Shown here in pieces: positions 1 to 64,000 of a stretch of 64,000 bases of DNA. The notes beneath the pieces were generated by a model. It worked only from the letters and a program-made list of their open reading frames with translations, had not been told where the DNA came from and searched no databases. The translations under genes and the position numbers were made by a program. This DNA comes from Auanema rhodensis (Eukaryota > Animalia > Nematoda). Within the stretch, counting starts at the first letter, position 1, and every line of letters begins with the position of its first letter. The stretch lies in the NCBI GenBank assembly GCA_964057225.1, contig OZ059898.1:8742001-8806000 (forward strand). Reading direction: 5' to 3'.

Positions 1-66
1 AATATAGACACTAATAATAATTTATTAATTATGTATTAAGACAAAAAAAAATATTTTGTATTTTAG

Positions 67-307
67 ATATGGAGAATCCATATTGGCGTTTCTATATGGA
101 ACAAGAATATATCAAAGAGAAGCCAAAGAAGAAACCAAAAACAAAGCCACAAACATTCAAAGTAAAAAAATTGAAACTTAAAAAAAAAACATTTTAATTC
201 AGACGGCTGTTAAACGTGCAGTTTTAGAACAAAAATTACATGATACTTCAAAAGATCCTTGGGATATATTTTTTTATACAACTTACCTTTATAACGATAA
301 AGATTAA
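67..307 (+). CDS. Two-exon small basic ORF, or the 3' end of a gene entering from the left (MENPYWRFYMEQEYIKEKPKKKPKTKPQTFK|TAVKRAVLEQKLHDTSKDPWDIFFYTTYLYNDKD*)
   Basis: TTTTAG acceptor ends at 66; exon 67-161; 41-nt GT..AG intron 162-202; exon 203-307 keeps frame to TAA. No family recognised. Confidence 0.45.
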
Positions 308-1140
308 CTTTAAAAAAAAAGTTTTTCGAAAAATAAAAACATAGAATGGATCAAGCCTTATACATCTAGATTGAATTAGATATTAGAATGCATTTTCTGA
401 ATTTTTCATAGAATTTATAATAATAATAAAGATGAAAGTTGATGCAGATTCATTTATCATGGAAATGATAATCGAAAGCAGTTGAATTGCTATTGCTTAG
501 TGATGAAATAGATCTGATTTTAATATTTTTCTCTCTTGAGGCTAGGAGATTCAAATGTGACCAGAGAACATTAAGGAAATTATTTCTTTTTGAATCCGGA
601 AACCATTGACGTATGCATAGATCATATTTTCTCTCAGTCCAGCTTTAATGCGTTATAAATTGGAAAATTGATTATGACTTTTATTATTTTTCATAAATTC
701 AATGAAAAAATTCTAAAAGTTGAAAAATCATATATCTATGTATATAACAATATATGTGATGTATGTTATATCGTTATATTCTATTTTCTTTGTTTTTGTC
801 ATTAATATTAGAATATTTATATATAAAGGCTTCATATAAAGAATCTTCTTTTACTCTAAATTGCAAGGACTTCTGTCGAAGTGGAGAAAAAAAAAAGAAA
901 TTTATTCCATTTGAAATTATAATAATAATATAAATACATGATAATATAAAGCTGAACATAGAATACAAAAAAATTTCAATTGAATTAGAATGCTGAGTCT
1001 AATTCAAAATAATTATACAAAGTTCACATACGCTTTTGACTTAAAAAAAGTGCTTTACAAACAAAAATAATTTTGTTTTCTTAAGCATTAATTTCATTTT
1101 AAAAGTCTCCTTTTCTAGAACTTTATTACTATAAGAATAT

Positions 1141-1972
1141 TCAATGGAAAACATTGTTCTGAATTTTTCCAACGCTTTTTGTTGCGCCATATTCTAAAAT
1201 TATTGGAGGATTCAATGAAACTTTTGAAGAATGTACCTGATTTATAGTCCAACTCCTTTTTTAGTGAATCATTCTCAATGTGCCCATTGTTAAATTTTGC
1301 AATCAAATCGTTGATTTTCTCTGAAATGTTAGAATTATTATTTGCGTTTTAAACAAGAATGAATATACTTCTTGGAAGTATTTCTTCAGAAGTAACTTTT
1401 GGTTTAGCATCCAAGATTACCGCACTAGCTGGGGGAGGCCACACGTTTGTGTCCAACTTCTGAATCGAGTCCGTAATATTGTCCGAAACCAAATTAAATA
1501 CCTTAGGGTTAAGAACTTCAATTGGAGCACAGTTTTCTGTATCACCAGAAGGTGACATAGGGGGACTGGCAATGCGAACTTCACTCAACTTTTCTACAAC
1601 GACTTCTTGCTCTTTCTTTTCCATTTCCGGTTCCTCGTAAATTTTATGGCTTTCGAGTGTAGATTGCTCGTTTTCCTCAATCATTTCAGGTTCATGAGCT
1701 TCTTGATGTTCCACAAATTCGGGGACTTCATTAATTTCCAGTGTTTCAATAATCTGAGGAACTACTTCTTTTTCCTGGAGATCCAGGCTTGGTTCAGTTG
1801 GAATTTCCTCATCTTTCACTGTTTGAAAGTGATCAACATCGCTTTCTTGGAGAACTTCAGGGATCGAAGTTTCTGAATTCAGTTTAAAAGAAGCTGTTGA
1901 TTTGTTTTCAATACCTTCTTCCTCGACAATTGGAGCTGGAGTAGATTCTTCGATGATTTGCTCTTCCGACAT
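1141..1972 (-). CDS. Glu-rich, probably disordered protein with a short basic C-terminal motif (..KKINDLIAKFNNG..YKSEYGATKSVGKIQNNVFH*)
   Basis: 207-aa ORF 1349-1972 with TTTCAG just before the ATG; two short GT-AG introns (~1321-1368, ~1194-1236) extend the frame to TGA at 1141. Confidence 0.75.
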
Positions 1973-4900
1973 AGCTGAAAATTATTCATTCAGAAATAAA
2001 AATGAAAATATTTGAAAAAAAAAAAGCAGATAACTCAATGAAACTAAGAAAGAAGATGAAAAAAAAGCATGAAACATAAGATCATTTAGTACAAAGCTGG
2101 ATTTTGGAATCCGGGAAACCCACACATAGATCCTGTTCCAAATGAACGTAAATATGGCCGATCAATCAGTTTAGGAACCGATGAACGGTCAAACTTAACA
2201 GCCACATGAACATAGCCACTATCACGTCGCACTCGAAAATAGGATTGAGTTATAACCAGGGAAATGACCGAAGTTTTAATATTTTTGCTGCTTTTGCTCA
2301 TTGAAGTATACTCAAGAACATATGTATATTGAATTTCAAATGAATTAAAGGTATCGATACATTTTCAAATGTTTCGTAATGTTTATTGATATTACAGAAA
2401 GTCCCAACCTGTACTGACTACTTGGACATTCTTCTGATGATCTTGTCTCCTGGTTAGACATTATCTGAAGCTGACGCTCAGATGGCCTGAGGACACCAGA
2501 TGACATAGTTATAAACGAGTCAGGCATGATAGAAGGACAGAATAGAACCAAAATATCTTATGTGAGGACGTTGTGGAGGACGTAAGAATTGGGTATAGGC
2601 AATGAGAATCGAAATATAAGCGATGATAATAGTATTGAACGATTCTGCTTAGAATCAGCGAATCTGACAAAAAGAGAAAACAAAAGCGGTGAAGAAAGCT
2701 GAATCATAACGACAGCGATGAGAAGAGCTACTGTTTAATCGCGAAAATATGACGATGAATAGAAAACTACAAGGAAGAGAAAGAAAAATTCGGAATATAT
2801 TTGAAAGGCATGTGACTTAAACCAATACCATACGTTTCAAACAGAAATGCTCTTTTCCTTATTTCCCACAAGTTGACGGAATGTGTTGATATTTAGTGAA
2901 TTTGAGGAATAAATTAATAAAAACATAGCAATATCTAATGATGAATCATGACATTTCTACTATATTTCGAAGAAACATTATATAGAAGAAGGCGACAAAT
3001 CATCGAACTTTGAGTAAATGCAATTTGGGCATTATATCGAGCTAGAAAATCAGTGGATGGCCGAAGAGAAGCTGTCGGGTGATTCAGAAAGAGGCCTGCT
3101 GGCCATGAATCTATTGGTTCGAGATGGCAAGACGAAGACAGATGTGTAAGGATGATTGGAGTATAGAGAGAGAACTGACTGCTTTTACCATGTCTTGAGA
3201 TGACGTTGTCACAATGACGAGACAGGCTTATTAAGGCTGGTGTTCATTTTGCCATTTATGCCTATTATGATCCCGACGGACAAATACTAATCAATGTTTT
3301 TGAAGGAAGGAAAAACCGTGATTTCATACAATATGATTTAGTTATAAATGATAGATGACAAACCGTATAGATCACTTTTGAATTATGCTGACCTTGTGAG
3401 ACAATATATAAAGGTTATCAGTACTAAGATGAATAATGTTCTCTATACTAGATTTGAGATTGTTTGGGACCTGGATCATGAAAGGCTTGTGCTTGCCCAT
3501 TCGGCTCATATAAGGACTCCTTTTCGTTCAATTTCTAAGAGATACAGCCTTATATGCCATATAATCTATTTGAGTGTTCGTTTATTGAATAAGAGAGCCA
3601 GACATACAACCTCAATTATTACTAGAAACGATTGTAGTGGATTGGATTTCAAAATAATTGGCCAAACCGCCAACACCACTGCTGCGATCAGCACCATCAA
3701 TCATCATACCATGCATTAGGCAGTTGTAAGCGTTCAGAGCCAAAAGTGGATGAGGGAAAACAGAGAGCGAAAATTGGAGCAAGAACACTTCAAAGAGATC
3801 TAAATGTGATTGAAATACAGAGAGTAATACAGAGAGAAGAAAAGAAAAATTGACAGAGAATATCTTCCATATAAGATTGTGATATGAGTGTTTAAAGTGT
3901 GATGTGGATCAAATTTCTTGTCAAGATCATTAAATGTGCCAAAAAGAAATGCTCAATAATTGGAAAATCCATCTGGCATCGTTATTGCAAAACCATGCCC
4001 CCAATAACATGAAGCATTAGAATATTAACCCTAGAAGATGATAGAAAAGCTGAACACTATGTTATAAGCACAGTAGCAGATAATCTAAATAGGAAATCAA
4101 CTGCACATAAAACCCATAATACCATTTGGAATAGTTAAAAGCTAAGTCGTGGTTTATGGTTCACAAGAGTTGGGCTTAAATGAGTCATCTCCCTCTAGCC
4201 ACCCACATTCATCTCATATTTTCTCTCTCTCTCTGTCTCTGTCTATCTATCTCTCTTATTTTCCCTCTTTGCATCTATCTATTCATTCATGTTTCTTCTA
4301 TATCGACTCTTCAGTTTGAGGCCATTTAGCTCATTTGCATATTCTGCTGAACAAAATGCACATATTTGGATTGGAAATGAATAGAATTACTCCACCGTCT
4401 GACACACTATTAGTGCGCAACATGTTAAAACGAGACAAACATATTCATATATATACATCTATAAACGGAAGTACTTGGATTGAAAAGGAAAAAATCTTCA
4501 AAATAGTATATAAGAAACTTAAAACTTTTTTTTTTGATAAGTAGAAAATTCTCATCATTAAAAATGACAACAAGTAGTCAGCCTGTTGCTAAAACTTACC
4601 AGAAATAATAGTTTCCACATTTAGAAAATAATAAAAAGAAGACATTTAAAAAAAAAAAGGTATAATAAAAAGGAATATATGGTAATATTTAGAATTATGG
4701 TTGCCTGATACAACAGATTACTCAGATGTTTTAGATTCTCGAATGCATTGCCGAATACAACAAAAAGGTTTTATGATATTTTAATCATCAAAATAACTGC
4801 AATAGAAAAATTATATACAGTTTGTATGGAATATTAAAATATTTGATAAGTATACTAGTCGAGGAAAGGAACGAGGACCGATATGGTCATCAGGGTCATC

Positions 4901-7900
4901 CCCCAATCGCTCTTGCCCTTTCGGCATCTTTATCCGTTCTCTCATGCAATTCACTAATTTTCCTTTTCATTCCTAGTTACTCTGGCTCCCTCACAATCTA
5001 TGTATTGGTCATTTGGTCATCTCTCTTTCTCATTCATCTATCATCTCTCTCTCTCTTGTCTACTTCAGTTCTCTTGTTGTATTTCTGTTCCCAGTTGTAT
5101 CGAAGAGAGCAGAGCGTAATTGGCACCAAACTGGCTGACCATATAACCATCTCACTACCCGAATTCCGGCCAAAACGAACATTGACTGTTCTTGTTCGGT
5201 AAAAGTGTATGATTTAATATGTACATGTCTTGGACACGAGAAGCCAATTAAGTCTTCGTTTTGAGACAGTCATCTGACGATAGATCGTTTGTCATTCAGA
5301 TTCTATCTAGTTCTATTGATGATGAAAGTATGTTATATTCATATGAATAATATACATATGATTTACATTTACATCATCAAAGTTGTTTGTCAAAAAACAA
5401 CGAATAGAGAATAATGGAATGGATTTTGGATACATTATATCGATTTATATATTGATTTTTATAAATATATATAATATATATACATATATATAGATTATTT
5501 AATATTTAATCATAATTTAAAAATCGATATTTCTTAATTATATAGAATTATAATTATAAACAGATTGTATTAGATCTAATTATGAGGAAAAGAAGGGTTA
5601 AACTGATTCATATCAAAATGAATTTCGGTTTTCATCTTTGCATAAAAATTTTTTTTTAGATTATAATAATACAAGAGTGAAAAGAAAAAAAGTAAACATG
5701 TTGAATAAGCTATAAAAATACACAGAAGCGAGAAAACGAACTAGATTACTCAAGAATAGACAACCCACATTTTTTGTCAGAATCCTTTGCCTGGAAGTAT
5801 ATGTTGTTTTCCAAAGCATCAGATACCAAATCCATATTTTCTAGCAACAGACAAACTAAATTTCAATATTAAACTATTTTTAGATTAAAAAATAATTAGA
5901 TAACAAGGTATTTTGATTAAAAATAACAAAGTATCAAATGTGTTATCATTTCTATCTTTAGAATATAAGAAACGAATGTTTTTCAGAATTCTATGAGTTT
6001 TAAATTAATCGTTAAAAACAAATAACCATTTATATAATAACTTTATGTTATGTTTGGCTATTGATTCAATAAATATATACAAAATTCATTCCTCAATAAT
6101 TTTAATCGTTTTATGGGGGCAGATGTGAATATAAGCAAAAAAAATTTAAGGTGACAGGGGGTTCAGAAAAAGGGAAATGACGATATTCTTACATGAACAG
6201 TCACGAAGGCCAAGTGTTCGTTAACGACTTTTTATGAGAAAATATAAAAATGTTGAGTTCATTTTATAATATTTGAAGATAAAAAAAAGGCAGGTGAAAC
6301 ATTCATCCATGCTTCGTCTGGTAATGGTTTACTAGAGACAGATGCTAACGAATGGGAAAAAAGAAAGAAATTGGCACTGAATATCGAAAAAAATGGCAAA
6401 AATTTCAATTTGAAACCATCGAAGATTAATGACAACAGAGGACAAATACTGAACTTCTGATTAAGCACACTAGTATTAAAGAACGAAGTGAAATTTCCTT
6501 ACGAAATGAGGACAATGACAACTATTTGGAGGACTGATGATCATACGAAATCTCAAAAACAAAGATATTGATGATGAGAAACGAGAGAAGAAAAGAAAGA
6601 GGGAAAGAGAGACTCATTGGAATGTATTTGAAGTAGAATAAGAACGGAAGAAATTCGGATAATCCGTACAGGGTGTGAATAGCATTGGACTGACGGGCAG
6701 GGTCGTCGATGGCCATCTTCACTACCAAAAGGTACATATCTTGAGGGTTTCAAACAAAAAATCATTTTCAAGGTTAAAAGAAAAAAGAGCAATTCATTCA
6801 TCAATATCTGTTTCAGAGTTTCTTTCATGAAATTATGAGAGAGAGAGAGAAAGGATAATTACTACGACATTTTAAGATTTTTGTCTTGAGAAAGAACATC
6901 ATCCAAAAAAAATTAAGAAGAAAAAGAAAGGTTGAAGTGATTTTTTATATACTTAAATGACTTTATTATTTCTAAATTAAAGTATAATTCATAATTATTT
7001 TGATTTATATTTGAAATAAAAGTGTTAAATGAATGAGATAACATTGATTAAACCGTAAATTATTTGAGTCAGCTTTTAAATACGGTTTTTGAATGACCTA
7101 TCATATATAATGAATCATTGTGGGAATTTAACAATTTTCTGAAAATAATGTTTACAAGTTCATATAAAATCCAAAACATGACTTTGTAATATAGATAAAA
7201 AAAAGGTGTTATGATTAGATGAAATTTGATAATAAAATAAAACGAAATGTTCTATCATCTTGTTAATTTTAATATTTTGTTTTAAAGATTTTATCACAAA
7301 TATTACATATTAATCTTTTTTTTTGATTGCAAAAAAAACCAATCTCAGCATGAAGCGAGATTCACATTGAGAAGTGAAGAATAAAATAATAGTCGTCTTT
7401 CCTTTTATGGGGGCTGTGACTGAGTCAAACAACGATTTGACTCTTACGATCTGGAACTTTCGCGGTTAAAAAAGGGCAAAAGACGAAGAAGCAATCTATA
7501 ACTGTCTAAAATAAGCTTAAAACTGTTTGAAAAAGAAGTGAAACAGGCTAATATTGAATTGAATCCTATGTTCATACATGTTCAAAAGCTCATTGACAAA
7601 CATATACATATGCATTATGTCGTCGAAAGTTGCTGGAAAATAAAGATTGTGGTTATTCAGTTGGTTGTTTTCATCTCCGTTTGCATTTTTGTTCTTGTCG
7701 GTGTGAGAAGTTGATGAAAAGAACTACGTTTAGAAGATATCTTATTAAGATAAATCTTTAAATAAGATGAATTAAACGAACATATTTTCTGTTTTTTTTT
7801 CTGTTTTGGAGGTCAATTAGAGAGAGGTAGCTCTACTTTTCTCTACAGTACAAAGGTTTCATAAAAGATGTAACTTTATAAATATTCTTTCATTCCATAA

Positions 7901-8835
7901 CAAACAAGATAAATACTATATAAATATTATAAATTATACTTTAATTATATTTATAATATGAATATAGACCGGCTTATGTTTAATTGAATATTCAATTTAT
8001 TTTAGAAAAAATATTAAATAAAAGAAAAAAAATGCATATATTTGATTTTATATTGAAATGAACGAAGAAGCATTATATATTGCTAAGTATACATATGAAT
8101 GTAAATACTTTCTGTATTTGTCTGGTATATAAAAAAAAGTTTTTTAAAACATAAAGTTCATGTCTTATTGAAGGCAATTTTTTACTTACACTCAACCAGA
8201 ATAAATAAAATTATATAAAAAGAACTCTTAATCGTTTCTAGATTATGATTATAATCCTAAAATAGTTTTTTTCTTGCTTCTGAGCCATTCAGAATGTCTG
8301 AATCATTAAGATCTTTCAACCAAAACTACGCAATATTTTTAAAATTCATTCAGAAAATCATTGTATAATTAATCTTTGAGCAATATTTTCAAAAATACAA
8401 AAACTTGTATACAACTTATCAATAAGAAATAAGTTTTACGAATAAAAGAGACAAACATATAAATATAAATCTTAAGTAATATAAATTAAAGCGGTTTGAG
8501 ATAGAAACTACATTATTAAGAATATTGAATGTTTTATTTTGTTTAATTCCATTTTTTTTGTAAATTTTGATTAAAAACAAGCAAAAATAAGAAAAGGAAA
8601 CTAATCAAAACTGCAATCCTTATCAAAAACAGAGTTATTATTTGGTTTAACACATTAAAAAAAAAACAAAGACATGTGTTCTTTTAACTTTTGTGATAAA
8701 AACAATTGTATTTTTTGATAACATAAGGTTAAAAATAAGGTCTGTTTGGACTTCCAAAGAAATTGATTATCAATCAGATAGAAATAAATAATTCTAGAAA
8801 ACAACCATAACTTGATTTATGATTTTTATTTTTCT

Positions 8836-10636
8836 TTAACGATATAACCCATCGACAATGCTGCCGGATGCTGATGTTGTAACTGTTGGTGCCGAAAAGG
8901 CAGAGTACAAATCAAACGATTCCTGTAAGTAAAATTATTAAAATAATATATTGTTTGAGAAAAAAAACAAATAAGCACATAATTGGATTAAGATTGTATG
9001 AAAATTCTTAATTCAAATACAAAACATAACCGTTCAATTTGTTTGTTAAATACTTTAAACGATTGTATCCAATTTGTGTTTCTTATTTTTATAATTTTGC
9101 TTACCTTCTTTCCTTTTCTCATTCGACATCCTAAGTATATTGAGATTGTAATCGAAATCAAGCAAGCTACAGTTAATACACCAATGATAATAAACATGTG
9201 AACTGGAGTTACAGCATTAGCAACTAAGCATTGTTCAACTGATCTAGACGAAACTGAAAATAACTATTTTATTTTATTATTATTATTATATTAAACATAC
9301 GTTCTCTTGATTCTTCTCCATCTAAAATTGTCAATGTTCTTGAAATTGAAACTTCATCGTAAAGATCTTCCTTATTTTGAGCTCCGGCTGTTAAAGGAGC
9401 ACCACGTCGGTGACGGAAACGAAGACGCTCAGCAGTTAAGTTTGAGTTTTGAATACGTTTGAAGCAGTTCTTTAATTGAAAGATGTTAACATCTAATTTC
9501 AAACAGCAAGTATGTTACCTGACTGCATTCTTTAGCATCTAAACATACTTGCACAGTACAATGAGCAAATACAGTACTTTGGTTTCCAAAACGGAATGTT
9601 TTGAATTTTGAGAAATATACTTCTTGATTGACATTTGCAAGTGGATCGATGATTTCTGACATTTCATCAACGGGACAGCTAAAAATAGAAAATTTAAAAA
9701 AATATATTTATATGAAACTAATTATACCTGCTCTGAACGAATGTTAAATGCTTAGCTTCAGGAGAGAGTACATCTTCACGGTCACTGAACATACATTCTT
9801 TGGGAGCTATTCCATGATAGGCTTCTAAAGATTTTGCAGCTTTATAATTATATAAGCTTTTTCCGACTTACGATCTGGTGAAAGAGCTATGTAAAACTCT
9901 ACTGTATCTCCGAATTTAGCAGCTCTAAGAGGTCTACCATCTGTACTTCTGAAGACCATTTCAACACGTGGTTTAGGCTTTCCTCCTGTAGAAGCAACAA
10001 CTTCATGGCCGCTATAAATTTTTTCAATTGAAATACATATTACTACTTAGATGACTTACTTAGATACATCATTGAAACGAATTGTTTGAACACTTCGAGT
10101 ATAAAGGCAGAAAACATGGTTAATACGAATTGTTTTACGAAGAGAAGTATCAACATTATCTTCAAGGGCTATGGTTGTTTCAGCACTACGATAATTAGGT
10201 TCCTGAAAAAAATACCAAATGTTGCAAATTCATTACTTTTTTTTAATCTTACCAAATCTGCCAGTAGTACGTCACAAGCCTTTCCATATGGGATTGTTAA
10301 ATTGAAATTTAATTGGCCTTGCTCGTTTCTTAACGAAGTCCCACATGGAACACGAGTTTTATGATCATAAACATAAACCTTGAAACAATTTATTAGATAT
10401 AAGTCTGTTTATAACGGAAACTCACCACAGGTTGAGCTTTTGGGTCAGCAACCCATCTAGCTACATCGGGATCTGAACGATTCAGCATAACAGTTAAGCT
10501 ATCAGCCGAGCATGATACTTCTTCAACTATAAAAAGAAATATTTGTTTAATTGATATCGTATTTCAACAGCTTACCAAATCCGTCACCAATTACCGCACG
10601 TAAAAGGCCAATGAAAAATATGAAGCTGGACAACAT
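8836..10636 (-). CDS. dyf-7: DYF-7 ZP-domain dendrite-anchoring protein (signal peptide, ZP domain, furin site RFRHRR, TM helix)
   Basis: Spliced translation contains QPVVYVYDHKTRVPCGTS, NHVFCLYTR, GHEVVASTGGKPKP, DPLANVNQEVYFSKFKTFRFGNQSTVF, NSNLTAERLRFRHRR and ends VDGLYR*, matching recalled C. elegans DYF-7. Multi-exon. Confidence 0.92.
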
Positions 10637-10816
10637 TGAAAAGCTTATAATAGTTAAAATAAGTTTTCTGAAAGAAAAAACGATTTGAGAGAGTTAATAT
10701 CTCGAATTTTGTTTTATAAAAGAAATAAAGGTGGAAATAAATAATGAATATATCATAAACAGGGAAATGAGAAGCGGTATTAGCGGTAAGACTAGCATCA
10801 GAAGAGATATTAAGGA

Positions 10817-13302
10817 CAGGTGGGGCGATGTTTAGGGTCGTCTTTATTACAGACAACATGAATATTCTAGTTGCTCAAAAGGTTTCACCGACGTATTTAT
10901 GAATATATATATATATATATCTGAAAGTGAATATATTATAGTATCATAATGAGAAATGAATAATGGGAGGTCTATATTTCAGGGAAAACATGAATATATT
11001 AGTTATGATGACCCAAAAATAATTAATAGAAGTAAAATAGTATGATTGTCTGTCATTTAGAAATGAAGATACTAATATAGCTTGAAAGTGGAGGATGTTT
11101 AATATCTTGAATATATAAAAAGATCAAAACATTGACCAAACTCCGGAAGAGTCAGGTGCTGCTGTTACGAGCAACAGCCATGACGACTGTGCACCGGAGG
11201 TGACCGGTAGCCAGATAGGTTTGGTACATAGGGCTGAATTCAAGAATGACCGGAAATGGTTAAAGGACGCAGCTGTTGGCTGTATGTCTGTCATTCTCTT
11301 TCTCTCTTACAGCTTCTTTCTCATTTTCTCTATTTCTCTCTCTTAGTTTTATCTACTATCTAGCCAGCTGTTGAGATAAAGGTAAAGACAATAACAGGTG
11401 GACCTGAAAAGACCATTTAGGCAAAGCTGGTTGTCCAGAATAAGAAAGACAATGAACATTCAATAACATTAGCTTCTTAAACAGATATCCAATCATATTG
11501 AGAGGTAATGACTGTAATTTTCTGGTCTTCAAATCATGTTAAAGCTTATTACTACATCAATAAAATGCATAAGGTCAATAGAGCAATATTGACTGTAATG
11601 GAATAATTTCAGTGAAGAAAACTAAAGCAAAGCTTCTACATCAGAGATTACTGTTAACACATAAAGCAGTTGTATGGCTTCTCTTCTTGATATCTGTATA
11701 AACAGGTGTTTCAAAAAGAAACACCTTAACAGAGGAGCACAGCTTCTTTCACAGAAAGTTATCAGTATGAAATCGAATGATTAAGTCAAAACTCTATAGG
11801 AATCATAGAAATACAATAGCCTTTTGCAAGCAGTAATTCCTAGCTACCTGAACTCGGTAAGGACAAGATAGGAAATAGCTGGTTATGATCGAGGCGTGGT
11901 CTCTATAGCTCAAGTCCCCAGGGCGGGGCAGGTGCAGATTACTGTAGATTTTACAGGAGAATTATCTATTTTGTTATTAACATAAAAATAAAGTATCTAT
12001 ATATTAAACCTGACTATATGAGTACAATATCGTTCAAAGTATCAGGAATAGGATTAATATTATACATTGAGTTGATTGAAGGTCAAGAATAGTTTCCATT
12101 CTCTTAATATTCAAGTGAGCTAATGCGGGAAAAGATAGTGGTCACGTACACCTACGTATCTATATGAAATTTTTTCATTGATTCATTATAATATTATTGA
12201 GAAATAATAAAATAGAAATACAATATTACTTATAATCTTATTGCTTACATTGCTTGTTTTTCATTTATATTATGTATGTATATATAACTGTGTTCGTGTA
12301 CGATATACATATGTATTTATCAATAGTTTCTAGAGCTCCAAATTTTAGAGCAGAACCAAATTTGTTGTTCTAACCTTTTACCAATAGATCGGATACCAAA
12401 ATATTCTTTTGAGCCTTATATGCTTGTACCAATTTTTTTAGAAACCGCCTTTAGACTTGATTTGTATACCTCCGATATGTATCCATTTTCAATGAGAAAA
12501 ATATTTGGAAATTAAATTAAAAATTCTTTAAATAGTTTAAATAATATTTTATAAATGTTGTATACATAGTCTCAAATTATCAAAACAATTCCTTGATACA
12601 CGATAATTCAGATAAAGTAATATCTTCAGGACTTCTTGGTAGCGCTCACATAAGTCATTGGAGAAAGAAGAATAATGAACGTAATTGAAGTTGCTTATTT
12701 TCCAGAGTCCTAGCTTAATCTAGGTAGCTTATATCCTTGATTGCCCTTTTATGATCCTTTCCATCGGTGTCAGTTCTTTGATCTTCTGATTACATGAAAC
12801 TGCTGCTTTTGATTATAAACAGGTGGCAGCAATTAATGGATTTCACCCCACCTTGGATCTCAATATCTCAATACATGTAATATATGTGATTTAATTGCAA
12901 ATTATGTATTTTTATACATTTTTCTAAATAGTGATTACTTTTTTCTTGTCCTTCAGATTTACAGAGCTCAAATCGTAGCTTAACGCTATAATTAGTCGTA
13001 TCAAGCTTGTGAATAAGGTTGTAATAATTATCCTATAGTTCATTACCAAAAGGATGATTGATCAAAGGTAAATTTTTTACACAATATTTTATAAAATAAT
13101 TCAGTAAAACTTATTTTTCAATTTAAGCCACTATTAATTTCAATAAATTCAAATATATTTTAAATGTCAAATAAATTAACTAATTGTATGATATTACTAT
13201 AAATATTGAACCATTCAATAAGCACACACATGTCCATATAGAGGAACAGCTATTACAGGTATCTGCAGGCTCGTTCAGGAACCGGCTCCATCGAGACAGG
13301 TG
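10817..13302. promoter_or_regulatory. E-box cluster (7x CAGGTG on + strand, plus CAGCTG) upstream of dyf-7
   Basis: CAGGTG at 10817, 11153, 11395, 11703, 11929, 12820, 13297; CAGCTG at 11270, 11365. Confidence 0.6.
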
Positions 13303-15344
13303 CAGCTTAGAACCCGGTAATTATGTGGAAACAGGGAACAGGCAGAGACTATGACAACCTTCTCGAGGGCAACCACAAGTAAAGCTTAATATATAGGGAA
13401 AATAAAGAAATATATAGTAGCAACTAATTTAAACCAAACTTTCATCGTCATAGAGCCTACGATGTTCAGTATATTCTATAAACTGGAAATTCGAACTTAG
13501 TTTTAAAAAAATCTTTTTCGCACTTGATTTTCGTTTCGTTTTCGAAACATTTTTCTATCTCAATGCTATGATGCAAGTTAAATGATGTGAGATATGTAAG
13601 TGTATTCATTTAACTTGCAAGAATTAAATCATTTCATCTTCGGTTAAGTTTTTTACACATAGCAGCTGATTTTGAAATTCGCCAAGGGCTATTTCTCAAT
13701 TGACATCGATAGTGGAAATTGAGAGATGCAATTTTTCTACATTGATTAACGCTCCTGAATGGATTTTTTGATATTTTTTACAAGAAACTAACAAAAAAAC
13801 CTTTTTGTCTGTTATGAACATATTACTTTCATTACAATGTTTAAAATAGTCAAAAATACCTTTTTCTTCATTAGTACAAAAGTATATCTATAAGATGTGA
13901 TAGTAAATTGATTGCTGCTCCCAAACTCAAAATGCAGTCTATACTATGATGCTGTCTTATTTCCTATTTCTTATCTTTTTTTACACCAAATAGATACAAC
14001 TTCAGAGTGGCGCTCCAGGTCGATGACGTTATCTCTGTACTTAATCATTCCGAATGTTCTTTCTTAATAAGGCTTTTACGTTATTCTAAAATATTGAACT
14101 GTCAGGTTTAAAGAAAAATGAAGTATACATATAAGCATTTATATATTTTTCGGCCTACCCCTCGTTCATGATCAATAGATTATATATATATATATACATA
14201 TAGAGAGAGAAAGATATTATTTTTATTGAAAATCTATTTCTTCTATCTTCGTATGATACAAATTTTTTGCGTTTCCGTTTAATACGAATTTCCTAAATTT
14301 TATAAACGAATATTCTTAAACAGAATGCGTAGTTTTTCGTATAAAAAAAAAGAAAACATTGTGTAACATCATCATTCAGCAGCATTTGAAAAATGAAATA
14401 TCAATCAGCTAACAGTTTTTTATGTATTCACCTGCATGTGCCCAATTTCCAATTGGTCAACATATTGCTAAACTATAATTTTTAATATTTTTCAAGCAAA
14501 CTTTTGACAACATCGTATAACAGTATTGAATGAACATATTCTTAAACTATATATGTTTAATAGGTTAAGTGTTACGAAAAAAAAGTAATCATCAAGAAGT
14601 TTCTATAGTTTTTTCTTAATCATTAATCTTATCATCTGCTAATAACTACGATAAAGTTTAAGGTTATGCGAGTTCACTGCAAAGCAGTTTCAGGGTTCAG
14701 TGAATGAAGGATATGACGTTGAATACACATTTTTAAAAAAAACTAGGAACAAAAGATATGCATAAGTATGCAATATTTTTTGTTGCTAAAATCATTAATT
14801 ATTTATTTCCCTATACCACTTTGACATTATAAAAAATAAAATATGAAAGAAACTCAAGGATCACTGACACAGACTTAGAATACATTTCGCTTTAAAAATA
14901 TTTACGAATGAATTTCACCAACATACAAAAACTTAATAAAAGGAAAGAAATCTCTATTTTTTGCAATAAAAATTGGAATGGTGAAGAATAACAGTACTTA
15001 TGACCTTGATAGAATTATAGTATTTCACAAAATTAATTTTCAAATTTTAAATTTGTTAGTAAAGTCGATATATATAAACAAAATAACAATCATTGTTGAA
15101 TTAACTGTTATTTTATTTGAAATTGGAAAAAAGATCAACAAGTAAACATGCTAAAAATTAGCATTGTGCGATTATGTAAATTATTGAATTTCGTTAAAAA
15201 ACGAACACTTATTATGCTATTATTGTGACAAAGGTTAAAGCTGAACTCAATTTTTTAAGCAAAATAATATTCAAAACAATAGGGGAGCCTCATCTATCCT
15301 GTATCGAAGTAACACTACGTATATTTTCAAGTCTTTGTATAACG

Positions 15345-15424
15345 CTACGTCATCATTGGGCCCAAACAGCCAATGAGAGTCTAGCACGCAGACAACCGCC
15401 TACCCAACTGCATATATATATTAA
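15345..15424 (+). promoter_or_regulatory. Distal ER-stress module upstream of hsp-3: CRE/UPRE-like half site, ERSE-like element, TATA-like tract
   Basis: TACGTCATC (GATGACGTA on -) ~15346; CCAAT-gagagtcta-GCACG at 15370-15388 (ERSE CCAAT-N9-CCACG, 1 mismatch); TATATATA ~15413. Confidence 0.5.
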
Positions 15425-16297
15425 CGTTTAAACTTCAAATCATCATTCAAATTTCAACTCCTAATATTAAACTGTATGTCATTATTTTCTTAAAATTATT
15501 ATTAATATTTTACTTTTAATTGACTATATTTCGAAAAATGCGTCCCATACTCTCCAGTTATATCCTACTCGATATAAGTAATTCCAAACGCTAATCTTTC
15601 TCCACAATTTATGAAACAAATCTTCAGAGAGAAAGATGAAAGTGAGCAAAGAGAGCGATACACTATGATTTCTAAATGAAATAAAACAGACCGATGACAC
15701 TTTGAGAGTAACCCTCAATCATCTTCCAACATTTTTTCGCTAACACTGTCTAAAAAATCAGGTCATGTTCACTATTTTTCGAAATTGGCGTACATCAGTG
15801 GTAGAGGATCATCTGAAGGTTGGACTTTAGCAATATACTTCTCTTATTATTAAGTAATGATTGAAAAATACGAATTGGTGGAGCCTAGTAAAAAATTGAT
15901 CCACGCTTAATCAAAATTAGAGAAAATATTTTCCTGTCTTTTCCCCTTTGGCAATTCATAATTATTGTATGTAAATTATGAGGGTATTATTTATCTGTAT
16001 GTGAAAGAACAACACATTATTTTTCTCACCTAGATAAAGATAAGGAATTACCAAAATCGTTTCCAAAAACTCAGATGATGATTAGTAATCACCATATTTA
16101 TTATGTTTAGTTCTATATTTGATTAGTTTTAAAATTTCCCGCCTGATCTTCCGCCGCTCACCAAAATAAGAAATTATATATCTGTGTGTTGCACTACCAA
16201 CTTTCGAGTTGTTCATTCCGTGCTAAAATTTCTCTCTGTGCTGTCAGAGACGCAGAGAAAGTAGTTTGGGCGGAGCAGACGGGGAGAGTCACTCTTA

Positions 16298-16342
16298 TGC
16301 TGACGAGGCATTGGTCTGCGACACGTCTATGTACACGTGGCC
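16298..16342 (+). promoter_or_regulatory. Proximal UPRE/XBP-1-like motif cluster of hsp-3
   Basis: TGACGAGG, ATTGG, GACACGTC (GACGTGTC on -) and ACACGTGGC within ~45 bp in a GC-rich island ~150 bp upstream of the TTTCAG acceptor at 16482. Confidence 0.55.
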
Positions 16343-16498
16343 TCAGTCGTCCTTTCTGCTCGCCTTCGAGAACAGTCTAGTGTTCCTCAATCCAACGTTT
16401 TAGCATTACTTTTTATTGTTACTTCTCATTTCATATCTTCATATTTTAAAGTTTCGTTCTTATTTATCTCAATCGATTTCAGTGAACTACTGAGTTAG

Positions 16499-18982
<2,484 letters not shown>

Positions 18983-19375
18983 ATAATTCGACTTAGACAT
19001 TTCGGCTTTTGCCTTTTTTCTTTCCTGCCGGCCCTTTAATTGTTGTCATCCTCAGGCTGGTTAGCCGCTGTTAACATAGTGGCCCATCTCGTATTAAAAC
19101 GTGGTCGATTTAATTTTTTGTAGACCTAGGTTGTTTTTATTTACTATGCTCTTCCTCTTTATTATTATTACGTGTTTCTGTGATTTTCATTCTAGGACTC
19201 CAGGTGTGGAGTTTAATAATTTATTGATGATTTGAGCCATGAGCTCGTGCAATAAAGTTGATGTCAATCATGTATGTGTTCATTTACTAGTTTTCAGCTG
19301 GAGTTCATATTTTCCACAAACAAGGATTAAAAATGAAGATTTTTTCGGGATTAGTTTCAGCTTAATCTGCCGAAT

Positions 19376-20120
19376 ATGGTCTTATATCACGAGCGTCAGA
19401 GTCGGCAAATGTGTCTTGTACATGCTCTGAATGCTCTTTTGCAACGGAAAGAATTTACATCGGGAGATTTAGATAAGATTTGTTATTCTCTTAATGAAAA
19501 CAGATGGTTGAATCCGCATAAGTGAGTAGTAATCCTATCAATAATATGAATTTCTTTTTTTGATCAATATTCGGTTTGGGAAATTACGATGCTAATGTGC
19601 TTATGGTTGCACTAGATAAATGTGACCTACAAGTATGTTTACTTTTATTCCAAATAAGGTCTTTTAATCCTAAGCGAAGCCTTTTTATGTCGAAGTGAAG
19701 ATAATATAATATCCTAGACTAAGATTATCTAAGACTAATTATTTGCCTGCCTGGTATATGTAAATGCAATTTTGCAGATGTTGTGGTTCGACAGTCGACG
19801 CCCTGTTGAGAATATCAATCTTGAAGCTGTCCATTCAATGATATTCAATATTCCTTCAAGAACCATACCATGCTGGCCTGGTAGACATTGGTTCACAGTA
19901 TTAAAAACTGAGAACGGAAGGTTTGACTATAATATTTTATCCACAATGTGTTTTGTTTAGCTTCATGAATTTGGACTCTAAGTTACGAACACCAGAGCCT
20001 GTTCAAGATATTATCAGCTTTACGCGACGATTGTTTGAAAATCTAGAAGATAAAGTTCAGCTTATTCTTGTTTCTGATGGCGATCCTGAACGTATGCTAT
20101 CCAGAGATTCTTCGAATTGA
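19376..20120 (+). CDS. Josephin-domain deubiquitinase (JOSD1/2-like, no ataxin-3 tail)
   Basis: Exons 19376-19521, 19563-19632, 19778-19920, 19961-20120: YHERQSRQMCLVHALNALLQ, NPHKSIFGLGNYDANV, GRHW, NLDSKL. Catalytic Cys/His/Asp intact. Intron 1 ends in TG as given. Confidence 0.9.
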
Positions 20121-20773
20121 GCCCTATCCAAGCGTACTTTGATTTGTTAGCTTACTTAGAATTTGTGCCGCACAGGCTTATTTGAGTTCTTCGTAGCACT
20201 ATTACGTTTTTTCTATTCAGAATGGCTTATTACTTTGTTCTGTTGATCAAACAATAATGAATCAAACTTTATATATTAATTTGAGCTTACAGTTTTTATG
20301 TATATTAATTCTTAACACCTTTGCACATAATTGTTCATTGAAACTTATGTGAGAGTTTTATTATGGTTGTGTAATGCGTCTTATTGTTAACGGGTTATAA
20401 ATTTTAAAAACAAGGTTTATACATAATTAAAGAAAAATTATCACATTTTGAAAATTAAAATATATTAAATATGAAAATTATGAAAAAGTATTGATATCAC
20501 TCATATGTTTCACGCAAAGAGCGGTACAGTTGGTTGAATAAACCTTAATCCAATTTCATACAAGGAAAGAATACAAGCAAAATTTGATATACATACATAT
20601 ATGTGTATATGATTATTCATAATGATCGTTTTTATAAAATAATAAACAGAAACATTCATTAAATTGATTAGGACCTGAGATTTTCAAGAGAAATTGATGA
20701 GTATCCAAAATATTATTCAGGAGATCAATTATGTAAATCAACCAAAAACAAAAAGATCAAAAACGAGGCGATT

Positions 20774-23700
20774 TTATTCCTTCCATAACAGGTAATAAGA
20801 CCAGTAAGTTATATTGAAGATTATAAAAGATAAAGGAAACATCCACCGACTTTTCTGGTCAATGCGTTTCGCTCTATTTCTTCCAGCCATTTTCCTGAAA
20901 TGTTTTTATTATTATCATAATTGGGAAGCGTGTAAAAGGTAAATCCCAAAAAAAGTTAAACCAAGGCGGGTAAAAGGGGTTAGAAATTGATAAATCATTG
21001 TAAGGCACAGCATGTCTTATTAAAATCGTTCAAGCAGGGTAAAATCACAAAAATAAGAAATTAATGTTAAGTTAGTACCAAGCTAAGACAGACAATGCTA
21101 CTATTTTTTTCATATTTTGAATCTTCAAAAATGAAAAGAAAGCAGCAAAGTCTTATAATGCTTAGTAGCTAGAGAATTCAAGCTAGTGTAAAAACTTAAT
21201 TACTTCAGAGAATACCATATAGAACTCCTCCTAGGCCTAAAAAACGGTAAGCAATGTTTTAATAGTTCAATATAAAGATATATACATCTTAGGATGAAGA
21301 AAATTAATTATAGATAAAAATATTAAGACTTCACTAATCTCAAACTTACTTGTGTTTTTGAATCTGTTTAATTGCCGAAGACCACTTATCTCCCCTTGGC
21401 TCACCGTTTTGCGATCGAGTAGTACTCCCGTATGTTGAATGAGTTGGTGCTGAAGTGTTGCATTTTATTTTTAAAGTTATTCAAATATGATATGATATTC
21501 ATACATCTGTCTTGGCCAATAGGTATTAGCCTACTCCACACACTTCCACGATGTTTTGTGGAAGAACCTTGACGTTCATCAAATGTGGCCCAATTAGCCA
21601 ATCTTTCTGCGGTTTCTGCTTCTTTATTTCTCCATATTTCAATTTTTGGTACTTCTCCAGCATCAGATACAACCTAAATAGCCAAAGGTTGAAGATAATG
21701 TGAACCAAGCAGTTACTAAAAAGAAATCATGCTCTGCTAACATGCTGCTATATGCACTCTTATATGTATGTGAAAAATAGATGAAACAACGTCTAATGAT
21801 TCTTGGAAAGTTACTATTTTTTTAGAAATAAACAACTTAGCATATTATTAGGTAAAGTTTATAATAAAGTCATGCTATTATAGTTTGTATATACATTGTT
21901 ATCCAGGTCAGTATTATAGGCTAACTGTCACAAAAATATACGTATATTAAAAATAATATAAACAAAACTTTGGAGGTGCGATTGAAAACCGGATGCAAAA
22001 AAATATGGAAAAAAGTCAATAAAACTACATTCCGTTGCTCACGAAACGTCGAAAAACATCCAAAATAGCACAAACTTTGGTCAGCCCCAGTTCAGAGGAG
22101 ATAATCTCACCGTTACTTTTCTCCTTACGCCTGATTGCTGAGGATTTTGCTCTTCATCGGAATAAGAATTACTGTATGCATTACTAATTGAGTCGAACGG
22201 AATACCATTAAGCTTAATGCTTTCGTCCTAAAGTAGAAAAATCTGTCCAATCGCTCTACCGAAGAGCTTGATATTGATAAGTGTGTATTAAAACCTTTTT
22301 ATGAATTTAATCTATGAAAATACACAAATATCTCTTTCTAATCAGTGACATTCATTGCGTGTCTTTAAATCAGTCAGGAATCTTTAGAATTGAAACAACA
22401 GAAGTTCGAGTGGTCATGCTTTAAGATCAAGAAGCAGCATGATTCGAAAGATAAGAAGCTAGAAATTTAAATTTCAGAGGATTGTGAAACATTCCGTGAA
22501 AGTGATTAGAAGAGTGAAAGCAATTGAGAAGTTATGTAGCAATGAAAGTTGTTAATTCTAACCTCCACGAGTTGTTGATGATCTTTTCCTTTTAACCGAT
22601 CTATAATATCTCGAGCGCGATGACTCAACTGATCTGATCTTTTCTTATCAGCAACTGATTCTAACGAAGATGCCATAACTGAAAGAAATGATATGAATAA
22701 AAAAATTTAGAAACTTTAATCAGTAACATCATTGTTACTGTAACTGATTATAAGCCAAATATTTCCTTTTATATTTAAGGAAAATGAAAGGTAAAACAAA
22801 ATGAAAAATTGTGTGAATCTTCTTTTCGAATTTATTGGAAGATAATACATAAAATTTTTCCAATTTGTTATTCCCTAGGTATTTTGGCACGTAAGGGTTA
22901 GATTCTCGGGTATATCAGCATGCGTTGACGCTTCCGGCAATTCTCCCATGTTTTAATACAACAAAAACATGCTGAACCTTTGCTTGAGCGGGCAATCAAA
23001 GGGAAAATGTAACAGATGAATTGAAAAATAAAAATAGAATAGAGGGAAGCAACATAGTATGAGAAGGTATTTGAAAAGGAGAAGAGGTAGGAGAAGATGA
23101 AACATAGGTAGGAGAAGGAAAAGTCAACCGATTCAGGATTAGTCTAGGCTGTTAATGATAACAAACACACACAAATAACACGAATCTCTCCAATATTAAT
23201 TATCTAAGAGCACCAGTCAGAAAAGGATTTTTCTTATTAATATTATATAAAAATACATATTTATATATATATATATATATTCTTAATTTTTTATTTGTTT
23301 TCTTTGTTTTCTTTTTGTATCTGTTAATTTAATTTACGCTCCTAACTGGCTCTATAGAATTTAAAATCGACAGATATAATAGATAAGGTGCAGATGAAAC
23401 AAACCTATTTCCGCGTCCGAACGGTGCCACTTTCGACCTATAGATTTTCAAAAAAAAAAATGAAAAATAAACATCAAAGAGATTAAAAGTTTCTCAAATA
23501 TTCCGATTAAATTCACGCCAATAATATACAAAATAGTTATAGAAATGATGATATCGACTCTGTTTCCTTGAAGCTTATCAAAGAAATCGAACCGGGATCA
23601 TAACGGTTAATATACATACATAACATATCAATTCAAATTATATGAAGAATATACACACCCCCCATTTAAAAACATTTATATGCGAGACATATATGTATGT

Positions 23701-26700
23701 ACATACCCTTATCCTCTAGAGTTCTGATCTTTCTATATCCTATAATGTATAAAAAGATTTTAAATCATTCTTCATTGAAGAATATTAAAATTAGAAACAA
23801 ACAAACTGTTTAACAAAGTTGCTTATTAGATATATGGGTATAATCAATATATATATAAATATAATTCGTTGATTGTTGTTTTTTTTTCAAGGATATCATA
23901 GACATGGGTTATAAGAAGTTATGAGAATATAAAACTATTTTTAAAGTTCAAAATAGAAAGAATTTTTGCAAATAAAAATAAAATGAAACCAACCTTGACG
24001 TTGTGCATAATTTACAATAGTAAATTCAATCATAACCCCAAATACAAACCTAAATAGGAAACATTAGAATATTAAAGTGAAATACAAAGTTTTTTTTATC
24101 ATACATCATACAAGCTCCCATCCAAACATCAATAGCTTTCATGTACGATACCTGCAAACATAAGCATTACTATGCAATTTTAATGCTCACTACTTCAGGT
24201 AATGCCATTCTTGCAGCATTTGATTGAGTTGAAAGGGTCAGTAATGTAGTAATTGCCAATGATACCCGGGCAGGAACAGCTTCAACATCTAACCAAAATG
24301 AAAACCTACAACCTTATAAGATTAAAATTAAAGAAAAAAAAACAAATAAATCCACCAAGAAATGACCACAATTAAAGTAGTAGGAACATAAGACTGCATA
24401 ACATGGTGCGTAATTTCTCGTTTTACATAGAATTGTGCTGTAACGCAGCTCCATGTTCCTGAACTCGAGAAAGATATACTGTTTAGTATATTTAATAAGT
24501 AACCTGTTGAGTAATTTCCATCACAGGTTCCAGGATATAAATCTACAATATGCATATCTGACATGGCAATACCGGGATTCCGGGTGATAGGTGTATCTTC
24601 AAGCCATTCAATTATTAATTGAGATGTAGTATAGGCATCTGATATTTTAATTACTTCTTTAACTAATTTTCAGACTTACAACTCAATATTCTAAGTTCAC
24701 AACGTTGAGAATCCAAGGGCCATTTTTCTAAGTTCAAAGTGCAAACAACAACCATTGAAATACGAGTATCAAAAAGAATTGAACCATCAGGTTCGATCCA
24801 AACTAGAAAGTTGGGTTGGGTAACTTCATGAAATTCAGCAGTTCGAGCATTAGCAAAATATACATCAGGATGCCACATTTTATGCAATATATGCTTATCC
24901 CTGATCAAAATTCGTCTATAAATATGCTGATTGCAGTTTCAATCGTCTTTTTATGGACATACAACTCTTGTTGCACTATTATCAAAAAGAAATTACCTTG
25001 TTTCATTATGAGCTAATCTTGGATCTTTCCAGAATTGTTGAAAGTATACATCCAGTTGAAAATCCTGAAAATGTCTATGTTGTTTAATCGCTTTCTATAT
25101 CCTAGATAGTGTTGTGCCAGAGTTTAAAGCCTAACCATAGTTTGCGTACGGAATGACGACATGCCTTCGATGTACATAGCAAGTTTAACCTTTGTAACCT
25201 GGTCTGAAAAGAATTAAAAGTATGATTGCTCATATGCACATGGCGTCGAGTTAAATGTGACAATTTCCTTTTGATCGGGTTTTTAATACAGAAGAAGAGT
25301 GGCTTGTACGGACACAAGATAATAATAGAACGGAAGCTGTCAAGCCACTTCCGAAGCAAAGTCAAAGTTTACGTCTTTCAAAACCTTTTGTCAAATCGTT
25401 TGGTTTTCAATTTTCCTTATTCAAAAGTTTTGATGATTAATTAGTTTTCAATATAAATAGAGTGTCCTATCTTTCACCTTAATTAATAGAGTCACCAGAA
25501 ATATTGGATTGAATATCCGCATATTATAGGTTCATAATGTTCAGAGTGAAGTTCTTCATGCAATTCTACATCCATGAATGTATACAATTGTTTTATAATA
25601 TATACTTAATGATCTATTTATTTTGTTCTTTAGGAAGTGATCATCGTTTACATATGTATGAAATGATCATAGTCCAGAAAATTGAGACATTATTTTTTGA
25701 GTGGAACAACTTTAATGTTATAAGATTGAGTTTAAAGGCAAGTTGAATTCAATTAGAATAGATTTCAAAGATGATTTGTTGTTCCTAGATAACAAAACAA
25801 TCTTGAAAAGGTGACAATTGAAAAATAGAAATGTTGTAAAATTTTGAAAAACCCAAAATTCATTCAAGTATTTCAAGAGCAAATACAATATTCATTTTAT
25901 CGTTGGAGTTAGACAATGAAAACATAAAAAATAGCAGAACCTATTTTCAGTAAACTTTTCTTCAATCTATTTGCATTTTTTATTTTGAGAGATTTTGACT
26001 AGATGAAAGAAACACGAGAAAACTCGAAAAATTTATTTTTCTTTCATCTACAAAACTTCCTTGTAGCAAAATGTTTCTTCAATGCCCCATCCTTCCGATT
26101 TTTAAACTTTTTTTGTTGCAAACGTATGTCCTTAGTGATGATAAACTGATATTTAGTTAAAGAAATGTACATATGTATATCTATGTGTATATACATATAA
26201 TCATCGAAAATATTGTTTATGAAATGAACTAAATATGCGTATGCATATCAGACATAATATGTTTTAACTATTCTATAGAGAATAAAATGTTATAAAGAAA
26301 AATGACAAGTATGCAAGGCTAATCGCTTAGGTATACTCCATTTCTAATAAAAAATTTGTAATTTCAATGAATGTGATGCATCATTCTACTAGGAATGGAA
26401 CGAGCCCCTTGTATTGCTACAAATTTAAATTTCCAAGCTCCATATATACTATATAGATATATACATATATGTATATATTATTTGTAAGAAAAAAAAAGCT
26501 TCAATATGGAAAATAAATTCAGATGTCCTATAGATCATTGCCTATCTACGATTTTATGATTCATCTCTAGTATTTTCGAACACGCAATTTTTACATTATC
26601 AAATGGAATGTAAGAAAGGAGAATGGATAACAAAGGTTCGAATCAAAACATACCTGCATCATCTTGAACAGGAGGAGATTGATTGTCATAAACTCTTCGA

Positions 26701-26962
26701 CCTGCATTTAATAATTCGTCCATATATAAAGGTATAGGTTCACTACGTGAACATAATATTTGGAGTGAGGATAATCTAAAATAAACAACATTCTCAGTTT
26801 TTTTTATTTATGTATAATAATCTTTCTAATAGCTTTTATAAATTCAGAGCTCATCAGTATATTTAAACGTACAATTTAATGTAATATGAAAAGATTTATT
26901 ATTCAGATTTATAAACTATCGTACCTGTAGAGAAGAAGAAAGATGGACCAGCCTAGCAGCAT
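20774..26962 (-). CDS. Cys-loop ligand-gated ion channel subunit, anion-selective type (GGR-1/LGC-40/41-like group, inferred)
   Basis: Signal peptide MLLGWSIFLLLY; WHPDVYFAN; Cys loop CTLNLEKWPLDSQRC; M1-M2 SFWLDVEAVPARVSLAITTLLTL (PAR motif); M3 KAIDVWMGACMMFVFG; M4 RIDQKSRWMFPLSFIIFNITYWSYY. Multi-exon. Confidence 0.92.
23405..23437 (-). CDS. Candidate 33-nt in-frame microexon of the channel (GRKWHRSDAEI)
   Basis: GC-rich island with a poly-T..CTATAG acceptor and AG|GTTTGT donor; phase 1-1 matches the flanking exons; no stop. Confidence 0.6.
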   Translation of the reverse strand, partial: VESGTVRTRK

Positions 26963-29900
26963 TTCCTAACTGAACTCCAGTAGACTCATATACATAGCCG
27001 TTTCACTTGAAAATAGACATCTTATATTAGTGGAAAGTACTTTGTGACGACGATAATACTCTTTAAGAGGGTGAGAGTAAAGAAGAACGAAAGCTAGTAG
27101 ATGCGAATAGAATAGGAGTTAGAAGTGATGATGGGAGAAGAGGATGTGCTAAAACGATGAAGCCGAAATGAAGATGAATGGGTGAGAACTTTTATAAAAA
27201 GAAGTTCTATGAAAATATCATCAAATCATTGACAAGTAATAAGTTAATGAATTAACTGAAATTAGTATCAACAGCATTCAGAATCCTAACATTGTGAGTT
27301 CCGGGAATATTCATTTAAACAACATAGGAAATTTAATGATACTTAGTCGGAAGTTAGAAATGTTTCTTTATTAGAATAGAAAAAAGAAAAATACAATGCA
27401 ATCAGTAGGAGTATCGAAGAAGAAAAACAGAATATTCAACAACGACAGCATTAACTACTAAAAATTGTATATAATAGTCTCGAAAAATTTTCAAGCTGCT
27501 CTCAAGACAAAGATGGGGATGAGAACCCTTTTCGGGTTGAAGCTTGCTTCGCCCTCATCCGACATCCACCATTTTCTTCAATCATATAGATTCTCCCTCC
27601 CCTTTTCTCTGTCTGTGCTTTCCTTTCTTTTTCTGTCTATATCCTTATTTTCTCGTTGTATGGTGTTATATGAATTGAGTCTATGTAACAGGGTTATGGT
27701 GAGAAAAGCAGGACAACCTGGGAACCATTGATTCTGAATAAAATCTGGCCGTTCCCAGATTTCATCCCGGACCAATGATGAAAAAGTAACAGATATACGA
27801 GTTTCAAAATGAAACGTGAACCCAGAGTGAACTGAGACTACGTCAGTTTGTGAAATCGATCACTCTTCATGCATACCTTCATTCGTACCTCACAGTGTAA
27901 TTTTGAGCATTAGGTCAAAGACGAATGACTACCCAGCCCAGTTCTAAATTATGAATCTACAGATATGCGTAGAGATATGTACATATATGCATACACTTAT
28001 ATGTAAATACGCAAAAAATATTATTCAAGTTTCAAGACTTTCAGAGAATCATAAAAGAGATTACTTGAAGTTCTTTAAAATAAAGTATAAAAAGAACTAT
28101 TTAGATAAGAAAATATATTATATGTAGTATATAAGACAAACATTTCTTTGAATATCAAGCATATTCTTGTATTTATATTAGCAATTTTCAAAATCTCAAA
28201 GCTCAACCAACAGCTTGAACAAGAAAAATACATTTTCTTAAATTTGATTGCAGTTAGTACCATAAATATCATCAATGTAAGCGGAGTTCATGTAAAAACA
28301 TTTGCTCCATTGACTGACTTTTCGCGTTAATTTCCGGCTATCAAAGCTTTATACGATGAGAAGAAGAATAGAAATGTTACGAATAGAAATTTCCTAGAAA
28401 ATGTAAATTCACATAAAAAGAAAATGATGAAAAGATAAATGAATGCACTCCATCTCCTATATACATATCTGGATTTTTATAAAATCAGTTAGTTCGAAAC
28501 TCATCTGACCAAATCTATTAGAAACCAAGCTAAGTTGAATAGCTGAGGAATGAAAATTCCCGTATAATTACATCAACAGAACTTTGTCTTCGTTCACAAG
28601 AACATAGTAAATAGTATTCCTTAAAAAGGTACTAAAAAACAGCTTACGATCAAGAAATGTCAACAACAAAGCTTAGCAGAGAGAACCAAAGATGATAGCA
28701 GCGTGGAACACTTGATGAGCTAGAAATTCTATAATAAACTTCAGGAATTCGTCTACTAACTATTAAACCTATTGCTTAGACGATGCATAGAGCTTAAAAG
28801 ATTGGAAGATAAAACATTCGAATGATGCTACGAGTCTTAAAATTTCTTCAATCATTTTATAAGACTCATTCTAGCAGCATGTAACATGTAAACTATAGAA
28901 TATGAAAATGCCGTGAACAAGAAAAAATAGCTAAACTATTCAAGCAATTTTGGGAGCAACCGCTACGTGTTTTCAGGGCCGGCTAAATGAAAACTGCAAC
29001 TGCAACTAAACTATAAACGTGAATTAATGAGCAAAAAAGGCGGCACAAGAAATAATATTGAATTTATTCATAGTGGATGAAGTTTCTGTTTTTTGTAAGC
29101 ATGAGGTAAGTGGAACTGTTGAATTGAGTATGAAGTCTGTATGTATACTATTGCTTTTATCCTTCTTTTACTACAATATGTAAATTTATACTTTCTGCAT
29201 ATTACAAGCCTTTTCTAATTATATATATTAGCTTGATATTTAGTTGTCGAAGTGAAATTCAAAACTTAACTCAATTATTAAATATTGCACATTGAATTGC
29301 AACATAATTCAAAAAAAGGATCGAAAGCGGGTACGATAACGCTTACTTTTCGATAATATACTGAGAATAACGAAGTAAAAAGATTGAAAGACATTTCCCA
29401 TGTGTTTTCATTTTGCTGGATTCAAAGTGGCAATTAAACGATTTGTAGATGTTGCCTTTTTTTCTTCGGGTTCAATAAAACGCACGTTATTAGAAAGGTT
29501 TCTTTAGACACCAGCGTTTTGACCTTTAACTTCTTTATGAAAAAAAAAAATTTCAACAGCAAATTCCAGATATATTTTTAGCAAAAAAAAATAGCTCAAC
29601 AGACTAATTCATGTTAGCTCATAATTTGATTTATGAAATTTTCAAAATTTGTGCAGACGAAATTGAATAGCGGAAGTTAACCGTGAGCAATCGAGATTCA
29701 CTTGACTTTTGTTGAATCGAAATTTGGGAATGTTTTATTGAGAGTTTGATATGGAACTACAAGAACGTAGTATTTGAATGATTTCAAACAACTGAATGAA
29801 TAAAGTGAAGAATGCGTAGTTGATTAAATGAAATATGATATGTATGATATCTTGATAACTTCAAGAAGGGAACTAGTTTGGATGAGCATATATGAAGAGA

Positions 29901-32900
29901 AAATTAGGGAGCTGAAGCAGAGATAGAATGAAAAAGCGTTCTTTTTTCACTAAAATATGGTGTATTGCCTTTTCTAATGAGGAAAACTTCGAAGTTTCGC
30001 ATTTAGAAATTTTGTTGCTTGCAACCTCAATCACCTGAGGTGTTGTCTTCGTTTCTTCCAGCTTACTATGCACTTCTTCTCTTCACACTCTGTGTCTTGT
30101 CAGTTCCCTAATTCGTTTTCCCTCAAACCTCACGTCATTATAATCTTTAAATAAATGGAAAACCTATAGTGTTGTACCACATACCCCCATCCTTCTTGTT
30201 TTAAGCCAACGAGTTTGCTTCGCTTCTCAAAATGTAAGATTGAGTATGGCTCATATTAGAATTTTATGTTCGTTTTGTTATAACAACGAAAGCATTTGTA
30301 CAAAATCTTATTCTTAATGTTTCTATATTTTGTTAATGTATACAAAAATATCAAACATTCAAAGAAAAAAATAGAAATATTATAATAATTAATATATTTG
30401 CTCAGATATCTTCTGAGAAGCACTTTATGAATGTTTTTTTGTAGATTATTAAAGCAAAGAATTATTAGATTTATATTGATGATGTTGTTGAGATATTAGA
30501 AAATAATAAAAATAAACGTTAAATATGTTCTTCTCAAATAAAGATATTAAATAAACAAATGAAGTTTTTCCTATTATTTTCATAATCATTTTAGGCTCAA
30601 TCTTCATAGAAATGTTTGTGTTTAATGAGTTAAAGGAAAAATATTTTTAAATTATTCTAAGTATAAAAGTATTGAAAAGTGCGAAATCTTTATAGACATG
30701 GATTTAAGGTGAACATGAATAGACTTAAGCTTATTCAAGTTCAAATAATAATCGAGAAAGAGAGACAACAGTAGGGAATAAAGAAAAGATGTGACAATTT
30801 TTGAAGTTGTCGATGTATGTAACAGTAGTAGAGGAAGTAATTAGACTGCTTGGAAGCGGAAATCAAGTCCGAAGCGAATATGTAGACCACCGGAAAACGA
30901 AAGAAATTTTTAGCCGGTTCAATATTGAACACTTTGATGCAACCAAAATATGTTTTCATAGTTCGAGAGGAATAGTAAAAGCTTACTGGTTTGTTGCTAA
31001 ACTTCAAAGTAGTAAAGAATGTATATGGTCTCTCCAAAACGTCTTAGTAACAGCATCTCAACTTGGAGAACGTTTGTGAGAAAAATGAGAAGCTCGAAAG
31101 GTAAAAGATGTTCAGTGTAGTTCTCTGATCTTCAGCGGTTTCTTTTTAAAAAATCATTTGAAGGGTACCATTACGAAGTATGCGTGGTATGAAGAGACTT
31201 TAATCCCATGAACCTCAAAACCCTGGTCAAAAAGGGAACAGAGTGACTTAAATAGTAGGAATTCATACAAAAAAAGGAAAAACTCAGAAAATACACAAAG
31301 CATGAAAGTCTCAACTGCCGCAATATTTCTCTGTGACGACGACTAATCATGTTTTCGTGCTTTGAAAACGAAGATCATGAGCAAAAAAAGAAAAGCAACA
31401 TGTGTGATTAAATTTTTTCTTTTTTTCTAATATAATATGTTCAAAAATCTTAAAGCAACAATCTTGTAATACAACGACGTTACAATTTTTATTCACTGAA
31501 TGTCAAAGATTGTGTTCAAATTAGGATTTTTAATAGCCATGTGGCACATACTTAGTGTTCTTGCAACATTGAACAAAATTTCAGCCGATGTGTCCAAACT
31601 TTTCAAGCTTCTTGGCATTCATTTGGAAGACAAAGAAGGTCAGTAAGATTTCAATCATTAATAATTTGAAAACCACTTAATACTATAAGTAGTGATTTAG
31701 TCCAAACGTTTAGATAATAGCATCGAAATTTCATATAATGCCTGGGCTATAAATAAAAAAACGAGAGATTTGAATATTACAGTTTGTGAATGAGATTTTA
31801 AAGGTTTTTCAATAAAATGTTCAATATATTCATAATTCAAATTGAAGAAATAGCCGTGATTGTGTGGATCAAACCGCAATCGTTTTTGCTCCTTTTTTAT
31901 TGTATAATCATATTGTATATAAACACATCTATTTTATCAAAGTTCATTCCAAGCCGGAACCGATCTAAATTCCGGCGGAGTCAAGGATTGATGAGAATGA
32001 ATATATGAACGCTACACGTCTCATTGCCTAAACTTCTTACTTCGAAGATGTAACCCGAACTCATTCATTCTTGATTTTCTTTTCTCATCACGTGACCAAA
32101 CACTTTCGCATCTAACCCAAGCAGTAGATAAAAAAGGTTTTCACAATTTATAGAAATCCTGTTCTGCCATTTATAGAGATATCTGTCACGACATAAAACA
32201 ATGCAAGCTTTTGACACATTTTTTACTGTCGTTGAATTTATGCCTTTAAATGCAAAAAAAAGGAATGAAGAAGAAAAATAAAAAGGCTCTTATGAACATT
32301 GTTCTACTTGATGTCAAAAGTCCAATAGTTGGGTCCAATTTTTTCGAATTTCTTATATTGCGGCAGTTACATCTCAACGCAATTTGTTCGTCTCATCTTC
32401 AAAAAGACAATGCTTTAATTCAAATCTACTCTTTTAATAGTTAAAAAAGCAAAATTCAGAAAAAGGAAGATGAAAAAAGAAAAGAAGATGCCTCTGTTAA
32501 GAGTTAAAATTTTAAAATATTAGAAAAGAGGAGGTAAAACGAAAGGAAAATTTAGTTTTTAGACATATTAAAACACGTATATTGTCGTGATGAAAAAAGG
32601 TTTAAAAAGGCCAAAAGAAAAATATCAAGATATTGCAAACTTATATCAAAGCTCCATTTGAATCCCAGAAAAAAGTCTTCATTGATAAAATGAAAACAAT
32701 CGCTCAAAGTTTTGGTTAGAGAACAAATGATTTTCTTAATGCTTAAAACAAGAGAAAGGTGAGTTATCCGAAGAGTGCAAGCGAATGAAGGATAATGCAA
32801 ATCAAGTTCAAATGAAGATGATTATGCATTCACCACAGGATTATATAAATCCAGCAATTTTTGAAAAAAAAAGACGACTTTGAATGATTCCATAACTTTT

Positions 32901-33777
32901 ATATACGCATATATATATTATTTTAGAATGACTACTCTAAGCAATTTATTCAATTGAATTCAACAAATGACAAACAGTATCTATCTCAGAAATGTTCTTC
33001 CAAAAGAAGCTAAATGAAAATTGAGTGTATCCTCGGCCAACTAAACAATGAATAGTCCGCTGGTTCGCGGAAATGTTCGATGTAGACGATGATTAAAGCA
33101 AATTGGGAGTAAGAACATTGACTAAAAGTAACAAGAAATGCTATCATGGCCAAACTTCTGATTGTGTTTGTCCAGTACGACGACGAAGATATTAAGCTGA
33201 TTCAAAAATAGTGAGAAAATATAGATTAGCATTATAACCTATAACTTAAAAAGATTGTTCTACATTCAAAACTTCTTCGAAAAGAGAAATATGTAGTTAT
33301 GCTGGTTTGCTGTTGCGCTTAGACACTCTTTGGCTTCAGTAATGTTAAGAAACTAGTGATTACTGAACCTGAATGATCCGTTGAAAATTAAAACAAAAAG
33401 AATGCAACTTTGAAGAGCAGCTGAAACTTACTGAATATTTGAAAAGACCAGTACTTCATACCAATCTTCAAAGGCATTGGCAAATCTTTCAGAAGGTACT
33501 TAAAAAGCTAAGCCGCCAAACTCAAACAAGTAGAGAATGAACTAAATTGCAAAGTTTCGAAAAACAACCCCCCATCAGATTAAAAATTCTAACTGAATTA
33601 TAGGCTTAATGTGGAAGCGAAAACAATATCCGCGTAATTCAAATCTTGCAATACAAAAATTAAATAAAATAGCTGATAACTTTAATTAGAATAACATACG
33701 AGGCTCGTAAGCTTTAATAAATTACACCGTTCAGAAAATCGTATAATCACCAAGATCAAGAAAATTTATGCACATCT

Positions 33778-34896
33778 TTACTGTTGCATTGGCTCAGCAG
33801 CGGGCTATAAATATTAAAATACAGAATAATATTCAATATATATGTATACCTCAGCTTGAGCAGTTGTACGAGGAACAGCAGAGATACGATCCAGGTGAGC
33901 AGCATTCTCAGCTTCGTCCAAAATCTTGAATGATTGACCTTTTCCAACGATGGAGATAGATGTATTCTAAAAAAAATTACAAACTGTCAATAAAGTAATG
34001 GATACCAAATTAGTCAAATTTTCTTCGGCTGGCAGCGTATCTCTTAATGCCATTAAAGCATGTTGAATAAGATCCTCGATAGTTGCTATAATTCACTTAA
34101 TTAAAAACTACTTAACTATAGAGATCTACCGTTTTTGAACTTTGAGAGATTTCTTTCCAAGTATGTTCTAGCAGATTGCGAACGAGCTCCGATAGAGGAA
34201 GCGTACATTTCAACAACTTCAGCAGAAGGATCGGTTTGGACAATATGGGTTCCATCTTTCTACAAGACAATTCATGAAACAGTTGAATCAGGGCAAACAA
34301 ATAGTACATCATATCCAGCAATAAGCAATCCAACTCCGAAGGGTCTTCTTCCATAGTACTGAGTGTTAGCTTGGAGTTCTACAAAGTTCAGTTTGATAAT
34401 TAAATTTTAATAACGGAACTTACTCAATTGAATAGCTTCTGACAGAGCAGTAACAGGAACTGGAACTTTGTAATCCCATCTCCAGCTGCTACATTCAGTT
34501 TGTAAATATCTAAAAATATAATAAGATTGTTTGAAAACTTAAGAAAATTACCTTGCTAAAATACGTCCATCAGAAAGAAGTCCTGCAATGGAAACACCGG
34601 CATGAGTATCAATTTCATAAATTTTCTTCTGATGAGAGCACAACTCATTTTGAGCTCTCTATATGAAAAAGTTAATAATTGATAATAATAATAAAGAGAA
34701 ACCTTGAGAGCAACGAGAACGGCATGAGTATCACTTTTGATTCCCACGGTAGCAGAACCTTGCTTCATGGCTTCAACAGCATAATCAACTTGATGAAGAC
34801 GTCCCTGTTAATATTATAAATATAAATATATTTGCGAATTAAAAGTACCTGGGGACTCCAAACAGTAACATCACTGTCATACAGATTTCGGAACAT
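33778..34896 (-). CDS. pas-6: 20S proteasome alpha subunit (PSMA1/alpha-6 type)
   Basis: [69 protein letters not shown]; TTTTCAG acceptor just before the ATG. Confidence 0.95.
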
Positions 34897-35268
34897 CACT
34901 GAAAATAGCTATTATAAACATATCGTCATTACACAAATTATGCTATAAAAACTAAAAGCTTGTATAAAACCGTATAAACATATTTATAATAAAGTAAAAT
35001 TTCGACACTCTTTTCAAATTGCCGTTATATAATAATTTATTTCTTTTCCAACGAAGTTCCTTTGCAGAACAAAATTGGTAGAATTCAAATCATCCTTTTT
35101 GACGTCAATCCTATCCGTGCGGGAGTATGGTGACCCAGACCTTTAATTTCGTTTTGTCCATTGTTAAGACATGGAAATTATAACACGTCTCGTTCTCCCT
35201 TTTTTCTTAAACAATTTGAATGCTATATTTTAAAAATATTTTAATTTTCAAGGATTAATCACCCAAAC
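34897..35268. promoter_or_regulatory. Divergent (bidirectional) promoter between pas-6 and ife-2, with a palindromic CRE
   Basis: ATGs 372 bp apart head-to-head; TTGACGTCAA at 35099-35108. Confidence 0.6.
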
Positions 35269-36208
35269 ATGGCTGAAGTTAGTAAGACTGAATCTGAAGA
35301 TCAAGGAACTGTATCCATTCCAAATACTGTTGTATGTATTTTTACACGTTTACGTAAATGTAATAACAACTTAGGAATCTGTTCTTCATCCGTTGAAGAG
35401 ACAATGGACTTACTGGTACCTTAATGACGATCGTGCGTCTGACTGGGAAGATCGTCTTAAGCCTGTTTGCACCTTTAATTCCGTTGAACAGTTTTGGGCG
35501 TAAACTCTAATATTTTAAAGCTCGTTTTAATGTGCAGCTTTTCAGATTGTACAATAATATCCGACCTCCTAGTGGTTTATCTAGTACTTGTGACTATAAC
35601 GTGTTCAAAAATAACATTCAACCCATGTGGGAAGTGGAGGAAAATCAGAATGGAGGACGATGGCTTATCAATGTTTATTAACAATCATCATCTGATCTCA
35701 GTTACCACATTTAGATTGATAAAAATCGACCAGCTGAAATGATGGATCTTATTTGGCTTGAAATTCTCATCGCTATGATTGGTGAACAATTTGGCGATGA
35801 TATGGATAATATTTGTGGTCTTGTCTGTAACGTGAGGGCCAAGGGTAGTAAGGTACATCATGCGTCTTATCTAAATGATATGGTGCTTTTTGTTTAGATT
35901 AGTGTTTGGACAAAAGATTGCAATGCTGAAGAAGTTAACATGAGAATTGGGTAACTCGTGTTTAAAATATGTACATTTTTATGTGATTTTTAGACAAGTT
36001 CTCAAGCAAAAACTTTTGACTGCTGATATACCTAAAAATATGCCAAACCCTTTGTTTGATATTCTCCGTTATGAAGATCACGACAGCTGTCAAAAGAAAA
36101 GTGGTAGTACTGTTAAGGTTCGTTTATATTCTTAAAATATTTTTACCTATAGTGATTGTTTAGGCAAAGCTCTCTATCAGCGCTGTTGATTTACCGGAGA
36201 GATCATAA
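35269..36208 (+). CDS. ife-2: eIF4E cap-binding protein, nematode IFE-1/2/5 class
   Basis: HPLKRQWTYWYLND, WEDRLK, IQPMWEVEENQNGGRWLI, IWLEILIAMIGEQF, CNVRAKGSKISVW, LRYEDHDSCQKK; closest recalled match is IFE-2. Confidence 0.85.
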
Positions 36209-36443
36209 TATTTCACGGAATTAGAGTTTTAATAATTCCCATTTTGAAGATAATACTTTTTTTTTTGTTTCTTATTCGGGTTAACTGTATGTTAATCTTT
36301 ACTCGGTGGCTCGTTTATCTATGCTGAAATATGTTTATAAATTGTTATTTACTTGATATATAATTCCTCAAAAGAACCGTAAATCGATAATTTATCTCGC
36401 GAAAATCATTTTGTTAATTAATTTTGCTAAATATTGGTATAGA

Positions 36444-37822
36444 ATGTCTGTTACCTGGGAGTTCATAAAGAGACATCAAGGAAAAATTATTTTGGGTGGA
36501 GTTACTCTAGCAGGGGCTTTAGGAGCCTATTCAGCAAGCCAACACAGAGAGAGTTGCCATGCTGAAACATCTCATGAGGAAAAGTCTGAGGAACAGGTAT
36601 ATACACAAATAGCCTGGAAAAAAATATTTATTTTTAAAGGGATCCAAACATTACATTTATGACATCCATCATGCAACTTGTGATGTAAATATTCTTAAAA
36701 TGGCTAATGAGTTAAGAAATCTAACTGAGGTAGATGCGTTCATCCTGTTCTTCGTACAGTATTTTTCTTCAGAAAAGATTTGAGCTTGACAGCTTAGTGC
36801 TCAAAATTCGGAATGATGAACTTAACTTAAGTGTAGAAGAGAAAATCAAAATTTGGAATGAGATAAAACGAAACAGTTTTGCCCGTTTAAGTGCTCTTGC
36901 CTTTTCTTATTCCATTTTAACGGTTACTCTCAAATGTCAAACCTCAATGATTGCTGCTCTGACACGTTCGGAAATGACGCAAGCGCGTCGAAATCAGTCT
37001 ACTTGGTTAGTTAATGTTTTAGTAATTCTTATGTATTGTTTTCAGGAATGAGTATTTGCCGGGAAGCCTGAAGAACATCTTTGGCCAAAAGAAAAAAGAG
37101 TGTACAGAACAAGCTAAAAGTATTTTCTTACAATGCATTAAGTTTTTCACTATATCAGGTAATCGTTGTGGTTTTAAAATCTAGCCATTCAATCTTTTTT
37201 CAGGTGTTCATAAATTGTTTGATATTGTGGAAGAAGCTGCTTTGCACGCCTGTGAAAAAATTCAATTAGATGCAAAATATAATAAGTGAGTAGTAAGAGC
37301 AATTTAAGGTGCAAAGAAATCCATATATTATAGTGAGTCTGTTCGTGTTCTTTTTGACAACATTGATCAAGAAGTGGTAGAAGTTTTGAGGCAAGAGATG
37401 GGTAATCTTATTGCTCCAATGTCTGCAGAAGACGTAAGATAAATTGTTCAATGGTATTGGATAGTTAATATTTAGGCTTCTGCTAATCCTGATATTATCT
37501 CACTTCTCCAAATACTTGTGAATGCTTTAAACACATCTGAATGTTTTGAAACTATAGCAGCTCTCTTGGATTTCTACTATTCCGCAGCTTGCCAAGTAAG
37601 TTATATATAATATTTCGCGAAGAAGCGATATCAGTTCTATTTGATATATGATTTGTTTAGAAGTTGCAGAACGACACTGCACCCATGGCACGGCTAATTC
37701 CTCATATAACAGATTCGTTTAACGCTGTAGGATCTGACTCTTATGATGGCCCACTCAGAAATTCATTATGCTGCTCTCAGCTTCATGTTTTTTCTAAGCA
37801 GATTTTTAACAGAAATCTTTAA
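36444..37822 (+). CDS. prx-3: Peroxin PEX3
   Basis: N-terminal WEFIKRHQGKIILGGVTLAG (basic patch + TM, typical of PEX3), HATCDVNI, KIKIWNEIKRNSFAR, PMARLIPHI; spliced ORF continuous to TAA 37822. Confidence 0.88.
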
Positions 37823-38048
37823 GATGGAGAAATGTCATGTTTTTAAATACGCATATAACATATTTATAGATTCATAGTAAAAAAAAGATATTTAAACATT
37901 CCCTTATGTGATTTACTTAACTTGCCATTGTATATAATAAATTTTTATTTTCTTGTATGCATTTTGTTTTGCATGTTTTAGCATGTTATATATCTCGTAG
38001 TTTTGAGTTCAGTCGTTTTATCTGGCCCTTCAATAGAGATCTATTGGT

Positions 38049-38350
38049 ATGCCAAAGGAGCCACGGCTTTTGAAGTTTGCAGCTCCTTTAGCTCAGTGTA
38101 CACCAGAGGTTAGATTATTGTTCGCATGTACTCTTAGCATATAGTGTTTTCTGTTAATCTTTGAGATGTGTTCTCTCCTTCTAGGCTATTTCTTACGGAA
38201 ATTGTGTCTCAAATCAAGCTGAAAGAATTACAAAAAACGCTTGTGCCAAAGAATTCGAAAAGCTTATCACTTGCTTCCGTCAACAGGTTTGCGTTCTTAT
38301 AACTCTCGAACTCTTTCAAAAAAAATTTTTAGCAAAAAAAGACGAAGTAA
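38049..38350 (+). CDS. NDUFAF8: Twin CX9C complex I assembly factor NDUFAF8-like, 59 aa
   Basis: Three exons: MPKEPRLLKFAAPLAQCTPE|AISYGNCVSNQAERITKNACAKEFEKLITCFRQQ|QKKTK*. Two exact CX9C motifs; YGxC and CAKEF match recalled NDUFAF8. Confidence 0.85.
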
Positions 38351-38353
38351 ATC

Positions 38354-39292
38354 ATGAAAACCAAGCGATATAAGCGTGCTCAGAAAATCTTAACTTTTTT
38401 CAAATACCATTATAAAATAACTGCTCCGTTCAAGTTGGTATCTCGCATGTTTCCACGAGTATCATTTGTTTCAGAGTCTTAGTAGATGGTACTTTTTGTA
38501 TGGCCGCCTTGGCCAATAAGCTTAATCTGAAGGAGCAGTTACCAAAATATTTAAGTGGAGAAACCGAAATTTGTACAACTAGATGTGTAATGAAAGAATT
38601 AGGTTAGATAAATTGTTTTAAGTTTTTTTTATTATTTCCAAATACAGAGGATATTGGTCCTGATGTATACGGCGCATTAGCTATTTGTCGTAATTTCGAG
38701 GTAATTCATTGTCCTCATACACCAAGTAAAGGAGCCAGCGATTGTTTCCTGCGCTTCGCTAAGAAAATGAGGGCTAACAATTCTAAATTTGTTATAGCTA
38801 CTCAAGTTAGTTTTTACTTTATTTTTGATATTCATTTTGAATTTTAGGATGATGTTTTAACTGAGAAACTAAGACTTATACCAGGTGTACCAGTTCTTTA
38901 CATCAAATACCGCACAATATTAATAGACAAGCCTTCCGATGTGAGATTTTAAAAGAACCTCCTTCCATTTTAAAGTTAGTTTTAGATTTCTCTCAATGAT
39001 GCTCAGAATCTCAATTCGGAGTTCGAGAAGATTAATACTCTTAAGAAAAGCATTTTGGGCGATGATGACAAGGTAATCAGAAAAAAGAAAAAGATAAAAG
39101 TGAGCTCATAAAATACGAATCTTTTAAAACTATATTTATATCTAGGGTGCCAATCCTCTCTCTTGTAAAAAAAAAAAAGTTAAAGTTGCCGAGCAAAAAA
39201 CTTCGGAATCTTCAACTAAAACAGTGAATGGAAAACGAAAAAGAAAGAAGAAAATTTCGAGTGGGATTTCTACAACTTCAGTGTCTACCTAA
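38354..39292 (+). CDS. UTP23: rRNA-processing PIN-domain protein UTP23
   Basis: MKTKRYKRAQKILTFF, VLVDGTF, TTRCVMKEL, CPH..SDC, FVIATQD, IPGVP, GANPLSCKKKK; lysine-rich tail. Confidence 0.92.
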
Positions 39293-39423
39293 TTCTATGC
39301 TCAAGCAATTTCACTGTATAAGGAAAATTCACTATTGTTATTTGTTGTTGGATCATGAATTTTCCTTCTTTTTTTTTGTATTCTTGTTCTGCACGGTTCA
39401 ACCCGATATACGTATCTATCTAC

Positions 39424-39448
39424 ATATATATATATATATATATATATA
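39424..39448. repeat. (AT)n microsatellite between UTP23 and the ITFG2-like gene
   Basis: ~12 perfect AT units. Confidence 0.9.
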
Positions 39449-39485
39449 GCAAAATGATTGAAACCTTTCCAATAGAATTCCTTAA

Positions 39486-41183
39486 ATGGGACCTGAATTA
39501 GATGAATGCGTATCAATATGTCCCATGACTATATATGCTAGTGATATTCTAAATAATGGGCCTACGGCGTTGTGCAGAGATTTAGCAAGCACTTCTAATA
39601 GAATTGGTAAAAATGATGATTCTTATGAATTAGTTAGAAGTCAAGTTACATCTCTGCTTATCTTCTATGCTCAGGATAGCAAAAATACATTTTTAGTTCT
39701 TGGCACCACTAAAGGGGAGGTTGTTCAGAAAATATAGCATATGTGAAGTTACAGTATTCTTCAGGTTCTATTTATTCCTATTGATGATTCGAAGGAAAAT
39801 TCCGATATATCCAAACACGAAGTTAATTCGTCATCTCCTGTTACTGCATTGGCGTATGGCAAAATATCTTCTCAGGAAGGGTATGTAGTTTAGTTTTTTA
39901 GATTTGAATAGTCACTGTTAGTTCAGATCTGAAGTTGTTGCCATATGCGCAGATGGAACAGCTGTTGCTTTAAGTCCTCCTAATTTAGTAGGAACTTGGG
40001 TTCCTGATCCTGTATTTGAGCAACGTCTACAAGTTAGAATTAACATTTTTTGAAAATCACTAGAAATATTTAGGCAAATATTACTTCTGCATATATCACC
40101 GATATTGACAAAGATAATCACCAAGAACTAGTTGCTATTCTTACGGATCGTGTGGGTTTGTTAGTATCAGAAGAATGAGATGAAATCATTACTACAGTAC
40201 GAACTTTCCGTTGGAGTCAAGCAGATAAAAGGCTCTTACCAATAAATAAATGGGAAGTTCCTTGCCAAATAACAGCTTTTGGAATTGGTGAAGCAGGGTG
40301 ATTTATTCGAACTGAATTTTATAAATATATCATGTTTTTAGAATTAACAGGAAAATGGAAGTTTGGCTTTCTCAGTTGGACAACACGTATTATGCTTGTT
40401 TGCCTTTATCAGGTTTGAGGGTTCTAGAAAGTTATGAATTGTTTTTGGTTTTTAGGAAAGTCGGATGTGAATATATGTAGACATACGAATATGCGAGATC
40501 GTGCCTTAATGGCAATACCAGTGAAAGCCGATTTCACAAATGTCCTTGGTGCTCTCATTAATCACGTTGTCATCATCTGTAAGTTCAACCGAACGGTTAT
40601 AACCCAAATTATGTTGAGAATGTTTAGATATTTCTATATAATAACAACGCTTATTCTATATTTTTATAATGCGAGTTCAGCAATATTTTAATTCAATGTT
40701 GAATTGTTGCATTAGTTCTAAAGAAACAAAATAATGCTTGTTGCTTTATCTATTAAGTAAACGACGTTTACAATTTTAGCAAATAATCAGGAGAAAGTCC
40801 TTCGACATTTTGGGTGGCCAGTAATTGCTACATCCATTGTACATTTTTCTAATTTCACCATCATTGTAACTCTTCATCTTCGAGGACAAGTTCTTCTGTA
40901 CGCTTTTAATCACAGAACTGGACCCAAAGTTTGTGACTATGAAAATATTATTTTATTAATTCTTATAATTCAGGAATCGGAAGTCTATCCTTATGAAAAG
41001 TTCACTTCACTACCGGCTAGTGAGAGGCTATTTGCTATTGCTAAAAATTATAGTGTATTAATTGGTGTTTCTGATTGTGAAGGGCGCTATGTTGTCTATG
41101 ATATCAATGTTTCAGACTTTTATAGAAAATTCGCTTTCACTGATTCTCTCAAATCTGGATTGATAAACTCAATATTAACTTGA
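39486..41183 (+). CDS. ITFG2-like FG-GAP beta-propeller protein (KICSTOR subunit homologue)
   Basis: Spliced segment PVFEQRLQANITSAYITDIDKDNHQELVAILTDRVVRTFRW..INKW..EVWLSQ aligns by eye with recalled human ITFG2 ([45 protein letters not shown]). 5' exon structure and the 40580-40780 segment are uncertain. Confidence 0.72.
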
Positions 41184-41740
41184 TTTCATTCATTGTTAAG
41201 TATTTGTAAATATGTCTAGTGTGATAGGCATGCTAGTTAATTTACATACGAGTATTAACCTATTTGTGTGGGTCTTGATGTTGCCTTTCTCAAGTTCAAA
41301 TATGGCCAATATATCTTTCAGATTATTGATTGTATCATGATTATGGTCATAAAAATGACATTAAGACCCTTCTTTTGGGAAGATGGTCCGATATGTTCTC
41401 AGAAATGAGGTCTTGTTGTTTCCCATTCATGATAAATGCGTTTATTTAGTTTACGTTCTACACCCATGTTTTGCATCAATAAATATATTGTTTCATCTGT
41501 AAATATATCGATTCCTTTAAAAATTACACTAAAAATGATGATAACGATACGAAGAAGCAAGAACTAGTTAAACGACATGACACTTGGATTTCAAAAAACT
41601 TCACCTATTTCATTTCGTCAACGAAAAGGAACGCATGGATTTCATTCCATGTATTATTTCTCATTTTCGTATTTCTTTTCATTGTGTGATGGTTATTGTA
41701 CCATAAATATTTTTAGATACTTGTGAACACTAAAGCTCTT

Positions 41741-43764
41741 ATGGCGGATCAGACGGAGCAACAGGTAGTCAGTACTGCCGAGAAAGTTTTGGAGTTTCTT
41801 AATGATAGATCAAAGGTAAAAGCATTTATGTTACAAATTTATTTTGATGATGTTTTGTATAGAATTCCGGAATTGAAGATCTAACCAGTGTTGAATTTGC
41901 TGCATATCTCACTGAGACCGATCCTTTGAAACATCTCAGAGAACAGTTTCATTATCCCAAATGCAAAACTCTACCTGATGGTTTGTATTGTGTTTTTTAA
42001 ATACTCATTTTACTATTTAGTCGATGCGTCTGTATGTGATCTTGAGTCGGAGTCCATTTATTTATGTGGACATTCTCTGGGACTTTTACCAAAACCTACT
42101 GAACGTATTATGCAAGAGCAAATGAAAAAATGGGCAGAACTGTAAAGACATATCTTTCATAAAAGTTTTATTCGTTTTATTTAGTGGAGTATTCGGACAT
42201 TTGAATGGCGATCTACCTTGGGCTTACTGTGATGAAAAAGGTGTACCGGGTATAGCTCAATTGGTTGGAGCTAAGCCGGAAGAAGTTGCTTTGTGTAATG
42301 GACTTACCGTTAATATTCATGTGCTATTAGTCAGTTCATGCAAAACTATCTTTATGATTAAAATTTTTTTAGTCTGCTTTTTACAAGCCCACAGATACTA
42401 GACACAAAATTTTGATTGAGTCAAAAGCTTTTCCTTCTGATCATTACGCGGTTGAATCACAGATTCGTTTAAAAGGAAGAACTGTGGAAGAAAGCTTGGT
42501 AATTTACTCTTTACATCTTAATTTTAATATTACAGCCTATATTCTGTACTGTGTATCAATATTATTTTTAAGGTTTGTTTGAGTCCTCGTGAAGGTGAAG
42601 ACACTCTTCGCCAAGAAGACATTCTGGAGTATATTGAAAAGAATGGAGATCAGGTCTTGGACTTGTACAGAAGAGCTGTATTCAATAAAGAAATTATTTA
42701 GATCGCAGTAATTTGGTTTGCTGGAGTTCAGTATTACACAGGACAATTGTTTGACATGAAATCCATTACTGAGGCTGGACACCGTAAAGTAAGATGTTTT
42801 TCTGTTGATTCATGAATTGTTCATTAAATTGTGTAATATGCTTTAATCAAACTTTTATTTGAAGGGATGTTTAGTTGGTTTTGACCTGGCTCATGGTTTT
42901 ATTAATGTTCCTCTTCAACTTCATTATTGGGATGTTGATTTCGCAGCTTGGTGCTCTTACAAATACGGATGTACAGGTGCTGGGGGGTTAGCTGGACTCT
43001 TTGTTCACGAACGGTACGTTTAAACTTCAAAAATGAAAATGAAGTTAATATATTCAGGTTCAAGCATGATCAAAGAGATCGTATGCTTGGATGGTGGAGT
43101 CACAAAATGTCGACTAGATTTACTATGGATAATGGTTCGTAATAGTCATACTATGCTAATATAATATTTATTCTTAGTTCTTGACTTAGAAGAAGGTGCA
43201 TCAGGTTTCAGAATAAGTAATCCTCCAATTCATTTGGCTGTTCCTATTATGGGAATTTTAGAGGTATCCTATTTATATTTCATACTAAATATAATATATC
43301 GCATTGAGGTCCTAAGCACTGTACGCCTGGATGATCTCCGTAGTAGATCGTGCTACTTAACAGGATACTTGGAATTTTTGATAAAACATTTCTTTGCACC
43401 TGACTCTCCTCATCGGTTATTAATACTGTATAATTGATTTTTCATTTATATTTTGTGTTATAGAACTGGAGACATTTCCTGTGAAATAATAACTCCAGCA
43501 GAATTTCATCAGCGGGGATGTCAGCTTTCTTTAAAATTCAATGTTCCCATTGATGCCATTTATAGTGAACTGGTAAAGAGAGGATGTGCTGTAAGTTATA
43601 AGCATTGGATCTCAGATTAACTTTAAAACTTTCAGCTCGACAAACGGTATCCTTATGTAATCCGAATTTCTGCTGTTCACTTGTATAATAATTATAACGA
43701 TTGTCGTCGATTCGTAAGTGCACTTCTGGAAGCTGCTTCAATCGTCCAAGAAAATAAAGCTTGA
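41741..43764 (+). CDS. kynu-1: Kynureninase (PLP-dependent)
   Basis: [61 protein letters not shown] (PLP lysine), RISNPP, RGCQLSL. Confidence 0.95.
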
Positions 43765-44212
43765 ATGAGTTGTTCTCTCATCATAATATAGAAGATGTTG
43801 TCACTCCCAATAAATTTCAATGATATATATATGTGTTGATTTTTATCCCAAATTAAAAAAAATTCCTTAAAGATTTAATCGCGATTTATGTTGTCAATCA
43901 TTCCTAATGTCGATAAAAATAGTTTATTCAAAAAATTATCAGAATTCTTTACATATAACTGTCATATATGATTGACATCTTTCTTCATTTTCATATACAG
44001 GACAAGATGAAAATATGGTCTTGGCACGAACAGCCGGATTGCAGAACTCAAAATTTTACACAATTGAACAGTCTTAGTAACTTTAAAGTGAAATACCTTT
44101 TTAAATTTTTTATTTTCTAAAATTTTAAAAATTGTCGTGCTAAAGTTTTAATTACCTAATTCTAGGTACCCAAGGATCAACTTGGTTATTAGGTTGATTA
44201 AAATAGAAGAAG

Positions 44213-46636
<2,424 letters not shown>

Positions 46637-48021
46637 ATAAAGAAACCATTGGTACAATTTCTAGTTTTTATTTGGGAATTGTTTTTTTTTCGTTATATTT
46701 TTTGTTGTACTTGTTATACGATAATTTTTTTTTACTTTAAAGTTTTGAAAATTGAATAAAAAATGTTGTAAGGGAAATATCGTTCTACTTCTATATGAAC
46801 AATTCATATGGTTTTTCGATATAAAATGATCGAAATAAAATTCTTGAATAAAAATTCATTGAACGGCAAATAGAAGTAGCAGGAATAAAATAGCATAACG
46901 CCAGCGAAGCATATGGATTAGACGATTGAAAACTTTTTATCAAACTTGAAAGTTGGATAAGAAGTTAGAGAAATTTCTGGATTTTTTATTACGTTGTTGT
47001 TAAGTATATTGTAAATTGTAGAAATTGTACTATTAAGTTCATTAGTGTTATCATTTCCAGAAAAAGAAGAGATTTTTTATTGACAGTTCCAGTTATATTT
47101 CTAGTATTAAGTGTAAAGTAGAAATTTGATGTTTTTTTTTTAAAAAACCCATACTAATGACGATAGCAAAAAGCTGGTATCATTTAAAAAATTTATATGA
47201 ACAGTATCATTTCAAGGATCGAAAATTATTCTGGGAATTTATTGCAGATTGTTAAAGTTTACTTTCTGAACAGTTCTATACCAGAACTACTGCTACTTAG
47301 ATGCAACGGCTTTCATATCAAAATTCAGAATCAATGATTTTCTTAAATTGGTTTTTATATCTTTTTTTACGAAACCTTAACAAGATAAATATTATTCAAG
47401 ATGATAAAAGTTGACATAAGGTAAATGATAGAAGTGTATTAATTTTGTCTTAGTTTTGTTGTGATTATTTCTGAAGGAGGAAACAAATATATATTTCCAA
47501 ACACGTTTTTATATGTTTGAAATACAAGAAAACAAATACTAATTGTAAAAAAAAACAGATTCGAAAAAATAATATCATTCCTAGATTTCTTGGTACAAGT
47601 TTTAAAACTCATTTCTAGTTTCTTTGATTTTGTGCAATTTGTTATCGTCATTATCCTGTTTGATCATCAGCTTAGTGCTGTTCAAAATGAGTTAACTGTT
47701 GACATAAGTTTACCGGGAATGATAATGCTGAGAAAGTCAACTGCTTTTTAGTTAACTGACGCATGGAAATCATAATTTTGTAAAAGTAGTTTGAAACTTT
47801 TACATCCTAACAGCAAAATCATTCAAGAAATATAATTGTAGTTAAACACAGTTGTAATCCAATACAGTTGAAATTCGCAAATTTCATTCGCAAAATTAGT
47901 TCACAACATCAAAACAAATCTTGCAATTAATGCTTAAGAAAGATTGGATTCTTAATATCCTATTAGAAAAATAACAATCACTTAAGTAAAAATTAAGGAA
48001 CACTAATATTAGCCTAATAAT

Positions 48022-48643
48022 TTATAAGAAATAGGCAGAAAGAAGAGCAATGCAGAAAGTGAGGTAGTATCCAAGGCCAGAAACGGAGTTACATGGAGTG
48101 CCCTAAAATATACGATTTTGATTCTTGGATAGTCAAGTGTGAAACAAACGTTTTCGGATTTACTACATTGATAGAAAATCTTGTAGATAGCGAAATTTCC
48201 GGTTTTCTTGTAACCATCAACGTCTGCACCAGTATAGGCACATTCTCTGATGGTGGTCTCCTCGTTTTCAACTTTCTAAACAAACACTTGAACAGATGAA
48301 TGAAAACACAAGCAAAACCTGAAGAATTTTACGGCATCCTATAGCATTAAGCTTTTCTTTTTGGAATTGTACTTCAATAGATGGGCATGGCTGAAAATTA
48401 GCAAATTCATAATCAAATAAATATTTTATTTTACCTTAATTAACTTATCTGACTTTCCGGGTTCAATAACATCGCAATGTTTGTCGATGTTGGAGATGCA
48501 GGAGTAACATGAGACATCCTCGCTTCTAAAATTTACGATATACTAAGATAGAAAGGCAGGTGATTCAAATGAAACAATTGTTTCCCAACTTACCTTACTC
48601 CAAGCACGAAGAGTGCAGCTAAAATTAAGATGGACGATCGCAT
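48022..48643 (-). CDS. GPI-anchored Ly6/three-finger protein, Crooked/Quiver-like, 8 Cys
   Basis: Five exons: signal MRSSILILAALFVLGV, CYSC, PC, GCRKILQKVE, RECAYTG, TGNFAI, YQC, PCN, then hydrophobic tail GLGYYLTFCIALLSAYFL*. Confidence 0.85.
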
Positions 48644-50903
48644 CCCCACTTGAACTGCCGGATCTGAATCTGTGTAATGTTAGTACTGATCTATCATCGA
48701 CCATTAACATCGCAAATCAAATATGAATCAAGAATACAAAGAAAAGCAAAATAAGGATAACTAATATAGAGAAAAAAGGAAATTTCGCTGCTGAGTTTAA
48801 GAGCAATATTAGAACAAATTATTTTATAATGTTATTCATGAAAACTCCCGTTAGTTGAAAATGTGCTGCAAAACCCAATGCTGGAGGTCTGAGCTTTAAA
48901 GCCATTTAAGGCTGGAGAGCGTGCGTGTCTGAATGTAAATTCACGCAGCAGGTTCTAGAACTGGTAGTTGGAAGAGGAAAAGAGAATTAGACTAGGCAGT
49001 AGTTCAATATTAAGTTAAGTAAAAGAAAAGGATTGTGCCATCTCTTCGTACCCCCCGAAGCAAAGCGAGTCAACGTCGTGATAGTCTTCGGCAACTATTT
49101 ACATACATCGGGATAGAAGGCTATAATGACACGAGAACTAAAAATGAAAAGAGACGTGGTTTTGAGGACGGAAGTAATAATAAGAGATGGAGAGAAAACG
49201 AGACTGCTGTCGAAACCAAAAGAAAAGGTGAGAGAAGAAGGAGCAACAAGAGTACTATCAGCCTAGAGACGAAGTCTAACCAGCAACAGCAGCATCAGCA
49301 GCACAGGAAGAACAAATAGAAATGTGCATCAATGATTGCAACCAGCAGCGTATTGTAATAGAAAATAGCTTAAAACTATCCAAAAAATATAGTGAGCATA
49401 GAAGGAAATTAGTTTTCAACTACCAAAAAGGATAAAATGAGTCTGAAACATAAGCAGTTATATTTCCAGGAAGTATATATTGCCTAGTAAAATCCGTAGA
49501 AACTCGATGCTTAATCGATATCGAGTCGCGCGATGATTGGAAGGATAGCGCCAGCTGCGGAGGTCCCAGTGACAATGATAGAAGAAAACTATGCCAAATA
49601 CTCCACGGTGTTAAATATAATGAACGGAAGTGGTAACTTGAGATGAGCAAGAACATAACCAATAAATTTATGCAAAACAATAACTTATCAACATATAATC
49701 AAATGAAATATAATGAATGAAGAGAAAGCATTGATTGAAAGAGAGAAGCTGAAGTAGCTTTAATCCAATGAATGACCAAATGTTTATATAAAGTTGTTTG
49801 TCCTCATGTACGATAGGAGAAGACAGAAAAAAGAAGAAGAACAATCATAGATATAACTAACGTTATAACAGATTTAAAGTATTAGGATGGACATGGGCTA
49901 ACACAAATGAACTAAAATTAGAGCAGATACTGTGGGCCCCAGCTTGCCAAATTCGTATCAATCTGTATCGGCTTGTCTACAATTCGCTCTTTCTTAGTTG
50001 ACAAGCTCTCTCCTCTTTACATTGGTTTCATTTTTCGCCCAGTATTACTTCTATCACTCGCTCGTTCTTTCTATTCATTCTGTCTCTTTATCTTCACGCT
50101 CTCTCTTTTCCTCTCTTTTCTCTCTATATGTCATCTTCTCCGTAACATTTTATATACATATACAGATATGTATGTTCCCTCCCCTTCATACTTTCTACAC
50201 ACTATTTTTCTCTCTAATCTAATATATCGCTCTTTTTCTCACACGGTCTTAACAACCTGCATAGGGTCCTGGTTATTATTTTATGAGCCGAATCTGATAG
50301 TTCACGACAAAGCAAGAAGATGTAACACGACGATCAAAGGTGAAACGACAATGGACCTATCGGAAAGACAACGTTTGCTAAATTTATCTATAGAACCGTC
50401 GGTTTGCTTGATAAGTGATTTTGAAGCAAACGTCATGTCACATTGAATATCTAAACTTTTTCAACAACAGACTGTATCGTTCATAAATTTATTAATGCAT
50501 ATACCTATTTTTAGAAGAGAGCTTTGGAATTTAGCAATTGAAGCTCAATTATAGATTTTTTATTATTCTTCTAATTGTTTTTACGAAATTAAACAAGAAC
50601 TGTCTTGATCTTCAAATGTTTTTCTTAAAATTATCAACTTATAAGTATAGATGGTTTTGTTCCTTTCTTATAATCAAATAAATAAATAATTTTATGAGTA
50701 GTTTCGAAGATTTAAATTATAAAAAAAACTGGCAAATTTCAATTTTTTATATCTCCGTAGGAGAAAGGTTAAGCTAAGTAGACACAACAAGAAAAGTCGA
50801 GCAAAATCAGAGATTGCCAACAAAAGAAACTTCAATTTAGAGAGACAATTTCAAAGAATAAAAGGACTCCTTGAGAATAAAGGAGTAGGATAGAGAGGTA
50901 TAT

Positions 50904-50905
<2 letters not shown>

Positions 50906-50956
<51 letters not shown>

Positions 50957-50957
50957 G
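50906..50957. repeat. (GA)n microsatellite
   Basis: ~25 GA units with one GC interruption. Confidence 0.95.
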
Positions 50958-51769
50958 GAATGATTCTTTACTGGAAGTCTTGCAGGCAATGCTCTATTCT
51001 TGTTCGAAATACATTCTGAGATTGAATGCTTAAGGCAGTAGGCAGGTACAAGCATAATTACAAATATAAATAAAGAGTTAAAAAACATACAATTCGGATA
51101 TATACATACATATATCTTTAAAGGATCTTAAAATTTTAAAAAGTTATGAGCATAATTAGGGAGGAGCTCCTGGCTACTCGTCAGTTATCTATATGTGTTA
51201 CGCAAAAACATTGATTTTGATTACATTAGGAATAAAAAAATACAATGGATAACATTACGAGGCAGAAAAATTAAAAAAGAAAACGAGCTCATTGCTGGAC
51301 AAGAAAAAAGGACTAGAAAATGACAATTCTTTGGATATTAGTAACCGAATTGAAATCGTGAAAAATCATCAACGGAGTAATATACAAGAAAAGTTAACAG
51401 AATTTTTAAACAGAAAAACAATACTTACATGTTATTAAAAATAAAGGAATAATCTATATATAAGAAAATAATATGAGGAGCTCATCTATGTCACTAAGAA
51501 TGTGTGAGAACTTGAAAAGCGGATGGAATTACTATTCTGGTCAATCAAAAGACAAAACGACGATCAGACCAAAACCAAATAGATAACAAAAATAATTATG
51601 GCACTAAGAAACATGTAAAACGCAAATAATTTACGAAATCTATATGTAAAGTGACTTTTCGATGTTGCTGAATGAATACAATTTAAATTATTTTCAAATA
51701 TTACATGGATAGTTTAAGAAGGTTTTGGATTAATCGTCTTTATCTTATTAATGGTTTAAATAGTAATGT

Positions 51770-54700
51770 TCATGGCCCAGTAGCAACTTCAACTACAGGT
51801 GCATCATCAAGCTCGCTGGTTGCTTCACTTGATTCTGACGATAAGCCTCGAGAACCACCTCCATCAGAGTTGGGATACTCTTCGAAATCACCAATCATTG
51901 CCTGCAAAAGATTGAATAAACCACAAAGAATTGTAAATTCTATTGAATTCTTGTTATTATTACATCATAAACTAATAGCTATGTCTACCCCCTTGAAAAG
52001 TAATTTAGGTTTTTTAAGCCAAAAATGAATCAAAATAGTGTTATCAATTTAGTGATAATGATAGAAACGTATTGCCAACAAGAAAATTGAATAATGAATT
52101 TCTTCAGTAAAGATGAAAATTCAAAATTATAATAGAAAAAACTTACTTTGAGGCCAACAATTTCTCCACGAACAACAAGCAATTGAGGTAAGTTTCTGAA
52201 ATCTTGTAAAACCTCGTAGTTACGGCATCCATGTACAATAACCTATAATTCAAAAAATATAAGTATTAATTATACAGTTATATATATATATAGAAACATG
52301 ACTCAAAATAATGATATTACCTTTTTCAAGAGTTTATGATTTGCAAGCTCTACAACTGTTGCTCTGTTGATTTTTTCCAAATCAAGTTCACGTAAATAAA
52401 TAAACTGAAAGTATATTATTCTATATATATATAATACTATAGAATATCTTTTTTTACCTGTAAGTTAGGCATGCATTTGGCCATGTAACTGAACAGTGAA
52501 TCAGGTAAAAATGGATAATCCACTGGCTTGTCAACGAGACATACTCTTTCCACTCTCTGCTCAAATTTATGAAGAATTGCCATGAGTGGTCCCTGAAACA
52601 TCAAAAGTTTAATTTTTTTTTCTGTAAATCTCAAGAGAAGACATTTCATTAAATTTACATATATACATTAGTTGTTGAACATTTTGTACATTTTGATTAA
52701 TAGCATTTTTTTTAAAGAAACATATGTTCTTAAGTTTATGTTCTGACATAGTTTGAAACTATTAAAATCTTTCTTTTAACTTCATTTTATTTGATTTTTT
52801 CTCCGGCATCATCATACTCTCTAACATCTTTTTGGTGTGAGATAAAATTGAAGTTGTTTGATCTTAAGATGTTCAACAAAAATATTTTTCATGTAGGTTT
52901 TTCATCTTTCAATGTATCTCTGATGTATACTAATGTATAGATGTAACATAGTAGATATTAGTATATAATCCATTTAAAGAACTACATGAAACGCTTTTAC
53001 TATTTCAAATTCTCATGAGATTTCCAAAATCCATAAAATCTTAATTCCATTCAATATTATTTGAAAAGAAAAAGAATATTTGATTAAATTGTAATTAGTA
53101 TGTCTTTCATAGAAACATTTATTGAAAAAGTTTTGAAAGCTTTTATAGAATCCTCAAAAGCTTGGCACATTTTTTATTTTCTTCAAGATGATCTTTTATC
53201 GGATAGAAATATCTTCGCCTTGTCTTTTTTAAATGACCTGCTCTCTGTGGAATTTCTCTAGAGAGCACACAACCACTTCCTAGGCGATCCATCTCTAAGA
53301 TTGCGAAAACGCTTGAGGATTTCCTTTTTATGTTCTCTATCTCTGATTTTTCTTCATCTGCCTCCCTTTACGGAGTGTAAGATAGAAAATTTATGAAATA
53401 GAGAAAATTAGAAGGAAGAAAACCAAATGGCCTGTCAGAAATGGCGAAACTAAAGCACAAAATGCAATTCACATGGGACAGTCTCCCAGACAACACGGAC
53501 GATCAATTTACACAACCATTAAGATACTTCTTAAGTAGAAGTGCTAATCACAATATGTATATATTGAATATAATAATACAAATATATATAAATAGGCAAA
53601 AATATTTGATTGTTTTAAATATTTTAATAATATTTAAAACTTTGAATATATGATAAAGAAATAAATTTCATAAAAAAATATATAAATTTATATTTCAAAA
53701 AAAACAACAACAAGATAATACAATAAAAGTTACTACTTCTTCTTATGGTATACTATTTGTTTTATGATTCTCTATATAAGTTGATTTTTATCTTTTTTTT
53801 TTGTTTCAAATCTTCTACTAAAAAGTTTCATCTCTTCTTGTCATATGACATTTAGAAAGAATACTGAAGAGTGAGTGATGTGAATAAAAATTATAATAAA
53901 AATGACATATTGTTATTAGAAAAGAAGAATTCTTTAATATGTTTTCTTAAATTTTCTCTTAAAATTTTAATTCAGCCTTAACATATATCCGTATATAATA
54001 GATACAATTAGAGTAAAGTGTTGCTTACATATATCGTAAATTCAGCATTTTAGTACCAGAAAACATTGTTTTATCGAATATTTATCTGACAGGTTTAATC
54101 ATAAAAGTAGTTGAAAAAAATATTTTAATACCACTTTTATAATTAAATTAATGAAACAATTTTTATAAATGTTTTGTTTAGTATATTCTTTACTATATAT
54201 ATATGTAAAACTTTTTTTTATGTAAAAGAGGATAAACAAAGAGGTAATATATTTTCTCTTTCCCAACTTATCTTCAAGTCTTGGTGAGTTCACACTTGCA
54301 TATAACCAATGGCTTTATTTGTTTTGAAATTTTTTTTGTTTAGAAGAAAACATGAAAGAATCATTGCTTTGAAGCCTAAAATAGGGAAAAGATTGATACA
54401 TTTTCGTCCTCATGACAACAAATTCTTTAAACTTGATTGATCTTTGCGAATATCTTCAAAAAGCTCTAGTATCCTCTTTTTTTGGTGACAAACTTCAAAA
54501 AGAAAAATGTAAACTAAAAGAAGTTTCACTATGCATAGAAAATAGATAAAAAAAAGAAAATAGAAAGAAGATCTGTTCATGTAATTTTCCCAACTTCTGG
54601 GCTACTTAGTAGATTAACTCATAGATTTTTGTTAAATTTATTCCGAGAATTTGAAGCAGTTTCAACGATAGAAGTTTTCTGTCATTCTTTAAAAAGTTAA

Positions 54701-57700
54701 GATAAAACAGAGATTGAATTATCCTTAAAGAGAACTAACAATTCTTATTTAAAGTCAATATTTTTTATTCTTTTTACTAGAAGAATGACTATTTGATATA
54801 TCTAATTGGCTAAACCTATTGGCTAAACCTGACTTGTTGTAATTTCGTTATTGCAATTTCTTTTCTATCTTTTTCTACTTTTTCCAGTAGTTAAATAGAC
54901 AATCATTTTCAACTGAACTTTATCTAATTTTACGCCAAACCAACTAACCTCATGCTCGTCGAAATGACAAGAACAGCAGTAGATGTAGGCTACTTGGCGA
55001 TTCCAGAAAATTGGACCATCAAAACTAATGTTGACAGTCATTTTTTCATGACCTAAAATTAAATATTTAACATTTTTACATACATAGAAGTTTTATGTTG
55101 TCAGTTGAAACAGTTTTTGAAACTTTCACAAGCTTCTCTAGTGTTTCAGCTCATAATTCAGAACAATTGAGAAAATATGGGAGCTTTTTGTCACAAAAGA
55201 TTTATTTCTTCCTTCTAAACCTAACATATCACCATGTTTACTTGACGAATAAAAGCTTAAGATACTTATATGCTCCACGAATATTAATAACTACCCTTCA
55301 CATAGGCAGGGAATATTTTTTCTAGTTTTTAGCTATATACTTTGAAAGCAAAAAAAAACGATAAAAATACCTGAACAATGATTTTTTCGAAAAATAATAT
55401 AAACCCAGACGGGCTTAGTTTCTTGACGAGATGCTTCCATGGCTAGTTCTCTCCAAGTACGGCTGACACGTTCAACTCTATAAAATGAAATATAAAATAG
55501 GCGAAGATAATTAAAATTTATTTTGAAAAAAAAAGAGAGAAGATTGTTTATGTTTAAATCAAAGTAAATTAGAAGCCCAAGAGAAAATTCCGATAATATT
55601 CTATTTTCTTTTGAATTTTCAATTAACCAAGGCAATGGTAATCAAATTTTTTTAAATATACATATACAGTTATAAATAGATACGTATACAATATAATATT
55701 ATAAACAAAAATTGAGAGCAGACACAGCTGGAACCTTGCTGTTCCTACTGTGCTTGAGCTCTGCTAATATAGATGGAAAAGGATGAAAAGAAAGAGAGGG
55801 TGGGATCAGTCCGTCTATATGAAACAGCTGGGACCCCACCCCTATAATTCTTAGCTAGACCTATCCTAAGGCAATGAAAGCATTGCCAAAAATATAAATT
55901 TATCGGAACATAATTCTTCTTTTTTTGATTCTATTTGAAAGAAAGTACTATAATTTTCTTTTACATTGAAATAGCCAGTGAATTGAAAAACTTATTCGTC
56001 ATGTCAATGAAGAATGTAATGAGTGTATGGCATGAACATAGAAATTGTTTTTGTCCAAATAATTGGAATATATCTAAGAACAATAATAGTCATTTCATAG
56101 TATAAATCAACAAGTGAATAAAAGTTTCATAGTTAAACCATTTTTTCCTATACAAAATCTTTTTTTTTTTGAATGAAAAGCTGCATGGAACGTTTTTATT
56201 TCGATAAATTACAAAGAAATCTCGTACAACCATATAGAATATATTTTATATAAATAGTATAGTGCAAAATATTGAAATATATATATCTCGAAATTAAATA
56301 TGATTTAAAACAAAGTAAAATATCTTATAATTAAGAAGAAAAAGATGAATAAGAAAACGCTGAAGAGGACATTGAGAAAAGAAGTAACATAATAGCTCTT
56401 CTTTCCTTTTTCTATTTCCCTCTCTTATTCTCTCTATCTATTTCTTTTCACTACTTTCATCTTTGTATCATGGAACACTGAATGTAATAGACATGAAGCT
56501 TCAGAAGGAAAAAAGAAATAAAAGCTTGATGAGAAGATGGAAAGTAAAAAACAGGATGGTGAGAAGAGAAGCTTTTAAAAAAGTTCTCTTTTACTCTCTT
56601 TTGCTTAAACTTGATATGTTCTTTTATATATTCACATACAGATTAAAGTATTTAGACATAAAACATTCATATTGTAAAAGTTTCAATTCTAAAGAATTTC
56701 GAGAAAATATATATTTTCAGATTACGAGCTATATTTACGACGATGGTTCAAGTAAAATAATGAATGTTATTTATTTATTTCATTAGAAAATAGATCATCA
56801 AACACATGTAAAGTTAAATTTCTTTCAAAAGAATCATGTGTTCAATTTGTTATATTCTCGAATATGACAAAACAATAGGCAAAATTGTCATTTTTAAAAA
56901 AATGTCAGAAACAAGTTAAGATATAATCTTTTAAAAATCAAAGAGTTTCAGAAACATTTTTTAAAATTTTGATTTTTTTAAAAAATAGATCGGCTGTATG
57001 TTTTCCAGTTTGCAAACAAAGATATGATTTCCAAAAAATGGAAGATAAGCTAACAATGACAATTTAAAAAAAATATCTGAATAAAGAAGAGGGAGAGTTT
57101 TCCAATATTTGTACATTATATTCGCTAAGTTATCAAGATTTGAAGCTAAGGAAGCTTGAATTACAAAATAAGGAATATGACTGAGAAATATCTAATTCAA
57201 TCGGAAGCTGAACGAGTCTAAAGGTAAAGAAAATGTTGAGAGGAGGAGGGGTGGGGGTTATGTGCATGATTGAAAGCAAGTAGAAAGCTAAAAAGGAAAT
57301 CATGTTGCAAACTGAAAAAAAGTTTTTAGAACATTTGAGATGCTTCAAGGAAATGAATCGAAAAAGGAACAAAACTTCAAATAATAGTAACTTGTTTTAA
57401 AATAATTGAAAACTAGACAATAAATAAAGATAAATAGCATAAATTAAAAGGAATGGCAAAGTGACTGAATTGGCAGCTTGATGTCCGAAATGTTACAACT
57501 TTTATGTGTGTTAAGGAATAGTTTGTAAACACATGCAAGGCATATTGAAAAATATAAACGAGTCGTTAGATAGATAGATTTTCTGAGTTTTGATTTTTCT
57601 TTTGAATATGAAGTTACTAATGCTTGTCCTTCAAACGACATGCATCAAGTATAACTTTAATATTAAGAGCATCAAGCTGCGAACTTGAGAAATTGCATAC

Positions 57701-59709
57701 GCAATTCAAAGAACTAAATTTCTGAAATCAAATAAGGAATTGAAACATGCTAAACAGTGGAAAAGAATGATGATAATGTGTCATAACTTGTATCTTGAAG
57801 TTCGAAGCATGTCTTCTGAACTTGAAGCACATGGCCTTATATTGTTCTTTTCATCTTTTTTTTTGTGTCTAGCATAGTCTTCCAGCCAAGCCTTTTCTTC
57901 TATATAACACTGCAGCAGACACTAGTAGCATGTGAAGAGAAAGGAAATCTTTCTATCTTTTTCTCTCTCTCTCACTCTCTAAATTTTTATCCCTTTCTCT
58001 GCGATTCTATCTTCTTCTTCTCTTTCTCTTTTCAGGATGGCATTGGTTACTAGTGCCTCCGGCTTCGGTCCTTCTCCTTAGACTCAAACGACACACTCTC
58101 TATCAGCATCTCAGTCTCTCGTATCCGTCTAACTCTCTCATATTTCTCATTCGTTTTCACTCTCCAGCATTTGTTCAATACGTCTCAGTCTTTGCCACCA
58201 GCAGAGAGGGTGTGTGTATGTGTTAGTACTGGTCTCTTTGAGCTAACCAGCACACATAACACACGATTTGCATGTGTAATATCGTTTTGTAATAATGAAT
58301 TCGATGATGTGAGAACGTGTTCAGGATTATGACTGACCATTACAGCAGCTTGCCTCTCCCACTCATTAGATTAGGATAAATTGAGAAAACGAAAAATTAA
58401 ATCCGTTTTTACTATATGCACATATATCATCATCTTCAATGTCTTCTAATAATGACTCGCGTTTCAAATGAAAATGTAAATGAATGAGCAAGAAAGTTTC
58501 GAAAACTATATGAAAAATCCACGCAAAACTTCGAATGTCATGGATCCGAAACTATGTGAAGAGCCGGACGGGCAATATATGGGAATGGTTGTAGCATACT
58601 ACGCAGCTCAGAAATGTGGAGCCAATTAGGAGGAATGACCGAACAAAATGGCTTATGTTATGGCCAGTTTCAGGGTCAGATGAAGCGAAATAAACATTTT
58701 TACTATTCAAACTAAGCATTGAATAGCTAATTTACATGGTTTAACTCATTTAGCTAATAAAGATTTAGAGAACATTTTTAATTTAGAACACATATAAATT
58801 TTAAAAAAATGCTCTCGAAAATTCTTGTATTCATGCATTCTTCCAATACAATTACTCATCTAGAATCAATTCAAAAAAAGTGGAGCCGGAAATGGCTTCC
58901 GGCTAGATGGACCATACTGCAGCATTGAAAGCATTTTAAGATTTTTGTCTACTACTTCTTCAATTGTATATAGAAATCTTAGAACAAAACGACAATTCTG
59001 AGCTCATATTGTTAATTTTGAAAATTAAAATGAGCAAAATTTCAAATAAATTTTTACTAAAGTAGTAATATTCAAATAATAATGTTTTTCCTCATCAATT
59101 TACTATAATATTTTGCAATCAAATTTACAAAAAAAAGAAAAAGAAAAAATGAACAATTTGTACAGAACATTTGAATAAATAAAAAATACAGAAATATAAG
59201 AAATGAAGCTATACCAAGAAGGATAAAAGTTAAATTGTTGTCTATGAAAAGATGGGTGCCAGGCTCCGCAAATGATGCGATGGCTTGGACGTCCGAAAAT
59301 ATTCATGGAAGGCAGGCAAAACATCCAATGGGACTCAAAACTGCGTACAAATGAATGATCTTAAGGAGGACAGAGACATAATGATAAAAAAATTATAAAA
59401 ATAGGAAGAGAGTAGTTATTATAAGAGGGAAAAACGAAATCTCTTTAGTACTTTATTAGTTTTATGTTCTTTTATATTAAATTGTGTAAATCTTGTTATT
59501 GTGCTAATTTTGATTTAAAAGATCAACAAGAGGAGATGACGTCAAAGGACTTAGAATGTTTTGAATAAACAGCCAAAATGAGATACTTTTGATAATCTCG
59601 ACGTAGATGACACTGACCTGGTTCGCTGTTCTATTGTCAGCTTGGAAAGTACCCTGAGGGCAGCTTCTCGTGGCAAACTTTCTATAGGATCCGCCCATTT
59701 TCTGTTCAT
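51770..59709 (-). CDS. F-box protein with an LRR-like middle and an acidic Ser-rich tail
   Basis: Seven exons splice in frame: MNRKWADPIESLPREAALRVLSKLTIEQRTR|VERVSRTWRELA (F-box pattern LP.E....L..L....VSR.W), ..CMPNLQFIYLRELDL..LKKVIVHGCRN.., ending VEVATGP*. Introns of ~4.1 kb and ~2.4 kb. Confidence 0.75.
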
Positions 59710-62700
59710 CTTGTTGTCTGTCTGAACCTTCTCACTCACTTTGATTTGTCCAAACACTTTTTTGATTTGAGATGATCTTCGAATTTAAAACAAAGCCGTT
59801 AGTTTAATGAAATATTTTGTCTGCAATTATAAAAAAAATCAGAATAATGAAACAAATAAATATATAAATCTAAGATCAAATGGAAGAAAAAGAAGTTGGA
59901 TTATTAAAATAAAAATAAATATATGTATATACATAAGATATACTAATTATAAATTATAGGTTCATAAAATATAAAAATTTATATATTAACTATAATAAAA
60001 TATTATTTATAATCATAGTAATATATTTATATTTTATTTAATGATATCAAATATATATATATATATGTATATGTATTCATATAGATATCCCAAATGATAT
60101 ATGTTTCACTATTCAAGTTTATATAAATGTAGAAAAGTAAATAGATTCTAACAACTCTTTCAAAATTAAAAGATATTTCTACAAAACCTTTGTAAAGCCT
60201 GATATCACAACTCAAACATTTTTTTGTGAAAGTCTTTCTCATTAATATCATATTTCATTCTTTTTTTAACTTTGAAGAATATATATACTTGAAGATATTA
60301 AACTATTTGTCACTTCTTTTCGAACATTTAACCGATTTAAAAGAAAATTTTAATTTAATTTTTCAAAAGATAATAGTTGATATAGTTAAAGTATTTGGAA
60401 ATGTTTTTCAAAAATAATTGTTTAAAATTATAAAAAAAAAATTTAATTTCAATATTCGTCAAGAAGTTAAAATAAAATTTAACTTTTCTTTCTAAAAATA
60501 GTTATTGAGCTATGGTAAGTGGATAGCATTTGTGTAGTTTTTTTAAAATTTTTGTTTAAATATAGTTGAAAAAGAAAGAAAAATCTTAAGAAATTACATA
60601 TTTGTTTTTGATGTAATCGTAAAATAAAGAAACTGGACTGCAGAAAAGTAGAGTTTCGAATGAAAATTGGAAAACGACTTAACTACTCGTTGAACTTCGG
60701 TATAAAAAAAGGCTGAAAAGTGATAAAAGCCACTTAGAAGGAAATTAGAGAAAGGAATCAATTTTCTAGGAAAAATGAAAGAATTTTTCTAAATTTTTTG
60801 AGAAAAAATAAAAGATTTTCGAATTGTAATGAAGAATATACGGCTGGCAGTTGGATTTCAGATCGGAAATAAATTTTTTTCTAAAATGATACATTTGCAT
60901 TATCAATGGCTTAAAGGATATTTATGCCGTTCGTGATGGAAAATTCCCGGAACACCCCTTCAGTAATTTACTTTGCATTAGCTATAGAACAAACGATTTT
61001 TGAAACGAAAATGGAGTTATGGATAGTGTTTAAGAACAGAGCATTGACAAAGTTTTAAAATATTTTGTTCAAAATAGTTATTTTGTATATTATCTATATA
61101 TACTATATGCTATATATAGTATATATTGTTATATTTTACTTTGTATAAGAGGTATTCAACGTTATTCGTTAGAAAATATTCAAAAATGTGTGAAATTTTT
61201 AAAATTTTTGTTCCCAATGGGTTGAAATAAAAGAAATTTACATTGCTCATGTATATGGAAAGGTCAATCATTTATGTGTTTAAATTTGAAAAAAAGAAAC
61301 TTTTAAACGAACATCAGTTCTTGCAAAAAGACAGAAGAATCAACCTAAGCTTATTGAAATTGAACTTTCTTCTATACTTTGCAGCAAAAGATGATTTAGA
61401 AATGTTGCAGAATTTTGAGAATTACAGATTAACAGATCAAAAAAATGACGATGAACATGCTGAATAAATTATAACTATGCCCTTTTAAATTCATTTGTTT
61501 TTAGAATTCAAAAATCATTAATAAAATATTTACTATTTAAAGTTTCTTCAAAGTTAAATAATAAAATTTATAAAAGAAAATGAAACTTTCTGCCTTGTTT
61601 ATGTTAAAAGACGAGTGATGAGCTGTAAGTTTCAAATAATGAAAGTTCGAGCAATATAGTTTGAAACTGAGAATGCTATCTTGACACGAAATTCAGAGAT
61701 ATTCAAAGAGATTTTGCATTCAGAACAGCCAGTAATTATCTGGAAGAAATAATGATAATCTTGTGTAATTACATGAGATTGGCTTGTTCTATCGCCTCTT
61801 GTCAAATGACAAACAAAGGTCAATTGGTATATGGTTTTGTATTTAAAATAAAACTGAGAAAGAAAATGATGAAAGTACGGATGGCAACGAAAAACACCAA
61901 AGAAATTCTTTTCTAAGCAGTAAGCGGACGAAAAGCTTAGATGAAAGCGAAAAAAATAATTTCATTTTACGTCTGGCTTCATAGGTTAAAGTTATTTCAA
62001 AGCTACACTGATAAACGCAAAAAGTCTTTTTTCAGTTGAATTTCAAGCGCTTCTTCAACATAATTTATAGGTATTTAGGTATATGTATACGTTATGTCTT
62101 GGAGATATTAGGTCAAAAAAGAAATTCCTGTGAGCATTCAGAAGCATCTGTACAGCGGAAGCTTTTATCTACATGGTTAAAAAGACTTAAAGGACAGAAT
62201 ACTTCATGTTGTAGCTAGAGCAATGAGCTGGAAGATCGTTGAAGAACAAAAAAAAAGAAAAGAAATTCCAGTTGAGCTTCTATAAAAAATGAAAACAGAG
62301 AACAGAATGCTTTAAAAGGGTATTAAACTTTGTAAAGAACAATAAATGACCAATTAATATGATATTCATATGTATATGCATGTATTGAAAATATTGTTTT
62401 AAACTTTGTTTCTATTTCAAAAAATAAAAGAAATTTTGAAATAAAAAGAAAAGAGTTTCATATTTAGTAAATTTAACATATATAAATAATAATAATAAAA
62501 GATATAATTTAAATATATAATATATATGAATATAATATTAAAAATTGAAAAATAAAAAATATATACTATATACTATATAGAAGAATATATGCCATTTGTA
62601 TTTTTTTGTTGAAAAATCAGCTTTCTGAACAATTTTTATACGACATTATTAAATTGAGTTACGTTGCTAAAGTGAAGAACTTCTATACTTTGTTGCCGTT

Positions 62701-64000
62701 CCATGATAATATAGAATATATAATTCTAAATAAAACAAAATTTTATGAAAAAAAAAATAAGACAATAACAGAATTTTACAATCAAATTCAGTACTTTGAG
62801 AATAAAGTTTGAAGACAATATAGTTTTAAAAAAATGAACATATGAACGAAATTCTTATGATGATTTATTGAAATTTGTTCCAAATTACTAATAAATATAA
62901 TAAATTGTTATTTTATAATATATAATTTATATAATATTGATTCTATTAATAGTTCTGAAATTCTAAGTTTGAGTCTCATCCATTAGTTGTCAATGTTTAT
63001 AATTCAAAACTTTATTTCTATATGTTCATAAAACTTTGTTTTAAAAAGAAATTCATGTTTATTAAACCATTTACATAATTGAATTTGTATACTTTAAAAT
63101 AAGTAAAATATGGTTTTTTCTAAATTATTTACTTATAACATATAGTTAACTTGTTAATGCTCGTTTCAGTTTCAATTATAATACAACTAACACAAGTAAA
63201 AACTTTTTTTTTGGAGTTTGATGGGGTTTTCTTGGACCTCAAAGATGCAAATGTCCGATTTTCATTACACAGGACTGTATATTTCAATTAAATATATTAT
63301 AATAATATTATTATATAGTTAATTTATAAATTAATAAATAATAATCTATACAATATAATATTGTATATGTATATATATAACTATACAGATAGATATGTAC
63401 ATCTTTTAAATTTCATTGTTTACATGTTGAAAAGTTGAATGAACTTAAACTAAGTTTAAACTTTTATCATTATTATTTTATATAATAATAGAAAGATAAC
63501 AACAAAAAATAAGTTTTTATACAAACTTTTTCTTTTATTTTTTTTTTGAAAAAAAAAGAAAAAAACGGAATGTTTCACACATAAAGCATTTTAAATTAAT
63601 AAATTTGATGAATTATCTCAAAAAGATTCATGATCTGAGTTATAATATCGGCGATGTAGTATAATATCATCATCATCAAGCATTAACTGTAGTGATTCCC
63701 TGAGAACAAGTATAACATCTCCAACAATGTCAAGAAACATGATCATCTTTAACTAAATGAATAAAATAATATAATATAGTTAATATATAGTTAATAGTTT
63801 ATAATATAGTAAAAGATATTAAGATATAAACCTTACCGTTTGTATTCGAATAAATCTTCTGACGATTGAATCAATAGTCCGTCGCACACAGGATATTCTG
63901 TGGTCAGTGTTCGACCAGATGAAAGAAAGTTGGAAAAGAATCCGATGAATTCATGACATTGGGTGAATTAAGGAATACGATGTGACGTATAACCACGAAA

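Follow-up and report, generated by a model that had tools for sequence, protein, structure and literature searches.

Does a nematode gene with many introns encode ITFG2, and would its presence mean that nematodes hold more of the KICSTOR complex than the SZT2 subunit? The question is raised by a gene at positions 39486-41183 of a 64,000-nucleotide stretch of the Auanema rhodensis genome (GenBank assembly GCA_964057225.1, contig OZ059898.1, positions 8,742,001 to 8,806,000), referred to here as the window. In humans, the ITFG2 propeller and KPTN form a heterodimer that docks on SZT2 within KICSTOR, which is also where the established role of ITFG2 lies. Through SZT2, KICSTOR holds GATOR1 and keeps the Rag GTPases and mTORC1 off when nutrients are scarce.

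Reviews call KICSTOR mammal- or vertebrate-specific and describe C. elegans as having only its SZT2 subunit (PMC8534245), in agreement with the preliminary description of this locus; the same point has been made for Drosophila (PMC13370336). A 2025 study reports KICSTOR subunits in non-Dikarya fungi (PMC11836306). Our literature search found nothing on nematode ITFG2, and no report linking KICSTOR subunits other than SZT2 to nematodes.

We find that the gene in the window is real, evolves under purifying selection, belongs to the ITFG2 family and is common to many clade-V nematodes. Taken as a whole, the explanation that we hold to be very probable is that it is the orthologue of ITFG2, likely a propeller, which would bind KPTN in a KICSTOR-like complex, would be expressed from an operon and would have been lost from Caenorhabditis.

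A nine-exon gene under purifying selection

The gene lies on the + strand, with its ATG at 39486 and its stop codon at 41181-41183, as determined by eye and by script. It has nine exons with consistent splice phases, and a script count over the concatenated exons gives 396 codons and one terminal stop. All eight introns are of the GT-AG type and measure, in order, 45, 46, 41, 42, 44, 43, 201 and 45 nt, so that seven of the eight fall between 41 and 46 nt and one reaches 201 nt. G+C content is 34-42% in the exons against 18-31% in the introns. Within the 64-kb window tblastn found no second copy, and the gene is single-copy there.

A stop-free read-through of exon 8, intron 8 and exon 9 (40782-41180) was used as the query for a large protein search. 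This query retrieved a 371-residue protein of Auanema sp. JU1783 (E=3.7e-39), which NCBI catalogues as 'unnamed protein product' (GCA_943334845.2, contig CALQYR020007327.1), and otherwise reached one strongylid fragment and one low-complexity chance match. The nine exon translations are collinear and non-overlapping on the JU1783 protein, with 304 of 391 residues identical (78%), and all predicted splice junctions coincide with those of the independent JU1783 gene model. The many-intron gene of the preliminary description is thereby upheld with its exact coordinates.

Exon 1 (39486-39719, on the + strand like all that follow) holds 78 codons beginning with the start ATG; 55 of its 78 residues are identical to the JU1783 protein (residues 1-80), and its N-terminal 'M..(C)VSICP' is common to strongylid orthologues. 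Exon 2 (39765-39880) is identical at 31 of 38 residues (JU1783 residues 81-118), and its DNA is 78% identical to the JU1783 locus compared with 38-43% for the introns on either side. Exon 3 (39927-40032) matches at 31 of 34 residues (JU1783 residues 121-154; DNA 75% identical), and exon 4 (40074-40155), which carries an FG-GAP-like DIDKDNHQELV motif together with TDRV, at 24 of 27. The most conserved block of the family is exon 5 (40198-40297), which reads VRTFRW...LLPINKWEVPCQI. Here, 30 of 31 residues are identical to the JU1783 protein and 22 of 31 to the Haemonchus orthologue, with columns that are invariant in an alignment of 12 nematodes and that align to human ITFG2. Identity to the JU1783 protein is 22/23 in exon 6 (40342-40412; DNA 82% identical), 31/40 in exon 7 (40456-40578) and 41/49 in exon 8 (40780-40928), the last of which formed part of the query described above. 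Exon 9 (40974-41183) includes the stop codon, has the same frame and stop position in the JU1783 genome, and ends in 'YVVYDINV', which matches the strongylid C-termini 'VVVYEVP'.

At the DNA level, the exons of the window and of the JU1783 locus align without gaps at 67-82% identity, compared with 33-47% for introns and flanks. Across the exons pN is 0.10 and pS 0.82 (saturated), and the gene is therefore under strong purifying selection.

The JU1783 orthologue shares the nine-exon structure and the neighbours Peroxin-3, UTP23, ITFG2 and kynureninase, and differs in that its deposited model is 27 residues shorter at the C-terminus. The deposited protein ends '...YVVIT', and the genome (JU1783 locus 10001-11640) continues in frame through 27 conserved codons. 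Because the JU1783 genome is open to the same stop as the window, the C-terminus in the window is correct and it is the deposited model that falls short; judging from the sequence, either the last splice or the termination of the public JU1783 model is probably wrong.

Two further features of the gene were observed. Within exon 1, positions 39522-39630 encode about 35 extra residues that are found in Auanema-type proteins and absent from strongylid orthologues; in the fold model this stretch has a pLDDT under 50, and between the two Auanema-type genomes no other part is less conserved. Intron 8 (40929-40973; 45 nt) is in frame and stop-free, and its retention would add 15 residues and leave the protein unbroken.

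Membership in the ITFG2 family

The preliminary description had recognised the ITFG2 core motif in the spliced protein, and the motif is present across exons 4 and 5. More specifically, D-I-D-K-D-N-H-Q-E-L-V-A-I-L-T-D-R-V / V-R-T-F-R-W spans the exon 4/5 junction (40101-40214): the end of exon 4 reads DIDKDNHQELVAILTDRV, and VRTFRW opens exon 5. Its presence goes well beyond a chance likeness. The signature DxDxDxxxELV...TDRVVRxFRW is invariant across 12 nematodes and aligns to residues 133-157 of human ITFG2 as well as to protist ITFG2.

The window protein was scored exon by exon only, and its family membership is carried over from the 78%-identical JU1783 orthologue. Taken alone, exon 4 matches the Pfam family Itfg2 (PF15907) at E=0.002 and 17.9 bits over profile positions 73-99, and its best PDB matches are, weakly, human ITFG2 chains at residues 127-151. 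In the same exon-by-exon searches, the other exons gave no Pfam match and either no PDB match or chance ones. The PDB matches of exon 1 and exon 6 (fibrinogen, GalNAc-transferase) were rejected as chance.

Searched against Pfam, the JU1783 orthologue reaches Itfg2 with 70 bits (E=2.7e-19), where the gathering cut-off is 27. The families that follow, BBS7 propeller and BBS2_Mid, reach 16.8 and 15.9 bits, short of cut-offs of 27 bits, in agreement with the proposal that the gene is an ITFG2 homologue rather than BBS2/7 or another propeller. Strongylid and Heterorhabditis orthologues score 63-64 bits on Pfam Itfg2. The match to human ITFG2 is reciprocal: human ITFG2 is the top PDB match of the JU1783 orthologue (E=3.7e-7), and a profile built from 12 nematode orthologues retrieves human ITFG2 alone among all PDB sequences at E<=1 (E=2.7e-14), with profile positions 31-170 aligned to human residues 31-189. 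Compared by hhalign with a canonical protist ITFG2, itself scoring 234 bits on Pfam Itfg2, the nematode profile aligns over a core of 68 columns only, with a probability of 97% and an identity of 40%.

Only in its N-terminal ~40-50% does the protein resemble canonical ITFG2 in sequence (human residues about 31-208). On the Pfam Itfg2 profile the match is accordingly partial, with nematode orthologues matching positions 11-159 (to 190) of 330, and the C-terminal half of the nematode proteins is not recognised as ITFG2 by Pfam, phmmer or hhalign. This half is conserved among nematode orthologues. From its sequence, we read it as diverged, and likeness to the full profile is not a curated criterion for membership.

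Among the closest known systems is human ITFG2 (PDB 25ge_B, 9v6e_B and 9o5a_G), with which the nematode protein shares the DxDxDxxxELV...TDRVVRxFRW...KW core and, most likely, the propeller architecture, and which is both its best and sole PDB sequence match and the top structural match of its fold model. The two differ in that identity is only ~20-24%, that the alignable part covers about human residues 31-208, and that the human protein has 447 residues compared with 396. More generally, nematode orthologues have 341-396 residues and fall short of the human protein by 50-100. The strongylid and Heterorhabditis orthologues, 31-39% identical to the Auanema-type protein, share its Pfam family, its invariant core residues and the UTP23 gene upstream, but have ~341 residues and lack the ~35-residue stretch of exon 1. 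The BBSome propellers BBS2, BBS7 and BBS9 have related FG-GAP-like folds and show a weak Pfam and structural likeness; in contrast to ITFG2, they fall under Pfam cut-offs, lack TDRVVRxFRW and are not matched by the nematode profile.

Predicted fold

An AlphaFold2 model of the JU1783 orthologue, computed from 15 aligned sequences, is all-beta with ~27 strands (pLDDT 61.7, pTM 0.55). Foldseek places ITFG2 chains of the human KICSTOR cryo-EM entries 9v6e, 9o5a, 9v80, 9van, 9v86 and 9v9n at ranks 1-6, with E-values of 9e-11 to 3e-8 yet a TM of only 0.38-0.40, the model being of moderate confidence. VIA-align likewise gives ITFG2 chains at ranks 1-5 (Z 14.8-15.9; for example, rmsd 3.2 A over 182 residues at 24% identity), and these lead BBSome and nucleoporin propellers by just 1-2 Z units. 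An ESM Atlas model of the same protein fits best on an arthropod cluster named 'KICSTOR complex protein ITFG2-like' (TM 0.74/0.76 over 312 residues). When the Atlas search was restricted to unnamed clusters it returned a vertebrate kaptin cluster only and no hidden nematode family. On these models, the fold is most likely a seven-bladed propeller of the FG-GAP type.

Genomic neighbourhood and a candidate operon

Immediately upstream of ITFG2 and on the same strand lies UTP23 (38351-39292), which contains an Fcf1 domain (Pfam Fcf1 at 38608-38844, E=7e-8). An Fcf1 gene also directly precedes Itfg2 in the JU1783 locus and in the strongylid contig SRR15275133_119523, and the order NDUFAF8-UTP23-ITFG2 is shared by the JU1783 locus and the window (38185-41183).

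The spacer from the UTP23 stop to the ITFG2 ATG measures 193 nt in the window (39293-39485, + strand), an operon-type layout, and contains a candidate trans-splice acceptor AG at 39474-39475. In JU1783 the spacer is 129 nt long; its acceptor directly adjoins the ATG and is preceded by an AATAAA at a distance of ~90 nt. In SRR15275133_119523 it is 204 nt long and also contains AATAAA. Unlike these two, the spacer in the window has no canonical AATAAA. All three spacers fall within the 100-400 nt expected between same-strand genes of a nematode operon.

SRR15275133_119523 is a Logan contig of 2215 nt that runs without introns through the end of NDUFAF8, UTP23 (158-883) and ITFG2 (1088-2125). A second intron-free Logan contig (SRR22936853) carries ITFG2 alone. 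The lack of introns points to an RNA origin of both contigs, and the ITFG2 orthologue would thus be transcribed in strongylids. The arrangement of these sequences suggests a conserved three-gene operon, NDUFAF8-UTP23-ITFG2, from which ITFG2 appears to be expressed as the downstream gene. If so, the operon would tie the expression of ITFG2 to growth genes, namely the ribosome-biogenesis factor UTP23 and the complex-I factor NDUFAF8.

The preliminary description had also pointed to two amino-acid-handling genes close by. Both are present: kynureninase lies downstream of ITFG2 (KYNU_C match at 43438-43617), and a class II lysyl-type tRNA synthetase (KARS) lies at 45536-46633. A syntenic kynureninase gene with Aminotran_5 and KYNU_C domains is found in the JU1783 locus. 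Their proximity is nevertheless plain conserved synteny, and nothing functional ties them to ITFG2; the tight conserved link is to UTP23 and NDUFAF8 upstream.

In the spacer between UTP23 and ITFG2, a (TA)n microsatellite was observed at about 39427-39450, roughly 35 nt upstream of the ITFG2 ATG.

Distribution among nematodes

Word-index searches with the JU1783 protein and with nematode profiles returned 17 clade-V nematode proteins, and two further ones came from Logan assemblies. The species comprise Haemonchus contortus, H. placei, Nippostrongylus, Ancylostoma ceylanicum, A. duodenale, Necator, Oesophagostomum, Cylicocyclus, Heligmosomoides, Angiostrongylus, Dictyocaulus, Cooperia, Heterorhabditis and Auanema. 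Nearly all of these proteins carry a precomputed PF15907 assignment, and for at least 13 clade-V nematodes the databases already flag or name the family. The preliminary description had given broad annotation of ITFG2 in nematodes as grounds against its proposal, and at the level of databases this is what we find. Given this annotation the gene is not new at the database level; nematode ITFG2 is a case of ordinary orthology that automated annotation has recorded.

No protein from Caenorhabditis or from clades I, III or IV was found in the word-index searches, which also missed vertebrate ITFG2. Since the same searches failed to reach the vertebrate protein, the blank for Caenorhabditis is weak evidence. 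Drawing mainly on the cited reviews, loss of ITFG2 in Caenorhabditis is likely; on a broader wording, the gene has probably been lost there or changed beyond recognition. ITFG2 itself is ancestral, in line with the KICSTOR subunits of fungi (PMC11836306), and Caenorhabditis would then have lost it secondarily.

Alternative readings and the role in KICSTOR

Three other readings of the gene were weighed against an ITFG2 orthologue acting in a KICSTOR-like complex. That the locus is decaying or mis-modelled, being a pseudogene or a series of ORF fragments strung together by chance, is hardly credible. Searched one by one, the exons apart from exon 4 brought up nothing, but the frame is intact, the splice sites are canonical, the introns are positioned as in the sister model, pN lies well under pS and the stop falls at the same position in the sister genome. 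The intron-free transcript contigs of the orthologue in strongylids also speak against decay. It is also highly improbable that the protein is another propeller, be it BBS2, BBS7, ITFG1 or a generic FG-GAP/WD40 protein, with no more in common with ITFG2 than the DxDxD...ELV motif. Such a reading could draw on the sub-threshold Pfam matches to the BBS7 propeller and BBS2_Mid, on the first feature-based Atlas match, which is a cluster named BBS7-propeller, and on the Z of 13-14.6 that other propellers reach in VIA-align. Yet Itfg2 scores far beyond its cut-off whereas all other families remain under theirs, ITFG2 is alone among PDB matches of the nematode profile, and the TDRVVRxFRW block is specific to ITFG2 in the alignments. 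On the Pfam and PDB profile scores, an identity as BBS2/7, ITFG1 or any other propeller was rejected.

The remaining alternative accepts the family and questions the role: the protein would be an ITFG2-derived propeller that has lost its place in KICSTOR and serves another role in clade V, its N-terminal blades retained, its C-terminal half diverged and shortened and its partners KPTN and KICS2 possibly missing. We consider this unlikely, yet it is the main rival. In every nematode orthologue Pfam Itfg2 positions 11-159 of 330 are the only ones to match, the hhalign and PDB profile matches end at about human residue 208, and Caenorhabditis apparently manages without ITFG2. Against it, purifying selection spans the full length of the protein and takes in the C-terminal exons, 312 residues of the Atlas model can be superposed on arthropod ITFG2-like proteins, and the established role of ITFG2 lies within KICSTOR.

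The favoured reading, and the simplest, is that of an ITFG2 orthologue with the family's known role. Accepting it, the nematode protein would be the same structural subunit as its human counterpart, a putative KPTN-binding propeller, and together with KPTN it would dock on nematode SZT2 in a KICSTOR-like complex. A fuller KICSTOR in nematodes, as the preliminary description had proposed, is plausible. The more specific hypothesis that Auanema, Heterorhabditis and Strongylida keep a working ITFG2-kaptin module with SZT2, in a KICSTOR-like complex that Caenorhabditis has lost, is tentative, and we lean slightly away from it.

Because ITFG2 orthologues occur in at least 13 clade-V nematodes, the statement that only SZT2 is present cannot be extended from C. 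elegans to nematodes as a whole, which is a modest correction. It also offers a natural comparison of the way in which GATOR1 is brought to the lysosome when the ITFG2/KPTN module is present and when it is absent. Should the working module prove true, KICSTOR could be studied genetically in an invertebrate, either the culturable free-living Auanema or the parasite Haemonchus.

Public gene models and names

In some public gene models, such as those of Cylicocyclus nassatus (567 aa) and of Cooperia oncophora (130 aa), UTP23 (Fcf1) and ITFG2 are joined in a single product. These fusions are most likely annotation artefacts of the tight operon spacing. It is the fused model that has led to the C. 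nassatus product being called 'rRNA-processing protein UTP23 homolog' in UniRef. In Heligmosomoides polygyrus, the orthologue (251 aa) is named 'CNH domain-containing protein' in UniRef. Against the nematode ITFG2 profile this protein scores E=8e-118, against Pfam Itfg2 a weak 21 bits; by its sequence, the name looks misleading.
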